Below are positions 1 through 64,000 of a DNA stretch of 64,000 bases, one piece after another; within the stretch, counting starts at the first letter, position 1; each line of letters begins with the position of its first letter. This stretch comes from Escherichia coli (lineage in GTDB: Bacteria; Pseudomonadota; Gammaproteobacteria; Enterobacterales; Enterobacteriaceae), in the NCBI RefSeq assembly GCF_044324875.1, contig NZ_CP172185.1. One strand, given 5' to 3'. The translations under genes were made by a program, and so were the position numbers. The notes beneath the pieces are model-generated. The model worked only from the letters and a program-made list of their open reading frames with translations. It did not search any database and had not been told where the DNA came from.

Positions 1-176
1 GCACGTTCCATGAAAATCCTTTGCAAAGCGTAATGTTTCAAATGCACAAAACTTTTATACTCTAAGAAATCAGGATTGCACCAGTACAAGCAGCCTGATG
101 TTTGACGAGTATTTAACTTGTTATGAATAACATAGAATAGCAGCCATTCACTTTTTCTACGAATCAGGAACCCTCC

Positions 177-1457
177 ATGAGTAAGTCTGAAAATCTTTAC
201 AGCGCAGCGCGCGAGCTGATCCCTGGCGGTGTGAACTCCCCTGTTCGCGCCTTTACTGGCGTGGGCGGCACTCCACTGTTTATCGAAAAAGCGGACGGCG
301 CTTATCTGTACGATGTTGATGGCAAAGCCTATATCGATTATGTCGGTTCCTGGGGGCCGATGGTGCTGGGCCATAACCATCCGGCGATCCGCAATGCCGT
401 GATTGAAGCCGCCGAGCGTGGTTTAAGCTTTGGTGCACCAACCGAAATGGAAGTGAAAATGGCGCAACTGGTGACCGAACTGGTCCCGACCATGGATATG
501 GTGCGCATGGTGAACTCCGGCACTGAAGCGACAATGAGCGCCATCCGCCTGGCCCGTGGTTTTACCGGTCGCGACAAAATTATTAAATTTGAAGGTTGTT
601 ACCACGGTCACGCTGACTGCCTGCTGGTGAAAGCCGGTTCTGGCGCACTCACGTTAGGCCAGCCAAATTCGCCGGGCGTTCCGGCAGATTTCGCCAAACA
701 TACCTTAACCTGTACTTATAACGATCTGGCCTCTGTACGCGCCGCGTTTGAGCAATACCCGCAAGAGATTGCCTGTATTATCGTCGAGCCGGTGGCAGGC
801 AATATGAACTGCGTTCCACCGCTGCCAGAGTTCCTGCCAGGTCTGCGCGCGCTGTGCGACGAATTTGGCGCGTTGCTGATCATCGATGAAGTGATGACCG
901 GTTTCCGCGTAGCGCTAGCTGGCGCGCAGGATTATTACGGTGTGGAACCGGATCTCACCTGCCTGGGTAAAATCATCGGCGGCGGAATGCCGGTAGGCGC
1001 ATTCGGTGGTCGTCGTGATGTGATGGATGCGCTGGCCCCAACTGGTCCGGTGTACCAGGCGGGTACGCTTTCCGGTAACCCGATTGCGATGGCAGCCGGT
1101 TTCGCCTGTCTGAATGAAGTCGCACAGCCGGGCGTTCACGAAACGCTGGATGAGCTGACAACACGTCTGGCAGAAGGTCTGCGGGAAGCGGCAGAAGAAG
1201 CCGGAATTCCGCTGGTCGTTAACCACGTTGGCGGCATGTTCGGTATTTTCTTTACCGACGCCGGGTCCGTGACGTGCTATCAGGATGTGATGGCCTGTGA
1301 CGTGGAACGCTTTAAGCGTTTCTTCCATATGATGCTGGATGAAGGTGTTTACCTGGCACCGTCAGCGTTTGAAGCGGGCTTTATGTCCGTGGCGCACAGC
1401 ATGGAAGATATCAATAACACCATCGATGCTGCACGTCGGGTGTTTGCGAAGTTGTGA
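177..1457 (+). CDS. hemL: glutamate-1-semialdehyde 2,1-aminomutase
   Basis: 426-aa ORF; N-terminus [26 protein letters not shown] and overall sequence match my recollection of E. coli HemL (class III PLP aminotransferase). Confidence 0.95.
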
Positions 1458-1464
1458 TGATTTT

Positions 1465-1485
1465 GCCTCGCCCACCGGGCGAGGC
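1465..1485. terminator. GC-rich hairpin between convergent hemL and fhuB
   Basis: gcctcgcc / ggcgaggc inverted repeat with 5-nt loop, 8 nt after the hemL stop; no clean U-run. Confidence 0.45.
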
Positions 1486-1491
1486 ATTCAA

Positions 1492-3474
1492 TTAACGGCT
1501 CTGCTTTCTCAACAAATAGATAAAATATGGCGCGCCGATAAAGGTCGACAGCAGCCCCGCTGGGATCTGGAATGGAAACAGCACCATCCGCCCACACCAG
1601 TCAGCGAACACCAGCAGTAATCCTCCCACCAGCGCCGAAATTACGATGTGTGGCATCGTCCGTCGAAAGCCCATCATCCGCGCAATATGCGGTGCCATTA
1701 AACCAACAAAACTCAACGGTCCAATGGTCATTGTCGCAGTCGCTGTCAGGCAAGCCGCTAACAGCAGCAGCGCAATTCGCGTCGGCGTCAGCGCCATCCC
1801 CACGGCTCGTGCGGTATCACCACCCAGCGGTAAAATGGTCAGCCAGCGGCGGCACAGCGGGGTAATCGCCAGCAAAATCACCATCACAATTCCGGTACGC
1901 CAGACCTGCGCATCGGTCGCGTTGTAGGTCGAACCGGAAATCCAGGTCAGAACTTGCGCCATTCGCGGGTCACCACTTGCCTGCAACATCATCAAAAGCA
2001 TGGTGAACGCGGTACTTAACGCCATCCCCGCCAGTAACATGCGGTGTGGGGAAAATCCACCGCGTCCGGCGGCGATCATAATGATCAACAGCGTCACCGC
2101 CGCGCCGAGACTGCCTGCAGGTAACAGCCAGCCAAAGGCATTACCCGGCACCAGAAACAGCATCAACACCACGCCAAACGCCGCGCCGGAGCTAATCCCC
2201 AGCACTTCCGGGCTTGCCATCGGGTTTCCGGTCAGCCGCTGAATAATACAGCCCGCCACCGCCAACATGACGCCCGCAAACAGCGCCGCCATAATTCGCG
2301 GCCAGCGCCAGGGCATTAAATCCTCGAGCAACGCCCCGCTCGCCCACGTCCAGCCGTGCGCATCACGACCAAACGACAGCGCCACTACCACAGCCATCAA
2401 CAGCAGCACGCCGCCCGCGAGGGCAAACGCCAGCACATGTTGGCGTTCAGCCGCGACACGATCGTTGACCTTCATATCCGGCGCGCTAATGCTGCGTAAA
2501 CGCGGCAGCAGCCACAGTAGCAGCGGCGCACCGATCAACGCAGTGACCGAACCGGTGGAAACTTCCATCCACACGCGAGTCAGCCAGAGGATGATTTGAT
2601 CAGAAAGCCACAGAATTAACGCACCAATCAGCGACGCCAGCATCAACCGTGGCAACAAACGCCGCGCCCCCAGCATTTTTGCCAGCAGTGGCGCGAACAA
2701 CCCGATAAAGCCGATAATCCCCACTGCGTTCACCAGCAGCGCACTGATGACTATCGCCAGCGACAGCGCCGCCAGACGCGCGAGCGACAAGGCCAGCCCG
2801 AGGTTGCGCGCCACGCCATCATCAAGCCCCATCAGGGTTAACGGACGAAGTAGCAGTAACGTCAGCATCACGCCGCCCAGCAGCTGCGGCCATAAACGCT
2901 CAACGCCGCCCCAGTCGGTTTGCGTCAGCGTTCCGGTGCTCCAGAGGAACATGCTTTGTAGCTGGTCGTGATGGAAGATAACCAGTAACTGATTGATTGC
3001 CCCGCAATAAAGGCTCACCACCAGCCCCGCGAGGATCAGCGTTACCGGCGAAAGCCGTTTCCCCCACGCGACGCCAAAGACGATTAAGCCAACCACACAA
3101 GCCCCTGCCAGCGCAGCAAACTGGCTCGCCATAGCACCTGGGATCGCCCAGAGCGTGGTGACGGTAATCCCCAGTTGCGCGCCTGTAGCAACGCCCAGCG
3201 TCGTCGGTTCCGCCAGCGGGTTACGCAGCACTTGCTGAAACAGCACGCCCACCAGCCCCAGGCCCGCGCCCACCAGCAGCGAAATCGCCAGACGCGGCAA
3301 CAAGCTGTAGTGAAAAATCATCTGCTCGATGACGTCAATATCCGGCGACCAGGCGGCCTGCGCCCACTGGCTGCGCGGCAGCGCTTGCGAAAAGTTCATC
3401 CAGGTGAGCGCCGCTGCGACAATCACCAGCAGCGCCAGCAATAACGCCGGGAAAAGCGCAATTCGTTTACTCAC
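1492..3474 (-). CDS. fhuB: ferric hydroxamate ABC transporter permease
   Basis: 660-aa polytopic membrane ORF with duplicated permease halves; 4-bp overlap with fhuD; synteny fhuACDB. Confidence 0.95.
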   Translation of the reverse strand: MSKRIALFPALLLALLVIVAAALTWMNFSQALPRSQWAQAAWSPDIDVIEQMIFHYSLLPRLAISLLVGAGLGLVGVLFQQVLRNPLAEPTTLGVATGAQLGITVTTLWAIPGAMASQFAALAGACVVGLIVFGVAWGKRLSPVTLILAGLVVSLYCGAINQLLVIFHHDQLQSMFLWSTGTLTQTDWGGVERLWPQLLGGVMLTLLLLRPLTLMGLDDGVARNLGLALSLARLAALSLAIVISALLVNAVGIIGFIGLFAPLLAKMLGARRLLPRLMLASLIGALILWLSDQIILWLTRVWMEVSTGSVTALIGAPLLLWLLPRLRSISAPDMKVNDRVAAERQHVLAFALAGGVLLLMAVVVALSFGRDAHGWTWASGALLEDLMPWRWPRIMAALFAGVMLAVAGCIIQRLTGNPMASPEVLGISSGAAFGVVLMLFLVPGNAFGWLLPAGSLGAAVTLLIIMIAAGRGGFSPHRMLLAGMALSTAFTMLLMMLQASGDPRMAQVLTWISGSTYNATDAQVWRTGIVMVILLAITPLCRRWLTILPLGGDTARAVGMALTPTRIALLLLAACLTATATMTIGPLSFVGLMAPHIARMMGFRRTMPHIVISALVGGLLLVFADWCGRMVLFPFQIPAGLLSTFIGAPYFIYLLRKQSR

Positions 3475-4364
3475 GCTTTACCTCCGATGGCGTTATCCAG
3501 AATACGCACAAAGTGCATTGCCGAAAGCGTCGCACCATAAAACCAGACTGCGGATACGCGCTGAAAGCGTCCGGCGCGGACAAACGGCATAGCCTGCCAC
3601 AGCGGCGTCGCCATTAGGGTGTCCATGTCTTTGCTGTTGTCGTGATCAAAACAGAGCACATCAACGTCTTTATACGCTGCCAGACGATCGATACTGACGG
3701 CGGTACTGCCCCAGAAGTTGGTTTCCCCTTGCCAGGCATTTGGGATGCCGTACTCATCAAGAATTTCCTGGAACAAGCTGTTTGGACCGAAGACCAGCAT
3801 ATGGCGCGGATCGATAAGTGTCGTCAGTAATAACGGACGCGCACCACGCTTCACAAAGCGGGGTTTCATGCTGCGGATAAAGTCTTCATAGTGCGCTAAA
3901 TGCGTTTCTGCTGCGCTTTGCAGGTTAAGTAAATCTGCCATTTCCGTCAGTGATTTACGCGCCATCGCCAGCGGCTGTTTGCCGTCGCTGAAGTTAAATC
4001 CGCGCCCCGGCGCAATACGTGCCAGCATTTCTGGTGAAGGGCCATATCCTGCCGACCAGACCATAAACGACGGTTTCATTTCGGTCAGCAGTTCAAGGTT
4101 AGGTTCTGTACGCAAACCAACGTCAATCACTGAGTCCGGCAATGGTGGTTCGCTGACCCACAGGCGATAGTTGATGGTGTCCGCCACGCCGTAAGGCACG
4201 ATGCCGAGCGCCAGCAGTAATTCCACCGGCAACCACTCCAGCGCCACAATACGATTGGGATCAATAGCCGCCGCGTGGGCGGTATTCATCTGCCATAACA
4301 ACGGAGAAAGCGCCATCGCCGTTAACAGTCGGCGGCGCGAAATAAGAGGTAAGCCGCTCATCAA
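3471..4364 (-). CDS. fhuD: ferric hydroxamate periplasmic binding protein
   Basis: 297-aa ORF with Tat-like signal (SRRRLLTAMALSPLLW); overlaps fhuC and fhuB by 4 bp. Confidence 0.93.
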   Translation of the reverse strand: MMSGLPLISRRRLLTAMALSPLLWQMNTAHAAAIDPNRIVALEWLPVELLLALGIVPYGVADTINYRLWVSEPPLPDSVIDVGLRTEPNLELLTEMKPSFMVWSAGYGPSPEMLARIAPGRGFNFSDGKQPLAMARKSLTEMADLLNLQSAAETHLAHYEDFIRSMKPRFVKRGARPLLLTTLIDPRHMLVFGPNSLFQEILDEYGIPNAWQGETNFWGSTAVSIDRLAAYKDVDVLCFDHDNSKDMDTLMATPLWQAMPFVRAGRFQRVSAVWFYGATLSAMHFVRILDNAIGGKA

Positions 4365-5158
4365 TAAACAAAACTCACAGGTGCAGCACCCGCCGGATGC
4401 GGCAGAATACCCATCGGGATGCCATAAATCATTTCGAGGGTTTCGCCGCGCATAATTTCCGCAGGCGTTCCCTGAGCAATCATTTCACCACCGCGCAGGG
4501 CGACCAGATAATCACAGTAGCGCGCCGCCATATTGATATCGTGCAACACGGCAATGACCGTCAGGCCACGCTCCTGACTTAAACGGTGCACCAGCGCCAG
4601 CACATCAACCTGGTGGGCGATATCCAGCGCCGAGGTCGGTTCGTCGAGCAACAGACAACGGCTATCCTGCGCCACCAGCATGGCGATCCACGCCCGCTGA
4701 CGTTCGCCGCCAGAGAGACTATCAACCAGCCGATGCGCCAGCGGTTTTAAGCCAACCAGCGAGATAGCTTCCTCGACTTTTTCGCGATCTGCCGCCCCAA
4801 AGCGCCCCAGCGCGCCATGCCACGGGTAACGACCAATCGCCACCAGTTCACGCACGGTCATCCCTTCTGCCGGAGGAAGCTGCTGCGGTAAATAAGCCAC
4901 TTTGCGGGCAAACGCTTTGCTGCTCCAGCTTTCCAGCGGCTGGGCATCAAGAAGAATTTCGCCTTCCGACGGTGGCTGATGACGGCCAAGCATTTTGAGC
5001 AGAGTGGATTTACCAGAACCGTTGTGACCAATCAGACCAGTCACTTTCCCGGCAGGAAAGGTTAACGACAGCGGATGCAAAAGCGTGCGCCCTGGCACAC
5101 GAAAGGAGATATTACGCAGTGCAAAAGTGGTATCGGAATGATTCGTGTATTCCTGCAT
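4361..5158 (-). CDS. fhuC: ferric hydroxamate ABC transporter ATPase
   Basis: Walker A GHNGSGKST and signature LSGGERQR; start placed at internal MQEYTNHSD (265 aa), not the ORF-track 5281 extension. Confidence 0.93.
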   Translation of the reverse strand: MQEYTNHSDTTFALRNISFRVPGRTLLHPLSLTFPAGKVTGLIGHNGSGKSTLLKMLGRHQPPSEGEILLDAQPLESWSSKAFARKVAYLPQQLPPAEGMTVRELVAIGRYPWHGALGRFGAADREKVEEAISLVGLKPLAHRLVDSLSGGERQRAWIAMLVAQDSRCLLLDEPTSALDIAHQVDVLALVHRLSQERGLTVIAVLHDINMAARYCDYLVALRGGEMIAQGTPAEIMRGETLEMIYGIPMGILPHPAGAAPVSFVY

Positions 5159-5208
5159 AACAGCCAACTTGTGAAGCGGGCACGGAAATCCGTGCCCCAA
5201 AAGAGAAA

Positions 5209-7398
5209 TTAGAAGCGGAAGGTTGCGGTTGCAACGACCTGACGTTCTGCGCCCCAGAAGCAGCCATAGGTCTGGAAGCAACTGGCAACATACTCACGAT
5301 CGAGCAAATTGTTGACGTTCACAGCAAGGCTGGATCCCGCCATACCAAAGCGTGCCAGATCATATTTTACAACAGCATCCATTACAGCTGCGCTACCCAC
5401 TTTAAAAGTGTTTGCCGGATCACCATAGCTGGAACCAATAAAACGACCACCTGTTCCCAATGTTAAACCAGAAAGCGGCCCTTCATTGAAGGTATAATCC
5501 CCCCAGAGAGATGCCATATGCTCCGGTACTTGTTCTGGAGTTTTACCTTTGAGATTGGTGTCTTTGGTGTATTCCGCATCGGTGTAGGTATAAGAAGCCG
5601 TCAAGTTAATATTGGCATTTAACGCCGCTTTAGCTTCAAGTTCCACACCACGAGCGCGAATCTCACCTGCCGGGACTTGCGCTAATGGGTTTGTTGGGTC
5701 TGCTGTCAGGTTATTTGTTTTCGTCAATTGATAGACTGCGCCCGTAACAACGACCGGCATATCATTCGGAACATATTTTACGCCAGCTTCATACTGTTCA
5801 CCTTTCGATGGCTTATAGGAAACGCGCGGGTTGCTCCACAGATCGAAAGCACTCGGTTCAAAGGACTGGCTATAGCTAAAGTAAGGTGAAATACCATTAT
5901 CGAATAAGTAATTTACACCACCGCGCCAGGTGAACTGATGATCATTGCGCTCAATATAACCTTCAGTCGGCGTATAAGAGTTTTCACGAACAGTGGTCGC
6001 TTGCTTAGACCAATCGTAGCGTCCTCCCAGAGTGAATACCCATTTATTCCATTCCGCCTGATCCTGAACATAAATACCTGTTTGTTTGCTTTCATTCATC
6101 TGGTATGGCTCTGCGCTACCAAATGCAAAGTATTCAGGATGGTATTTGTTATAAAGATCGATGGATGGTGCAGATCCAAAGCTGGCATTGATATCATTGC
6201 GCATCCGCATGAAGTCTACCCCTGTCAGCAAAGTATGCCCGACGTCACCTGTAGCAAACTTACTTTCAAGTTGGGTATCAACGCTAAAGTTTTGTAGACG
6301 CTCATTATCCACCACTGTCCCGCGGTTTAGGGTATGACCATCGCTGGCAATCCCTGTGCCATAAACACTTTTCTGTGAGGTTTTCATTTCACTGAAACGC
6401 AGATTCTGACGCACGGTGAAGGTGTCATTAAAACCATGTTCAAAACTATATCCCACCATTTTCTGGTTACGGGAGTATGTATTATTCGATGCACCTTCAT
6501 TGAAATCAGTCGGTAGACGCTTACCATTAGGCAATGGCTCAACGGTCCCCTCTTTCGGCAACCAACCGTAATAACCCGTTTCTGGTTCGTTCTGAAAATA
6601 GGACAGGAAAGTAAAATTGGTTTTGTCGTCTGGACGCCATGAGAATGATGGAGCAATGGTATAACGCTGAGATTCAGAGTTTTTCTGCTGTTCGTTTGTT
6701 GAGCGTGCGAGGCCAGTCAAACGGTAGGAGAACTCACCGTTATCATCCAGCGCATCACTGAAATCGAATCCGGTCTGAAACAGATTATCCGTCCCCATTT
6801 TAAACTGAATTTCTTTCAGGGGTTCAGTTGTCGGACGCTTACTCACCATAGAAATAATCCCACCAGGATTACTTTTCCCATAGAGAACAGACGTCGGCCC
6901 GCGCATCAGTTCAACCCTCTCGAGCATGTAAGGATCAATCACAGCATCGTTATAAAAGTTGCCCTGAAGTTTTAGTCCATCAAGGTAATTATTTTGATTC
7001 AGACCAACAGATGAGAAACCACGAATAATAACAAAATCATATGTATTAGAAGCACCACGACTGCTAACCGTAACGCCAGGTGTATAACCTAATGCTTCTT
7101 TTACAGACTGAAATTGATGCATCTGCATCTCTTCATTTGTCACAACCGAAATAGACTGCGGCGTTTTTTCAATTGGTGTATCCGTTTTAGTCGCAGTAGC
7201 AGAGTGCTTCGCCGCAATAGTTGCAGCTGGCCCCCATGCGCTTTCTTGCGGCGCAGGTGCAGCGGTAACGGTGATAGTGTCTTCTTTCGGTTCAACCGCT
7301 GCCTGTGCATAAACAGACATGCCGCTAACCGCTGTGGCTACTACAACTGCGATTTTACGCAGTGAGTGTTTTGGCTGAGCAGTTTTGGAACGCGCCAT
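5209..7398 (-). CDS. fhuA: TonB-dependent ferrichrome outer-membrane receptor / phage receptor
   Basis: 729-aa ORF; signal peptide MARSKTAQPKHSLRKIAVVVATAVSGMSVYAQA, TonB box DTITV, C-terminal ATATFRF; Fur box upstream. Confidence 0.92.
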   Translation of the reverse strand: MARSKTAQPKHSLRKIAVVVATAVSGMSVYAQAAVEPKEDTITVTAAPAPQESAWGPAATIAAKHSATATKTDTPIEKTPQSISVVTNEEMQMHQFQSVKEALGYTPGVTVSSRGASNTYDFVIIRGFSSVGLNQNNYLDGLKLQGNFYNDAVIDPYMLERVELMRGPTSVLYGKSNPGGIISMVSKRPTTEPLKEIQFKMGTDNLFQTGFDFSDALDDNGEFSYRLTGLARSTNEQQKNSESQRYTIAPSFSWRPDDKTNFTFLSYFQNEPETGYYGWLPKEGTVEPLPNGKRLPTDFNEGASNNTYSRNQKMVGYSFEHGFNDTFTVRQNLRFSEMKTSQKSVYGTGIASDGHTLNRGTVVDNERLQNFSVDTQLESKFATGDVGHTLLTGVDFMRMRNDINASFGSAPSIDLYNKYHPEYFAFGSAEPYQMNESKQTGIYVQDQAEWNKWVFTLGGRYDWSKQATTVRENSYTPTEGYIERNDHQFTWRGGVNYLFDNGISPYFSYSQSFEPSAFDLWSNPRVSYKPSKGEQYEAGVKYVPNDMPVVVTGAVYQLTKTNNLTADPTNPLAQVPAGEIRARGVELEAKAALNANINLTASYTYTDAEYTKDTNLKGKTPEQVPEHMASLWGDYTFNEGPLSGLTLGTGGRFIGSSYGDPANTFKVGSAAVMDAVVKYDLARFGMAGSSLAVNVNNLLDREYVASCFQTYGCFWGAERQVVATATFRF

Positions 7399-7419
7399 TG
7401 GTATATCTCTGATGTAAAG

Positions 7420-7452
7420 TGAATGATAACGTAAACGAGAATGATTATTATA
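7420..7452 (-). promoter_or_regulatory. Fur box in fhuA promoter
   Basis: gtgaatgataacgtaaacgagaatgattatta resembles the Fur consensus GATAATGATAATCATTATC, 20-50 bp upstream of the fhuA start. Confidence 0.6.
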
Positions 7453-7617
7453 AAGATAAGATAATATTCGAAACGCTGGCGGGTTCGCAAGCGGTACGCA
7501 ATCTGAGCGTTCCTGAAGGGTTAATAAACAACCAGATGAAAAGAAAGGGTTAATACTTTGGGTGGGATGTTATTTTACCGGATGGCTACTCGCCATCCGG
7601 TATGTCACGCTTAGACG

Positions 7618-10149
7618 TTAATTACTACCAAACATATCCTTGATCCAACCGGCTACACCGTCGCTGTCTTTCTGCTCTTGCTGAGCAGGTTGCTGTTGCG
7701 GCTGTTGCTGCGGCTGAGAAGACTGATCAAACGGATTGCCTGACGGTTGCTGCTGCATCTCACTCTGCTGGCACAGCGATTGCGGATCGCTGGTCCAGAC
7801 CGGCAAGACACGCATACCACCGCTGCAAACAAAGTTACCGTCGTAGTCCACGCCCATATCTGCAATATCTTCTGGCGGAACAAGATTCAGCGGCGTTGGC
7901 GTCTGGTTAGCCAGATAACGCTGATAAATCGACATTGCCCCACTGGCACCATACAGTTTGGTCGGTTGGTTGTTATCACGGCCTACCCAGGTGATGGTCA
8001 CCGTGCTGCCGTCAATGCCCGCAAACCAGGTATCTACGTTATTGTTGGTAGTCCCTGTTTTCCCTGCCAGATGCAGGTTCGGGTATTTCGCCCCAAGCTG
8101 ACGACCCGTACCACGTTGTACCACCTGCTGCATGGTCCATAGTGTCAGATATGCCGCCTGCGCCGGAACCGCGCGTTCTGCCTGCGGGAAGCTCTGATAC
8201 AGCACCTTGCCATCTTCTGCGATGACTGAACGCAGCGCAGAAAGCGGTGCACGGTTACCACCGCTGGCGATGGTCTGGAATGCCTGCGCCACTTCGATTG
8301 GCGTTAAGTTCAACGCCCCCAGCAGCATTGCCGGAACCGGATGCAGCTGATCTTTCGGTACGCCCAGTTTAATCCAGGTCTCCGTAACCGCAGGCAGCCC
8401 CAGCGCCATCCCCAGATTCACCGTCGGCACGTTCATCGAACGGGTCAACGCATCCACCAGCATCACTCTGCCGCTTTCGCTATAACGACGGTCATCGTTC
8501 TGCGGTGACCAGACCTGGCCATTCGGCTGACGTAGCGCGATTGGCGCATCCGCAATCCACGTGTTCAGGCGATAGATTTTCGGCTGGCTTAAGGCCGTCA
8601 GATAAGTCGCTGGTTTTGCAAGAGAACCAATCGAACGACGCGCCTGCATCGCACGGTTGTAGCCCGCAAACTGCGGCTCAGAACCACCGACCATCGCACG
8701 AACTTCACCACTAAAGCGGTCGACGACCACAATCGCAGTTTCAAGATCGCTCAACTTACGCTGTTTCTTCAGTGCCGGAATGCCTTCCACGGCGGCTTTT
8801 TCTGCCGCGTCCTGGGCCACCGAGTCAAAGGTAGTGAAGATCTTCACGCCGGAGAGATCTTTTACCTTATCGCCCAGTTTTGCCTGCAGCTCCTGACGCA
8901 CCAGTTGCATAAAGGCTGGCTGAGGAGAGATCACCCCACCGCGCGGCTGAACACCCAGCGGACGTGCACTCAACATGTCATAGAGTTCTTGATCAATAAT
9001 CTGTTGCTGTTGCAGCAAACGTAGCACCAGGTTACGTCGCTCCAGCGCCAGTTTCGGGTTACGCCACGGGTTGTAGATGGACGCCCCTTTCACCATACCC
9101 ACCAACAGCGCCTGCTGATCGAGGCTCAATTCTTCTACCGGACGACCAAAGTAATACAAGCTCGCCAGCGGGAAGCCGCGGATTTCGTTGTCGCCGCTCT
9201 GACCGAGATACACCTCGTTCATATACAGCTCAAGAATACGGTCTTTACTGTAACGCGCGTCCATGATCAGCGCCATGTAAGCTTCGTTCGCTTTACGCCA
9301 GTAAGAGCGCTCGCTGGAGAGGAACAGGTTTTTCACCAGCTGTTGCGTCAGCGTACTCGCACCCTGCACCGTGCGTCCGGCTGTCAGGTTTGCCAGCACC
9401 GCACGCCCAATTGAGTAGAGGCTGATCCCATCATGCTCGTAGAAATGACGGTCTTCTGTCGCCAGCAAAGTATCCACCAACAAATCAGGGAAACCACTGC
9501 GCGGCACAAACAGACGCTGCTCACCGTTTGGTGAGGAGATCATAGTGATCAGGCGCGGATCAAGACGGAAGAAACCAAACTGACGGTTGTTCTCCATATT
9601 GACGATCGTCGCCAGATGATCGCCATCAAAGGTCAGACGCGCACGCACCTGCCCTTCTTTACTGTCCGGGAAATCAAACGGACGGCGGATCATCTCAATG
9701 CTGTTGGCCTGCACGGTAAATTCGCCAGGACGGGTCATTTTCGACACCTGACGATACTGGGTCGCCTCCAGCAGCTTCACCATCTCGTTCTTGCTGATGG
9801 TCATGTCTGGCTCAAGGTTGACCATCCGGCCATAAACTGCCGCGGGCAGTTGCCAGACCTTACCATCAATACGGCTGCGAATTTTTTGATCGAGATAAAC
9901 GCCGTAAATGGCGATCAGCACGGCAAAAACGATAGCCAGTTTTAGCAGCAGCCATAGCCAGCCGCGTTTGCCACGAGGCTTACGCCCTTTGCCTTTGCCC
10001 TTTCCTTTGCGCGGCATCGGTTCTTCATCCTCATAGTCATCATAATCGTCGTAATCGTCATCTTCGTAACGACGACGGCTTACCTTTTGTTTGACCGGAC
10101 GCGTCGGTTTCCCTTTGCGTCCAATTGGCTCGCGGTCATTCCCGGCCAT
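7618..10149 (-). CDS. mrcB: penicillin-binding protein 1B (bifunctional transglycosylase/transpeptidase)
   Basis: Start at [10 protein letters not shown] inside the 848-aa ORF; acidic [13 protein letters not shown] tract, TM anchor, SxxK STLTQQ and KTG motifs. Confidence 0.95.
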
Positions 10150-10242
10150 GCTTTTTCTCCGCAATATTCAGGCGCAAAAGCCCGATTTTCTGTTCTTCTG
10201 TTGCAAGACAGAAGAAGATATCTCTCAAATTTGCTTTGGTCT

Positions 10243-12672
10243 TCACGAATACTTTTTCGTCCGTCGCGTCGGTGCCGTGTTTGCCGGGTCGTCCGGCCAG
10301 ACGTGTTTGGGATAACGCCCTTTCATCTCCTTTTGCACCTCACGATACGCCCCTTTCCAGAAGGCCCCCAAATCACGCGTGATTTGCAGCGGCCTTTGGG
10401 CAGGGGAAAGCAACTCCAGCACCAGCGGCACGCGCCCCTGGGCGATCGTCGGATTGGTGGCCTCACCAAACATCTCCTGCATTCTCACCGCCAGCGCGGG
10501 CGGGTTATCTTCATGATAACGAATGGCGATCCGGCTTCCCGTCGGCACAGTGTAATGCGCAGGCAATTCACTATCCAGACGTTGCTGCATTCCCCAATCA
10601 AGTAATCCGCGTAGTGCCTGATAAATGTCGAGTGATTTCAGGCCGCGTAGTGAATGCACGCCGCTCATATGCGGCAGTAGCCACGTTTCCAGCGTCGCCA
10701 ACAAACTCTCATCATCAACCGCTGGCCAGTCATATTCCGGCAACCACTTTGCGGCGCATAACAAACGCAAGCGTAGCTGTTCCGCTTCCGCCGTCCAGTT
10801 GAGCACGCTTAAACCTTTATCACGAATGCCGTTAAGCATCGCCTGATGCAACTCGTCTTCCGAGGGTTTCGCCAGTGGCTGCACTTTCACCGTCAACTGA
10901 CCGATTTGCAGCCGACGCCAGGCTTTCAGCGTACCTTGCGCGTCATCCCACTCCACAGTGTCAGACTGCTGTACCAGCTGCGGGCAGCGTTGTACTAACT
11001 CATCAATATCGACCGGCAGCGCCAGTAAAATCCGCGCATCCGGCGAGGCGCTGCCCTGCAATAATAACGGTGCGATCAACCATTCGTGGCGGCTTAGCGC
11101 ATCGTCGGCATCGAGCATCGCCCCCATGCCGTTTGCCAGTTGATAGCGTCCATCTTGCCCACGGCGGCGAGCAATGCGATCGGCAAACGCCCCGGCAAGT
11201 AGCGGCGCGATAAGCGAACTGTCTGCCTCACCGCCGCGTACGTTTAAGCGTTTTAACAGTTGCTGACTACGTTGCTGCCAGGCTGGTTGATTGCGCGAAA
11301 ACGCCACGCCCAGGTCACTATTGCCCATCCGTGGCGGCTCTTCGAGAATGGCGGCAATTTTTGCCGCGGTAGCAGCTTCGTCGTCGCTCTTTGCGCTAAC
11401 CAGCATTGCCGCTAAACGCGGATCGTTACCCAGCGCTGCCATTTTTTGCCCCTGCGCACTAAGCCGTTCACCGTCCAGCGCCCCCAGCATCCGTAACAGG
11501 CGTTTCGCGGCCAGTAGATTCACCGTTGGCGGTTGATCCAGCCAGCTCATCTGCGCCGTATCGCTGCATCCCCATTGCAGTAATTCCATCAGCAAACCGG
11601 AAAGATCGCTTTGTAATATTTCCGGTTCACTTTGCGCCGCGGCGCGTTCGGCTTGTTCTTTGGCGATTAAATGCAGGCAGATACCCGGCTCCAGACGCCC
11701 GGCGCGCCCGGCACGCTGCGTCATGGATGCCTGGCTAACGCGTTGAGTAATCAGTCGCGTAAGCCCCGTGCGCGGATCAAAACGCGCCACACGCTCCTGG
11801 GCACAATCCACCACCAGACGAATACCTTCAATGGTTAAACTGGTTTCAGCAATATTGGTCGCCAGCACCACTTTGCGCATCCCTTGCGGTGCCGGGAGGA
11901 TCGCTTTTCGCTGATCGTTCAGCGACAACGCGCCATACAGCGGGCAGAGCAACACATCACTGCCGATGCGCGAAGCCAGTTGTTCCTGCACACGCTGAAT
12001 TTCTCCGACGCCAGGTAAAAATAACAGTAATGATCCGCTTTCCTGACGCAGTATTTCGGCGGTGGCTACCGCAACGGCTTCGTCAAAACGCTGATGCGCG
12101 GGCAGCGGTAAATAACGGCGTTCAACCGGAAACGAGCGCCCTTCTGAGATGACGACGGGCGCTCCTGGCAGCATTTGCTGCAAGCGGTCGTTGTCCAGCG
12201 TAGCCGACATAATCAGCAGTTTAAGGTCATCACGCAGACCTTGTTGCACATCGAGTAACAGCGCCAACGCCAAATCCGCCTGCAAGCTGCGCTCATGAAA
12301 CTCATCGAGGATCACCAATCCAACACCGCTCAGTTCAGGGTCACGCTGGATCATGCGCGTCAGCACGCCTTCGGTAACCACTTCCAGGCGGGTATTCGGC
12401 CCGACGCAGTTTTGCGCACGCATCCGGTAGCCAACGGTATCGCCTGGCTTTTCGTTAAGCAGCTCCGCCAGCCGTTGCGCAACGTTACGCGCCGCCAGAC
12501 GACGCGGCTCCAGGAGGATAATTTTCCCGTTAATGCCGGGATGCGCCAGCAGTTGCAGCGGCAGCCAGGTTGATTTCCCGGCCCCGGTCGGCGCACTTAA
12601 TAACACCTGCGGTGCACCATCGAGGGCAGCAAGTAACTCAGGTAAGACGGCAGCAACGGGCAACGACGACAC
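10243..12672 (-). CDS. hrpB: ATP-dependent RNA helicase HrpB (DEAH box)
   Basis: Walker A APTGAGKST, DEFH box; probable GTG start at VSSLPVAAV giving 809 aa; the ORF-track ATG lies further upstream. Confidence 0.92.
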   Translation of the reverse strand: MSSLPVAAVLPELLAALDGAPQVLLSAPTGAGKSTWLPLQLLAHPGINGKIILLEPRRLAARNVAQRLAELLNEKPGDTVGYRMRAQNCVGPNTRLEVVTEGVLTRMIQRDPELSGVGLVILDEFHERSLQADLALALLLDVQQGLRDDLKLLIMSATLDNDRLQQMLPGAPVVISEGRSFPVERRYLPLPAHQRFDEAVAVATAEILRQESGSLLLFLPGVGEIQRVQEQLASRIGSDVLLCPLYGALSLNDQRKAILPAPQGMRKVVLATNIAETSLTIEGIRLVVDCAQERVARFDPRTGLTRLITQRVSQASMTQRAGRAGRLEPGICLHLIAKEQAERAAAQSEPEILQSDLSGLLMELLQWGCSDTAQMSWLDQPPTVNLLAAKRLLRMLGALDGERLSAQGQKMAALGNDPRLAAMLVSAKSDDEAATAAKIAAILEEPPRMGNSDLGVAFSRNQPAWQQRSQQLLKRLNVRGGEADSSLIAPLLAGAFADRIARRRGQDGRYQLANGMGAMLDADDALSRHEWLIAPLLLQGSASPDARILLALPVDIDELVQRCPQLVQQSDTVEWDDAQGTLKAWRRLQIGQLTVKVQPLAKPSEDELHQAMLNGIRDKGLSVLNWTAEAEQLRLRLLCAAKWLPEYDWPAVDDESLLATLETWLLPHMSGVHSLRGLKSLDIYQALRGLLDWGMQQRLDSELPAHYTVPTGSRIAIRYHEDNPPALAVRMQEMFGEATNPTIAQGRVPLVLELLSPAQRPLQITRDLGAFWKGAYREVQKEMKGRYPKHVWPDDPANTAPTRRTKKYS

Positions 12673-12745
12673 AAAACGCTCCAGAGGGTTAACATTCTTC
12701 GCGCCACATTGTAGCATCGCGGTAATTCATAACCGAGTGCCTCAC

Positions 12746-13995
<1,250 letters not shown>

Positions 13996-14172
13996 TAGAG
14001 TAAGTAACTGGTTAATTTACATTCTGGTCGCGTGCGTAAATACGCTTTTCCTCACACAGTTGTCAAGTGTTACGTTTAGATAATTGCTATCCGGAAAAGC
14101 ATCTGCTATTTATAGCGGCCTCATTTTTCCCCCGAACATGGGGATCGATAGTGCGTGTTAAGGAGAAGCAAC

Positions 14173-14628
14173 ATGCAAGAAGGGCAAAACCGTAAAACAT
14201 CGTCCCTGAGTATTCTCGCCATCGCTGGGGTGGAACCATATCAGGAGAAGCCGGGCGAAGAGTATATGAATGAAGCCCAGCTGGCGCACTTCCGTCGTAT
14301 TCTGGAAGCATGGCGTAATCAACTCAGGGATGAAGTCGATCGCACCGTTACACATATGCAGGATGAAGCAGCCAACTTCCCGGACCCGGTAGACCGTGCA
14401 GCCCAGGAAGAAGAGTTCAGCCTCGAACTGCGTAACCGCGATCGCGAGCGTAAGCTGATCAAAAAGATCGAGAAAACGCTGAAAAAAGTGGAAGACGAAG
14501 ATTTCGGCTACTGCGAATCCTGCGGTGTTGAAATTGGTATTCGCCGTCTGGAAGCGCGCCCGACAGCCGATCTGTGCATCGACTGCAAAACGCTGGCTGA
14601 AATTCGCGAAAAACAGATGGCTGGCTAA
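14173..14628 (+). CDS. dksA: RNA polymerase-binding transcription factor DksA
   Basis: Start at [10 protein letters not shown] (151 aa); C4 zinc finger CESCGVEI...CIDCK; acidic coiled-coil tip. Confidence 0.96.
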
Positions 14629-14655
14629 TTACAGCCGTTCCATCACGTTTACCAC

Positions 14656-14684
14656 AGGCGGGAAATGCTCCCGCCTTATTTTTT
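14656..14684 (+). terminator. dksA intrinsic terminator
   Basis: aggcggga-aatgc-tcccgcct hairpin followed by tatttttt; sits over the first in-frame ATG of the gluQ ORF. Confidence 0.8.
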
Positions 14685-14694
14685 GTTCAAAGAG

Positions 14695-15591
14695 ATGACA
14701 GACACACACTATATTGGCCGCTTTGCCCCCTCTCCTTCCGGCGAGCTTCATTTTGGCTCTCTGATTGCCGCGCTTGGCAGCTATTTACAGGCTCGCGCTA
14801 GGCAAGGTCGCTGGCTAGTACGCATTGAAGATATCGACCCGCCTCGTGAAGTTCCCGGTGCCGCAGAGACTATCCTGCGCCAGCTGGAACATTACGGTCT
14901 GCACTGGGACGGCGACGTTCTCTGGCAATCGCAACGTCACGACGCCTATCGCGAAGCACTCGCCTGGTTACATGAGCAAGGACTAAGTTATTACTGCACC
15001 TGCACGCGCGCGCGTATTCAAAGCATTGGCGGTATTTACGACGGCCATTGCCGGGAATTGCATCATGGACCAGACAACGCCGCAGTACGTATCCGCCAGC
15101 AGCATCCGGTCACCCAGTTTACTGACCTGCTGCGAGGCATTATTCACGCCGACGAAAAACTGGCACGGGAAGATTTTATTATTCATCGCCGTGATGGTTT
15201 GTTTGCCTATAACCTGGCGGTGGTGGTGGATGATCACTTCCAGGGCGTGAGCGAAATTGTCCGCGGGGCAGATTTGATCGAACCGACAGTGCGGCAAATC
15301 TCGCTGTACCAGCTTTTTGGCTGGCAAGTGCCAGATTACATTCATCTTCCGCTGGCGCTTAATCCACAAGGCGCTAAACTTTCCAAGCAGAATCATGCGC
15401 CTGCGTTGCCAAAAGGCGATCCACGCCCGGTACTAATCGCGGCACTTCAATTTCTGGGGCAGCAGGCAGAAGCACACTGGCAGGATTTCAGCGTCGAGCA
15501 AATCCTTCAGTTAGCCATCAAAAACTGGCGGCTTACCGCCGTGCCTGAGTCGGCAATTGTAAATTCAACATTCTCAAATGCGTCATGCTGA
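14695..15591 (+). CDS. gluQ: glutamyl-Q tRNA(Asp) synthetase
   Basis: GluRS-like catalytic domain (class I HIGH-type motif in [13 protein letters not shown]); start chosen at [10 protein letters not shown] because the upstream ATG at 14665 lies in the terminator loop. Confidence 0.85.
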
Positions 15592-15650
15592 GCTATGATT
15601 AGCCGCTATTTTTTTGTCCTGAATGATGTTTGACACTACCGAGGTGTACT

Positions 15651-17048
15651 ATTTTTACCCGAGTCGCTAATTTTTGCCGCAAGGTGCTAAGCCGCGAGGA
15701 AAGCGAGGCTGAACAGGCAGTCGCCCGTCCACAGGTGACGGTGATCCCGCGTGAGCAGCATGCTATTTCCCGCAAAGATATCAGTGAAAATGCCCTGAAG
15801 GTAATGTACAGGCTCAATAAAGCGGGATACGAAGCCTGGCTGGTTGGCGGCGGCGTGCGCGACCTGTTACTTGGCAAAAAGCCGAAAGATTTTGACGTAA
15901 CCACTAACGCCACGCCTGAGCAGGTGCGCAAACTGTTCCGTAACTGCCGCCTGGTGGGTCGCCGTTTCCGTCTGGCTCATGTGATGTTTGGCCCGGAGAT
16001 TATCGAAGTTGCGACCTTCCGTGGACACCACGAAGGTAACATCAGCGACCGCACGACCTCCCAACGCGGGCAAAACGGCATGTTGCTGCGCGACAACATT
16101 TTCGGCTCCATCGAAGAAGACGCCCAGCGCCGCGATTTCACTATCAACAGCCTGTATTACAGCGTGGCAGATTTTACCGTCCGTGATTACGTTGGCGGCA
16201 TGAAGGATCTGAAAGACGGCGTTATCCGTCTGATTGGTAACCCGGAAACGCGCTACCGTGAAGATCCGGTACGGATGCTGCGCGCGGTACGTTTTGCCGC
16301 CAAATTGGGTATGCGTATCAGTCCTGAAACCGCAGAACCGATCCCTCGCCTGGCTACCCTGCTGAACGATATTCCACCGGCACGTCTGTTTGAAGAATCT
16401 TTGAAACTGCTACAAGCGGGCTACGGTTACGAAACCTATAAGCTGCTGTGTGAATATCATCTGTTCCAGCCGCTGTTCCCGACCATTACCCGCTACTTCA
16501 CGGAAAATGGCGACAGCCCGATGGAGCGGATCATTGAACAGGTGCTGAAGAATACCGATACGCGTATCCATAACGATATGCGCGTGAACCCGGCGTTCCT
16601 GTTTGCCGCCATGTTCTGGTACCCACTGCTGGAGACGGCACAGAAGATCGCCCAGGAAAGCGGCCTGACCTATCACGACGCTTTCGCGCTGGCGATGAAC
16701 GACGTGCTGGACGAAGCCTGCCGTTCTCTGGCGATCCCGAAACGTCTGACGACGTTAACCCGCGATATCTGGCAGTTGCAGTTGCGTATGTCCCGACGTC
16801 AGGGTAAACGCGCCTGGAAACTGCTGGAGCATCCTAAGTTCCGTGCGGCTTATGACCTGTTGGCCTTGCGAGCTGAAGTTGAACGTAACGCTGAACTGCA
16901 GCGTCTTGTGAAATGGTGGGGGGAGTTCCAGGTTTCCGCGCCACCAGATCAAAAAGGGATGCTCAACGAGCTGGATGAAGAGCCGTCACCGCGTCGCCGT
17001 TCTCGTCGTCCACGCAAACGCGCACCGCGTCGTGAGGGTACCGCATGA
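15651..17048 (+). CDS. pcnB: poly(A) polymerase I
   Basis: Nucleotidyltransferase GGGVRD...DFD motifs; known non-canonical AUU start at IFTRVANF (465 aa); 4-bp overlap with folK. Confidence 0.9.
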
Positions 17049-17524
17049 CAGTGGCGTATATTGCCATAGGCAGCAATCTGGCCTCTCCGCTGGAGCAGGT
17101 CAATGCTGCCCTGAAAGCATTAGGCGATATCCCTGAAAGCCACATTCTTGCCGTTTCTTCGTTTTACCGCACCCCACCGCTGGGGCCGCAAGATCAACCC
17201 GATTACTTAAACGCAGCCGTGGCGCTGGAAACCTCTCTTGCACCTGAAGAGTTACTCAACCACACACAACGTATTGAGTTACAACAAGGTCGCGTCCGTA
17301 AAGCGGAACGCTGGGGGCCGCGCACACTGGATCTCGACATCATGCTATTTGGTAATGAAGTAATAAATACCGAACGCCTGACCGTTCCGCACTACGATAT
17401 GAAGAATCGTGGATTTATGCTGTGGCCGCTGTTTGAAATTGCGCCGGAGCTGGTGTTTCCTGATGGAACAGCATTAGGAAATTTATTAAAAATAAATAAA
17501 TTTCATGAATTAAACAAATGGTGA
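17045..17524 (+). CDS. folK: 2-amino-4-hydroxy-6-hydroxymethyldihydropteridine pyrophosphokinase
   Basis: 159-aa [15 protein letters not shown] matching recalled HPPK. Confidence 0.95.
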
Positions 17525-17872
17525 TTTAATGATTTCATGAATATAAATAAATTCCGAAAAATAGCCTTACCCCATTGCAATTAATATATTCCCTAAGCTA
17601 CAACCATAATTAATATTATATACCCCGTTAACACCTTCCGCCTCACATACAATATTTTTCCCGCTTTGTACATTAAGTTTTACTTAAAGATGAATTAAGT
17701 GGATATATAAATTTAAATATGCACAATATCCCACTTGGTGATGAACAGATGTTACATTCAGTAAATCTTCACATTCATCATTAACAAACCAATCTATTTT
17801 TCTCTATCGGGGTTCTTTGTCTGAAAGCACCCGATTGTAGTTAAACTCATGGAATATAATTCAAGGATTATT
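17525..17872 (+). promoter_or_regulatory. AT-rich leader upstream of the yad fimbrial operon
   Basis: About 350 bp of strongly AT-rich non-coding sequence before the first fimbrial gene; typical of silenced chaperone-usher promoters. Confidence 0.4.
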
Positions 17873-18445
17873 ATGTCTAAAAAATTAGGTTTTGCCCTGT
17901 CTGGTCTTATGCTGGCAATGGTTGCAGGTACTGCTTCTGCTGATATGGACGGTGGTCAGATTAACATCAGTGGCTTGGTTAGCGATAACACCTGTGAAAC
18001 AAAAGTTGATGGCGGCAAGCAAGATGGCCTGGTTCTTCTGCAAACTGCAACGGTTGCTGAAATTACCGCTGGTGTATCTGAAACTGCTGTCGGTGCCAAA
18101 GCGAAACCGTTTAGCATTACTGTAGACTGCAGCAAAGCGACTCCGGGAGGCCAACCGACTCTGACATTCGGTTCAGTTTTCTTTGGTAACAGTCGTGGCA
18201 CTTTGAATAACGATATGTCCATCACCACCCCGTCATCTGGTGTGAATATCGCCCTGCACAACATTGACGGCACCACTGTTAAACAAGTCAAAATTAATAA
18301 TGCATCTGATGCTTACACTAAAGCATTAACCAATAATGTTGCAGTCTTTGACTTCAAAGCCTCCTATGTTCGTGAAGACGACTCAACACCAGCAACGGCT
18401 GGTTATGTAAGAACCAACACAGCTTACACCATCACCTACAATTAA
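17873..18445 (+). CDS. yadN: fimbrial major subunit-like protein
   Basis: Signal peptide [23 protein letters not shown], about 190 aa, conserved C-terminal beta-strand (YTITYN); AAGGA Shine-Dalgarno 7 nt upstream. Confidence 0.8.
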
Positions 18446-18537
18446 GTTATTCGTTGGTGATTTAAATTACTACAAGGGTGCGACACCTATTGTCGCCCCC
18501 TTGTCTTGAAAACAATTCATGTCATGGATGGTATATT

Positions 18538-19269
18538 TTGTTAAATAAAAAGAATATTGTCGCATTATGTGTTGCCAGTAGTATGGCATTTAGTATGCCT
18601 GTTATGGCTGATATTGTTATTTCCGGTACACGCGTCATTTATAAAAGTGATCAAAAAAGCGTTAGCGTACGCCTGGAGAATAAAGGCAATAGCCATCTGT
18701 TAGTACAAAGCTGGCTGGATACCGGTGACGATAACGCTGAGCCGGGAAGCATTAATGTACCATTTACGGCAACACCTCCCGTTTCACGTATTGATGCTAA
18801 ACGCGGTCAAACCATCAAATTGATGTATACCGGCAGCACCGTACTCCCCAGCGACAAAGAAAGCGTATTCTGGTTTAACGTGCTGGAAGTGCCCCCAAAA
18901 CCAGATGCTTCAAAAGTAGAGAATCAGAGCCTGTTACAACTGGCTTTCCGTACCCGTATCAAGCTGTTCTATCGTCCGGCAGGATTAAACGGTAACCCGT
19001 CTGAAGCACCATTAGCCCTGAAATGGAAATGGGCTGAAGGGAAGTCTGGCCTGAGTGTATATAACCCAACACCTTATTACGTCTCTTTCAACAGTGCAGA
19101 GTTAATCGCTGGCGGTAAGTCGAACCCGCTCAATGTAAAAATGGTTGCACCGAAAAGCGAAGAGATTTTCACCATAAGCGGTTCAGGCGGGAAAGCAACG
19201 TCAGGAAAGGTACATTTCTCCGCGATTAATGATTTTGGCGGCGCAATTGAAGGCGATGTCAATTTGTAA
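18538..19269 (+). CDS. ecpD: periplasmic fimbrial chaperone (PapD-like)
   Basis: PapD-family sequence (DIVISGTRVIYKSDQKSVSVRLENKG...); start uncertain, placed at TTG before the signal peptide LNKKNIVALCVASSMAFSMPVMA. Confidence 0.8.
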   Translation: MLNKKNIVALCVASSMAFSMPVMADIVISGTRVIYKSDQKSVSVRLENKGNSHLLVQSWLDTGDDNAEPGSINVPFTATPPVSRIDAKRGQTIKLMYTGSTVLPSDKESVFWFNVLEVPPKPDASKVENQSLLQLAFRTRIKLFYRPAGLNGNPSEAPLALKWKWAEGKSGLSVYNPTPYYVSFNSAELIAGGKSNPLNVKMVAPKSEEIFTISGSGGKATSGKVHFSAINDFGGAIEGDVNL

Positions 19270-19303
19270 GACCAGGGACCTTATGCAGCAGGAAGCCAAT
19301 GTA

Positions 19304-21904
19304 ATGAAAACAAAGACATCGACTAAACGCCATAATCTTACGCGTATCGCAATGTATTGCTCAATCATGTATAGCGGCGCTACCATCGGAGCCGAAAGTG
19401 TTGAGTATGACCCTACCTTTTTAATGGGTGGCAACGCTTCCAGTATTGATGTTAGCCGCTATAGCGATGGCAACCCGACTTTGCCTGGTGTTTACGATGT
19501 TAGCATCTATGTTAACGAGCAACCTGTTGCTAACCTGGAGATCCCCTTTATCGCGATCCCCGATAAAAAGAATGCTCAAGCCTGTATTACCCTGAAAAAT
19601 CTACTACAACTGCATATCAAGACACCCCCGGCAGACGAGGAAAATACTATCCTTCTTCCACGGGATGAAACGCTTGGCAACTGTCTTGACCTGTCGTTAG
19701 CCATACCTAAATCCTCAGTGAACTATGACCCCTCTGAACAACGTCTGGATATCAATGTTCCCCAGGCATGGGTGATGAAGAATTATCAAAACTATGTGGA
19801 CCCATCACTTTGGGAAAATGGCATTAACGCGGCTACGCTGTCTTATAACATCAACGCTTATCGCAGTGAAAATTCAAATTATACAAATGATAGCGTTTAT
19901 ACATCGTTCAATGGTGGCGTCAATTTAGGGGCCTGGCGTCTGCGTAGCAGCGGTAACTATAGCTGGAGAAACGACGCGGGAAGCAATGTTGAGTTTATGA
20001 ATCGCTACGTCCAGCGCGACATTACCGCTATCCGCTCGCAGCTCATTATGGGGGAATCCTACACCACAGGTGAAACGTTCGACTCCGTTAGTATCCGCGG
20101 CATTCGCTTATACAGCGACAGCCGAATGCTGCCGCCTGTATTGGCAAACTTCGCCCCGACAATTCGTGGTGTAGCAAATACTAACGCCAAAGTCAGCATC
20201 ACCCAGAGTGGATACAAAATTTATGAAACCACTGTTCCACCGGGACCTTTTGTCATTGATGATCTCAGCCCGTCAGGGTATGGCAGCGATCTTATCGTAA
20301 CCATTGAAGAAGCTGATGGCAGCAAGCGTACATTTTCTCAGCCATTTTCTTCAGTAATTCAAATGCTGCGCCCGGGTGTTTCTCGCTGGGATATCAGCGG
20401 CGGGCAAATTAATAAAGACGACTTGCATCATGAACCAAACTTACTACAAGCGACCTATTACCGTGGTTTAAGTAACCTGTTCACTGGCTATACTGGTTTT
20501 CAGGTCACAGATAATCATTATGCTGCAGGTTTACTTGGCATTGGGATGAATACTTCAGTCGGCGCAATTTCCTTCGATGTCACCCACTCCAGTGTCGATA
20601 TACCGGATGATAAAAGGTACCAGGGGCAAAGCTATCGCATCTCCTGGAACAAATTTTTTGACCTGACAGATACATCATTAAACATCGCGGCTTACCGCTA
20701 CTCCACGCAGGACTATCTGGGCCTGAATGATGCATTAACACTTATTGATGAAGTTGAACATCCCACTCAGGATCTTGATCCCAAAACTATGCGCAACTAC
20801 GGGCGCATGAAAAACCAGTTCACCGTAAGCATTAACCAACCGCTACGCTTTGGGAAGGATGATTATGGCTCGTTCTATACCTCTGGAAGCTGGTCTGATT
20901 ACTGGGGGGGCAGTAAGAGCCGTAGCAACTATTCGGTCGGCTACAGTAACAGCGCTTCATGGGGAAGCTACAGTATCAGCGCTCAACGATCCTGGGATGA
21001 GTACAGCCAAACAGAAAACAGTATTTACCTCAGCTTTTCGATACCTATCGAAAAGCTGATGGGTACGGAGCACCGTGATTCCGGTTTCCAAAGTATTGAT
21101 ACACAACTTAGTACCAATATGGATGGTAATAATCAGTTCAACATGAGCAGTAGCGGTTATAGCAACGATAACCGCGTGAGCTATAGCGTGAACGCGGGTT
21201 ATGGGATGAATAAAACCGGCAAAGATCTCAGCAACATCGGGGGTTATGCCAGCTATGAATCGCCATGGGGAACGCTAGCTGGGTCAGTCTCTGCTACCAG
21301 CGATAATAACCGCCAGTACTCCGTTAATACAGATGGTGGATTTGTGTTGCACAGCGGAGGACTGACGTTCAGCAACGACAGTTTCAGTGATAATGACACC
21401 ATTGCTTTGGTTAAAGCACCGGGTGCAAAAGGGGCGCGTATTAACTACGGCAACAATACCGTTGACCGTTGGGGATATGGCGTAACCAGTGCTCTTTCAC
21501 CATACCAGGAAAACAAAATTGCTCTGGACACTGAAAACCTGGAAAACGACATCGAAATGAAGAGCACCAGTACGGTTGCCGTACCACGCCAGGGCTCGGT
21601 TATCTTTGCTGGTTTTGAAACCAATCAGGGACAATCTGCGATTATGAATATCAAACGCAGTGACGGAAAAGGTATCCCCTTCGCCGCCGATATTCATGAT
21701 GAAACAAATGCAATCATTGGCAACGTTGGGCAGGGCGGGCAGGCATTTGTTCGCGGTATTCAGCAGCAGGGCACGATAAAAATCACCTGGCTGGAAGCCA
21801 GCATGCCCAAAACCTGTATTGCGCAGTACCAGCAACCCAATGTGACATCGGAGAAAATCCAGCAAACGATTATTCTCAATAATATTCTTTGCCAGCTCCA
21901 ATAA
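19304..21904 (+). CDS. htrE: fimbrial outer-membrane usher
   Basis: 866 aa from MKTKTSTKRHNLTRIAMY with AGGAAG Shine-Dalgarno; usher family size and sequence. Confidence 0.88.
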   Translation: MKTKTSTKRHNLTRIAMYCSIMYSGATIGAESVEYDPTFLMGGNASSIDVSRYSDGNPTLPGVYDVSIYVNEQPVANLEIPFIAIPDKKNAQACITLKNLLQLHIKTPPADEENTILLPRDETLGNCLDLSLAIPKSSVNYDPSEQRLDINVPQAWVMKNYQNYVDPSLWENGINAATLSYNINAYRSENSNYTNDSVYTSFNGGVNLGAWRLRSSGNYSWRNDAGSNVEFMNRYVQRDITAIRSQLIMGESYTTGETFDSVSIRGIRLYSDSRMLPPVLANFAPTIRGVANTNAKVSITQSGYKIYETTVPPGPFVIDDLSPSGYGSDLIVTIEEADGSKRTFSQPFSSVIQMLRPGVSRWDISGGQINKDDLHHEPNLLQATYYRGLSNLFTGYTGFQVTDNHYAAGLLGIGMNTSVGAISFDVTHSSVDIPDDKRYQGQSYRISWNKFFDLTDTSLNIAAYRYSTQDYLGLNDALTLIDEVEHPTQDLDPKTMRNYGRMKNQFTVSINQPLRFGKDDYGSFYTSGSWSDYWGGSKSRSNYSVGYSNSASWGSYSISAQRSWDEYSQTENSIYLSFSIPIEKLMGTEHRDSGFQSIDTQLSTNMDGNNQFNMSSSGYSNDNRVSYSVNAGYGMNKTGKDLSNIGGYASYESPWGTLAGSVSATSDNNRQYSVNTDGGFVLHSGGLTFSNDSFSDNDTIALVKAPGAKGARINYGNNTVDRWGYGVTSALSPYQENKIALDTENLENDIEMKSTSTVAVPRQGSVIFAGFETNQGQSAIMNIKRSDGKGIPFAADIHDETNAIIGNVGQGGQAFVRGIQQQGTIKITWLEASMPKTCIAQYQQPNVTSEKIQQTIILNNILCQLQ

Positions 21905-21916
21905 TACGAAAGAGAG

Positions 21917-22483
21917 ATGACAATGATAAAAAACACACGGTATAAAATAGTACTCCTGGCAGGCATTTTTTTACTGCCCGGCGCACTGGCACAAGATATT
22001 AATGTTGATTTTGTTGCCACAATCAAAGGCACGACATGTAATATCACTCTGGAAGGGACACGCGTCACCGCTGATGGCAATAATCAGTACACGCTACGGA
22101 TATTAAATGTTGCTCTGGATAAAATCATAAACAAGATGCCAGAAGCACAAGCCGACTTTAAACTGGTCGCTAATTGTGATGGTAACATAGGCAAGATTAC
22201 GACATCGCTGGCAGGGAATCCTTCAGTAGAGTTACCCTATTTAATTTCTCCATTAACTTCAGATAATTCATCCACCACAGAATATATTGCTATGGGGATT
22301 AAACTTCGAAATGCCTCTGACACTGAATTTATTCCCCCAGATGGTTCTAAAAATATTTCCTGGGGAGAGGGATTAACAAAACCGGAACTTGAGATGACGG
22401 TAGCACTTCGCGAAACCCGACCAGGTTCAGGAAGAGCAGGTAGTTTTAAAGCACTTGCGACATTCAATTTCACCTACGAATAA
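21917..22483 (+). CDS. yadM: fimbrial minor subunit-like protein
   Basis: 188 aa with signal peptide, directly downstream of the usher. Confidence 0.65.
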   Translation: MTMIKNTRYKIVLLAGIFLLPGALAQDINVDFVATIKGTTCNITLEGTRVTADGNNQYTLRILNVALDKIINKMPEAQADFKLVANCDGNIGKITTSLAGNPSVELPYLISPLTSDNSSTTEYIAMGIKLRNASDTEFIPPDGSKNISWGEGLTKPELEMTVALRETRPGSGRAGSFKALATFNFTYE

Positions 22484-22496
22484 AAGGATAATAATA

Positions 22497-23096
22497 ATGC
22501 AGATGAAATCATTACATTATGGGATATTTGCAAGCATTACTCTGAGCTTATTATTATTCAGCACGTTTTCTATAGCCATCACGGATAACATTGGCCTAAA
22601 CGTTATGACCACTGTTGAAAACAGAACTTGTCAAAGCGAAATCAGCAACCAGGGGTTGGTTAATCTTGGCACTGTTGGAGTGGGATATTTTGCCAGTAAT
22701 GTTAGTGCGGAAGATAATTATCCAGGCGGAAAGACCTTTACTGTGACAGTAAAAGATTGCCCCTCCGCTGGCACAACATCAAGCCAGTTGCATATAGAAT
22801 TTAAACCTGTCAGTGGTGTAATGGCCACTGGTAGCCAACAGATATTCGCCAATAACCATGTCGGCGGTGCACAAAATGTAGGAATCGTGATTTTTAGCCA
22901 AAATAATCAGTCATCGGACACAGTGAATGTGCTGTCACCAACAGGGCAGTTTCGCACAGTCTGGCCAGTTGCCTCTGCAAACATGAATAATTCATCGTGG
23001 CAATTTTATACACGAATGCAAAAAATTGATCCGTTACTTCCCGTTGGGGCAGGATTTGTCACCAGCAATGTATTAGTTGATATTTATTATCAATAA
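22497..23096 (+). CDS. fimbrial minor subunit-like protein (yadL/yadK-like)
   Basis: About 199 aa from MQMKSLHYGIFASITLSLLLFSTFSIA; AGGA Shine-Dalgarno; cannot tell which K-12 paralog it corresponds to. Confidence 0.6.
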   Translation: MQMKSLHYGIFASITLSLLLFSTFSIAITDNIGLNVMTTVENRTCQSEISNQGLVNLGTVGVGYFASNVSAEDNYPGGKTFTVTVKDCPSAGTTSSQLHIEFKPVSGVMATGSQQIFANNHVGGAQNVGIVIFSQNNQSSDTVNVLSPTGQFRTVWPVASANMNNSSWQFYTRMQKIDPLLPVGAGFVTSNVLVDIYYQ

Positions 23097-23147
23097 ATGC
23101 TAGACATAACGAATCTACAAATATTATTTTTTCAAAGGAGTGATAAG

Positions 23148-24398
23148 ATGAAGTCAGCGTTCCGATACTTTCTTTTTTTATGGATTATCACAGCCAGCAT
23201 TAATAATGTAAATGCTGGAAATCTTACTTTTATGGTCGGTGACGATGCTGGCGTAGGAAACCTTAATGGCCCATCAGGCGATAAACTAATATCATTTGCC
23301 TATCCGGTTGGTGGAGTAAACAATATTGTATTTTATAATCCAACATCCGCCACACCGACCAATGCACAAATAAAATTATATTGGAGTGAACTGGACACAT
23401 CAAGTAGCCGTGGGTTTGTATATTGTACTTCAAAAAGTGGTTCCAGCGGTATGCCAATTACTGTCCGGCATAACATGGTGGACTCAGGAAAAATGGCAGA
23501 TGGGCACAGATTATATGAAACTAATGTAACCGGTCTATATTATACGTTAATGCTCAATAGATTCTGGTCGTATGAACTTCGCTCAAGCTCTCCAGATATA
23601 TACGTTGGAGACGATGGCTGGCACACTGTACAATTTTCTATTACGGGTGATTATATACGAGGTCAATGTAATACTGCCAGGTATCAAGCAGTCGGAGGTC
23701 TTTTGCACGATGCCACGGTGGAATTCTATACCGACAGCAGTTTTAACCCTGCTCCAAATACTAACGTGCAATTAAAACATACTGGTGATTATTTGTATTC
23801 ATTCGCAAATGAAGGGCCAGGGATTCCAAATGTAAGTGCATCTAAGATGCTAAAAATCAATTTTAATTTAACAGACATCAATATCCAACTGCCAACATGC
23901 TTTACGTCTATCCTTTTGGGTGAGAGCGTAACGCGATCAACCGTAAATCTCGGGGAATATACTGTTGGACAGATCACCTCAGATTCTGCAACACCTGTTA
24001 ATTTTCAGATCTCGCTACAAAATTGTGTTCGTATAAGCAGTATTAAAACAAAACTAAAATCTAATGTAGTAGGAGTGAATAATCCTCTGTTGCTTGGTAA
24101 TACTTTGACAGGAACCGATGATGCAAAAGGTGCCGGAGTACTTATTGAAGGGTTACCCAACAGCAAAAATTCACAAAATTTCACGCTTAAGCCAAATGAT
24201 GAGACATCAAGCTATAACGATGCTGAAGATGATCCTGGAGAAAACAATGGAATTTATAACCCAGATTATCCTAATGCCAACGGTCGTACTACAACCCAGG
24301 ACCTGAAATTTCAGGCAACATTAAAACGCGATGGTAATGCAACTGTGAAACCCGGCGGATTTAAGGCTACCAGTACATTCCAGGTCACCTACGAGTAA
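23148..24398 (+). CDS. yadC: fimbrial tip adhesin-like protein
   Basis: 416 aa from MKSAFRYFLFLW with AGGAG Shine-Dalgarno; signal peptide; last gene of the operon. Confidence 0.7.
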   Translation: MKSAFRYFLFLWIITASINNVNAGNLTFMVGDDAGVGNLNGPSGDKLISFAYPVGGVNNIVFYNPTSATPTNAQIKLYWSELDTSSSRGFVYCTSKSGSSGMPITVRHNMVDSGKMADGHRLYETNVTGLYYTLMLNRFWSYELRSSSPDIYVGDDGWHTVQFSITGDYIRGQCNTARYQAVGGLLHDATVEFYTDSSFNPAPNTNVQLKHTGDYLYSFANEGPGIPNVSASKMLKINFNLTDINIQLPTCFTSILLGESVTRSTVNLGEYTVGQITSDSATPVNFQISLQNCVRISSIKTKLKSNVVGVNNPLLLGNTLTGTDDAKGAGVLIEGLPNSKNSQNFTLKPNDETSSYNDAEDDPGENNGIYNPDYPNANGRTTTQDLKFQATLKRDGNATVKPGGFKATSTFQVTYE

Positions 24399-24409
24399 CA
24401 GGTTTAACC

Positions 24410-24432
24410 GCACCGCCATCATCTGGCGGTGC
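24410..24432 (+). terminator. hairpin after the yad operon
   Basis: gcaccgcc-atcatct-ggcggtgc, 12 nt after the yadC stop. Confidence 0.45.
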
Positions 24433-24511
24433 TGTAATTGATAAATCATTGCCCCCACCAATGTGACTGATAAAATGCCAGACAGCACGACATTACTTAT
24501 CAGGATACGTT

Positions 24512-25306
24512 ATGAAACCAACCACTATTGCTTCATTGCAAAAATGCAAACAAGAAAAAAAACGTTTCGCGACCATCACCGCTTACGACTATAGCTTCGC
24601 AAAACTGTTTGCCGATGAAGGGCTTAACGTCATGCTGGTTGGCGATTCACTGGGCATGACGGTTCAGGGGCATGACTCCACTCTGCCAGTTACCGTTGCC
24701 GATATCGCCTACCACACTGCTGCTGTACGTCGCGGTGCGCCAAACTGTCTGCTGCTGGCTGATCTGCCGTTTATGGCGTATGCCACACCAGAACAAGCCT
24801 TTGAAAACGCCGCGACTGTCATGCGTGCCGGTGCCAACATGGTCAAAATTGAGGGCGGTGAGTGGCTGGTAGAAACCGTACAAATGCTGACCGAACGTGC
24901 CGTTCCGGTTTGTGGTCATTTAGGCCTAACCCCACAGTCAGTAAATATTTTCGGTGGCTACAAAGTCCAGGGGCGCGGCGATGAAGCGGCCGATCGACTG
25001 CTCAGCGATGCATTAGCTTTAGAAGCTGCTGGGGCACAACTGCTGGTACTGGAGTGCGTGCCGGTTGAACTGGCAAAACGTATTACCGAAGCACTGGCGA
25101 TCCCGGTTATTGGCATTGGCGCAGGCAACGTCACTGACGGGCAAATTCTCGTGATGCACGACGCATTCGGCATTACCGGCGGTCATATTCCTAAATTCGC
25201 CAAAAATTTCCTCGCCGAAACGGGCGACATCCGCGCGGCTGTGCGGCAGTATATGGCTGAAGTGGAGTCCGGCGTTTATCCGGGCGAAGAACACAGTTTC
25301 CATTAA
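24512..25306 (+). CDS. panB: 3-methyl-2-oxobutanoate hydroxymethyltransferase
   Basis: 264-aa ORF matching recalled PanB. Confidence 0.95.
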
Positions 25307-25317
25307 GGAGTGACGTT

Positions 25318-26169
25318 GTGTTAATTATCGAAACCCTGCCGCTGCTGCGTCAGCAAATCCGCCGCCTGCGTATGGAAGGTAAGCGCGTGGCGCTGGTGCC
25401 CACCATGGGTAACCTGCACGACGGCCATATGAAGCTGGTCGACGAAGCCAAAGCCCGCGCCGATGTGGTCGTCGTCAGTATTTTCGTTAACCCGATGCAG
25501 TTCGACCGCCCGGAAGATCTGGCACGTTATCCACGGACCTTGCAAGAGGACTGCGAAAAGCTGAACAAGCGCAAAGTGGATTTAGTTTTCGCCCCTTCGG
25601 TAAAAGAGATCTACCCGAACGGTACAGAAACCCACACCTATGTTGATGTTCCCGGTCTTTCTACCATGCTGGAAGGTGCCAGCCGTCCGGGACATTTTCG
25701 CGGCGTTTCGACTATCGTCAGCAAGCTGTTCAATCTGGTCCAGCCGGACATCGCCTGCTTCGGTGAAAAAGATTTTCAGCAACTGGCGCTGATCCGCAAA
25801 ATGGTTGCTGATATGGGCTTTGATATTGAGATTGTCGGTGTGCCAATTATGCGCGCCAAAGACGGTCTGGCGCTGAGTTCCCGTAACGGTTATCTGACGG
25901 CGGAACAACGCAAAATTGCGCCTGGTCTGTACAAGGTTTTAAGTTCGATTGCCGACAAATTGCAGGCTGGCGAACGGGATCTCGATGAAATTATTACTAT
26001 TGCCGGGCAAGAACTGAATGAAAAAGGCTTCCGCGCCGATGATATTCAGATTCGTGATGCCGACACCTTGCTGGAGGTCTCTGAAAACAGCAAACGTGCA
26101 GTGATTCTGGTAGCCGCCTGGCTTGGCGATGCCCGCCTGATCGACAACAAAATAGTCGAGCTGGTGTAA
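25318..26169 (+). CDS. panC: pantothenate synthetase
   Basis: 283 aa, GTG start, [37 protein letters not shown] (HIGH-type motif). Confidence 0.95.
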
Positions 26170-26250
26170 TATTTAACTGGCGCTACGGCTGATGGCGCCA
26201 GTTATTCATTGCCACGTCATCTGTAAGAAATTATTCATATCGTAGACAAC

Positions 26251-26466
26251 TTAGTTAGAGTTAATTAGCTTATCAACCTCTGTAAGAGATAAAGTTGCCA
26301 TCTCTGCAACGTCTTCCCGAGACATTCCTTTACTCAGAAGACGCTGGGCCAGCCTTACCTTCCGGAGTCCCTCTTTATATCCCTTCTGAAATCCCTTCTG
26401 AAATCCCTTCTCTTCAAACCACTGCGCCAACGTCTGCCTGGTTTCTCTCCGTGTCTTTATTTCCAT
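26251..26466 (-). CDS. stand-alone Rpn C-terminal-tail paralog (RpnS-like small protein)
   Basis: 71-aa ORF; LAQWFEE...QRLLSKGMSREDVAEMA...EVDKLI closely parallels the last 70 aa of the adjacent rpnC product; created by an 85-bp tandem duplication. Confidence 0.5.
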   Translation of the reverse strand: MEIKTRRETRQTLAQWFEEKGFQKGFQKGYKEGLRKVRLAQRLLSKGMSREDVAEMATLSLTEVDKLINSN

Positions 26467-26636
26467 ATATTCCCTTAATTATCTGGTCAGTTAACAATAA
26501 CAATTATCTGGCTATAACTGATAATGCAGATAACTTAGCTAATCAGCTTATCAACCTCAGCAAGGGGTAAATTTGCCATCTCTGCAACGTCTTCCCGAGA
26601 CATTCCTTTACTCAGAAGACGCTGGGCGAATTCCTG
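26265..26636. repeat. tandem duplication of the rpnC 3' end (two ~85-bp near-identical copies, period ~280 bp)
   Basis: Copies at about 26265-26349 and 26544-26636 share the run ttgccatctctgcaacgtcttcccgagacattcctttactcagaagacgctgggc. Confidence 0.85.
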
Positions 26637-27479
26637 ACTTACTTCCTGTGTTACTTCCTGTATTACCTCTTGTCTTACCTCTTGTCTTACCTCTTGTCTT
26701 ACCTCCTGTCTTCCTTCCTGTCTTCCCCTCTCTTCAAACCACTGCGCCAGCGTCATCATAGACTTCCCTCCCGTTTCCCTGTCTCTCAGCACACCATAAA
26801 ACAAATCCGCTTGTTCAGTATGACCGCGTTGCAGCATATAGTTTTGCATGGCAACTAACTGACTTCCGCTAGTGTACCCTTCGTCAATCAGCGTGACCAG
26901 TTGCTCCAGCAATAACATTAAGTCGCGCTGGCGAATATGTTTTTGCAGTAGTTCGAGAATCGCAATCCGCCGATGTTGCATGATTTCGTCATCCGGTGTG
27001 ATGGTGATATCCACCAGCGGGAAAGGGTTGTTGTAAACGCGTCGCGCCAGCTCCGGCGAGTAAAACATATCAAACCAACACATTGAGAGCGGATAAGGTG
27101 TGGCCTCGCCCTGATAAAACAGAATCGGCACCACCAGCGGCAGCTTATCGTGATCCGCCTCCAGATGCCGGTGCATGGCAGCAATAGAATAACGCATCAT
27201 GCGAAAGGCCATTTTCTTATCCGGCTTACTTTGGTGTTCAATCACCACATGCAAATAACCGGGATTACCCTGCATTTGTACGGAATAGAGTACGTCCGTG
27301 CTGTGCCCTTTCAGGCTTTCCTCAATAAAACTCCCCGACTCAAGATGCAGCGTGTCGAGGTCACACAGTTCGCGTAGCTCCGCTGGCAAATGGATATCCA
27401 GAAAGTCACGAGCCGTTTCCGCATGCATTAAAAATTGTTTAAATACCGCGTCATGCGGTGTGGTACTCGGTGCATCCAT
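26535..27479 (-). CDS. rpnC: recombination-promoting nuclease Rpn family (YhgA-like PD-(D/E)xK)
   Basis: 314-aa ORF at the K-12 yadD position between panC and panD; Rpn-family sequence with C-terminal repeat-containing tail. Confidence 0.8.
   Translation of the reverse strand: MDAPSTTPHDAVFKQFLMHAETARDFLDIHLPAELRELCDLDTLHLESGSFIEESLKGHSTDVLYSVQMQGNPGYLHVVIEHQSKPDKKMAFRMMRYSIAAMHRHLEADHDKLPLVVPILFYQGEATPYPLSMCWFDMFYSPELARRVYNNPFPLVDITITPDDEIMQHRRIAILELLQKHIRQRDLMLLLEQLVTLIDEGYTSGSQLVAMQNYMLQRGHTEQADLFYGVLRDRETGGKSMMTLAQWFEERGRQEGRQEVRQEVRQEVRQEVIQEVTQEVSQEFAQRLLSKGMSREDVAEMANLPLAEVDKLIS
26637..26726 (-). repeat. in-frame 12-bp tandem repeat tract within rpnC (RQEV units)
   Basis: About 7 units of tacctcttgtct and variants, encoding RQEVRQEVRQEV...; a second shorter tract (atcccttctgaa, KGFQ units) lies at 26379-26412 in the small ORF. 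Confidence 0.85.
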
Positions 27480-27752
27480 CTTCCCTGCCTTCCGTGTTGT
27501 CTTGCGTGAAGGCAGTATCCAGTCAAGGCGCGCCGTCGTCAGCCGCCTCTTTATTGTTTACCGAGCAGCGTTCAGAGAAATTTCAATTGGTTACAGGCGT
27601 TACATGGCACGCTTCGGCACGGTACGCAAACTGCTGATGCAAATGCCGTCAGATGAGTAGACACTAAACAAAAATCGGGCAATACTGCGTGAGAATTTCC
27701 TCAAAGCAGGCATCGCCTGCTTCGTTAACGACAGGGTAGAAAGGTAGAAGTT

Positions 27753-28133
27753 ATGATTCGCACGATGCTGCAGGGCAAACTCCACCGCGTGAAAGTGACT
27801 CATGCGGACCTGCACTATGAAGGTTCTTGCGCCATTGACCAGGATTTTCTTGACGCAGCTGGTATTCTCGAAAACGAAGCTATTGATATCTGGAATGTGA
27901 CCAACGGCAAGCGTTTCTCCACCTATGCCATCGCGGCAGAACGCGGTTCGAGAATTATTTCCGTTAACGGTGCGGCGGCCCACTGCGCCAGCGTCGGCGA
28001 TATTGTCATCATCGCCAGCTTCGTTACCATGCCAGATGAAGAAGCTCGCACCTGGCGGCCCAACGTCGCCTATTTTGAAGGCGACAACGAAATGAAACGT
28101 ACCGCGAAAGCGATTCCGGTACAGGTTGCCTGA
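27753..28133 (+). CDS. panD: aspartate 1-decarboxylase
   Basis: 126 aa [29 protein letters not shown] (pyruvoyl-forming G-S site). Confidence 0.96.
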
Positions 28134-28136
28134 TAA

Positions 28137-29366
28137 TCACCCCTGCGGCTGGTTACTCACCAGCCGCGACATTGTCTCCAGCGAATCCGTTCTTAAGATA
28201 TAAAGTCGTTTTAGTAACAACGGATTATCCCCCGGTTTTACTTTGCCTTTCATGGTTGTCACCGCCAAGTGAAATCCGGCTTCTTTTGCTGCCTTCACGG
28301 CTTTGTCATTAAATCCGCCAAACGGATACGAAAGATACCAGACATGCGGATTAAATTGCGCCAGAGCGCGGCGTGAACGTGCAAAATCAAACAGAATATT
28401 GTGCTCACTACGGCTCAGTAATATGGGTCGGCGATAACCATCCACCCGATGCAAAAAATGGGTATGTGACTGGAAATCAAATACATCGCGAATTTCGTTA
28501 AGTTCAGAAACGCTCATAAATTGCAGCGATTTTGGGTCCCACTTCTGCGGGTGACGTTTGATGCGCGAGGTAACAATAAACGCCGTCGCCTTCATGCCAT
28601 ATTGTTTCAACACAGGATACGCATAGCGGCTCACCGACTTGAGGCCATCATCAAAGGTAATCACCACCGCTCGCGCAGGGAGATTGATCTTATTCTTCAC
28701 GTAACCTTCCAGTTGCGCCATGCTCAGTGTCACGTATCCCCTGTCGCGCAGCCAGGCCATCTGGTTATTGAAAGCGCGTACCGAGGTGGTCGTCGAAGTA
28801 TGGCGAAAACGGGTGTTTTCTTCGTCGCGCAGAATATGGTGATAGGTTAGTACCGGCAGGCCATTATCGGGTTGGGCATCCAGCGCGCTGATATAGGCCA
28901 GTCGATCGCCAATACGGATCTGATACCAGGTTTGATTTAACCTGTCTTTCAGTTTATGCAAAATTGGGTAGCGCAAATTGTCCGCCAGTACCCCAAACGG
29001 CGCACTGCCCGCACTCGGCGCGTTATAGACCGGCGTATCTTTCCAGGTAACTAAGTTCTGATTACTCAGCGGCTTGTTGAGGTCACCCAAACCGTCTTCA
29101 ACTTTTTGTCGCCCCTGAACCGGCTCGAGATGACCTTTATCGATAAACCCTTTACCAAAGCCAAAATTAAATGCGTAATAACTTGCGGCAGTGGGCTCCA
29201 CGGCAATGATTTGTCCGGCCCGAATATTCCCCACCGTCACCATCTTGTCGCCAATTTGCGCCCAGACCGCAGCATTTTCGATGGTTTGCATATAACGGGC
29301 AGGTAACGCGGCACTGACGCTTGCGGTAAACAGCATCAGCAGGAGAATAACAGCTTGTTTGTACAT
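28137..29366 (-). CDS. yadE: polysaccharide deacetylase-like exported protein
   Basis: 409-aa ORF with signal peptide; synteny. Confidence 0.85.
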
Positions 29367-29429
29367 GAAAAAATAACCGAGGGTGAAACAACGCTTTTAT
29401 TGTAGCAAAAGCGTCATCAGAATCGCGGG

Positions 29430-29870
29430 TTAATACTCATACAAATTATGTTTGAGGACGAAAGGCGGATTTTTTTGTTGCTGGTGCCAAAGACTACTCA
29501 CCTCCGGCGCACCCAGTTCGACAATACGCTCGCGAAACTCTGCGCTGGATAACGTTTCACGGTAGACCAGCATCTGTTCAATTAACGGTAACGTGACACC
29601 AGAAATCACTTCGCAACGGGAGTGTTTGTGGCTTAATAATGAAGCCACGCGATACGGTGGCGCTCCGGCTATATCGGTTAAGAAGATGACACCCTCACCA
29701 GAGTCCGCTTCATGCAGGGCATCGCACATCATGCGGCTGAGCATATTAGAGCTTAACCCACGCCAGAAATTCACGGCCCGGCACTGAAGAAGTGCCCCAT
29801 GTTTTTTCTCCAGCGCATCCAGTATCTCTTGCGCCCGGTCATCGTGACAGGTAATTACCCAACCTAACAT
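29430..29870 (-). CDS. yadI: PTS EIIA-like protein
   Basis: 146-aa ORF; synteny. Confidence 0.85.
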   Translation of the reverse strand: MLGWVITCHDDRAQEILDALEKKHGALLQCRAVNFWRGLSSNMLSRMMCDALHEADSGEGVIFLTDIAGAPPYRVASLLSHKHSRCEVISGVTLPLIEQMLVYRETLSSAEFRERIVELGAPEVSSLWHQQQKNPPFVLKHNLYEY

Positions 29871-29974
29871 CGCCTTCCTCCTTAGCCGAAAATCAGTCTA
29901 CCCTGACCATTGTTGATAAAGGGTGATAGCCGTCAAAACTCCTCTCCCCCACATCCAGAGGAGAGGAAATAGCC

Positions 29975-30745
29975 TTAGCTACGCAAACCACGTCCACGTT
30001 GGATCAGCGACCAACAGATCAAATAAAACGCCACAATAAAGACCACCAGTACACCGAAGGTAGTGACCAGCGGAACATCATTGATACCGAGGAAGCCGTA
30101 GCGGAAACCACTGATCATATAAACGATTGGGTTCAGGTGCGACAGCCCTTGCCAGAACGGCGGCAGCAAAGTCAGGGAGTAAAACACCCCGCCCAAATAC
30201 GTAAGTGGCGTTAACACAAAGGTTGGCACCAGGCTGATGTCATCGAACGTTTTGGCAAACACGCCGTTCAGCAAACCCGCAAGGGAGAACAACACCGCCG
30301 TGAGCACCAGCGTTAAAGCGACAAATACCCACGAATGCACCTGAAACGGCACAAAAAACAGTGAAATTGCCGTCACCAGAATGCCAACAAACAGACCACG
30401 CGCCACGCCACCGCCGACATATCCGGCAATAATGACGTGAGTCGGAACCGGCGCTACCAGCAGCTCTTCAATATTACGCTGAAACTTGGCACCAAAAAAT
30501 GATGACGCGACGTTAGCGTAGGCGTTGGTGATCACCGACATCATGATCAGCCCCGGTACGATGAACTGCATGTAGCTGAAGCCATGCATATCGCCAATAC
30601 GCGAACCAATCAGGTTACCGAAGATAATAAAGTAAAGGGTCATGGTGATGACCGGTGGCACCAGCGTCTGCACCCAGATACGCATAAAGCGATGGATCTC
30701 TTTCGCCCAGATGCTTTTTAGTGCCACCCAGTAAAGATGCATCAT
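29975..30745 (-). CDS. yadH: ABC-2 type transporter permease
   Basis: 256-aa polytopic ORF overlapping yadG by 4 bp. Confidence 0.88.
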   Translation of the reverse strand: MMHLYWVALKSIWAKEIHRFMRIWVQTLVPPVITMTLYFIIFGNLIGSRIGDMHGFSYMQFIVPGLIMMSVITNAYANVASSFFGAKFQRNIEELLVAPVPTHVIIAGYVGGGVARGLFVGILVTAISLFFVPFQVHSWVFVALTLVLTAVLFSLAGLLNGVFAKTFDDISLVPTFVLTPLTYLGGVFYSLTLLPPFWQGLSHLNPIVYMISGFRYGFLGINDVPLVTTFGVLVVFIVAFYLICWSLIQRGRGLRS

Positions 30746-31668
30746 GCGCGATCTCCTTGTTTTTCATTAACCAGTGAAACAAACAGCTCTTCCAGACGGT
30801 TAGCTTTGTTACGCATACTTAATACCTGAATGCCCTGCTCACTTAACTGCGTAAATACGCTGTTGATCCCCTGCTCACGCAGCACTTCAACTTCCAGCGT
30901 CGCGGTATCGACCAGTCGATACTGATAGCCTTCGAGCTTCGGTAACGGACTTTTCGGTGCGAGATCGAGAATAAAGGTTTCCGATTTCAGCTTCGCCAGC
31001 AGCGCCTTCATCGAGGTATTTTCCACCAGCTCACCGTGCTGAATAATGCCGATATTGCGGCACAGCATTTCTGCTTCTTCCAGGTAGTGTGTGGTGAGAA
31101 TGATGGTGGTGCCTTTGTCGTTTAAATCCTTCAAAAAGCCCCACATTGAGCGGCGAAGTTCAATATCCACGCCTGCGGTAGGCTCGTCGAGAATCAGTAG
31201 TTTAGGTTCATGCATTAACGCACGGGCAATCATTAAACGGCGCTTCATCCCGCCAGATAACATACGCGCACGTTCGTTGCGTTTTCCCCATAGATCGAGC
31301 TGTTTAAGATACTTTTCGCTGCGGATATACGCTTCTTTGCGCTCCACACCGTAGTACCCTGCCTGATTCACCACAATTTGCTGCACGGTTTCAAACGGGT
31401 TGAAGTTAAATTCCTGCGGCACCAGTCCCAACTGACGTTTAGCGTTCACGACATCCTTCTCGAGATCGTAACCAAATACGCTGACCCGCCCGGAGGTTTT
31501 ATTTACCAGAGAGCTGATAATACCGATAGTGGTCGATTTCCCGGCCCCGTTCGGCCCGAGAAGCGCATAAAAATCACCCGCTTCGACCTGCAAATCTATT
31601 CCACGAAGCGCCTGAACGCCGCCTGGATAGGTTTTTTTAAGCTGTTGAAGTTCCAGTGCAATGGTCAT
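30742..31668 (-). CDS. yadG: ABC transporter ATP-binding protein
   Basis: Walker A GPNGAGKST, signature LSGGMKRR, Walker B LLILDEPT. Confidence 0.9.
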   Translation of the reverse strand: MTIALELQQLKKTYPGGVQALRGIDLQVEAGDFYALLGPNGAGKSTTIGIISSLVNKTSGRVSVFGYDLEKDVVNAKRQLGLVPQEFNFNPFETVQQIVVNQAGYYGVERKEAYIRSEKYLKQLDLWGKRNERARMLSGGMKRRLMIARALMHEPKLLILDEPTAGVDIELRRSMWGFLKDLNDKGTTIILTTHYLEEAEMLCRNIGIIQHGELVENTSMKALLAKLKSETFILDLAPKSPLPKLEGYQYRLVDTATLEVEVLREQGINSVFTQLSEQGIQVLSMRNKANRLEELFVSLVNEKQGDRA

Positions 31669-31776
31669 AAATTTTTACTTACCTTACGTTCTTACACTTT
31701 ATCTGTGGTTTAAATCGTCCCGGAGTTGCCCTATATTAGCCAAACGTAATTATTTGGTTACAGGTCGTTAACCTCC

Positions 31777-32439
31777 ATGAAAGACATAGATACACTCATC
31801 AGCAACAATGCACTATGGTCAAAAATGCTGGTGGAAGAGGATCCCGGGTTTTTTGAGAAACTGGCACAAGCGCAAAAACCGCGCTTTCTATGGATTGGAT
31901 GTTCCGACAGTCGCGTTCCTGCAGAACGTTTAACCGGTCTTGAGCCGGGCGAACTCTTTGTTCACCGTAATGTTGCTAACCTGGTCATTCACACCGACCT
32001 GAACTGCCTTTCCGTGGTTCAGTATGCAGTGGATGTACTCGAAGTTGAACACATTATTATCTGTGGTCACTACGGTTGCGGCGGCGTACAAGCCGCAGTT
32101 GAAAACCCGGAACTGGGGCTTATCAACAACTGGCTGCTGCATATCCGCGATATCTGGTTCAAACATAGCTCATTGCTCGGCGAAATGCCGCAAGAGCGCC
32201 GTCTGGATACCTTGTGTGAACTGAACGTCATGGAACAGGTGTATAACCTGGGCCACTCCACCATTATGCAATCAGCGTGGAAACGCGGGCAGAAAGTCAC
32301 CATTCACGGCTGGGCCTACGGCATTCACGACGGCTTGCTGCGTGATCTGGATGTCACAGCGACCAACCGCGAAACTCTTGAGCAACGTTACCGTCACGGG
32401 ATTTCCAATCTCAAGCTGAAACACGCCAACCACAAATAA
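31777..32439 (+). CDS. can: beta-class carbonic anhydrase 2
   Basis: 220 aa; CSDSR and HYGCGG zinc-ligand motifs. Confidence 0.95.
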
Positions 32440-32448
32440 AAATGCCAT

Positions 32449-32469
32449 GCCGGATGCAACACATCCGGC
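32449..32469 (-). terminator. hairpin between convergent can and hpt
   Basis: gccggatg-caaca-catccggc; U-rich tail on the minus-strand transcript. Confidence 0.5.
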
Positions 32470-32479
32470 AACTTCACAC

Positions 32480-33016
32480 TTACTCGTCCAGCAGAATCAC
32501 TTTGCCGATATACGGCAGATGACGGTAACGCTGTGCGTAATCAATGCCGTAACCCACCACAAACTCATCCGGGATCGAGAAACCGATGAATTCTACCGGG
32601 ACGTTCACTTCACGACGGGACGGTTTATCCAGCAGCGTACAAATCGCCAACGACTTCGGTTCGCGCAGGCTTAAGATCTCACGCACTTTCGACAGTGTAT
32701 TACCCGAGTCGATGATATCTTCAACAATCAGCACGTCCTTGCCACGGATATCTTCATCCAGATCTTTGAGGATTTTCACATCACGGGTGGTGGACATGCC
32801 GCTACCGTAGCTGGAGGCGGTCATAAAATCGACTTCATGAGATACCTGAACTTCACGACACAGGTCCGCCATAAACATAAATGAGCCACGCAGCAGACCC
32901 ACCAGCACCATATCGCTGCCGCTGTCTTTGTAACGCTCAGTAATCTGACGACCCAGTTCGGCGATACGCGCTTTAATCTCCGCTTCGGGGATCATTACTT
33001 CTACAGTATGTTTCAT
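32480..33016 (-). CDS. hpt: hypoxanthine phosphoribosyltransferase
   Basis: PRPP-binding motif [14 protein letters not shown]; start placed at [14 protein letters not shown] (178 aa), not the longer ORF-track start. Confidence 0.92.
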
Positions 33017-33221
33017 ATCTCTAACCATATGATTTAAAAACAAATCACTTCGCACGGGCAGGTTTTGGCACCGTAACAAAGCGCAAGACACGCAGTATAC
33101 CAGTAAAACTATTCATTCGCGGAATCTGTTAATAAAGCTCGAATTGTGATGACGATCACACATGTTAAAACCTATAATTAATTGCTACTAAAATATTAAT
33201 GAATTGAAATGGTGTCTCTTT

Positions 33222-35612
33222 ATGGCAATTAACAATACAGGCTCGCGACGATTACTCGTCACGCTAACAGCCCTTTTTGCAGCGCTTTGCGGGCTGTATC
33301 TACTCATTGGCGGAGGCTGGCTGGTCGCGATTGGCGGCTCCTGGTACTACCCTATCGCTGGTCTTGTGATGCTCGGCGTCGCCTGGATGCTGTGGCGCAG
33401 TAAACGTGCTGCGCTTTGGCTGTACGCCGCCCTGCTGCTCGGCACCATGATTTGGGGCGTCTGGGAAGTTGGTTTCGACTTCTGGGCGCTGACTCCGCGC
33501 AGCGACATTCTGGTCTTCTTCGGCATCTGGCTGATCCTGCCGTTTGTCTGGCGTCGCCTGGTCATTCCTGCCAGCGGCGCAGTTGCCGCACTGGTGGTGG
33601 CACTGTTGATTAGCGGTGGTATCCTGACCTGGGCCGGATTTAACGATCCGCAGGAAATCAACGGCACCTTAAGCGCCGATGCCACACCTGCCGAAGCCAT
33701 CTCCCCCGTTGCCGATCAGGACTGGCCTGCCTATGGTCGCAATCAGGAAGGTCAACGCTTTTCACCTCTGAAACAAATTAACGCTGATAACGTCCACAAC
33801 CTTAAAGAAGCCTGGGTGTTCCGGACTGGCGATGTGAAGCAGCCGAACGATCCAGGTGAAATCACCAATGAAGTGACGCCAATTAAAGTGGGCGACACCC
33901 TTTACCTGTGTACCGCGCACCAGCGCCTGTTTGCGCTCGATGCCGCCAGCGGCAAAGAGAAATGGCATTACGATCCTGAGCTGAAGACCAACGAGTCTTT
34001 CCAGCACGTAACCTGTCGTGGCGTCTCTTATCATGAAGCCAAAGCAGAAACCGCTTCGCCGGAAGTGATGGCGGATTGCCCGCGTCGTATCATTCTTCCG
34101 GTCAATGATGGTCGCCTGATTGCGATTAACGCTGAAAACGGCAAGCTGTGCGAAACCTTCGCTAATAAAGGCGTGCTCAATCTGCAAAGCAATATGCCGG
34201 ACACCAAGCCGGGTCTGTATGAGCCGACTTCGCCGCCGATTATCACCGATAAAACCATCGTGATGGCCGGTTCAGTCACCGATAACTTCTCAACCCGCGA
34301 AACGTCTGGCGTGATCCGTGGTTTTGATGTCAACACCGGGGAGCTGCTGTGGGCTTTTGATCCGGGCGCGAAAGATCCGAACGCAATCCCGTCTGACGAA
34401 CACACCTTTACCTTTAACTCACCAAACTCGTGGGCACCAGCGGCCTATGACGCGAAGCTGGATCTGGTCTATCTGCCGATGGGCGTGACCACGCCGGATA
34501 TCTGGGGCGGTAACCGCACACCGGAACAGGAACGTTATGCCAGCTCGATTCTGGCGCTGAATGCCACTACCGGGAAACTGGCGTGGAGCTACCAGACCGT
34601 TCATCACGACCTGTGGGATATGGATCTTCCGGCACAGCCGACGCTGGCGGACATCACCGTTAACGGTCAAAAGGTTCCGGTCATTTATGCTCCAGCGAAA
34701 ACCGGTAACATTTTTGTGCTCGATCGTCGTAACGGCGAACTGGTGGTTCCGGCACCGGAAAAACCGGTTCCCCAAGGTGCTGCCAAAGGCGATTACGTAA
34801 CCCCAACTCAACCGTTTTCTGAACTGAGCTTCCGTCCGACGAAAGATTTGAGCGGTGCGGATATGTGGGGAGCCACCATGTTTGACCAGCTGGTGTGCCG
34901 CGTGATGTTCCACCAGATGCGCTATGAAGGCATTTTCACCCCGCCATCTGAACAGGGTACGCTGGTCTTCCCGGGCAACCTGGGGATGTTCGAATGGGGC
35001 GGGATTTCCGTTGATCCGAATCGTGAAGTGGCAATTGCCAACCCAATGGCACTGCCGTTTGTTTCGAAACTGATCCCACGCGGTCCTGGTAACCCGATGG
35101 AGCAGCCGAAAGATGCCAAAGGCACGGGTACGGAATCCGGCATTCAGCCGCAGTACGGTGTACCGTATGGCGTCACGCTCAATCCGTTCCTCTCACCGTT
35201 TGGTCTGCCATGTAAACAGCCAGCATGGGGTTATATTTCGGCGCTGGATCTGAAAACCAATGAAGTGGTGTGGAAGAAACGTATTGGTACGCCGCAGGAC
35301 AGTATGCCGTTCCCGATGCCGGTTCCGGTGCCGTTCAATATGGGGATGCCGATGCTGGGCGGGCCAATCTCCACAGCGGGTAACGTACTGTTTATCGCCG
35401 CTACGGCAGATAACTACCTGCGCGCTTACAACATGAGCAACGGTGAAAAACTGTGGCAGGGTCGTTTACCAGCGGGTGGTCAGGCTACGCCAATGACCTA
35501 TGAAGTGAATGGTAAGCAGTATGTGGTGATCTCCGCAGGCGGTCACGGTTCATTTGGTACGAAGATGGGCGACTATATTGTGGCTTATGCGCTGCCGGAT
35601 GATGTGAAGTAA
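33222..35612 (+). CDS. gcd: PQQ-dependent membrane glucose dehydrogenase
   Basis: Start at MAINNTGSRRLL (796 aa); N-terminal TM helices plus PQQ beta-propeller. Confidence 0.95.
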   Translation: MAINNTGSRRLLVTLTALFAALCGLYLLIGGGWLVAIGGSWYYPIAGLVMLGVAWMLWRSKRAALWLYAALLLGTMIWGVWEVGFDFWALTPRSDILVFFGIWLILPFVWRRLVIPASGAVAALVVALLISGGILTWAGFNDPQEINGTLSADATPAEAISPVADQDWPAYGRNQEGQRFSPLKQINADNVHNLKEAWVFRTGDVKQPNDPGEITNEVTPIKVGDTLYLCTAHQRLFALDAASGKEKWHYDPELKTNESFQHVTCRGVSYHEAKAETASPEVMADCPRRIILPVNDGRLIAINAENGKLCETFANKGVLNLQSNMPDTKPGLYEPTSPPIITDKTIVMAGSVTDNFSTRETSGVIRGFDVNTGELLWAFDPGAKDPNAIPSDEHTFTFNSPNSWAPAAYDAKLDLVYLPMGVTTPDIWGGNRTPEQERYASSILALNATTGKLAWSYQTVHHDLWDMDLPAQPTLADITVNGQKVPVIYAPAKTGNIFVLDRRNGELVVPAPEKPVPQGAAKGDYVTPTQPFSELSFRPTKDLSGADMWGATMFDQLVCRVMFHQMRYEGIFTPPSEQGTLVFPGNLGMFEWGGISVDPNREVAIANPMALPFVSKLIPRGPGNPMEQPKDAKGTGTESGIQPQYGVPYGVTLNPFLSPFGLPCKQPAWGYISALDLKTNEVVWKKRIGTPQDSMPFPMPVPVPFNMGMPMLGGPISTAGNVLFIAATADNYLRAYNMSNGEKLWQGRLPAGGQATPMTYEVNGKQYVVISAGGHGSFGTKMGDYIVAYALPDDVK

Positions 35613-35658
35613 CCATAATGCCCGGAGAGATCCGGGCATATTTCCGAATACGGTCTTT

Positions 35659-37209
35659 TTATACCGTAAACCCTAACATCATCCCCGTATCTTCATGCTC
35701 CAGCAGATGGCAGTGCGCCATATAAGCATGTTCTTTCGGTGCATCGTGATTAAACTTCACCAGCACTTCGCTGACATTACCTTCTACCTTAACGGTATCT
35801 TTCCAGCCCGCGCGATGAGCGGCTGGCGGTTTGCCATTTTCTGACAAGATACGGAACTGCGTGCCGTGAATATGGAACGGATGCAGCATCATGTCGCCCA
35901 CGCCAGAGATAACCCAACGTTCGTACTGCCCTTTCGCCGCCGCAAACATCGGCTTATTCATATCAAACGCCTGACCGTTGATTTTATTGGCATGGTGGAA
36001 ATCGAACTTCCCGCCGTGGTTCATATGATTCATATTGCCGTGCCCCATATGGCCCATCATCTGGCTGTGATCCATCCCGGCCATCGCCTGATCGCCATAT
36101 TTCTCCATCAGCATCTGCATCCCCATCATATCGAGCATCGGGTCCATAGAGAGTTGCAGCTTACGTACCGTCAGCCCTTCCAGCGAAGGTAATGCTGGCA
36201 GGCTACTTAATGTGTCTGGCAAAGCACCAGAGGCACTAATGGCAATCGGCTGAATCCGCATTACCGGATGCGGCTTATCAAAAGGCGCAATCGCCATTCC
36301 CATCTGGCTGACCGGCAGCGTCACCAGGTCAAAGGGGTTGTTGTCGTTAACCTCCACCAGCACTTCAAAACGCTCGCCCATCAGCACGGGAAGCTCGCTC
36401 ACCTTCACCGGTTCAGGTAGCAGACCACCGTCGCTGGCAATCACATACAGCGGGCGATTGTCGCTGGTGGCGAAATTGAGCGAGCGGGCGTTACAGCCAT
36501 TGAGCAAACGCAGGCGCAGCCAACCACGCGGGGCAGCGTGTTGTGGGTAGATTGCACCGTTGGTCAGCAACGTATCGCCAAACCAGCCCACGGCGGCGGT
36601 CATCACATCCAGTTGATAATCAATCTGCCCGTCAGCGCTAAATTTCTTATCCTGAACGATCACCGGAACATCATCGATACCCCACTGTTTTGGCAACATT
36701 AATTTCAGGATCTCGTCATCTTCAATCACCACCAGACCAGCCAGCCCCATCGCCACCTGTCGCCCGGTCTTGCCATGTTGATGTGGATGGAACCAGCAGG
36801 TAGCGGCAGGTTGATCAACGTTCAACGTCACCGAGCGCTTGCCACCTGGCGGAATGATTCCCTGCGGGCCGCCGTCGACTTCACCCGGTACTTCCAGCCC
36901 GTGCCAGTGCAACGTCGTCTCTTCCGTCAGTTGGTTATAGATATCAACCGTTACCGCTTTGCCGCGCTGTAATTTCACCGCCGGCCCCAGCAGATTGCCG
37001 TTATAGCCCCAGGTAGTTGCAGTTTTCTCGCCAAAGGTGGACTGACCTGCGCCAATAGTTAACTGAATGCGATTACGGGCATCGGTCGTGAGCAAATCAG
37101 GGATCGGTAACGTTGGGCGTTCCGCCGCAAATACTGCGCGGCTCCACAGCGGTAAGGCTGAAGCCACGCCCAGCGCGACGGAATATTTTAAGAAATCACG
37201 ACGTTGCAT
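35659..37209 (-). CDS. cueO: multicopper oxidase CueO
   Basis: Tat signal [22 protein letters not shown]; copper-site HxH motifs; Met-rich insert ([18 protein letters not shown]). Confidence 0.95.
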
Positions 37210-37374
37210 AGTTATTTCCTTATTCTTAAGCAGGCGAAACAAAATCAAACGTTGAGCATAGTCCTTCCCCTTACGGGAAGGTCAAGCCGCAGACACAATT
37301 TAATCGACAATAATGGTCGTCGCCTCGCTCGCAGTGTGCTAACGTTTATCTTCTTTAAGCCCCTGGTAGAAGCA

Positions 37375-37722
37375 ATGAAGACGTTTTTCAGAACAGTGTT
37401 ATTCGGCAGCCTGATGGCCGTCTGCGCAAACAGTTACGCGCTCAGCGAGTCTGAAGCCGAAGATATGGCCGATTTAACGGCAGTTTTTGTCTTTCTGAAG
37501 AACGATTGTGGTTACCAGAACTTACCTAACGGGCAAATTCGTCGCGCACTGGTCTTTTTCGCCCAGCAAAACCAGTGGGATCTCAGTAATTACGACACCT
37601 TCGACATGAAAACCCTCGGTGAAGACAGCTACCGCGATCTCAGCGGCATTGGCATTCCCGTCGCTAAAAAGTGCAAAGCCCTGGCTCGCGATTCCTTAAG
37701 CCTGCTTGCCTACGTCAAATAA
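37375..37722 (+). CDS. yacC: exported protein YacC
   Basis: 115 aa from MKTFFRTVLFGSLMAVCANSYA; ORF-track start extends upstream into cueO. Confidence 0.85.
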   Translation: MKTFFRTVLFGSLMAVCANSYALSESEAEDMADLTAVFVFLKNDCGYQNLPNGQIRRALVFFAQQNQWDLSNYDTFDMKTLGEDSYRDLSGIGIPVAKKCKALARDSLSLLAYVK

Positions 37723-37827
37723 TCCCTGATACCTTTTTGTAGAAATATTGACCGTGCATCCGCGGTCAATGTTAGCTATTATGTTGCGCCCTTTTTTTAC
37801 GGGTGTTAACAAAGGAGGTATCAACCC

Positions 37828-38694
37828 ATGGCCGAAAAAAAACAGTGGCATGAAACGCTACACGACCAGTTTGGGCAGTACTTTGCGGTAGATAACGTTC
37901 TGTATCATGAAAAGACCGATCACCAGGATCTGATCATTTTTGAGAACGCTGCATTTGGCCGCGTAATGGCGCTGGATGGCGTAGTACAAACCACCGAGCG
38001 CGACGAGTTTATCTATCATGAGATGATGACCCATGTTCCGCTACTGGCCCACGGTCACGCGAAACATGTGCTGATTATCGGCGGCGGCGACGGTGCCATG
38101 CTGCGTGAAGTGACCCGACATAAAAACGTTGAGTCAATCACGATGGTGGAAATCGATGCGAGTGTCGTGTCGTTCTGCCGTCAGTATCTACCCAACCATA
38201 ACGCTGGTAGCTACGACGATCCGCGCTTTAAACTGGTGATCGACGATGGCGTCAATTTCGTTAATCAAACCAACCAGACTTTTGATGTCATTATCTCCGA
38301 CTGCACCGATCCTATCGGTCCCGGCGAAAGTCTGTTCACCTCAGCATTTTATGAAGGTTGTAAACGCTGCCTGAATCCTGGCGGTATCTTCGTCGCACAA
38401 AACGGCGTCTGCTTTTTACAGCAGGAAGAGGCTATCGACAGTCATCGCAAACTCAGCCATTACTTCAGCGACGTTGGCTTTTATCAGGCGGCGATCCCGA
38501 CCTATTACGGCGGCATCATGACCTTTGCATGGGCGACAGATAACGATGCCTTACGCCATCTCTCAACCGAAATTATTCAGGCGCGTTTTCTCGCTTCTGG
38601 CCTGAAATGCCGTTATTACAATCCGGCAATCCATACGGCAGCTTTTGCCTTACCTCAGTATCTGCAAGACGCACTGGCTTCACAGCCGTCCTAA
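37828..38694 (+). CDS. speE: spermidine synthase
   Basis: 288 aa [19 protein letters not shown]; GGGDG motif. Confidence 0.96.
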
Positions 38695-38709
38695 GGAGAA
38701 GATAAGAAA

Positions 38710-39504
38710 TTGAAAAAACTGAAACTGCATGGCTTTAATAATCTGACCAAAAGTCTGAGTTTTTGTATTTACGATATCTGCTACGCCAAAACTGCCGAAG
38801 AACGCGACGGTTATATTGCTTATATCGATGAACTCTATAATGCCAACCGTCTGACCGAAATCTTGTCAGAAACCTGTTCCATTATCGGGGCCAATATTCT
38901 TAACATCGCCCGCCAGGATTACGAACCACAGGGTGCCAGCGTCACTATTCTGGTGAGTGAAGAACCGGTTGACCCGAAACTCATCGACAAAACAGAACAC
39001 CCCGGCCCACTGCCAGAAACGGTCGTTGCCCATCTCGATAAAAGTCATATTTGCGTACATACCTACCCGGAAAGTCATCCTGAAGGCGGTTTATGTACCT
39101 TCCGCGCCGATATTGAAGTCTCTACCTGCGGCGTGATTTCTCCGCTGAAGGCGCTGAATTACCTGATCCACCAGCTTGAGTCCGATATCGTAACCATTGA
39201 TTATCGCGTGCGCGGTTTTACTCGCGACATTAACGGTATGAAGCACTTTATCGACCATGAGATTAATTCGATTCAGAACTTTATGTCTGACGATATGAAG
39301 GCGCTGTATGACATGGTGGATGTAAACGTCTATCAGGAAAATATCTTCCATACCAAGATGTTGCTTAAAGAGTTCGACCTTAAGCACTATATGTTCCACA
39401 CCAAACCGGAAGATTTAACCGACAGCGAGCGCCAGGAAATTACCGCTGCGCTGTGGAAAGAAATGCGCGAGATTTATTACGGGCGCAATATGCCCGCTGT
39501 TTAA
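38710..39504 (+). CDS. speD: S-adenosylmethionine decarboxylase proenzyme
   Basis: 264 aa, TTG start after AAGGAG; [18 protein letters not shown]. Confidence 0.95.
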
Positions 39505-39509
39505 CGGCT

Positions 39510-39541
39510 CTGGCGGAGCTCGCGGGCTCCGCCAGATTTAT
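39510..39541 (+). terminator. speD intrinsic terminator
   Basis: ctggcggagc-tcgcgg-gctccgccag followed by atttattt. Confidence 0.65.
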
Positions 39542-39904
39542 TTACTTTTGCTGCACGAAATTACGATAAGCAGCCACCACCTGCAGAAAATCCTCAACGC
39601 CGCATAGCGACAGGCTTTCTTCGTCGTAGTAGTTCATCCCCTCTTCCATTTCATCGCCAGCGAATTCCAGTTGATTGGCGCGAACCATCACTTCTTCGCC
39701 GTCCATCCATAGCGTGTACTCATGCCCTGCCCGCTGCCAGGAACGTTCGCTACCTTTGAGCGTGCGCGCGGCGTCTTCTACTTCATCAAGCAAGGCCAGG
39801 TTTTCTTTCACCTCTTCGTTAAACCAGTGCCCGACCACTTCATGCCCCATGGACATACGCACCTTTACCACTCCGGTAATATCACGCAGAAATTCGTAAT
39901 CCAT
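39542..39904 (-). CDS. yacL: UPF0231 family protein YacL
   Basis: 120 aa from [15 protein letters not shown]; acidic. Confidence 0.85.
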
Positions 39905-40013
39905 AGTGTGTTCCTCTGCTCCCGGCAATGCGCCATTACTGCATTGCACCTTAGGTTTAATTATCACAGCACTATGCAAGATTAAAAGGTGGAAAAGAAT
40001 AAGGAATAAAAAT

Positions 40014-40045
40014 AAACCCCCTTTCCTTGAGCAGAAAGGGGGTTT
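40014..40045 (-). terminator. acnB intrinsic terminator
   Basis: Perfect 12-bp stem aaaccccctttc / gaaagggggttt; U-rich tail on the minus transcript. Confidence 0.75.
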
Positions 40046-40100
40046 AAAGAAGTGTTACTTGTCAGGTATTCAGGAGAACACCTGAGCTATTTTCAGGCTG

Positions 40101-42698
40101 TTACACCGCAGTCTGGAAAATCACCCCGTCCGCTTTTTCGGTGTACTGAGAAAGCTGGTTGAAGTTCAGGTAACGGTAAGTATCAACGGCAGTTTTATCC
40201 ACCTGTGCCACGTAGGTCTGGTACTCTTCCGGCGTCGGTAGTTTGCCAATCAGCGCCGCAACAGCAGCCAGTTCCGCAGAAGCCAGGAAGACATTCGCGC
40301 CAGTACCCAGACGGTTCGGGAAGTTACGGGTAGAGGTGGAAACCACCGTCGCACCGTCTGCTACACGCGCCTGGTTACCCATACACAGGGAACAGCCAGG
40401 GATCTCGATACGCGCACCGCTCTTACCGAAGACGCTGTAGTAGCCTTCTTCGGTCAACTGCGCGGCGTCCATACGGGTTGGCGGTGCCACCCACAGGCGG
40501 GTCGGCAACTGGCCTTTATGCGCATCCAGCAGTTTACCCGCAGCACGGAAGTGACCGATGTTGGTCATGCAGGAACCGATAAACACTTCGTCGATCTTCT
40601 CACCCTGTACCGCAGACAGCGGACGTGCGTCATCCGGATCGTTCGGAGCACACAGGATTGGCTCTTTAATATCCGCCAGATCGATGTCGATCACTGCCGC
40701 GTATTCCGCATCTGCATCGGCTTCCAGCAGCTCAGGATTCGCCAGCCATTTTTCCATGCCCTGAATACGACGTTCCAGGGTACGACGATCGCCGTAACCT
40801 TCCGCGATCATCCACTTCAGCAGGACGATGTTGGAGTTCAGGTATTCGATGATCGGTTCTTTGTTCAGCTTGATAGTACAACCAGCGGCAGAACGCTCGG
40901 CGGACGCATCGGTCAGCTCAAAGGCCTGCTCAACTTTCAGATCCGGCAGACCTTCAATTTCCAGAATGCGACCAGAGAAGATGTTTTTCTTGCCTTTCTT
41001 CTCAACGGTCAGCAGACCTTGTTTGATCGCATACAGCGGAATAGCGTGTACCAGATCGCGCAGGGTGATGCCCGGCTGCATTTTGCCTTTGAAGCGCACC
41101 AGAACGGATTCCGGCATATCCAGCGGCATTACGCCTGTTGCGGCTGCAAATGCCACCAGACCAGAACCCGCCGGGAAAGAAATGCCGATCGGGAAACGGG
41201 TATGGGAGTCACCACCGGTACCGACGGTATCCGGCAGCAGCATACGGTTCAGCCAGGAGTGGATTACGCCGTCACCCGGACGCAGCGACACACCACCACG
41301 GTTCATAATGAAGTCCGGCAGCGTGTGGTGCGTGTTCACGTCAACTGGCTTCGGATACGCCGCGGTGTGGCAGAAAGACTGCATCACCAGGTCAGCCGAG
41401 AAGCCCAGGCACGCCAGGTCTTTCAGTTCATCACGGGTCATCGGGCCGGTGGTGTCCTGGGAACCTACAGAAGTCATTTTCGGTTCGCAGTACGCGCCCG
41501 GACGAATGCCTTTCACGCCGCAGGCACGACCTACCATTTTCTGCGCCAGCGAGAAGCCGCGGTCGCTCTCAGCGACATCTTTCGCCTGACGGAACACATC
41601 GCTGTGCGGCAGACCAAGTGCTTCACGCGCTTTGGTGGTCAGGCCACGCCCGATAATCAGCGGAATACGACCACCGGCACGCACTTCATCAATCAGCACG
41701 TCGGTTTTCAGTTCGAAGGTCGCCAGCAGTTCGCCGGTTTCGTGGTTACGCACTTCACCTTTGTACGGGTAAACGTCAATTACGTCACCCATGTTCAGGT
41801 TAGAGACGTCCACTTCAATTGGCAGTGCACCCGCATCTTCCATCGTGTTAAAGAAGATGGGTGCAATTTTACCGCCGAGGCACAAACCACCGCCGCGTTT
41901 GTTCGGCACATGTGGAATATCATCGCCCATAAACCACAGAACGGAGTTCGTGGCGGATTTACGCGATGAACCCGTACCCACAACGTCACCGACGTACGCC
42001 AGCGGGAAACCTTTCTGTTGCAGAGCTTCAATCTGTTTGATCGGACCAACAACACCAGGCTGATCTGGCTCAATACCTTCACGGGCGTTTTTCAGCATCG
42101 CCAGCGCGTGCAGTGGGATATCCGGGCGTGACCACGCATCCGGTGCCGGAGAAAGGTCATCGGTGTTGGTTTCGCCTGTGACTTTGAAGACGGTAACGGT
42201 CAGTTTTTCAGCCAGTGCCGGGCGATTCAGGAACCATTCGGCATCCGCCCAGGACTGCATTACCTGCTTCGCATATTCGTTGCCTGCTTTGGCTTTCTCT
42301 TCTACGTCATAGAAGTTATCGAACATCAGCAGCGTGTGAGAAAGTGCTTTGGCAGCGATCGGTGCCAGTTTGGCATCATCCAGCGCGTCGATCAGCGGAT
42401 GAATGTTGTAACCACCCTGCATAGTGCCCAGCAGTTCGATGGCTTTTTCCGGAGTCAGCAGAGGGGATTTGGCTTCGCCTTTAGCAATAGCAGCCAGGAA
42501 GCCTGCTTTTACATAGGCGGCTTCATCGACGCCTGGGGGAACACGGTTGGTTAACAGATCTAACAGGAATTCTTCTTCGCCCGCGGGCGGGTTTTTCAGC
42601 AGCTCTACAAGCGCGGCCATTTGGTTTGCATCCAGGGGTTTGGGCGCAATCCCCTCAGCGGCACGCTCAGCTACGTGCTTACGGTATTCTTCTAGCAC
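40101..42698 (-). CDS. acnB: aconitate hydratase B
   Basis: 865 aa from a GTG start at (M)[16 protein letters not shown] with GGAGAA Shine-Dalgarno; ORF-track start is an upstream extension. Confidence 0.95.
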
Positions 42699-43052
42699 GA
42701 CGGTTCTCCTCGCTCTCATTGTCATAGTGCGGCAGGCGATTCTCTTCACGCTCCTGTGAGACAGCAGTTTGTAGGGTAAATGCCCAGTACCGCAACGGGC
42801 AGAATAGCAGGATTTTGATGATGTGTTAATCCGTTTACAAAAAAGCAACATAAAAAAGTGGCTGAATCGTTAAGGATGGTCTAGAGATTGTTTCCCTCCG
42901 TAAAAACTTCGTTAATTCGCATGGTTATAATCACCTTTCTCAACAAATCCCAAGATTAGTCAAAATTTAAACTACCGCCTCTTTATACTCGGATTCACAG
43001 CACCTGCGGGTGGCAGTTCGCCGACCATTGCGATTTCCTTGAGATCCGAATT

Positions 43053-44906
43053 ATGAAAATGACTTTGCCGTTTAAACCCCATGTGCTGGCGCTCATTTGC
43101 AGTGCCGGGCTTTGTGCCGCCTCTGCCGGGCTATATATAAAAAGTCGCACAGTGGAAGCGCCTGTGGAAGCGCAATCGACACAACAGACTGCGCCTGACA
43201 TCACCGCGGTTACGCTTCCTGCAACGGTTTCCGCGCCTCCCGTAACACCCGCCGTCGTCAAATCCGCATTCAACACTGCACAAATAGATCAATGGGTTGC
43301 GCCTGTCGCGCTGTACCCCGACGCTCTGCTTTCACAAGTGTTAATGGCATCAACCTATCCGGCAAACGTTGCGCAAGCAGTACAATGGTCGCACGATAAC
43401 CCACTTAAACAAGGCGATACTGCTATTCAGGCGGTATCTGACCAGCCGTGGGACGCCAGCGTTAAATCACTGGTGGCCTTTCCACAATTGATGGCATTGA
43501 TGGGCGAGAACCCGCAATGGGTGCAAAACCTGGGCGATGCTTTTCTGGCGCAGCCGCAGGACGTGATGGACTCGGTACAGCGATTGCGGCAACTGGCGCA
43601 ACAAACCGGCTCGCTGAAGTCATCAACTGAACAAAAGATCATCACGACAACGAAAAAAGTCGTACCGGTAAATCAGCCCGCCAACGCCCCTGCCACACAA
43701 TCAAATACCGTTTCTACGTCCAGCCCCGTCGTCGCAGAACCTGCACCGACCGTAATAACCATTGAGCCCGCCAATCCTGATGTGGTCTATATTCCCAACT
43801 ACAACCCAACCGTGGTTTACGGGAACTGGGCCAATACTGCGTATCCGCCGGTTTATCTGCCACCACCAGCCGGAGAACCGTTTGTTGACAGCTTTGTGCG
43901 CGGATTCGGCTATAGCATGGGCGTTGCTACCACGTACGCGCTATTCAGCAGCATCGACTGGGATGACGACGATCATGACCATCATCATCATGACGATGAT
44001 GATTATCATCACCACGATGGCGGTCATCGTGACGGTAATGACTGGCAACACAACGGCGACAACATCAATATCGACGTCAATAATTTCAACCGTATCACCG
44101 GTGAGCATCTTACTGATAAGAATATGGCATGGCGGCACAATCCAAACTACCGTGATGGTGTGCCCTATCATGATCAGGATATGGCAAAGCGGTTTCATCA
44201 AACCGATGTCAACGGCGGCATGAGCGCCACGCAGTTACCTGCTCCAACACGCGACAGCCAGCGTCAGGCGGCAGCAAGTCAGTTTCAGCAACGAACACAC
44301 GCCGCCCCCGTCATTACGCGAGATACCCAACGTCAGGCAGCGGCACAGCGGTTTAATGAAGCTGAACACTATGGGAGCTATGACGACTTCCGCGACTTCA
44401 GCCGTCGCCAGCCACTGACCCAGCAACAAAAGGACGCCGCTCGTCAGCGTTATCAGTCGGCCTCTCCTGAGCAGCGCCAGGCAGTCCGCGAGAAAATGCA
44501 GACTAACCCGCAGATCCAGCAGCGAAGAGAGGCAGCGCGTGAGCGTATTCAGTCCGCCTCGCCTGAGCAGCGCCAGGCGGTTCGCGAGAAAATGCAGACT
44601 AACCCGCAGAACCAGCAGCGAAAAGAGGCAGCTCGTGAGCGTATTCAGTCCGCATCACCAGAGCAGCGCCAGGTGTTTAAGGAAAAAGTACAGCAGCGCC
44701 CACTGAACCAACAGCAACGTGATAACGCCCGCCAGCGTATACAATCGGCATCACCTGAACAACGTCAGGTTTTTCGGGAGAAAGTTCAGGAGAGCCGCCC
44801 ACAACGTCTAAACGACAGTAACCATACTGTCAGGCTGAATAACGAGCAACGGTCAGCAGTACGCGAACGTCTCTCTGAGCGCGGAGCAAGGCGACTGGAA
44901 AGGTAA
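43053..44906 (+). CDS. yacH: DUF3300-type exported protein YacH
   Basis: 617 aa, signal peptide, His/Asp-rich tract and four 32-aa tandem repeats. Confidence 0.85.
   Translation: MKMTLPFKPHVLALICSAGLCAASAGLYIKSRTVEAPVEAQSTQQTAPDITAVTLPATVSAPPVTPAVVKSAFNTAQIDQWVAPVALYPDALLSQVLMASTYPANVAQAVQWSHDNPLKQGDTAIQAVSDQPWDASVKSLVAFPQLMALMGENPQWVQNLGDAFLAQPQDVMDSVQRLRQLAQQTGSLKSSTEQKIITTTKKVVPVNQPANAPATQSNTVSTSSPVVAEPAPTVITIEPANPDVVYIPNYNPTVVYGNWANTAYPPVYLPPPAGEPFVDSFVRGFGYSMGVATTYALFSSIDWDDDDHDHHHHDDDDYHHHDGGHRDGNDWQHNGDNINIDVNNFNRITGEHLTDKNMAWRHNPNYRDGVPYHDQDMAKRFHQTDVNGGMSATQLPAPTRDSQRQAAASQFQQRTHAAPVITRDTQRQAAAQRFNEAEHYGSYDDFRDFSRRQPLTQQQKDAARQRYQSASPEQRQAVREKMQTNPQIQQRREAARERIQSASPEQRQAVREKMQTNPQNQQRKEAARERIQSASPEQRQVFKEKVQQRPLNQQQRDNARQRIQSASPEQRQVFREKVQESRPQRLNDSNHTVRLNNEQRSAVRERLSERGARRLER
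44420..44810 (+). repeat. four ~96-bp in-frame tandem repeats in yacH
   Basis: Protein repeats QSASPEQRQAVREKMQTNPQ x4 with matching nucleotide periodicity; preceded by a His/Asp-rich tract near 43966-44040. Confidence 0.8.
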
Positions 44907-44916
44907 ATTACAGACG

Positions 44917-44948
44917 TAAAAAAAGCGGCGTGGTTAGCCGCTTTTTTA
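44917..44948. terminator. bidirectional terminator between yacH and lpd
   Basis: A-run, agcggc-gtggtta-gccgct hairpin, T-run. Confidence 0.7.
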
Positions 44949-44976
44949 ATTGCCAGATGTCCCGGCAAACGAAGAA

Positions 44977-58468: not shown

Positions 58469-59571
58469 TGGTAATGGCTAACTTAGATAAAGACCTAGGT
58501 TTGAAGCAAGACGCTATAAGGTTTTGCTTGATAAATGGTTACTTGCCATTTTTAGAAGTTAACGTTGAAAACTATAGGGAACTTTCTGATACATCTACAA
58601 TTATAACAGATGTAGATGTTTTAGGGGTTGCTTTTGATATAACTGGAAAAACCAGAAAGATAATTTTCGATTGTAAAACCATTAAAAATACCAGCCCTAT
58701 TAATAGAGCGTTTTGGGCTTCCGGTGTTATGAATTTTTTAGGCTATGATGAAGCATTCATCATATTAAGAAAGAAAGCAAGTGAGGCCCATAGACTTTCC
58801 GCAAAAACAATTAATGTCCACCTTTTTGATGAAGATCAAATGAAAGGATATGCTCAATCATTTTCAATGAATTTCAATATTGATTTAAGCTACTCTACGG
58901 ACATTAATAATTGGATAAGTATACAGGAAGTATATAAAACAGATAAAACCATCCAAAAATATGGCGAATTTTTAGCAAGTTCGGTTCCTACAGAAAATGA
59001 TCCAGCGAAGAATTTGAGAAGATTTATTGCTGCTTTACAAAAAGTGAAGAATGAACTAGACCCTCAAAAAAATAAACACAGAGCAATTTACTTGCATAGT
59101 CTAATGACATTCTCATATATTATGGCATGCTTAGTGCAGCAACTAAGAGGGTTAATTGATTTTGATTATAATCAGAATGAATTCACAAGACTTCTCAAAT
59201 ATTATATCTGGGGAGGGAAGGATAGCTTTATATTAAGACATAAGATGAGAGAACTAATCTCATCTAATGACAGTTCGATTCAAAATATAGAGCCAGAGTT
59301 AAGGAATTGGGATGACTTTATTGAACTCACAAGGAGTCTACTTGACTCTCCTAATGATATAATTAAATGTTGCCATGTGTTACGTGAATTTAGTTTTTTA
59401 GAACTATCCATGCATGACATTAAAAAGGATGAGCAACTATCCACTCTAATTTCAGATAATTCAAGAATTCGTCAATTTATAATGATAATGGCTAGATACT
59501 TAACCAACTCGATGAAAATGCCAAAAGATTTCATTAACGATCTAGTATCAATATTTGATAGATTGAGATAA
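58468..59571 (+). CDS. hypothetical protein, island operon gene B; N-terminal PD-(D/E)xK-like motif
   Basis: 367-aa ORF; TAATG overlap with gene A (alternative ATG at 58474 has GGAG 8 nt upstream); residues 48-70 TDVDVLGVAF...KIIFDCKT fit hD...(D/E)xK. Confidence 0.75.
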   Translation: MVMANLDKDLGLKQDAIRFCLINGYLPFLEVNVENYRELSDTSTIITDVDVLGVAFDITGKTRKIIFDCKTIKNTSPINRAFWASGVMNFLGYDEAFIILRKKASEAHRLSAKTINVHLFDEDQMKGYAQSFSMNFNIDLSYSTDINNWISIQEVYKTDKTIQKYGEFLASSVPTENDPAKNLRRFIAALQKVKNELDPQKNKHRAIYLHSLMTFSYIMACLVQQLRGLIDFDYNQNEFTRLLKYYIWGGKDSFILRHKMRELISSNDSSIQNIEPELRNWDDFIELTRSLLDSPNDIIKCCHVLREFSFLELSMHDIKKDEQLSTLISDNSRIRQFIMIMARYLTNSMKMPKDFINDLVSIFDRLR

Positions 59572-59577
59572 AAAGAA

Positions 59578-59609
59578 GAGCAGGCTCGAATTAAATTTCG
59601 TGCCTGCTC
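59578..59609. terminator. hairpin between convergent gene B and the recombinase gene
   Basis: 13-bp stem gagcaggctcgaa / ttcgtgcctgctc (one mismatch), loop ttaaat; U-rich tail on the minus-strand transcript. Confidence 0.5.
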
Positions 59610-59708
59610 ACCATATAAACAAATGATAATAACTCATTCAACTAGATTATCTTTAATTCAGAGCAGTAATGATTTTCTTAATAACAATTCCCCTTTCTGA
59701 ATCCCATC

Positions 59709-60266
59709 TCAGGAGGCATTCATTTCTTTTTTCACGCGAAACACTGTAGCCCTGCCACAATCGCACAACTTTGCAATCTCATCCGGTGTGTTCTTCCCAG
59801 CTTGAAGCATCTCAATGATTTTACTGTGTAATTCTTTGTTCTTTTGCTTTCCTTTATACTTCTTAGCCTCTTTAGCAAGGGCAATTCCTTCGTTGCGACG
59901 TGATGCGATCATTCCCCGCTCAAATTCTGCAACGGCTCCCATCATGGTTAAGATTAAACGAGATTGTGGGGAGTTATCGAAACTCATTGAGTTAGCAAGG
60001 AACTGAACAGTGATCCCGCGAGCAACGAGGCTATCAATCATTTCCAGCAAATCGCGGGTATTACGTGCAAGGCGATCAATCGAGTGAGTCATGAGCGTAT
60101 CACCTTCGCGGAGGTGTGAAAGCAGGTTCAACAATTCAGGTCTCTCGCTGGTGGACTTACCTGATTCTTTCTCGGTGACGATTTTGTCACAAACAGGTTC
60201 CAGTACTGCCAACTGACGCTCAAGATTCTGATCCTTTGTTGAGACTCTCGCGTAACCAAAAATCAT
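59709..60266 (-). CDS. small serine recombinase (resolvase/invertase family)
   Basis: N-terminal catalytic motif FGYARVSTKDQ with serine nucleophile, C-terminal helix-turn-helix GRATVFRVKKE; start placed at MIFGYARV (ORF-track ATG at 60296 lies inside the dyad sites). Confidence 0.88.
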   Translation of the reverse strand: MIFGYARVSTKDQNLERQLAVLEPVCDKIVTEKESGKSTSERPELLNLLSHLREGDTLMTHSIDRLARNTRDLLEMIDSLVARGITVQFLANSMSFDNSPQSRLILTMMGAVAEFERGMIASRRNEGIALAKEAKKYKGKQKNKELHSKIIEMLQAGKNTPDEIAKLCDCGRATVFRVKKEMNAS

Positions 60267-60288
60267 TTCCCTGCCCTCACCGCTGATA

Positions 60289-60353
60289 AGTATCATTTAA
60301 ATTAACTGAATGATACAGTATCATTTAAATTCTTTCAATGTCTAAATGATACT
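60289..60353. promoter_or_regulatory. tandem dyad-symmetric sites upstream of the recombinase (res/hix-like)
   Basis: Two copies of agtatcatttaaatt (60289-60303, 60317-60331), each paired 11 bp downstream with an inverted half-site (aatgatac 60309-60316; taaatgatact 60343-60353). Confidence 0.6.
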
Positions 60354-60770
60354 AAACGAGACAAGAAAAACGGGTATCGTTAGGGAGTACCCAAAAGAGA
60401 TTTTTGATCGTGCGTTTTTTAGTCAATGTAGGGTTAGTGAAAAGTTCAGTACCGAGATCTGAGTTCACGGCATTTTGTCGACGGGGTTGAACCTGATTAG
60501 GCGAACGAGATTTTAAATCAGGCGGAATAAAACAAGTTGTACTTTTATCTGAGTAAACGATCCCTTTAACTTTTTAGTCAGAAATCGTGATACTAGGGGT
60601 TTGGTTATTTTGTGTCCTTAAGGCCAGTACTTTTAGCGAGGACGAAAAAACGGCCTACATGAGAACGCTTACAGTAACTTAAGTATATTATCCAAAAAGT
60701 CACTTAACTTAAATCAATTTGGATGCAAAATCGCCACACTTTGCAAGTGAACACATACCGGGCAACAAGC

Positions 60771-60796
60771 AAATAAAAAAGGCCACTTTCGCGACC
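60771..60796 (-). terminator. minus-strand intrinsic terminator after the 119-aa gene
   Basis: On the minus transcript GGUCGC-GAAA-GUGGCC (stem with two G-U wobbles) followed by UUUUUUUAUUU; the stem does not form on the plus transcript. Confidence 0.5.
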
Positions 60797-60814
60797 TTGT
60801 ACCAGTACAAACAC

Positions 60815-61174
60815 TCATTCAGAACGATCAAGTACCATATATGCTGGCTGACACATGCTGCCCCGCTCCTGTAGCCAGTAGTAATCAAGATCGGCAACAC
60901 GCACGTCCAATCCAGAATCTACACGGTTGATCTGTAACCGTAGCCCTACAGTATCCTTGTACGATAAACCAGATTTAACATTGTATTTGTACTTAACACC
61001 GTTTTCCTGTTCAAACTGTTTAAGGAAAGGCGTCATTTGTTTCTGAATTTCTTTCAAACAAATAACCTCATTATCAATAGCAAAGGGGGGTTCTGTTTTT
61101 CCATCAGGTACAGCAGCCTGTAAATGAAAGGAAGTACTCAACAATAACAGCATTGCAACAGAAGTCTTTTTCAT
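60815..61174 (-). CDS. hypothetical small secreted protein
   Basis: 119 aa; signal peptide MKKTSVAMLLLLSTSFHLQA then AVP; AAGGAA Shine-Dalgarno; 43 nt downstream of the membrane-protein gene. Confidence 0.7.
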   Translation of the reverse strand: MKKTSVAMLLLLSTSFHLQAAVPDGKTEPPFAIDNEVICLKEIQKQMTPFLKQFEQENGVKYKYNVKSGLSYKDTVGLRLQINRVDSGLDVRVADLDYYWLQERGSMCQPAYMVLDRSE

Positions 61175-61217
61175 TTTAATTCCTTATTAAAGAACAGTAC
61201 ATTATATTTCAATGGAC

Positions 61218-62258
61218 TTAATAACAATATTTTATATTTCCTTCGGGTTTTCTCATGCATTTAATTCCTTCAGGAATATAATCAGTTACGGGAGCAGGTC
61301 TGGCATCAGGTCTTGAAAGACGATTGGATATAGAAGACAACAGACTGAAAACACACTCATTAAATGATTTTTGATATTTATTTTTTTCATAAAAGTACTG
61401 CATGGTGATTTTATCTCTTTCGTATTGCAATTCTTTGCCAAGCTGAATCCTATCCATATCAATTCCATTTCTCATAGCATTAAATCTTTCGTTCAATAAA
61501 TTAAATTGAGATTTATTCCATTCATTTAAAGGAAATAAAGAATTGTTAAGCCTTTGCCTACAATTAGATTGCTCGATAGCTGACATGTATTCTTTCATAC
61601 TAACGCCAATATCTAAGTATGTGAGTTGTCCAGCAGTTCTATCAACTGAGTTATTAGGGTAAGATTTAATTTCAGTAAGTATTGACTCTGTTAATACTGC
61701 ATTTTCTTCTAAATCTTTGCTAATAGTTATTTGAGCTTGTTCTCTTTTATCCTTATCAAATATTGAAATGTATTTCTTTACTATATCCTGATTAGCTTTC
61801 TCGGCTGCTACTAACGCATCTTGAACCTTCTTTTCCGCCGCTTTAACTCGTTGTTCTTCTACAAATTTCGCGTAGTCATCAGTATTTGTAATGTGATTTT
61901 CACGAGCGATAGAAAACTCTTTACTATCTTTAAAACCAAGTTTTTGTGCTCTGGCTCCATCGCTTGAAGATCGGGCAGAACTTGCCACGAAAGCGAGCAC
62001 AATGATCAGTACAGGAACCGTATAATTATTAACGAGTTTATAGGGTAAGAACTTCGCTTTAAGCGTACCATAACCCAAAACAGCCCAGCCTATCGCGGCA
62101 GTACTTGCCAGTAGCTGGCACAATCCAGCGACGGAAAGCATGATTACCGACCAGAAGCCTGTACCGACTGCGAAAAGATCACCAAATTTCTCCATTGACG
62201 CAAGGAATAAAAACACTCCCCAAATGCCATAAAATCCTATTTTCAAATATTTACTCAC
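61218..62258 (-). CDS. hypothetical membrane protein with coiled-coil-like soluble domain
   Basis: 346 aa, probable GTG start after AGGA; three hydrophobic segments in the first ~95 residues, then a charged Lys/Glu-rich region. Confidence 0.7.
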   Translation of the reverse strand: MSKYLKIGFYGIWGVFLFLASMEKFGDLFAVGTGFWSVIMLSVAGLCQLLASTAAIGWAVLGYGTLKAKFLPYKLVNNYTVPVLIIVLAFVASSARSSSDGARAQKLGFKDSKEFSIARENHITNTDDYAKFVEEQRVKAAEKKVQDALVAAEKANQDIVKKYISIFDKDKREQAQITISKDLEENAVLTESILTEIKSYPNNSVDRTAGQLTYLDIGVSMKEYMSAIEQSNCRQRLNNSLFPLNEWNKSQFNLLNERFNAMRNGIDMDRIQLGKELQYERDKITMQYFYEKNKYQKSFNECVFSLLSSISNRLSRPDARPAPVTDYIPEGIKCMRKPEGNIKYCY

Positions 62259-62479
62259 CGCAATTATCCTTTAATAATTTTCCAAATCGATGGTTCGTTC
62301 TATTTGTATTATCGACAATAATTCGTTTGCCTTTAGGTAGATCCCTTAAAAAGGAATCCCCCCAAAATTTATAGATTAGCAGTTGTACCACTCTCACTGT
62401 TTTGTCACTCCCATTATCTTCTCTCAGGTCAAAAGTACGGACTTAAAGCCGTCCGTGTTCAGGTGCTCAAGAGTAGCAC

Positions 62480-62590
62480 GCATATCAATAAATGATCGAT
62501 AAAAACGATCAATTAATGGATTATTGATTGCTATAATCGATCAATTACTATTAATTCAATACAAATCAATAGGTAAAATCGATCAAGAGG
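62480..62590. repeat. iteron-like direct repeats, GATC-rich
   Basis: Three copies of a-atcgatcaa at 62503-62513, 62535-62545, 62577-62587 and two longer atcaata...atcgat units; several GATC sites. Confidence 0.6.
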
Positions 62591-62754
62591 ATTCGTCATC
62601 CATGAAAGGGGTTATGTATCTGATTTCAATACAGGGAGTATTAGCGATACCATCACGCAAACGCTCTTAAAGCGTAGCTACGGCGTTTTGTAGGGTTTTG
62701 GTCATTCATGTGTGTCAGTAATGAACATCGCATTCAGGGGCTTCCTGTGCGTTT

Positions 62755-63241
62755 TGTCCGAAACACCATCATGAAGGGGGACAGATCGGATCGGGGTCGC
62801 TTCGCTCTGGTCAGTACTGGATAGTTCTTTTCCAGTAACTGAAACCGCAGATCCCCCACTAAGTACACAAAGGAATCAGTAGTATAATAAGTAATTAAAT
62901 AGCAATCAGTTATGTACTGAATGACAGAACAGAAAAACGCGATTGGTTCGCTCTGCCAGTGACTGAAAGGAACGAAGCAGTAGAACCTAATCCAGCGAAC
63001 AGTACACGCAAAGCGGGTACTGTTTAATTGTTTTATCTATGTAAACAATGGGATAGCTATCAAGTACTCACTGCGTGAGCACTCTCACTAACTACCCGAA
63101 ACAGTTCGCTTGCTTCGCCGCTCCTACTTTCAGGTAGTTAATTCGCTTTCGCTCGTTGTGATGTCCGAAATTTATTACCTATAGTATTATAAGGTATTAT
63201 TTTCCGGACATTTATGTATTTTTATGATGGTGTTCTGGACA
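62755..63241. repeat. 18-bp imperfect inverted repeat pair flanking ~450 bp of motif-rich non-coding DNA
   Basis: tgtccgaaacaccatcat (62755-62772) against the reverse complement of atgatggtgttctggaca (63224-63241), 16 of 18 matching; interior holds CAGT-N-ACTG palindromes and ttcgctctg repeats. Confidence 0.6.
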
Positions 63242-64000
63242 TCATTTTTTGCTTTTTTGTACTTCCTTTTCGTATTTGTTCCACATAGCCTTTTGCTCTT
63301 CGGGACTGAGTGCTGTATTACCACTGGCAAGAAACACCTTGAACGCTTCTAACTCAAGCCCTGGGTTGTGGCTTTTCCAGCGGCGAAAACGCTTAGCGTG
63401 ATTATCATCAAGAGTGAAACGCTTTTGCTTATTCTTTGAACCTTGCGGCCTGCCTCTCGACCTCTGCTCATCATCAATACCGATATCTATATACTCAATA
63501 TTATCTGTAAGAGATCTGGCTTGCCATTCATCAAAAACATAAACAGTCTGTGTTTCAGTACTGTCAAAATCCCTTGAAATTCCTCGTAGTACGAACTGGT
63601 GTAAACTTTCGTACTCCCTCGCAACATGTATCGCCTCGCCGTCAATCTCAAAGAACAATTCGCACTGTTTAGCCTCTGTTTCAGAGGGACGCATACAAGC
63701 GAGCCAGACGCACGTGAGCAAGTGTTGGTACTGGTTAAATCCTCTGGCATCCGGGCTTATCTCTGTGCCGTTCCTTAGGCTCTGAGAATCGCTTTTGTTC
63801 TTCGTCCAGTAGAAATCCTGCCCCTCAAGTTTCTCATCAATAAATGAGTATATTTTTTGTACTTTATCAGGGTTGTTAGTCTTCCATGTCTTTGATAGTT
63901 TGTTGTTTTTTGAGAAGTAATAAACTTTTAATCTGTTTTTGAGTTCAGTTTTTCGTGTCAGTAATCCTTCAAGTTCAGTACTTTCAAAGAGTTCTTTATT
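63242..64000 (-). CDS. hypothetical protein, 5'-truncated by the window end
   Basis: My translation finds the frame of the 159-aa track ORF open for all 93 upstream codons to position 64000 (at least 252 aa); C-terminus has AT-hook-like RGRPQGSKNK. Confidence 0.6.
   Translation of the reverse strand, partial: NKELFESTELEGLLTRKTELKNRLKVYYFSKNNKLSKTWKTNNPDKVQKIYSFIDEKLEGQDFYWTKNKSDSQSLRNGTEISPDARGFNQYQHLLTCVWLACMRPSETEAKQCELFFEIDGEAIHVAREYESLHQFVLRGISRDFDSTETQTVYVFDEWQARSLTDNIEYIDIGIDDEQRSRGRPQGSKNKQKRFTLDDNHAKRFRRWKSHNPGLELEAFKVFLASGNTALSPEEQKAMWNKYEKEVQKSKK

Follow-up and report, generated by a model that had tools for sequence, protein, structure and literature searches.

A probable three-subsite res site, with a Sin-type crossover sequence, upstream of a small serine recombinase gene in an Escherichia coli island

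Two res sites are the closest described relatives of the site analysed here. The gamma-delta res site is 114 bp long and takes up three dimers (PMC2428073, PMC9943657). The Sin res site (resH) of Staphylococcus aureus plasmids is 86 bp long, with one direct-repeat accessory site and a spacer bent by HU/IHF (PMC2428073, PMC2764113), and a family of Sin-like res sites has been described (Rowland et al., 2002, as cited in PMC2428073). In the Tn3 family, the idea of a "portable RES module" has been put forward (PMC4337579, PMC4133298). Small resolvase-like genes also occur together with an integrase in the integrative elements called pipolins, where a role with circular or replicating forms was proposed (PMC11551731), and small serine recombinases have recently been found to mark defence systems, for a reason that was left open (Andersen et al., 2025, preprint; PMC12632615).

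We analysed a 64,000-nucleotide stretch of E. coli DNA (the window) that contains a small serine recombinase gene. The object is ordinary in kind, being probably a resolvase with its own res. Our reading, which we consider likely, is that the 114 bp before the gene are the three-subsite res site of an active small serine resolvase, in which dyads A and B would serve as accessory subsites and operator and dyad C would be the crossover subsite.

The recombinase gene and its island

The gene is part of a ≈9.6-kb island that interrupts ppdD. The 5′ ppdD stub is at the left end of the island (56764-56847); past the end of the window (L001, positions 25294-27302), a 520-aa large serine recombinase is followed by the rest of ppdD. 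Besides the features listed below, the island holds genes of 119 aa and 346 aa and a helicase-like gene.

57182-58468 and 58468-59571, plus strand: two unannotated genes of 428 and 367 aa (open reading frames)
59709-60266, minus strand: small serine recombinase of the resolvase type, 185 aa (Pfam, alignment, dN/dS and RefSeq)
60267-60288, minus strand: leader with a ribosome-binding site, GAGGG...AGGGAA ahead of the ATG (sequence inspection; GTGAGGGCA is kept in the alignment)

The mechanical open reading frame of the recombinase runs from 59709 to 60296 on the minus strand (195 aa), and this longer reading would open within the first upstream dyad. The true start is the conserved ATG at 60266 (MIFGYARVSTKDQ), which gives 185 aa; the RefSeq entry (WP_031314521.1) has the identical start, and homologues align from this position. 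The original prediction pointed to the resolvase/invertase motif GYARVSTKDQ and a C-terminal helix-turn-helix, and Pfam confirmed both. The catalytic domain matches PF00239 (Resolvase; 1.4e-36), and residues 149-184 match HTH_7 (1e-3) and HTH_29; this helix-turn-helix and the length of the protein fit the small serine recombinase family (about 180-200 aa). Gamma-delta resolvase (2.5e-25) and Sin (2r0q; 1e-24) both align over the entire protein. The catalytic set is present, with the nucleophile Ser9 and Arg7 in GYARVS, Asp/Arg/Arg in SIDRLARN, and an EFER motif, and the alignment contains equivalents of gamma-delta R8, S10, D67, R68, and R71 and of the E-helix ER motif. Motif evidence of an inactive recombinase, which the original prediction had named as an observation that would count against it, was thus not found.

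Relative to sister islands, the recombinase gene has a dN/dS of 0.02-0.06 at a dS of 0.57-0.94, and the helix-turn-helix segment PDEIAKLCDCGRATVFRVKK is unchanged in all compared sequences except one, which has one substitution (L019). By these sequence measures, the protein is an intact small serine recombinase under strong purifying selection, which together with the intact catalytic residues implies a functional gene rather than a relic. The C-terminal tail of the protein has been replaced in the present island: the 185-aa protein ends in KKEMNAS, and the 191-aa proteins of sister islands end in KKEMLASTGSIEN. Homology to the sister islands starts at 59715-59721, within the last codons of the recombinase (tail region 59709-59721), and ≈75 nt that are conserved past the stop codon in other islands are missing here.

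A megablast search of 5,426 complete E. coli genomes found the recombinase with its upstream region in 41, at a single place in each. Relatives that share 70-97% protein identity come from Aeromonas, Serratia, Rahnella, Edaphovirga, Providencia, and Mangrovibacter, among others. The res pattern had no match in IMG/VR viral contigs, and tblastn against phages and plasmids returned no relative above 57% identity; the family is not obviously phage- or plasmid-borne, judging from these searches.

Sister islands share a common backbone and have different integrases and insertion sites. The types comprise a large serine recombinase in ppdD (the present island), a tyrosine integrase at rcnR/thiM, a large serine recombinase at yggR/yggS, and a further type inserted at ybhA. 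The island contains no transposase; the neighbours of the gene are a large serine or tyrosine integrase, the helicase-like gene, and cargo. In sister islands, TIR plus NACHT or Hachiman genes lie beyond the 3′ end of the recombinase gene, and an AAA ATPase pair, a nuclease plus ATPase, a STAND ATPase, SMODS/SLATT, a SLATT protein, or PDC-S52 lie beyond site C. In the present and thiM-type islands, the cargo side is past the 3′ end of the gene and not beyond site C.

Several other features of the island were noted. The genes at 57182-58468 and 58468-59571 fill the slot that is occupied in sister islands by TIR plus NACHT, Hachiman, or a KAP NTPase, and are a candidate two-gene defence system; Pfam, PADLOC, PHROGs, and NCBIfam returned no match for the 428-aa and 367-aa cargo proteins and assigned no function to these or to two small backbone proteins. 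Between the 346-aa gene and the helicase-like gene are ≈980 bp that are free of genes (62259-63241), with a gap of similar length in sister islands and three iteron-like copies of AT.G.TAAAA.CGATCAA at 62495-62586; this region may be a replication origin or an operator. The ≈400 bp that separate site C from the 119-aa gene (60403-60814) are non-coding, are conserved in islands that share this flank (e.g., TTTTCACTAACCC), and include a terminator-like hairpin at 60798-60779. An Rfam scan of 56500-64000 detected no credible RNA family, the sole match being an L20_leader far below threshold.

Three dyads and a predicted promoter upstream of the gene

The region directly upstream of the leader contains the following features.

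60289-60317, no strand assigned: site A, proposed accessory subsite III (inverted half-sites GTATCATT/AATGATAC; holds the -10 hexamer)
60310-60338, minus strand: predicted sigma-70-type promoter of the recombinase gene (10 of 12 matches; inside sites B and A)
60317-60353, no strand assigned: site B, proposed accessory subsite II (inverted half-sites AGTATCATTTA/TAAATGATACT; -35 hexamer in its long spacer)
60353-60362, minus strand: extra half-site-like motif GTCTCGTTTA (direct repeat with the distal half-site of site B)
60373-60402, no strand assigned: site C, proposed crossover subsite I (conservation, homology to Sin site I, flank junction)

In site A, GTATCATT (60290-60297) and AATGATAC (60309-60316) are separated by 11 nt, which gives 27 bp between the outer G residues and 29 bp with the outer bases. 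In site B, AGTATCATTTA (60317-60327) and TAAATGATACT (60343-60353) are separated by 15 nt, which gives 35 bp between the outer G residues and 37 bp with the outer bases. The original prediction of two upstream dyads built from one half-site holds for the dyads and the shared AGTATCATTTA, but not for its equal 11-bp spacers. The 64-kb window contains five copies of GTATCATT, compared to 1.9 expected, and four of the five fall within 63 bp.

Site C was missed in the original prediction. On the coding strand it reads AATCTCTTTTGGGTACTCCCTAACGATACC, and it forms a dyad 20 bp upstream of site B. Its half-sites are degenerate forms of the motif in sites A and B, with ≈6-7 of 10 positions matching the consensus, and it has an even length of 28 bp from one outer position to the other (30 bp with the outer bases), with a central TA at 60388-60389. 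Site C is conserved in sister islands and in plasmid homologues of 51-57% protein identity. We read the sequence of the Sin res site from staphylococcal plasmid records (locus L093), where crossover site I is TGTGAAATTTGGGTACACCCTAATCATACA. Site C shares 19 of 30 positions with Sin site I, and its core, TTTGGGTACTCCCTAA (TTTGGGTAC.CCCTAA), matches Sin site I at 15 of 16; this is the sole such match in the window, where 0.01 was expected. A full-text literature search for the core TTTGGGTAC returned unrelated papers only. These properties make site C the probable crossover site and dyads A and B most likely accessory subsites. The combination of a crossover site and accessory sites that was originally proposed is therefore upheld as an architecture, but with both dyads then seen assigned to the accessory part and the crossover assigned to 60373-60402. 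The overlap dinucleotide may be AC, the symmetry centre of site C, or TA, to which the mosaic junction described below points; the two are one base apart.

Together, the three sites span 60289-60402 (114 bp) and end 23 nt from the ATG. By the gamma-delta convention, the layout is 30 bp, a 19-bp spacer, 37 bp, a 1-bp overlap, and 29 bp, with centre-to-centre distances of 52.5 and 32 bp. The gamma-delta res site, when read directly in the same way, is 28-22-34-5-25 (114 bp), with centre-to-centre distances of 53 and 34.5 bp and with tnpR adjoining site III.

The three-site geometry is kept in more than 40 loci of several genera (more than 20 found through the protein and 25 by pattern). In every locus of 75-100% protein identity that keeps both dyads A and B, the four strong half-sites are spaced by 27 bp, 1 nt, and 35 bp, and identical spacing occurs in E. 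coli islands with three different integrases and in Aeromonas, Serratia, Rahnella, Edaphovirga, and Providencia loci. Plasmid homologues (51-57% identity) have three dyads of 28, 37/38, and 27 bp in unchanged order. In a set of ten loci with heavy synonymous divergence in their coding sequences, the rate of non-consensus bases was 0.6% in the half-sites of site A compared to 12.7% in its spacer, 1.9% in the half-sites of site B compared to 10.5% in its spacer, and 22% between the sites. Fixed spacing, combined with half-sites that vary far less than spacers, is a signature of protein-binding sites.

The predicted promoter has its -35 hexamer (TTGAAA, 60338-60333) in the spacer of site B and, 17 nt away, its -10 hexamer (TATCAT, 60315-60310) within one of the half-sites of site A. 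Across related loci, TATCAT does not vary, and the TTGA in the spacer of site B is conserved. From this strong sigma-70 match we infer that the promoter drives the recombinase gene, and its location inside sites B and A implies that binding of the recombinase there would repress its own gene.

The extra motif GTCTCGTTTA is kept in most loci, and the three-site model leaves it unexplained. Three genomes (L011, L025, and L026) lack exactly site A ahead of the recombinase start (position 8001); the loss of one 28-bp unit between direct repeats AAATGATACT has left only sites C and B. Site A may be dispensable, as these three genomes are without it.

Flank junctions, partner-site searches and proposed function

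We added 30 metagenomic loci through a pattern taken from the proximal part of the res site, and compared pairs in which the proximal 90 nt were at least 90% identical and the distal flanks were unrelated (48 pairs); only unrelated flanks were counted as junction evidence. The maximum-likelihood change-point fell between -15 and 0 of the central TA of site C in 46 of 48 pairs, and in none was it further out. In 30 of the 48 pairs the change-point was at the outer edge of site C (-10 to -15), with many at ≈-11. These breaks at ≈-11 cannot be placed more finely because the distal half-site TCTCTTTTGGG is similar in all lineages, and the outer-edge change-points would fit a central crossover only if selection keeps the distal half-site similar. 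Where distal half-sites are informative (L005 compared to L013; L018, L020, and L021), the break is at -2 to 0 and the proximal half is 100% identical. Moreover, one unrelated flank, termed beta (L098, L101, and L117), is ≈98% identical between loci of two proximal types that are more than 10% diverged, and the switch to this flank occurs right after TA. Variants of the distal half-site follow the distal flank and not the gene, and the same distal flank is found with diverged proximal types, as is the reverse. Past recombination at the centre of site C would best explain these junctions, which fall short of proof.

The common flank type termed alpha also occurs with two proximal types; this apparent recombination was not counted as evidence, since alpha flanks differ by 10-15% and joint divergence explains the pattern. 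In the S. aureus plasmid NC_022126.1 (L091, positions 440-620), other sequence takes the place of the left half of Sin site I, with another recombinase gene immediately upstream, and the site looks like a hybrid formed by recombination or insertion at the centre of site I. In the present island, a partial repeat (70% identical) of a stretch over the distal half of site C (60385-60414) is located at 60495-60524; it could be a chance match or a vestigial half-site.

We searched for a partner site at which the enzyme could act. Exact and degenerate half-site scans of the window and seven islands returned only chance singletons, and no second copy of site C was present in 14 loci (up to 8 mismatches in 25 nt). 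A second site was absent from the window, as originally stated, and equally from the rest of the island (L001), 12 sister loci, and the genome; the search of the full island for a second dyad copy, which had been suggested at the outset, thus found none. By the same result, we rejected a cassette bounded by a pair of sites. In six genomes that carry this island, the match across the site is colinear and unbroken. The absence of a second site and the colinearity of these genomes imply that there is no invertible or excisable segment in the integrated state. The original suggestion that the enzyme may resolve or invert part of the island is accordingly unsupported in that state, given a single site and six colinear genomes. 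As each genome has a single res, the integrated island offers the enzyme no substrate for rearrangement. A site without a partner is instead what is expected if a resolvase acts on the same res of a duplicated copy, and so fits a resolvase and not an invertase.

By the mechanism that we propose, two subunits would cleave the central GTAC of site C and exchange strands there, and further dimers would bind at sites B and A to form a synaptic complex. As in Tn3/gamma-delta and Sin, this complex would permit recombination only between directly repeated res copies on one supercoiled molecule, and binding of dimers at sites B and A would also repress the promoter. The likely job of the enzyme would be to resolve dimers or cointegrates of the excised circular island. 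Binding, cleavage position, autorepression, and the substrate (island multimers) are all deduced here from sequence, and the iteron-like repeats and the helicase-like gene give only hints of island replication or multimers after excision.

Two other readings bear on whether the enzyme recombines its site in this way. A Hin/Gin-type DNA invertase, with the dyads as hix-like sites of an invertible switch, is suggested by names, in that PHROGs and JGI call relatives "DNA invertase" and NCBIfam returns a weak match to the Mpi invertase family (68 bits compared to a cut-off of 272). However, an inverted partner is absent from everything searched (window, island, genome, and 12 related loci), no alternative orientation appears among the six colinear genomes, and three subsites with unequal spacers adjoining the gene are a feature of resolvases, as is a site C core that matches the crossover site of Sin. 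We regard an invertase as very improbable, and of the two architectures originally offered, res or hix/gix, the former is supported and the latter is not. It could also be that the protein is now an autorepressor only, recombination having been lost in a domesticated or relic resolvase module whose dyads are an operator. The promoter hexamers inside sites B and A, the single copy of the site per genome, and the loss of site A in three genomes are all compatible with this idea. Yet a repressor would not need the catalytic residues, all of which are kept by strong purifying selection in different genera; site C, conserved and outside the promoter, retains a known crossover core; and unrelated flanks join within it. 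We therefore consider pure autorepression quite unlikely.

The flank junctions raise the alternative that the selected function of the recombinase and site C is the capture or exchange of defence cargo and not the resolution of multimers. In E. coli and in other genera, loci with 90-100% identity over res and gene have unrelated DNA beyond site C; this distal DNA often encodes defence functions (STAND ATPase, nuclease plus ATPase, SLATT, and PDC-S52), and one distal flank type is joined to two diverged proximal types. The linkage of small serine recombinases to defence genes, moreover, has no known reason (2025 preprint, PMC12632615). By contrast, res-type synaptic complexes disfavour recombination between separate molecules (PMC9943657), no cargo is flanked by a second site, cargo lies past the 3′ end of the gene in the window and in thiM-type islands, and an ordinary resolvase may, on rare occasions, exchange DNA at res simply as a side effect. 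Cargo exchange as the selected function is thus unlikely in our view. That site C has served as a point at which cargo is swapped between islands, and that res exchange among co-resident elements would account for the linkage of recombinases to defence genes, is a separate proposal that we hold to be doubtful. The resolution of island multimers at a three-subsite res remains our preferred reading.

Relation to known resolution systems

For a widespread, uncharacterised family of small serine recombinases in Enterobacterales and Aeromonas, this analysis provides a putative recombination site. The islands in which these recombinases adjoin variable anti-phage genes use at least three different integrases. 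With a defined site of 114 bp, and with unrelated flanks joined inside its proposed crossover subsite, the question of defence linkage raised in the 2025 preprint becomes experimentally approachable, and the hybrid Sin/gamma-delta architecture is a natural test case for the evolution of synaptic complexes.

Two systems resemble the present one in their genetic setting. As in the recombinase-associated defence work (RADS; PMC12632615), the mobile islands here combine a small serine recombinase with adjoining defence cargo that varies; unlike in that work, where the gene served as a marker and no recombination site was given, the site is delimited here and a junction is seen within it. As in pipolins, an integrative element carries an integrase and a separate small resolvase-like gene; in contrast to pipolins, there is no piPolB, and the backbone consists of a helicase-like gene and two small genes, with defence cargo.

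The protein and the overall plan of the site are similar to those of Tn3/gamma-delta. The proteins of 183-185 aa align over their full length, the gene is directly preceded by three inverted dyads with unequal spacers, of which the probable crossover site is the most distal, the total is 114 bp with the centres of sites I and II ≈53 bp apart, and the promoter is within res. The details differ from gamma-delta. The half-site is AGTATCATTTA here compared to TGTCYNNTA, the sites are 30/37/29 bp long compared to 28/34/25 bp, sites A and B abut without a spacer and have odd lengths, and the centre of site I contains G+C (GGGTAC) where that of gamma-delta has A+T only. The host is also different, being an integrase-borne island without a transposase in contrast to the replicative transposon of Tn3/gamma-delta.

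Sin is similar in other respects. The N-terminal domains are very similar (GYARVS..DQNLERQL...TEK.SGKS..RP), the half-sites are related (TGTATGATTAGGG in Sin compared to AGTATCATTTAGA or AGTATCGTTAGGG here), and site I of Sin is homologous to site C. By contrast, the present locus has two accessory sites that are inverted dyads where Sin has one direct-repeat site, a 114-bp res with a spacer of 19-21 bp between sites I and II compared to 86 bp and ≈31 bp in Sin (L093), and a Gram-negative host with a chromosomal island as carrier compared to a plasmid. The res site upstream of this recombinase gene thus appears to combine a Sin-type crossover sequence with a gamma-delta-like geometry of three dimers.

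Follow-up and report, generated by a model that had tools for sequence, protein, structure and literature searches.

A two-gene envelope module with exchangeable periplasmic heads in the backbone of integrative islands of Escherichia coli and related bacteria

The stretch of Escherichia coli DNA analysed here (64,000 nucleotides; "the window") contains a bicistronic operon on its minus strand, the two genes of which we call A and B. Gene A encodes an inner-membrane protein carrying an exchangeable C-terminal head, and gene B a small exported protein. The pair belongs to the backbone of a family of integrative islands, not to their cargo. Our best explanation, held tentatively, is that A-B serves these defence-carrying islands as a module for exclusion or protection at the envelope; we infer both the protective function and its target. 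Among the roles suggested in an earlier note on this DNA, superinfection or envelope exclusion apparently remains the one most compatible with the sequence. The operon comprises the following elements.

60769..60798, minus strand: intrinsic terminator closing the A-B operon, kept downstream of B1 in locus L002
60815..61174, minus strand: gene B (type B1), Sec-exported soluble periplasmic protein, from the ORF and its homologues
61218..62258, minus strand: gene A, inner-membrane protein with a periplasmic C-terminus, from the ORF and the RefSeq CDS WP_000049760.1
61218..61763, minus strand: head domain of A, type CT1, codons ~166-346, exchangeable, pLDDT 80-96
61764..62258, minus strand: conserved module of A, codons 1 to ~165, 70-93% identity despite unrelated C-termini

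Gene A is 346 aa long and begins with GTG, 8 nt downstream of an AAGGA ribosome-binding site. Gene B is 119 aa long and begins with ATG, 7 nt downstream of another AAGGA. A 43-nt spacer separates the stop of A (61218) from the start of B (61174). The earlier note had described both genes, their Shine-Dalgarno sequences, the three N-terminal hydrophobic segments and charged domain of A, the signal peptide of B, and a terminator folding only on the minus-strand transcript. All of this agrees with the ORFs, the hydropathy and AF2 results and the Sec signal; the terminator, AAGGTCGCGAAAGTGGCCTT followed by TTTTATTT at 60798-60779, exhibits its T-run on the minus strand alone. Both CDSs are annotated as hypothetical proteins by RefSeq (in 100%-identical genomes). 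Homologues of A fall into 106 clusters and those of B into 204. Across genera, purifying selection acts on both, which indicates real genes rather than chance ORFs.

The AF2 model and hydropathy place three transmembrane (TM) helices in A, at residues 3-30, 35-63 and 80-106. The remainder of the protein is charged (40 K+R and 37 D+E over 251 residues). Topology prediction, a check proposed earlier, fits an orientation with the N-terminus inside and the C-terminus outside, and the positive-inside charge pattern is consistent with it. In distant homologues one more TM precedes these at the N-terminus, with a KKRK stretch after it. The periplasmic location and the topology predicted for the two products are clear. 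The conserved module consists of the three TM helices, the cytoplasmic loop, a juxtamembrane motif and the start of a helical stalk; identity drops sharply in the alignments at residues ~136-165. The loop carries the motif LPYKxVNNYTVP, and the family-wide periplasmic juxtamembrane motif reads LGF..EF..A(K/R).NNI...Y.KF. Conservation is strongest at these two places, namely the cytoplasmic loop with the start of TM3 (YKxVNNYTVP) and the juxtamembrane motif, where L107, F109 and I123 are invariant even among relatives at 20% identity. So many invariant residues exceed the needs of a simple anchor, and hint at an activity of the anchor itself. The CT1 head is modelled as an all-alpha bundle with a C-terminal beta-hairpin (AF2, pLDDT 80-96) and contains four invariant cysteines (233, 302, 334 and 345). 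CT1 is also carried by two-TM anchors that have a basic loop, and elsewhere follows a cleavable signal peptide and an LprI domain.

The B product exhibits a typical Sec signal, MKKTSVAMLLLLSTSFHLQA/AVPDGK, with a signal peptidase I site (LQA/AV), no cysteine at +1 and no lipobox. Among 30 homologues compared, the signal region varies freely and the mature part is nearly invariant, with two fully invariant cysteines (39 and 108). The AF2 model of B, of low confidence, consists of a single helix upon a three-stranded sheet.

The earlier note recognised no family for either protein, and the searches bear this out. Neither A nor B1 has a significant match in Pfam, NCBIfam, PADLOC or PHROGs; the PADLOC-DB 2.0 defence models yield 0 families for the two, and PDB sequence profiles do not match them. 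B1 has no Pfam match even at E-value≤10, nor does it match the LprI/DUF1311 model (PF07007). The structure-based homology search proposed earlier (PDB and AFDB) gave no fold match for A or B, and no specific one for the CT1 head. No search revealed a housekeeping protein, or a structural protein of phages, as a homologue. Pfam, NCBIfam and PHROG reveal no toxin domain in any head; A, an integral membrane protein, also exhibits no trafficking domain. No literature was found on the A and B protein accessions or on this type of island.

Relatives of A-B are strongly modular. The same anchor bears at least five unrelated head types, and a sixth sits upon an alternative two-TM anchor. At least four types of protein occupy the B slot (B1, LprI/DUF1311, p105 and p132). 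Head types and B types assort independently, with no co-variation: CT1 is found with B1, LprI or p105(+p132), CT2 with B1 or p105+p132, and CT3 with LprI, while B1 also occurs behind another anchor and head. Some of these domains are joined in single proteins. One secreted protein, P0239, fuses LprI (Pfam, E-value = 6.8e-5) to CT1, and another protein has the order LprI+X+p105. In a single genome, E. coli 2022CK-00450, an IS1 lies inside codon 7-8 of B1 and A2 is intact. Independent swapping together with single-protein fusions points to periplasmic modules for binding or inhibition that work in parallel and suffice on their own, rather than to a cognate pair.

DUF1311/LprI has been cited as a T6SS immunity-type domain (PMC12135965), and ScwA, an LprI-domain carrier, is periplasmic and disulfide-bonded (PMC7933661). 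The CT2 head, which defines type 2, the commonest sibling class of A, matches the phage families phrog_20749 and phrog_13160. It is further encoded, behind a Zn-ribbon and one TM, by a P2-like Pseudomonas phage in one of its accessory genes. These matches tie the alternative modules to defence or to phage conversion.

The island that carries A-B is 9.6 kb long and interrupts the pilin gene ppdD of E. coli, where it was integrated by a large serine recombinase (LSR). It spans 56812 to past the end of the window, and measures 9,585 bp in locus L001. Three of its features lie in the window.

56800..56811, no strand: left junction of the island, a 12-bp core in ppdD codons ~13-16, from empty-site comparison
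59709..60266, minus strand: small serine recombinase of the resolvase/invertase type, 185 aa (phrog_125 DNA invertase, 6.8e-59)
63242..64000, minus strand: 3' part of a 477-aa P-loop protein that leaves the window (phrog_2467, 5e-38)

The recombinase truly starts at the MIFGYARVS codon at 60266, not at the longest-ORF start at 60296, and A-B is co-directional with it, as had been noted. It is always linked downstream of A-B and is 77-97% identical across all LSR-type islands, Aeromonas included. It occurs in 30 E. coli genomes and the A1+B1 pair in 29; more broadly, recombinases are present in 85 E. coli genomes and A/B-like DNA in 80. The P-loop protein, annotated as a type III restriction R subunit, is the usual upstream neighbour of A. 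Related islands keep one order: A, one or two small secreted genes, optional anti-phage cargo, and the small serine recombinase. This synteny is identical in at least 15 loci from 8 genera. The cargo lies between B and the recombinase or adjoins the recombinase, and differs wholly from island to island (SMODS, AAA_15/21, HNH+DUF6998, and one annotated anti-phage protein). By this linkage A-B is part of the backbone, a point that, like the modularity of both genes, the earlier note had missed. The islands are small chromosomal integrative elements of Enterobacterales, plus one from Aeromonas, with interchangeable integrases.

A phage or plasmid origin of A-B is ruled out. Relatives of A are absent from IMG/VR, neither A nor B occurs in 50,697 phage genomes, and among 72,556 plasmids A is found in one only, a Pantoea megaplasmid. 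Also ruled out, for the window and L001, is an inversion of the C-terminus of A by the adjacent recombinase in the manner of Gin, Hin or Cin. The inverted repeats seen are weak and AT-rich, with none at the constant/variable junction, and there is no alternative inverted cassette between B and the recombinase.

The mechanism that we propose is as follows. The conserved three-helix module would anchor A in the inner membrane with its N-terminus in the cytoplasm, and the helical stalk would hold the exchangeable, putatively disulfide-bonded head out in the periplasm. B would be exported separately as a soluble periplasmic protein. Recombination would swap head types and B types independently, some of them ending up fused. 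A-B may then bind or block something that crosses the periplasm, for example the apparatus by which phages deliver their DNA, or a wall hydrolase associated with phage tails; bacteriocins or T6SS effectors that act in the periplasm are other candidates. The island-carrying cell would thereby be protected.

Several observations weigh against protection. No characterised protein of exclusion, immunity or defence is homologous to either product, the fold searches are uninformative and the model of B is of low confidence. The anchor is conserved well beyond what a simple anchor needs. B1 is 70-99% conserved, unlike many arms-race proteins. Classical exclusion genes usually reside in phages, and A and B are missing from the sequenced ones. 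Finally, the pair lies directly downstream of a Cro-like gene in three genera, which brings us to the region upstream of A.

62251..62397, minus strand: upstream ORF of 48 codons, the remnant of A's ancestral 5' end, starting MRVVQLLIYKFWG..., from comparison with type 2
62430..62456, minus strand: leader hairpin ACGGAC-GGCTTTAA-GTCCGT plus a T-run, near-invariant in 8 islands of 5 genera
62488..62593, no strand: GATC-rich repeats (A/T)NCGATCAA, three to four copies, partly palindromic, from GATC density and conservation

The stop of the upstream ORF overlaps the GTG of A. Type 2 alleles begin exactly at the start of this ORF, with MRVVQL(V/I)IYGFWG, and the ORF is interrupted at differing codons in loci L007, L009 and L016. 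The hairpin sits directly upstream of the ancestral Shine-Dalgarno sequence (GGGAG). The conserved leader does not match any known RNA in Rfam, and its helix sequestering the Shine-Dalgarno sequence exhibits almost no covariation. The repeats hold 4 GATC in 106 nt, versus 4.45 per kb across the island, and are kept irrespective of the integrase, recombinase or P-loop gene carried. They are a candidate operator/iteron region, belonging either to the promoter of A or to the island origin. In the islands of Pectobacterium, Rahnella and Yersinia, the gene for the anchored protein begins 5-16 nt after a Cro-like HTH_35 gene, with a CI-like S24 repressor gene opposite the latter.

This arrangement suggests that the pair is switched on by induction, not that it protects constitutively. 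A-B might accordingly be expressed when the island is derepressed and alter the envelope to serve the cycle of the element itself, for instance by controlling lysis timing like T4 T/RI or by aiding release or uptake of the element. The strongly conserved leader, with its hairpin and GATC repeats, suggests tight regulation; the place of the pair in the backbone and an architecture resembling T4 T/RI also favour it. However, SOS control is ruled out for the window allele, which has neither a LexA box nor a CI/Cro remnant. The islands examined contain no endolysin, spanin or structural gene, and unrelated folds occupy the B slot. An antiholin would be expected to co-vary with the periplasmic domain that it binds, and B does not. 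We consider this explanation unlikely.

A second alternative, raised in part in the earlier note, is a toxin/immunity, addiction or abortive-infection pair. Here A would be a polymorphic toxin of the membrane or periplasm and B its secreted antidote, the two stabilising the island beside its resolvase or killing infected cells. Polymorphic toxin loci indeed combine a constant N-terminus and a variable C-terminus with a small gene downstream, the immunity-type domain LprI/DUF1311 can fill the B slot, and the adjoining resolvase recalls plasmid stability regions. Such regions lie next to a resolvase in RK2 (par) and in pSM19035. The modularity described above runs the other way: the partners of CT1, CT2 and CT3 are mixed, some secreted proteins unite head and B-type domains, a disrupted B1 stands beside an intact A2, and the heads carry no detectable toxin domain. 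The first three of these points argue against a cognate toxin/immunity pair, and a role of this general kind is distinctly unlikely; for an abortive-infection effector as such, the observations speak neither way.

Element-specific entry exclusion, whereby A-B would bar a second related element and the head would define exclusion groups, is very unlikely in our judgement. TraS/TraT of F and Eex of SXT are entry exclusion systems, and A-B resembles traS-traT in that the gene for an inner-membrane protein lies beside one for an exported protein. A-B is also a backbone gene pair in essentially every island, is present in a single copy per genome, and has discrete head types that could serve as specificity groups. 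But the islands contain nothing recognisable as a conjugation, relaxase or oriT function, TraT is a lipoprotein whereas B is not, and just 1 of 72,556 plasmids carries A.

Least probable of the four is an envelope sensor, in which the head would sense phage attack or wall damage and the anchor loop would relay the signal to island functions: the conserved loop and juxtamembrane motif, the sensor-like variability of the heads and the defence cargo downstream speak for it, but very little of A lies in the cytoplasm (6 N-terminal residues and a loop of ~15), there is neither an output domain nor a conserved cytoplasmic partner gene, and the cargo changes completely between islands. A spanin pair (Rz/Rz1) is ruled out, B having no lipobox; the sole hint of one is a weak Rz-like match of a distant relative (E-value = 0.02).

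Returning to envelope-level protection, a bolder version of it is that A-B is the founding case of a combinatorial "periplasmic head" system. Constant anchors and stalks with swappable heads and secreted partners would then form a new class of envelope barrier against phages or effectors, and the invariant core of undescribed integrative defence islands, some of them invertible. We regard this version as doubtful.

Most known anti-phage systems are cytoplasmic, and mobile elements are known to encode only a small, poorly catalogued set of envelope barriers. A-B is a periplasmic two-gene module without annotated relatives, yet it occurs in essentially every island of its family. Should it prove protective, it would provide a compact and readily tested model for the diversification of envelope defences by mobile elements, and would assign functions to the orphan periplasmic domains CT1, CT2 (phrog_20749), B1 and p105/p132. 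If it serves the life cycle of the element, it provides a handle on the movement of these islands. Either way, A-B corrects the tempting idea that a variable membrane protein and the small gene behind it are a toxin and its immunity protein.

Among known systems, T4 Imm is a membrane protein and T4 Sp inhibits the gp5 tail lysozyme in the periplasm; P22 SieA and HK97 gp15 are further superinfection-exclusion proteins. A-B shares with all of these its coding by a mobile element, its predicted location in the envelope, small size and the lack of enzymatic motifs. With Imm/Sp it also shares the combination of an inner-membrane component and a small Sec-exported periplasmic one. In contrast, there is no sequence or fold similarity to any of them (PHROG, Pfam, PDB, AFDB). 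A-B further differs from phage exclusion pairs in residing on non-phage integrative islands, with none in the 50,697 phage genomes, and in the large modular head that A carries on a conserved three-TM anchor.

Polymorphic toxin loci (Rhs, CDI, T6SS effectors) resemble A-B in having a constant N-terminal part with recombining C-terminal domains and small exported proteins directly downstream, among which LprI/DUF1311 is possible. The fusions of several small periplasmic domains among A-B relatives likewise recall "polyimmunity" proteins. In A-B, however, the type of the downstream gene is independent of the C-terminal domain of A, A is an integral membrane protein without toxin or trafficking domains rather than a secreted effector, and B1, unlike the DUF1311/LprI immunity proteins, is not an LprI protein.

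In T4, the holin T sits in the membrane and has a large periplasmic domain held together by disulfide bonds; RI is its periplasmic antiholin. A-B likewise combines a membrane protein, whose periplasmic domain is large and putatively disulfide-bonded, with a small partner exported to the periplasm. The two systems exhibit no homology, A has three TMs where T has one, and the islands contain no lysis cassette and a B that does not co-vary.

The last comparison is with the CT2 phage accessory proteins (phrog_20749 and phrog_13160), an example of which is a 171-aa ORF of Pseudomonas phage F_HA1961sp/Pa1641. These are anchored by a Zn-ribbon and one TM, unlike A, and the A of the window bears a CT1 head, which has no phage relative. 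The type 2 siblings of A, on the other hand, share with these phage proteins the head itself, attachment to a membrane anchor and an accessory position.

The two ORFs reported in the earlier note, gene A for an inner-membrane protein and gene B for a small Sec-exported protein, were both found at their positions, with the spacer of 43 nt. Each carries the expected Shine-Dalgarno sequence (AAGGA, 7-8 nt before the start), and the pair indeed ends at a minus-strand terminator, a hairpin followed by a T-run (60798-60779). RefSeq, in genomes 100% identical across the A-B stretch, lists both CDS as hypothetical proteins. Since the homologues form 106 (A) and 204 (B) clusters and both are under purifying selection, A and B are real genes. 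They lie outside every described protein family, and we found no paper on their protein accessions or on this island type. The features of the island, read in the direction of A, are as follows.

Outside the window: large serine recombinase (LSR), first in the island order
63242-64000, minus strand, running off the window (14543-15976 in L001, the same island complete in another genome): 477-aa P-loop protein, identical to that of strain MSI001
983 nt between the P-loop gene and A: non-coding leader
62488-62593, upstream of A: GATC-rich CGATCAA repeats, (A/T)NCGATCAA, 3-4 copies, partly palindromic
62456-62430, in the leader: near-invariant hairpin and T-run
62251-62397, minus strand: 48-codon ORF, opening at the type 2 A start, its stop overlapping the GTG of A
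61218-62258, minus strand: gene A, ORF with GTG start, 346 aa
60815-61174, minus strand: gene B, ORF with ATG start, 119 aa, followed by the terminator
59709-60266, minus strand: small serine recombinase, after the A-B terminator
57182-58468 and 58468-59571, plus strand: pair of cargo genes that overlap (428 and 367 aa), placed between recombinase and left island end

In this E. coli window nadC ends at 56561, and the island extends from 56812 to beyond 64000 (L001 8113-17697; 9,585 bp). Inserted by the LSR, it splits ppdD, a type IV pilin gene, at about codons 13-16 and leaves an 84-nt 5' fragment (56764-56847); the shared core is 12 bp long (56800-56811). Among 5,426 complete E. coli genomes the ppdD site is nearly always empty, and the exact island with the window's cargo occurs in only six E. 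coli genomes. A related LSR island in Klebsiella (L009) abuts a PilT/T2SSE-type ATPase gene; thus two islands of the family lie in or beside type IV pilus or competence-type genes.

The P-loop protein, annotated as a type III restriction R subunit, exhibits a Walker A motif (GSGKT), a C-terminal AT-hook-like motif (RGRPxGS) and a match to phrog_2467 (5e-38), and is 74-92% identical among islands. Its gene lies just upstream of a repeat-rich gap, a placement like that of rep-ori modules in phage satellites. Taken as the longest ORF, the small recombinase would start at 60296 (195 aa); homologues and RefSeq start at MIFGYARVS, 60266 (185 aa). Directly upstream of this gene, a 24-nt tandem repeat (AGTATCATTTAAATT..., 60289-60312 and 60317-60340) overlaps the best promoter-like site (60338-60310) and may serve in recombinase binding or autoregulation. 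The two cargo genes exhibit no Pfam-independent family match except a weak one of the second gene to PADLOC PD-T4-9_C (E = 0.009). Because other islands carry recognisable defence cargo at equivalent positions, these two genes may be an undescribed defence pair.

A-B belongs to the island backbone, not to its cargo. In all complete loci, A is followed by one or two small secreted genes, optional cargo and a small serine recombinase. The integrases comprise three LSR types and a tyrosine integrase beside ffs/ybaZ, the P-loop gene is replaced in some islands, and the cargo is wholly different from island to island (SMODS, AAA_15/21, HNH+DUF6998, an annotated anti-phage protein). The window-type recombinase is 77-97% identical among islands, and 91% in Aeromonas while A there is only about 32% identical; recombinase orientation relative to A-B is reversed in Rahnella (L019) and Aeromonas (L021). 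Counts among complete E. coli genomes are 30 with the window-type recombinase, 55 with the other type, 80 with A/B-like DNA and 29 with the exact pair. Searched exhaustively by profile, 1.84 billion cluster representatives yielded only 33 members of the A family. Of about 100,000 species-representative genomes, just 8 have the A gene (Enterobacter, Pantoea, Raoultella, Rahnella, Kosakonia and Aeromonas). Searches of 2.9 million viral contigs (with A alone) and of 50,697 phage genomes (with A and B) gave no match; A was found once on a plasmid.

Among the tyrosine-integrase relatives, E. coli strains differ in the orientation of a whole 7.2-kb segment of the backbone (P-loop, A, B, recombinase, DUF2188), which is otherwise 99.7% identical (L007 4829-12009 vs L014; also L026, L002, L023 and L013). 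It is bounded by perfect 141-bp inverted repeats, and a second pair of about 140 bp surrounds the integrase gene. Inverted repeats of these types were not found in the window's own LSR island.

The hydrophobic segments noted earlier in A correspond to three predicted transmembrane (TM) helices, by hydropathy, charge and the AF2 model (helices 3-30, 35-63 and 80-106). Two lysines precede TM1, a net acidic loop (EKFGD) follows it, and three lysines lie in the loop 63-79. This pattern predicts a cytoplasmic N-terminus and a periplasmic location for all that follows residue about 97. The topology is backed by three independent lines of observation. First, one additional N-terminal TM followed by KKRK-type stretches is present in distant homologues; second, the C-terminal domain is found elsewhere behind a two-TM anchor whose loop is strongly basic, and behind a cleavable signal peptide in the fusion protein P0239; third, four cysteines of this domain (233, 302, 334 and 345) are invariant.

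The C-terminal head of A is exchangeable. Proteins 70-93% identical to A across residues 1 to about 150 carry unrelated C-termini, the identity dropping sharply between residues 136 and 165. The window's head is of type CT1; CT2 is the commonest (257-aa proteins), CT3 and two more types occur, the latter in distant members, and a sixth sits on an anchor of another kind, with two TMs. CT2 has matches in two uncharacterised phage families and is also found on a different anchor in an accessory gene of a P2-like Pseudomonas phage.

The signal peptide of B described in the earlier note is of the Sec type and is cleaved after LQA; B has no lipobox. In 30 homologues, which represent at least nine genera, the mature part of B, with two invariant cysteines, is almost unchanged, while its signal region varies. 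In agreement with the note's failure to recognise a family, B exhibits no Pfam or PDB sequence match, and its low-confidence AF2 model (one helix packed against a three-stranded sheet) yielded no structural relatives. The slot after A holds B1 (the window's B), LprI/DUF1311, p105 or p132, each occupant having a signal peptide and an even cysteine count. DUF1311/LprI serves as a T6SS immunity-type domain (PMC12135965), and the LprI-domain protein ScwA is periplasmic and disulfide-bonded, without lysozyme inhibition (PMC7933661). L007 (9407-9568) and L009 (11523-11741), whose integrases differ, both keep a small Cys-rich zinc-ribbon ORF (MSNYFTIxCPHCxSTTTVQTGVSKNG...) in the interval from the LprI-type B gene to the recombinase; the window lacks such an ORF.

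The leader upstream of A is kept among islands whatever the integrase or recombinase type. Its GATC repeats, retained despite differing integrases, recombinases and P-loop genes, give 4 GATC in 106 nt vs 4.45 per kb island-wide (8-fold local excess), and could be operators, Dam-dependent phase-variation sites or origin iterons downstream of the P-loop gene. The leader's Shine-Dalgarno sequence and start codon are those of A itself in type 2 alleles, and the 48-codon ORF opens with the residues of their start (MRVVQLLIYKFWG), its first 13 residues mimicking the N-terminus of A. In L007, L009 and L016 this ORF is broken, each time at another codon; it is thus a remnant of an ancestral A 5' end after allele replacement, and not a conserved gene. 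At 62395-62480 (minus strand), GUUACUCUUG can pair with the Shine-Dalgarno region CGGGAGUGAC around an internal hairpin (62456-62437), a possible Shine-Dalgarno-sequestering element, with only one covarying pair. Neither an Rfam match nor a LexA box was found in the leader. In one island (L027), IS3 has inserted in the leader, and the A1-B1 pair downstream of it is intact.

The data show that A-B is a backbone operon of mobile islands, encoding two independent, recombining, disulfide-bonded modules predicted to be periplasmic. The A module would be tethered on a stalk and the B module free, both in the periplasm. From this architecture, and from some links of the sibling modules (DUF1311/LprI, CT2) to defence or lysogenic conversion, we tentatively infer a role in envelope-level exclusion or protection. 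The strongest indications against it are the very high conservation of the anchor, suggesting an activity of its own, and the arrangement in Pectobacterium, Rahnella and Yersinia. There a CI-like S24 repressor and a divergent Cro-like gene stand in place of the leader, and the Cro-like gene ends 5-16 nt ahead of the gene for the anchored protein, an arrangement that points to expression on induction. It leaves room for a role in lysis timing or the element life cycle, improbable as we judge it.

A toxin/immunity pair or abortive infection, among the roles proposed in the earlier note, appears quite improbable. If B neutralised the variable domain of A, it should change along with that domain, and no such co-change is observed. 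CT1 is combined with B1 (window), LprI/DUF1311 (Klebsiella), p105+p132 (Pectobacterium) or an LprI-X-p105 fusion (Aeromonas), CT2 with B1 or p105+p132, and CT3 with LprI; B1 is found also where both anchor and head differ. One natural protein, P0239, joins a signal peptide, LprI and CT1 (Pfam LprI E = 6.8e-5). In E. coli 2022CK-00450 (L028 1830-2560), IS1A interrupts B1 in codon 7-8, with a 9-bp target duplication (CTATCGCAG), while the upstream A2 gene is intact. These facts fit independent periplasmic modules acting side by side, and not a toxin with its antidote. Separately, the 5' end of an A3 gene is truncated by IS1 in L029. Element-specific entry exclusion is likewise quite improbable, and a sensor function slightly more so.

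Envelope-level exclusion or protection remains our preferred reading; its specific form as a combinatorial periplasmic barrier is somewhat unlikely. In kind, A-B is like the modules for envelope exclusion and immunity that mobile elements carry. It is unlike them in being carried by non-phage integrative islands, in combining a conserved anchor with interchangeable heads, and in having a secreted partner that is interchangeable independently of those heads.

Follow-up and report, generated by a model that had tools for sequence, protein, structure and literature searches.

A conserved composite non-coding kilobase, with predicted back-to-back promoters and a helicase-linked hairpin array, in a small mobile island of Enterobacterales

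What is the role of a kilobase of DNA that carries no gene of appreciable size within a small mobile island? The question arises in Escherichia coli MSI001 from positions 62259 to 63241 of the analysed 64,000-nucleotide stretch (the window), a segment inside a ~9.5-kb island whose insertion target is ppdD and for which the record holds no database annotation. An earlier note, based on the letters alone, had reported that no ORF of at least 60 aa lies here, which is correct for ORFs wholly within the segment, and had left the choice between an origin or operator cluster, a decayed small element and a structured RNA. All the motifs listed there are present where they had been placed and occur more often than chance predicts. 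Our analysis shows that the kilobase is conserved, a real selected element rather than spacer and probably the control centre of the island, and that it is a composite of four parts (A to D). We propose, tentatively, that it combines a promoter/operator hub on the left with a DNA-level site on the right (module D) that would be cognate to the neighbouring helicase and would serve as a replication or priming origin.

The island has relatives across Enterobacterales, which form with it a family of integrase/recombinase-only islands carrying defence-type cargo, in which the backbone is conserved and the integrases and cargo are variable. The backbone order is integrase, XPD/DinG-like helicase, 0.5–1.5 kb of hairpin-rich non-coding DNA and the putative GATC operator, followed by a membrane-protein/secreted-protein operon, cargo and a small serine recombinase. 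When every island protein was searched with PADLOC, PHROGs and NCBIfam, neither a defence system nor a function was assigned to the helicase, the membrane protein, the 119-aa secreted protein or the two cargo proteins, and the gene content includes neither a relaxase nor a terminase. The small serine recombinase is present in every island (window copy at 59709–60296; PHROG DNA invertase, 7e-59; Mpi-family match), and its gene is immediately preceded by a palindrome of its own, AATGATAC-AG-TATCATT. Two sister islands differ by the inversion of a ~10-kb segment, the ends of which are 145-bp inverted repeats with a sequence unlike that of the module D arms described below.

BLASTN, suggested earlier as a check on whether the region is a recurring module, revealed that it is: the kilobase was found in 84 of 5426 complete E. 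coli genomes, on the chromosome every time and with all matches within these genomes confined to sister islands, and homologues occur in Raoultella, Phytobacter, Citrobacter, Morganella, Rouxiella, Pectobacterium and metagenomes. The same search gave no match among 50,697 phages and none at E ≤ 0.01 among the 72,556 plasmids of PLSDB, where relaxing the threshold to E ≤ 10 yielded only chance matches of 21–37 nt, and an exact scan of IMG/VR for the core motifs returned nothing; these results disfavour a copied cos, pac or oriT site. Furthermore, Rfam 15 at permissive thresholds, scanned over 9 kb and over 1.1 kb, produced nothing close to a gathering score, the best match in the region being IS102 with 21 bits against a threshold of 46.

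At the left end, part A (62251–62397, minus strand) is a 48-codon ORF whose stop codon shares bases with the GTG at 62258 that starts the gene of the 346-aa membrane protein. In a tblastn search with the HTH_35 protein of sister island L012, PKGERIIADF aligned with PKGKRIIVD at 62311–62346 (E 0.007, in a tiny database), and both the frame and the position of the ORF match those of the intact cro-like gene in L012 and L022; part A is thus the decayed C-terminal third of a cro-like HTH_35 gene. No other relic, of CI included, was detected when the CI, cro-like and other proteins of the sister islands were compared with the kilobase by tblastn. The suggestion of a decayed element consequently stands for the left ~140 bp only, and does not extend to the 487-bp module D, which is single-copy and always adjoins the helicase gene.

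Upstream of the relic, a leftward extended -10 promoter motif, TGCTACTCT, was located by motif scan at 62470–62478 (minus strand), and the TGnTAnnnT pattern was kept in 9 of the 9 variants inspected (the window, L002, L003, L004, L006, L007, L008, L009 and L019, the last of these, from Providencia, in the form TGGTATAAT). Transcription from this predicted promoter would cover the relic ORF and the genes of the 346-aa membrane protein and the 119-aa secreted protein. Just downstream of it, the sequence reads as a leader hairpin (ACGGAC-N8-GTCCGT followed by ACUUUUGA; 62429–62456, minus strand), which is conserved in the variant alignment, carries one compensatory change (GCGGAT/ATCCGT in L009) and looks like an attenuator or terminator. 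A second extended -10 motif, TGCTATAAT, faces rightward at 62529–62537 (plus strand), and a TATAAT-like hexamer (TATAAT, TATAAA, CATAAT or TAATAT) is present in most variants. Both promoters are matches at the motif level only, a generic promoter scan having found few.

Part B (62486–62590; repeat families D2, D3 and I1) is a block of GATC/GATCAAT repeats. No other piece of the kilobase is conserved as widely: all variants keep it, among them the helicase-less islands L004, L013, L018 and L011 and Providencia L019 and L051; the remote relative L054 has ATCAATAG repeats. The three spaced copies of ATCGATCAA claimed for this block are present, two of them exact (62536–62544 and 62578–62586) and one with 8 of 9 positions matching (62504–62512; family D2). 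Its description as GATC-rich also holds, with GATC starting at 62494, 62507, 62539 and 62581 and 8 occurrences over the whole region against 3.8 expected (P=0.04). Only one 40-bp window, at 62539, reaches 80% A+T, and it falls in this block, outside module D. In sister islands L012, L014 and L022, a CI gene and a cro-like gene occupy the slot of the block and its promoters.

The features of a divergent switch are therefore present at the motif level: two outward-facing extended -10 motifs, repeats between and over them, and the regulatory slot of the island. We infer that the block is an operator between and over the two predicted promoters, and the term operator cluster fits this block, set between back-to-back extended -10 motifs at the CI/Cro slot of the sister islands. 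In the mechanism that we propose, the left half (62251–62757) would be a transcription switch with two back-to-back promoters embedded in GATC/GATCAAT operator repeats, possibly sensitive to Dam methylation. The leftward promoter would fire into the membrane-protein/secreted-protein operon via the attenuator-like hairpin and the cro-like relic, and the rightward one into a short terminated unit standing where sister islands carry a LexA-like CI repressor.

This short rightward unit is part C (62545–62757, plus strand), and the CI repressor gene occupies its position in the sister islands. It contains a non-conserved 22-codon sORF (62602–62670, plus strand) and terminator-like hairpins at 62658–62701 and 62735–62757 (plus strand), with a terminator-like site at 62735–62747. 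The sORF was rejected as a small protein or type I toxin, its start being lost in L010, its frame truncated in L009 and read through in L007. A structured small RNA within 62545–62760 was likewise rejected, as no conserved fold was found there (alignment fold z-scores of +1.0 and -0.3). At the junction of parts C and D lies the most conserved block of ~90 bp (62733–62819), which comprises the terminator hairpin, the far arm of module D, a GCGAAGC motif (62799–62805, minus strand) and CAGTACTG (62812–62819). It is nearly invariant across all variants, the helicase-less L004, L007 and L013 included, and the homology between the window and L004 stops exactly at CAGTACTG.

Module D (62755–63241, minus strand; alignments A2 and A4) is a 487-bp non-coding, hairpin-rich element with inverted arms at its ends. 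The imperfect inverted pair of 18 bp noticed earlier is real and slightly longer, with 21-nt arms at 62755–62775 and 63221–63241 that are 86% complementary (I4) and flank 445 bp; arm positions 5–7 vary without compensating changes. The far arm, TGTCCGAAACACCATCATGAA (62755–62775, plus strand), is conserved in Morganella, Rouxiella and Pectobacterium, and helicase-less islands keep it alone. The near arm, TGTCCAGAACACCATCATAAA (63221–63241, minus strand), begins directly after the helicase stop codon, and almost every locus that has the helicase gene, those of Providencia among them, has this arm beside it. Next to it, an inner 51-bp palindrome, ATGTCCGGAAAATAATACCT-N11-AGGTAATAAATTTCGGACAT (63161–63211; I5), brings the number of TGTCCRRAA sites, together with the two arms, to four; its centre is variable and its arms are conserved, with a 34-bp tandem duplication in L029, and the remote relative L053 has an analogous TGTCTC...GAGACA palindrome. 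The inner palindrome has a TATAAT in its middle, which was discarded as a promoter because this centre is not conserved, and binding of the recombinase to the TGTCC sites was discarded as well, since a different palindrome lies upstream of the recombinase gene.

Three hairpins follow. H1 (63089–63141, minus strand; helices 3 and 4) spans ~20 bp with a GCGAAGC tip; its helices are paired in 99–100% of alignment cells, 2 pairs are changed on both sides, and the tip varies only among GAA, GAGA and GAAA. The mini-hairpin motif GCGAAAGC lies just 5' of it (63145–63152, minus strand), and in Providencia a different long hairpin stands at the H1 position. H2, GAGTGCTCAC-GCA-GTGAGTACTT (63062–63084, minus strand; helix 6, 99% of cells paired), has the loop variants GCA, GTA, GAA and GGAA only, that is, G-N-A. 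H3, AACAGTAC...GTACTGTT (62998–63024; I12), is a hairpin or palindrome with one compensatory change in L021 and ~15 sequences in which a C.A on the minus strand is a G.U on the plus strand. The remainder holds two degenerate direct units (62945–62965 and 62795–841, minus strand), each a CAGT-N-ACTG followed by CAGAGCGAA, with DNA richer in A+T between them; in Providencia they correspond to a 198-bp tandem repeat in 1.9–4.0 copies. These units had been spotted previously and correspond to D5 and D6 among the repeat families, where the copies lie 124 and 146 bp apart. The small palindromes described along with them were also found, CAGTACTG at 62812, CAGTAACTG at 62833 and CAGTGACTG at 62957, as was their echo ACAGTAAATTACTGT at the ppdD junction (56813–56827). 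Palindromes of the CAGT-N-ACTG type are strongly over-represented (3 observed vs 0.03 expected; 0 of 2000 simulations), and AGTAC/GTACT (9 vs 1.7 expected; P=0.0005) and AGCGAA/TTCGCT (6 vs 0.6 expected) are enriched in the kilobase.

The gene that adjoins module D encodes a 477-aa helicase, the 3' part of which occupies 63242–64000 (minus strand) and which continues to 64675 in the record, past the end of the window. The protein has an XPD/DinG fold, a C-terminal helical domain at residues ~400–477 and an invariant GRPxG motif, which we take to resemble an AT-hook; its family counts 868 representatives. Module D begins at the stop codon of this gene, and the two co-occur perfectly: among metagenome loci found via module D alone, the helicase adjoins in 23 of 23 evaluable cases, and in loci anchored on the 119-aa protein, absence of the helicase goes with absence of module D. 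Being single-copy and always next to the helicase gene, module D is not a decayed transposon. Across genera it is conserved at least as well as the flanking helicase gene. Where two islands have helicases of only 54% identity, their copies of module D are still ~83% identical, a surprising pattern if initiator and origin co-evolve. Remote relatives of the helicase adjoin large serine recombinases, and in 2 of 3 the helicase gene is then followed by 730–880 bp of hairpin-rich non-coding DNA with fold z-scores of -5.0 and -5.4; the third, L052, has no gap following the gene, which counts against an origin. No phage or plasmid carries the helicase or module D, tblastn of the helicase having given only ~20%-identical matches, in a jumbo phage of Agrobacterium and in two plasmids of alphaproteobacteria. 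The helicase falls in none of the known initiator classes (Rep, primase-helicase, RepA), and we know of no class of initiator formed by XPD/DinG-like SF2 helicases.

Folding sets module D apart from its surroundings. The RNAalifold-type alignment z-score is -14.0 on the minus strand and -12.9 on the plus strand, against ~0 for part C, and single-sequence DNA folding gives -7.2 and -6.3. Both strands fold, and the helices common to both show no real asymmetry (15 G.U vs 6 A.C cells, counts that favour neither strand once the bias of one-strand prediction is removed), as expected of DNA palindromes. Moreover, mini-hairpin motifs of the GCGNAGC type occur 3 times against 0.12 expected (P=0.0002), all on the helicase-sense strand, with a family mean of 2.55 vs 0.72 and counts of 2/0, 7/0 and 2/0 in Providencia; this bias fails in the remote relative L053 (1 sense vs 4 antisense). 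The motifs sit at hairpin tips (GCGAAAGC, GCGAAGC, GCGGAGC, GCGAGAGC and GCGTTAGC), mostly on one strand, and the hairpin loops vary only within the GNA/GNNA class. Such motifs mark RSF1010 ssiA as well as the complementary-strand origins of G4, St-1 and alpha3, and in RNA form they are far less stable (PMC13037366). Iteron-type repeats are represented by the four TGTCCRRAA sites and by the CAGT-N-ACTG and AGCGAA units; the kilobase contains no match to the IHF consensus and no good DnaA box, the closest DnaA-like sequences being 2 mismatches away and located beyond module D.

These features are consistent with module D being a cis-acting DNA element cognate to the XPD/DinG-like helicase: an array of protein-binding half-sites (the four TGTCCRRAA and the CAGT-N-ACTG/AGCGAA units) together with hairpins specific to one strand, whose caps are very stable mini-hairpins of the GCGNAGC/GCGNNAGC type. 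After excision of the island, the helicase may be loaded at module D and DNA synthesis primed there, so that the element would be a replication origin or a single-strand initiation site. An origin had been among the readings offered at the outset; it is plausible for 62755–63241 alone, the helicase-linked module. Counting against it, the island has neither a primase nor a recognised initiator, and none of 14 whole metagenome contigs was circular, which speaks against a replicating island.

The strongest competitor, which we regard as unlikely, is that module D is transcribed into a ~480-nt structured minus-strand RNA, present as the 3' UTR of the helicase message or as a processed ncRNA, with the arms as its closing helix, that works with or regulates the helicase. 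Such an RNA would account for the orientation of module D, which runs in the direction of the helicase gene and begins at its stop codon with perfect linkage, and it agrees with an RNAalifold model of 79 pairs that are 98% paired, with 7 pairs changed on both sides (2.8 ± 1.0 in shuffles, 2–4 in slid controls), although sequences averaging 81% identity give this covariation little power. The G.U pairs of H1 and H2 on the minus strand, the GNRA-type loops (GAAA, GAGA, GGAA) and the slightly better minus-strand alifold energy (-67.5 vs -59.7 on the plus strand) point the same way. Against it, the plus strand folds nearly as well, shared helices show the G.U and A.C counts given above, H3 favours the plus strand, arm positions 5–7 are uncompensated, no conserved promoter or terminator bracketing module D was found to delimit a transcript, and no Rfam family matches; DNA is the more usual setting for 198-bp tandem repeats of variable number and for loops of the GTTA or GNA type (PMC13037366). 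The structured RNA of the earlier note is rejected for 62545–62760, and in module D it meets strands that fold equally and covariation that is modest.

A bolder possibility, which we consider quite unlikely, is that module D and the helicase form a previously undescribed two-part machine. In its RNA version, the helicase would be guided or regulated by the ~0.5-kb structured RNA; in its origin version, an SF2 helicase would be loaded on an array of extruded DNA hairpins capped by mini-hairpins. The array might also let the island sense or exploit the primase or hairpin-promoter RNA polymerase of an infecting phage.

It is improbable that module D is another kind of transfer signal, an oriT or packaging site riding a conjugative element or helper phage. 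The proposal draws on the richness of oriT and pac regions in inverted and direct repeats, and the leading regions of conjugative plasmids characteristically have hairpins for single-strand initiation. In addition, the literature regards the mobility of integrase-only islands as unsettled (PMC10121019; see also PMC12632615), and many genomic islands carry only oriT (bioRxiv 10.64898/2026.01.13.699239). A transfer signal is opposed by the plasmid, phage and IMG/VR searches, in which chance matches at E=10 were all that appeared, by the restriction of E. coli matches to sister islands and by the lack of a relaxase or terminase in the island, and it leaves the strict coupling to the helicase gene unexplained; an oriT copy is accordingly disfavoured.

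An invertible switch or res-like site for the invertase-type serine recombinase, with the 18–21-bp arms as crossover sites, is disfavoured too and appears very improbable. Inverted arms do flank 445 bp, the recombinase is present in every island, TGTCCG followed by an A/T-rich stretch presumably resembles resolvase half-sites, and two sister islands differ by the ~10-kb inversion. The orientation of module D is nevertheless uniform in 48 of 48 full-length E. coli matches, each one collinear piece, and it is never inverted among the 29 distinct sequences of the family (7 genera and metagenomes); helicase-less islands keep the recombinase yet only the far arm, the recombinase gene has its own upstream palindrome, and the 10-kb inversion uses different repeats.

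That the kilobase is functionless, as decayed coding sequence or spacer, is scarcely credible: the cro-like relic in the left 140 bp and the missing annotation fit, but there is no protein similarity beyond the relic, module D has no conserved ORF (longest 17–86 aa among relatives) and no 3-base periodicity (80/80/87), and its conservation across genera, its extreme fold z-scores and an architecture kept in remote relatives all oppose it. The earlier proviso that the region might be a pseudogenised gene holds for 62311–62346 alone, by resemblance to the HTH_35 C-terminus, and a pseudogene origin of the kilobase as a whole is disfavoured.

The preferred reading of the kilobase as a promoter/operator hub joined to a helicase-cognate DNA site offers testable handles, namely a candidate origin or helicase-loading site and a candidate promoter switch replacing an SOS-responsive CI repressor. 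Small anti-phage islands encoding only integrases or recombinases are common in E. coli; a conserved backbone is now defined for one integrase-only family, and the kilobase gives a diagnostic sequence signature for finding its members. If module D were an SF2-helicase origin or the RNA partner of the helicase, it would represent a new type of replication or regulatory module in mobile elements, and either version of the two-part machine would explain the amplification and spread of the island.

Among known systems, the hin, fimS and Bacteroides Mpi invertons share with module D inverted repeats of 18–21 bp around ~450 bp and an invertase-family recombinase, here in the same island; in contrast to them, module D has a single orientation (48 genomes, 29 distinct sequences), and its arms track the helicase gene and not the recombinase gene. 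The left half, with 4–6 GATC sites inside 100 bp, recalls lambda CI/Cro, the Dam/GATC promoters of IS10 and pap and the GATC-rich origins P1 oriR and oriC. As in the lambda switch, back-to-back predicted promoters lie ~50 bp apart with operator-like repeats in what is the CI/Cro slot of sister islands; unlike it, the window variant has no repressor gene, its cro-like gene is only a relic, and dependence on methylation is putative.

SaPI/PICI Rep-ori and Vibrio PLE RepA-ori, reportedly described by Ubeda et al. in 2007 and Barth et al. in 2020, are said to combine a helicase-type gene and a repeat site in one swappable module. The present island is similarly integrative, has a helicase-type gene followed by non-coding short repeats around A+T-rich DNA, and inherits the two as one unit, judging by their co-occurrence. 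It departs from these systems in that the helicase is of the SF2 XPD/DinG-like type rather than an SF3/D5-type Rep or RepA_N protein, that primase, capsid-interference and packaging-interference genes are absent, and that module D, with its putative role in replication, is dominated by long hairpins and inverted arms.

Finally, mini-hairpin motifs have been described at the G4/St-1/alpha3 origins, at RSF1010 ssiA/ssiB and at N4 hairpin promoters (PMC13037366). Module D differs from such single-strand initiation signals in being a ~0.5-kb array in a chromosomal island without a known single-stranded stage, cognate primase or phage RNA polymerase, and in losing its strand bias in L053. It shares with them the tip motifs themselves, their placement mostly on one strand and loops of the GNA/GNNA class.

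The window belongs to the chromosome of E. coli MSI001, and its segment 62200–63300 is matched at 100% by NZ_CP076645.1 in BLASTN. The gene-free kilobase (62259–63241) is located inside an island of ~9.5 kb that splits ppdD, with a 12–13-bp direct repeat, ATGGTGGTYATT, at both junctions in ppdD (window 56799–56827; 16150–16212 in related locus L001) and AACAGTAAA motifs just inside each end; these repeats and motifs presumably form the att halves used by the large serine recombinase. The minus strand comprises, in order, the genes for this recombinase (520 aa) and for a 477-aa XPD/DinG-like helicase annotated as "type III restriction Res subunit / DEAD-DEAH helicase" (63242 onward), the gene-free kilobase, and the genes for a 346-aa membrane protein (61218–62258), a 119-aa signal-peptide protein and a small invertase-type serine recombinase. 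Directly upstream of the latter gene (60297–60345) lie a third copy of AAATGATAC and the palindrome TGAATGATACAGTATCATTTAAAT, probably the small recombinase's own binding or res-like site. Two plus-strand cargo genes (57182–59571, ~32% G+C) encode proteins of 428 and 367 aa without significant PADLOC, PHROG or NCBIfam matches (one weak PADLOC match, E about 0.009); since known defence genes occupy the same slot in sister islands, they are candidates for an undescribed defence system. A weak Rfam L20 leader match on the minus strand (59566–59659; 24 bits against a threshold of 58.7) is simply a G+C-rich hairpin with a U-run after it, most likely the terminator between the cargo and recombinase genes.

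The earlier note had described this region as lacking ORFs of at least 60 aa and as rich in repeats, small palindromes and an 18-bp inverted pair. All the listed motifs were found where it had placed them, the absence of such ORFs was confirmed, and the inverted pair is real, reaching 21 nt (62755–62775 and 63221–63241). Compared with sequences simulated from the region by a first-order Markov model, CAGT-N0-2-ACTG (3 versus 0.03 expected), AGTAC/GTACT (9 versus 1.7), TGTCC/GGACA (5 versus 1.3) and GATC (8 versus 3.8) are strongly enriched, and AGCGAA/TTCGCT (6 versus 0.6) is enriched relative to the rest of the window. The 8-bp palindrome CAGTACTG, at 60201, 62812 and 63556 in the window, is hugely enriched in most family islands (loci L002–L022), typically with 3–9 copies per ~10-kb island (one copy in L014 and L016, none in L017 and L021), and is almost absent from flanking DNA; CAGTAC or GTACTG occurs 18 times at 60000–64000 and about twice per 4 kb elsewhere. 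The CAGTACTG copies fall in coding and non-coding DNA, and divergent helicase genes carry them at differing places; this implies that the DNA motif itself is under selection. The window and sister island L004 lose their homology exactly at 62812–62819.

The BLASTN search that the note had suggested showed the region to recur in E. coli as a component of an island backbone: among 5426 complete genomes, 54 by megablast and 84 by blastn contained the region, always on the chromosome and once or twice per genome. Islands at ffs/ybaA carry a tyrosine integrase, and those at yggR/yggS, ybhA and ppdD carry large serine recombinases. The 119-aa protein, the N-terminal half of the membrane protein, the small serine recombinase and usually the helicase are common to the islands, while the cargo differs, including STAND ATPase, SMODS+SLATT, HNH, DUF4326, KAP NTPase, methyltransferase and reverse transcriptase genes. 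Relatives occur in Raoultella, Phytobacter, Citrobacter, Rahnella, Pantoea, Morganella, Rouxiella, Pectobacterium and Providencia. In ffs-type islands, a ~10-kb segment running from DUF2188 to a 51-aa gene and including the region studied lies between perfect ~145-bp inverted repeats (L002, ~2068–2215 and ~12160–12310; L009, 3269 and 12005) whose sequence contains a core resembling the 3' end of ffs along with the tandem palindromes GTAGTACTAC and ACAGTACTGT; between strains S1-SRB-02-B and SBF45, the orientation of the whole segment with respect to int/ffs is reversed. IS3-family insertions disrupt the helicase gene in L006 (10451–11613) and the tyrosine integrase gene in L004 (12692–13920) and L007 (12419–13581), so some island copies are decaying.

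The kilobase is a four-part mosaic whose sub-segments are common to different sister islands. Part A (62251–62397, minus strand) is an ORF of 48 codons. The second half of its product is similar to the C-terminal end of the cro-like HTH_35 protein found in sister islands (PKGKRIIVD versus PKGERIIADF), and its stop overlaps the membrane-protein gene start, as in the intact cro-like gene; it is read as a relic of that gene. Part B (62486–62590) is a GATC/GATCAAT repeat block between two extended -10 motifs identified by motif scan, TGCTACTCT (62478–62470, minus strand) and TGCTATAAT (62529–62537, plus strand). The minus-strand TGnTAnnnT is found at the aligned position in all eight aligned E. 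coli variants, and the Providencia version is TGGTATAAT, with a Shine-Dalgarno sequence and the next gene after it. This slot is occupied in islands of Pectobacterium, Phytobacter and Rahnella by the gene for a LexA-like CI repressor (HTH_3 + Peptidase_S24), which is transcribed divergently from the cro-like gene, with ~90 bp of operator region between the two. No other piece is as widely kept as part B: helicase-less islands and Providencia retain it, and one remote relative has it as ATCAATAG repeats. Given the -10 motifs on both strands, the CI/cro-like slot and this wide retention, part B is best read as a predicted divergent promoter/operator, and its GATC density suggests possible Dam or SeqA control. 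Part C (62545–62757, plus strand), in the position of CI in sister islands, has a 22-codon sORF that is not conserved among aligned variants, no conserved fold (alifold z +1.0/-0.3) and terminator-like hairpins at its 3' end; ~90 bp at 62733–62819 are nearly invariant across all variants.

The fourth and unusual part, module D (62755–63241), is bounded by the TGTCCRGAACACCATCAT arms, the near one abutting the helicase stop codon, and an inner 51-bp palindrome adds two TGTCCGRAA sites. Across 29 relatives its longest ORF ranges from 17 to 86 aa and its variable columns lack 3-base periodicity (80/80/87); module D is non-coding. It is also extraordinarily self-complementary: RNAalifold on 29 distinct sequences gave z -14.0 for the helicase-sense strand and -12.9 for the opposite strand against column shuffles, single-sequence DNA folds gave z -7.2 and -6.3, and neighbouring part C gave z about 0 by the alignment method. 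Single hairpins are well preserved: hairpin H1 (63089–63141) has two pairs changed on both sides, with a different long hairpin at its position in Providencia, and H2 (63062–63084) is 99% paired.

Module D and the helicase are co-inherited. A metagenome scan with the D-core motif, blind to protein, returned 25 loci, and the helicase gene adjoined module D in the same orientation in all 23 with a long enough contig; among loci anchored on the 119-aa protein, module D appeared only where the helicase was present. A profile search placed 868 representatives in the helicase family. All three remote members inspected lie just downstream of a large serine recombinase, and after two of them come 730–880 bp of DNA that is rich in hairpins and devoid of genes (z -5.0 and -5.4), ending in GATCAAT-type repeats in one, which indicates that this architecture is old. 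In remote relative L052 (6882–8159) a 186-aa gene overlaps the helicase gene end, so there is no gene-free gap; this locus adjoins a type II secretion ATPase gene, a likeness to ppdD-hofB, and its cargo includes a reverse-transcriptase (RVT_1) gene.

The strongest rival to a DNA site, though itself unlikely, is that module D is a minus-strand structured RNA, either a partner of the helicase or a 3' UTR. Its co-direction with the helicase gene, seven pairs changed on both sides (2.8 ± 1.0 in shuffles, 2–4 in slid controls) and G.U pairs in H1 and H2 are in keeping with RNA. However, the fold is nearly equal on both strands, the 15 G.U versus 6 A.C cells in helices predicted on both strands reveal no real strand asymmetry, hairpin H3 prefers the plus strand, arm positions 5–7 vary without compensation, no conserved promoter or terminator bounds a transcript, and no Rfam family matches. 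Repeat copy-number change and hairpin-tip motifs point instead to a DNA-level site. Downstream of the Providencia helicase gene, a 198–200-bp unit is tandemly repeated in 1.9, about 2.5 or 4.0 copies with 90–94% matches (L049, 5208–6002; L051, 5590–5966; L019, ~6650–7150), stretching the gap to 0.9–1.5 kb, and a 34-bp TGTCC unit is duplicated in one metagenome sequence. The hairpins carry the tips GCGAAAGC (63145–63152) and GCGAAGC (H1 tip, within 63108–63119, and 62799–62805); these three (0.12 expected, P = 0.0002) all lie on the helicase-sense strand. Loop variation among relatives stays within G-N-A or G-N-N-A (H2: GCA, GTA, GAA or GGAA; H1 tip: GAA, GAGA or GAAA; block C: GAA or GGA), and Providencia units bear GCGAGAGC and GCGTTAGC on the same strand only. 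The strand bias is weaker in remote relatives (two sense and one antisense in L054; one and four in L053).

We tentatively favour a reading in which the left half is a transcription switch and the right half a helicase-cognate DNA site for loading and priming. The switch would have taken the place of the CI/Cro module, the helicase would be loaded at module D, and DNA synthesis would be primed there after island excision. The replication-origin reading is held with restraint because XPD/DinG-like helicases are, to our knowledge, not known initiators, the island genes include no primase, BLASTN/tblastn of phage and plasmid collections found neither module D nor a close helicase, 14 whole metagenome contigs included no circular ones, and module D shows about 83% identity between islands that have only 54% identical residues in their helicases. 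That module D is an oriT or packaging signal is distinctly improbable, since nothing similar to it was found in plasmids, in phages or in ICE-bearing E. coli genomes. An invertible switch would fit the anatomy but is highly improbable, since module D has one and the same orientation across 48 genomes and 29 distinct sequences and its arms track the helicase rather than the recombinase. That the region is junk or a pseudogene is hardly credible, being contradicted by conservation and fold statistics.

The combination of helicase and hairpin array does not appear in Rfam, Pfam-annotated systems, PADLOC, phage/plasmid collections or the searchable literature. Its parts resemble known kinds of element, namely a promoter/operator switch, an initiator-linked origin and single-strand initiation hairpins. 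Phage-inducible islands have rep-ori modules with the origin immediately 3' of rep, an arrangement to which the proposed helicase and module D pairing may be analogous. The module D tips are the same "mini-hairpin DNA" motifs reported at phage G4, St-1 and alpha3 primase sites, RSF1010 ssiA and N4 hairpin promoters; as DNA such motifs are extraordinarily stable, far more so than as RNA (PMC13037366). The island family also matches the "integrase-only" defence islands, whose mobilisation was described as unclear (PMC10121019), and agrees with the reported association of small serine recombinases with defence genes (PMC12632615). The combination, an SF2 XPD/DinG-like helicase locked to a 0.5–1.5-kb array of hairpins with mini-hairpin caps in the backbone of islands with defence cargo, is unsurprising in principle and offers concrete handles on how such islands replicate and move.

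Follow-up and report, generated by a model that had tools for sequence, protein, structure and literature searches.

The helicase gene

The right end of the window, that is, of the whole 64,000-nucleotide stretch of Escherichia coli DNA analysed here, is occupied by an open frame on the minus strand (63242..64000) that translates into 252 sense codons followed by a stop, with zero internal stops. The list of open reading frames contains a shorter, 159-aa ORF that begins at a TTG (63242..63721), and this TTG encodes an internal residue, Leu319, of the full-length protein. Over its last 2 kb, the window matches the chromosome of E. coli MSI001 (NZ_CP076645.1) with 100% identity, and it is from this genome that the sequence past 64000 was taken. 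In MSI001, the frame runs past 64000 for 225 further codons, to an ATG at the window-equivalent position 64675 that has a GGAG ribosome-binding site nine bases upstream, and the RefSeq coding sequence is exactly 477 aa long (WP_096846470.1). The ORF in the window is the C-terminal 53% (codons 226-477 plus the stop codon) of an intact gene for a 477-aa SF2 helicase, the full coding sequence of which spans the window-equivalent positions 63242-64675. The sequence-only reading had it that the frame stays open to 64000 and that the 5' end of the gene lies outside the window, and this is indeed the case; the truncated ORF as such is ordinary and fully explained.

The flanking sequence and a homology search, both of which that reading had proposed as checks, bear it out. 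There is neither a stop codon just past 64000 nor a frameshift in MSI001, and proteins of the same length (~477-500 aa) are found in more than 100 homologous clusters, with E values as low as 1e-295. In random sequence, the probability of an open frame of 252 codons is ~1e-5 or less. In five more diverged pairwise comparisons, the dN/dS ratio ranges from 0.15 to 0.18 over the whole gene and from 0.16 to 0.20 over the half that lies in the window, and in a sixth, near-identical pair the respective values are 0.30 and 0.37. The helicase gene is intact and is subject to purifying selection; the possibility that it is a pseudogene or contains a frameshift is ruled out by the intact coding sequence, the conserved length of the homologs and the low dN/dS.

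A mosaic family of integrative islands

The helicase gene is part of an island of ~9.6 kb in MSI001, about 7.2 kb of which is inside the window, that is inserted in the 5' part of ppdD and is bounded by the direct repeat ATGGTGGTYATT (56800-56811 and window-equivalent 66397-66408). The left island junction inside ppdD reads ATGGTGGTCATT on the plus strand (56800..56811) and is repeated as ATGGTGGTTATT at 66397-66408. Directly upstream of the helicase gene and co-oriented with it, 117 nt apart, is the gene for a 520-aa large serine recombinase (LSR); this 117-nt integrase-helicase spacer holds a conserved hairpin, and the two genes probably form an operon. Directly 3' of the helicase gene lies a conserved, unannotated non-coding region (62259..63241, minus strand; hereinafter, the gap), a candidate origin or structured RNA that is discussed in detail below. 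The remaining core genes, all on the minus strand, encode a 346-aa multi-pass membrane protein (61218..62258), the N-terminal ~140-150 aa of which are common to the 257-aa versions of this protein; a conserved 119-aa protein with a signal-peptide-like N-terminus, as judged from the sequence (60815..61174), the place of which is taken in some islands by a protein of the LprI family; and a small, 185-aa serine recombinase of the resolvase/invertase type (59709..60266). A cargo pair of 425 aa and 365 aa, without significant family matches, is encoded on the plus strand (57191..59571).

A search for related loci with a 9-sequence alignment yielded 7 loci, and the same gene order was seen in E. coli, Yersinia, Enterobacter, Raoultella, Phytobacter, Pantoea, Providencia and metagenome loci: the integrase, the helicase, an intergenic region of 0.8-1 kb, the membrane protein (257-346 aa), a secreted protein of ~118-140 aa, variable cargo and the small serine recombinase (185-206 aa), the last often followed by a DUF2188 protein. 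MSI001 is an exception in that its cargo pair lies on the far side of the small recombinase. The cargo of these islands is variable and often defence-related, and elsewhere includes a Cap4 nuclease with AAA_23, SMODS, a STAND ATPase, HNH with DUF6998, DUF4326/DUF488/dual-OB and PAAR proteins. The integration module is swapped as well: several LSRs that share ~26% mutual identity are found in islands located at ppdD and next to yggR or arsC, and a tyrosine integrase is the alternative next to ffs. Comparison of the E. coli and Yersinia islands gives identities of 26% for the LSR, 55% for the helicase, 79-86% for the membrane protein, 75-82% for the small secreted protein and 95-98% for the small recombinase, so this family of ~10-kb islands is, by these sequence comparisons, mosaic.

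The intergenic region is present in 84 of the 5426 complete E. coli genomes (about 1.5%). A search for a circular excised form detected no terminal overlaps in ~5-15 kb contigs, and the contigs of ~10 kb were ordinary metagenome fragments with chromosomal flanks. In the E. coli pan-genome, defence-carrying islands that encode only an integrase or recombinase, with unclear mobilisation, have been described, and it has been proposed that these are satellites yet to be characterised (Hochhauser et al., 2023; PMC10121019). The islands analysed here resemble these 'integrase-only' islands in their small size, presence in a minority of strains, defence cargo and lack of recognisable phage or conjugation genes. 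A term search of the text of that publication found no mention of a helicase, whereas here it is the conserved helicase, together with the constrained cis region and the small serine recombinase, that defines the family.

Domain architecture of the helicase

The structure model identifies the protein as an SF2 helicase that contains two tandem RecA-like domains and adopts an XPD/Rad3/DinG-like fold. Among solved structures, XPD, Rad3 and DinG are the closest folds, and structure comparison places the type IV-A CRISPR effector DinG, Cas3, HsdR and DdmD nearby as well. In an alignment of 44 diverse members of the family, G19, K22, D110, G312, Q360, R364 and R368 are invariant and G21 is nearly so (true numbering; positions in the alignment and the structure model, both of which omit Met1, are lower by one). 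The invariant residues represent the glycine and lysine of Walker A, the aspartate of Walker B, the glycine of RGxN and the Q-x3-R-x3-R signature of motif VI. Together, the fold and these motifs predict an ATP-driven SF2 helicase activity. The half of the protein that is encoded in the window contains the entire second RecA domain including motif VI (QFVLRGISR, residues Q360-R368, 63572..63598 on the minus strand), whereas Walker A and Walker B lie beyond it.

The C-terminal region combines an AT-hook with a helical bundle. The AT-hook sequence RSRGRPQGSKNK (residues 405-416) has at its core the RGRP tetrapeptide (residues 407-410, 63446..63457 on the minus strand) and lies within a basic linker (~402-421) of low pLDDT (54-56) that is predicted to be disordered. 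The core is retained in the majority of the 44 diverse members, with the glycine found in 32, arginine or lysine in 31 and the proline in 29; furthermore, G[RK]P occurs within the C-terminal 130 aa of 41 of the 77 full-length representatives, compared with 7 of the 77 in the rest of the protein. Thus, RGRP is a real AT-hook-type element that is conserved in the family, and from its sequence it is predicted to bind DNA. The linker is followed by a basic three-helix bundle (residues ~424-477, 63245..63406 on the minus strand; helices 423-435, 441-451 and 457-475 in the model numbering) that is modelled with a pLDDT of 82-94 and is a candidate DNA-binding or partner-binding domain. The last 76 residues contain 19 lysines and arginines against 10 aspartates and glutamates. 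The AT-hook-like RGRPQGSKNK and the basic C-terminus had both been noticed from the sequence alone and hold up in the family alignment and the model; the notion of a DNA-binding protein that was built on them is apt with respect to the conserved AT-hook but missed the SF2 helicase core, the motif VI of which is in the window.

Despite the similarity of the folds, the identity between the MSI001 helicase and XPD, Rad3 or DinG is only ~10-14%. Of the six cysteines in the protein, the best conserved are C18 (31 of the 44 members) and C322 (24 of the 44), and no four-cysteine signature of an Fe-S cluster is detectable among the aligned sequences. Because this signature is not conserved, the helicase is best described as XPD/DinG-like in fold without the Fe-S domain; some DinG proteins likewise lack the 4Fe-4S cluster. 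Compared with XPD, Rad3 and DinG, the helicase is also shorter (477 aa), possesses the unique C-terminal AT-hook and helical bundle, and comes from a mobile element as opposed to a repair or CRISPR context. In the model, Walker B is followed by an insertion of ~85 residues (about 115-200) that is rich in beta-strands and may or may not correspond to the Arch domain.

Relatives of the helicase and the type III restriction label

The sole full-length family match of the helicase is to PHROG 2467, a family of unknown function (E = 5e-38). The Pfam matches, to ResIII (22.4 bits, with the cutoff at 22.5) and, more weakly, to DEAD, are both confined to residues 13-60 around Walker A, the searches of NCBIfam and PADLOC returned no significant match for the helicase, and a PDB sequence search with the single protein and with a profile matched the motif I region alone. 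An exhaustive profile-free search produced 429 clusters at the 50% identity level, mostly of 460-500 aa. In phage genomes, homologs are almost absent, with one 22%-identity match in a jumbo phage, and in the plasmids searched there are none. We found no published characterisation of the PHROG 2467 helicases in the literature searched; the family, then, is already visible in the databases, under a PHROG number and a misleading PGAP name, but is uncharacterised.

Among the 42 relatives of the helicase that exceed ~640 aa, 15 match the DNA-primase PHROG 9765, 6 match the primase PHROG 16950 and 1 matches PHROG 1156 and also the Pfam Prim-Pol family; by these profile matches, at least 22 of the 42 are primase-helicase fusions. 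In addition, 3 of the long relatives match a 'replication origin binding' PHROG, and one primase-fused relative sits in an element with a tyrosine integrase. In the MSI001 helicase and its island, no primase was found with Pfam and the PHROGs.

The name assigned to the helicase by PGAP and carried in RefSeq, 'type III restriction endonuclease subunit R', implies a Res subunit that translocates along DNA and cuts it. Apart from the name itself, the only observation in favour of this identity is the weak ResIII match at residues 13-60, which not only falls below the cutoff but also covers just positions 27-79 of the 164 in the profile, a Walker A region that is common to all SF2 proteins; the resemblance to type III Res is limited to the generic motif I/Ia region. 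A Res subunit is about 850-1000 aa long in total, with a C-terminal endonuclease domain. The 477-aa helicase is about half that size, its C-terminus consists of the AT-hook linker and three helices, and no nuclease family was detected in it with Pfam, NCBIfam, PADLOC or the PHROGs. Nor is there a Mod gene nearby: all seven proteins of the island are without a methyltransferase match in Pfam and without a corresponding annotation, and PADLOC reports no match to restriction-modification systems. With the helicase-domain match, the nuclease and Mod all wanting, the assignment is effectively refuted, retains next to no credibility in our judgement, and the RefSeq label is an unsupported mis-annotation.

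A constrained and structured non-coding region downstream of the helicase gene

The gap is 80-97% identical across genera, and the closest genomes carry no annotation for it. Four of five comparisons put its divergence (0.03-0.24) 2-7 times below the synonymous divergence of the flanking genes (membrane protein gene, 0.21-0.53; helicase gene, 0.56-0.75), whereas the fifth comparison suggests a recombination breakpoint. Because the gap diverges more slowly than the flanking synonymous sites, it is under selection.

The constrained sequence comprises two modules, both described here on the minus strand. The two arms of a 21-nt inverted repeat (62755-62775 and 63221-63241) close module A (~490 nt, 62752..63241), which contains many internal hairpins. 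The predicted fold of this module is more stable than that of shuffled sequences, with z = -6.8 for the helicase-sense strand and -5.5 for the antisense strand, and its consensus structure includes 131 pairs, 96.9% of which are kept. Compensatory base changes are found in two hairpins (63087-63142 and 63062-63084, together 63062..63142). In a test that took in two added, more diverged copies of the gap, 5 pairs in these hairpins are changed on both sides, compared with 1.0 +/- 0.8 in shuffles (0 of 500); pairing is 97.9%, as against 27-37% when the partners are slid; and the many G.U pairs occur on the helicase-sense strand only. Given the changes on both sides, the pairing and the confinement of G.U to one strand, the two hairpins seem to be selected as a single-strand structure, be it RNA or single-stranded DNA.

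Module A also includes a 51-bp palindrome, ATGTCCGGAAA...TTTCGGACAT (63161..63211), with a perfect and conserved TATAAT at the centre, which belongs to a set of four TGTCCGRAA motifs confined to the gap. The TGTCCGAAA motifs, which we take to resemble the half-sites of the Tn3/gamma-delta resolvases, are present in the gap only and not near the small recombinase gene. The 16-mer AGTACTTGATAGCTAT (63053..63068) recurs next to the att core in the variants of the island that have a tyrosine integrase, and its complement fits the IHF consensus, WATCAANNNNTTR. Module B (62482..62592) is AT-rich, with clustered copies of the repeats TTGATCG / ATTGAT and 4 GATC sites, and contains the palindrome ATTGATCG-N7-CGATCAAT (62493-62516) that is identical in Providencia. 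In the Providencia island, 2.5 tandem copies of a 199-nt unit with similar short motifs take the place of the middle of the gap, and in a distant primase-fused relative the ~700 nt located 3' of the gene are dense with perfect palindromes.

Database searches with this region gave little. A permissive Rfam scan of the gap produced nothing relevant, no DnaA boxes were found in it, and a search of IMG/VR with a 16-base conserved pattern returned 15 matches, all attributable to chance and without further similarity. The gap has no nucleotide similarity to any of the 50,697 phage and 72,556 plasmid records, which argues against the idea that it mimics the pac or cos site of a helper phage or the oriT of a plasmid. 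The 21-nt inverted repeats, together with the small invertase-like recombinase, brought up the idea of an invertible DNA switch; this is disfavoured by the E. coli copies, since all 49 with a coverage of the gap of at least 80% are collinear and in one piece, and none is inverted.

Our interpretation is that the gap acts in cis, as a nucleoprotein element or as a structured strand. In the simplest case, it would be the candidate origin of the island, possibly with hairpins for single-strand initiation. Alternatively, the gap could be a regulatory region or a non-coding RNA that serves the downstream operon, and module B could simply combine the promoter and the operator of that operon.

Function of the helicase: proposed replication of the excised island and the alternatives

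So what could be the function of a conserved SF2 helicase in these islands? Whatever the type of the integrase, the helicase is its constant neighbour, while the cargo varies. Because it is fixed beside the integrase when the cargo changes, the helicase is likely to be a part of the element's own life cycle. Three lines of evidence, namely this position, the primase fusions among the relatives and the origin-like region downstream, point to replication, and fusion of a primase with a helicase is a known hallmark of the replication modules of mobile elements (PMC11724360). The hypothesis that we favour, and to which we would assign about an even chance, is that the protein is the replication helicase or initiator of the excised island, with the structured gap as the candidate origin. 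Under this scenario, the neighbouring recombinase would excise the island as a circle; the AT-hook tail of the helicase would engage the AT-rich, repeat- and hairpin-rich gap located 3' of its own gene; and the helicase would use ATP to open or unwind the DNA of the gap, whereupon host enzymes would copy the island. Priming would depend on the host because the island lacks a primase gene of its own, and the small serine recombinase would resolve multimers. The sequence-only reading had named replication, integration and regulation as potential roles of this gene: replication is the one now favoured, integration falls to the adjoining LSR and a purely regulatory role is unsupported.

Several observations speak against replication. 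No circular contigs of the island and no plasmid homologs of the helicase came up in the respective searches, the island encodes neither a primase nor a polymerase, and the gap is devoid of DnaA boxes. Furthermore, helicases that are ~55% identical adjoin gaps that are 80-88% identical; this mosaicism argues against a tight, sequence-specific co-evolution of the helicase with the origin and ties the gap to the downstream genes and the small recombinase no less closely than to the helicase. Finally, the characterised replicative or initiator helicases of mobile elements are, to our knowledge, hexameric and belong to SF3, SF4 or SF6 rather than to an XPD-like SF2 lineage.

Three other functions have to be considered, all of which appear unlikely to us, albeit to different degrees. 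The least unlikely of these is a role in mobilisation: the island would be a satellite or otherwise mobilisable, and the protein would serve as a DNA translocase or helicase in its packaging by a helper phage or in conjugation, with the gap as a pac-, cos- or oriT-like site. Such a role would be in line with the lack of known transfer genes in these islands and the proposal that islands of this kind are satellites (PMC10121019), with the existence of a dedicated PHROG, 2467, for the helicase family, and with the conserved, hairpin-rich cis region and its IHF-like site, which would suit an oriT or pac. However, the gap is without detectable similarity to sequenced phages or plasmids and so does not obviously imitate a site of a helper, and the helicase itself, with the single 22%-identity match in a jumbo phage, is nearly absent from phages and is absent from plasmids. 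No relaxase or terminase domains were found, and the primase fusions point to replication rather than transfer. Somewhat more doubtful still is the possibility that the helicase is an anti-phage or anti-plasmid effector, akin to the type IV CRISPR DinG or Cas3, that became a fixed component of the island. The type IV-A CRISPR DinG, Cas3, HsdR and DdmD are indeed among the near folds, and the islands do carry the Cap4 nuclease with AAA_23, SMODS and the STAND ATPase; on the other side, the best PADLOC match is to Cas3d with E = 0.0063 and 13.8 bits, with no stretch that passes alone, the relatives are fused to primases and not to nucleases, and the helicase gene stands alone, with ~1 kb of non-coding DNA after it and neither a nuclease nor a sensor as a partner, and keeps its place beside the integrase while the true cargo varies.

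The third alternative, an accessory to recombination or regulation that would remodel the att sites or the gap and thereby control the direction of excision and integration or the expression of the downstream operon, strikes us as very improbable. The probable operon with the integrase, with the conserved hairpin in the 117-nt spacer, would be compatible with such an activity, as would the AT-hook tail, which is typical of architectural DNA binders, and the 16-mer that is common to the gap and to the att-adjacent regions of the tyrosine-integrase variants suggests a shared nucleoprotein architecture. Yet, the directionality factors that we know of are small proteins without ATPase activity; the same helicase is found beside serine and tyrosine integrases, the mechanisms of which are unrelated; and the primase fusions are left unexplained.

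Returning to replication, a more specific version can be proposed, on a speculative and decidedly tentative note. The family could represent a previously unrecognised replication engine of mobile elements, built on an SF2 helicase of the monomer type that resembles XPD/DinG and carries an AT-hook tail, and driving the copying of small 'integrase-only' defence islands. In this version, the covarying hairpin module of ~500 nt would make up for the lack of a primase, acting as a signal for single-strand initiation or, alternatively, as a structured RNA primer through which priming by the host is recruited.

Comparison with known systems

By analogy, the helicase may work like P4 alpha, SaPI Rep and SCCmec Cch while belonging outside their families. 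The P4 gp-alpha, the PICI/SaPI Pri-Rep and the SCCmec Cch proteins likewise adjoin an integrase in a small integrative island. The parallel extends to the repeat-rich non-coding region directly 3' of the helicase gene, which is the place where the origins of SaPIs are located; P4 alpha is fused to a primase, as are relatives of the helicase. The engines of P4 alpha, SaPI Rep and SCCmec Cch, however, are SF3, SF6 or MCM-like hexamers, and these proteins show no sequence or family relationship to the MSI001 SF2 helicase. For the combination of a serine recombinase with a helicase, SCCmec provides a precedent (cited in PMC11724360).

Among SF2 proteins, the origin-binding protein UL9 of herpesviruses is similarly organised, with the SF2 core followed by a C-terminal DNA-binding region, and there are weak structural matches in BFVD to models of viral 'replication origin-binding protein' (E about 1e-6). 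The likeness to UL9 is very distant and confined to the generic helicase core, whereas there is no relationship between the C-terminal domains, and the hosts are entirely different.

Implications

If the replication scenario is correct, the protein would be a mobile-element replication helicase that employs an unusual, XPD-like SF2 engine, in a type of island that has been little studied. The islands belong to a family that is present in about 1.5% of the complete E. coli genomes and across Enterobacterales, and, in the light of the pan-genome study (PMC10121019), the helicase is a conserved candidate for the missing maintenance or movement function in one family of defence islands. On a more practical note, the unsupported RefSeq label could inflate the automated counts of restriction systems. 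Should the more specific, tentative version with the hairpin module in place of a primase prove true, it would add a new type of replicon and a new large structured non-coding element, and would explain how these islands persist and spread.

An exchangeable integration module on a conserved backbone

In E. coli, ppdD is split at a 12-nt direct repeat, ATGGTGGTYATT, by an island of about 9.6 kb (window 56800-64000 and beyond; 9801-19409 in L001, the matching locus of E. coli MSI001). The family to which this island belongs is a mosaic in which the integration module has been exchanged between unrelated large serine recombinases, found in the versions located in ppdD or adjoining yggR or arsC, and a tyrosine integrase, found in the version adjoining ffs, on a backbone that is kept throughout and consists of the helicase, a non-coding gap, a membrane protein, a secreted protein and a small recombinase. 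The ffs-integrated variants have an unusual layout, in which the tyrosine integrase gene lies between inverted repeats longer than 100 bp (5463-5580 and 6700-6830 in L015; also in L018, L008 and L016). The repeats include the 16-mer AGTACTTGATAGCTAT as well as a duplicate of the 3' end of ffs (GGCAGGGCCCCCACCC).

No gene of the element is better conserved than that of the small serine recombinase (185 aa; window 59709-60266, minus strand), which is 95-98% identical between the E. coli and Yersinia islands, and in one related locus, L013, it is present beside a helicase of only 43% identity. All 14 copies of the AGTACT hexamer in the 32-kb L001 locus (window-equivalent 47000-79000) fall within the 9.6-kb island, the 22 kb of chromosome around it having none, and the hexamer is dense in the sister islands too; this concentration may reflect either base composition or a recognition motif.

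Non-coding elements around the helicase gene

What is the role of the unannotated intergenic gap of about 1 kb (window 62259-63241, minus-strand sense) that separates the helicase and membrane-protein genes and has related copies in L002, L003, L006-L009, L012, L015-L018 and L034? It is 80-97% identical between genera, diverges 2-7 times more slowly than the synonymous sites of the flanking genes and folds with a z-score of about -6.8, and its hairpins show compensatory changes along with G.U pairs specific to one strand. The gap also carries TGTCCGRAA motifs, which we take to resemble resolvase half-sites; it has no match in Rfam or among phage and plasmid sequences. An origin, a single-strand initiation signal and a large structured RNA are all candidate identities for this region.

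On the other side of the helicase gene, just beyond the window, a 10-bp stem-loop (GAAAGGCCAG...CTGACCTTTC) lies in the 117-nt spacer that separates this gene from the recombinase gene (window-equivalent 64676-64792; L001 17677-17793). In the tyrosine-integrase variant L015 the stem is retained with other bases (GAAAGGCCGA...TCGGCCTTTC). The stem-loop may govern helicase expression as a terminator or attenuator.

Cargo and core proteins

The two cargo genes, which encode proteins of 425 and 365 aa (window 57191-59571, plus strand), yielded nothing significant against Pfam, NCBIfam, PHROGs and PADLOC, the sole match being PD-T4-9_C (E = 0.0097). Given that the variable cargo slot of the sister islands carries defence-related genes, such as SMODS, Cap4 nuclease and STAND ATPase, this pair is a candidate for an uncharacterised defence system. 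In some sister islands, PAAR-motif proteins directly follow the pair of membrane and LprI-like proteins (L034 5894-7042; L003 13607-13768), and this adjacency is a hint that both conserved core proteins might be connected not with island maintenance but with immunity to toxins or protection of the envelope.
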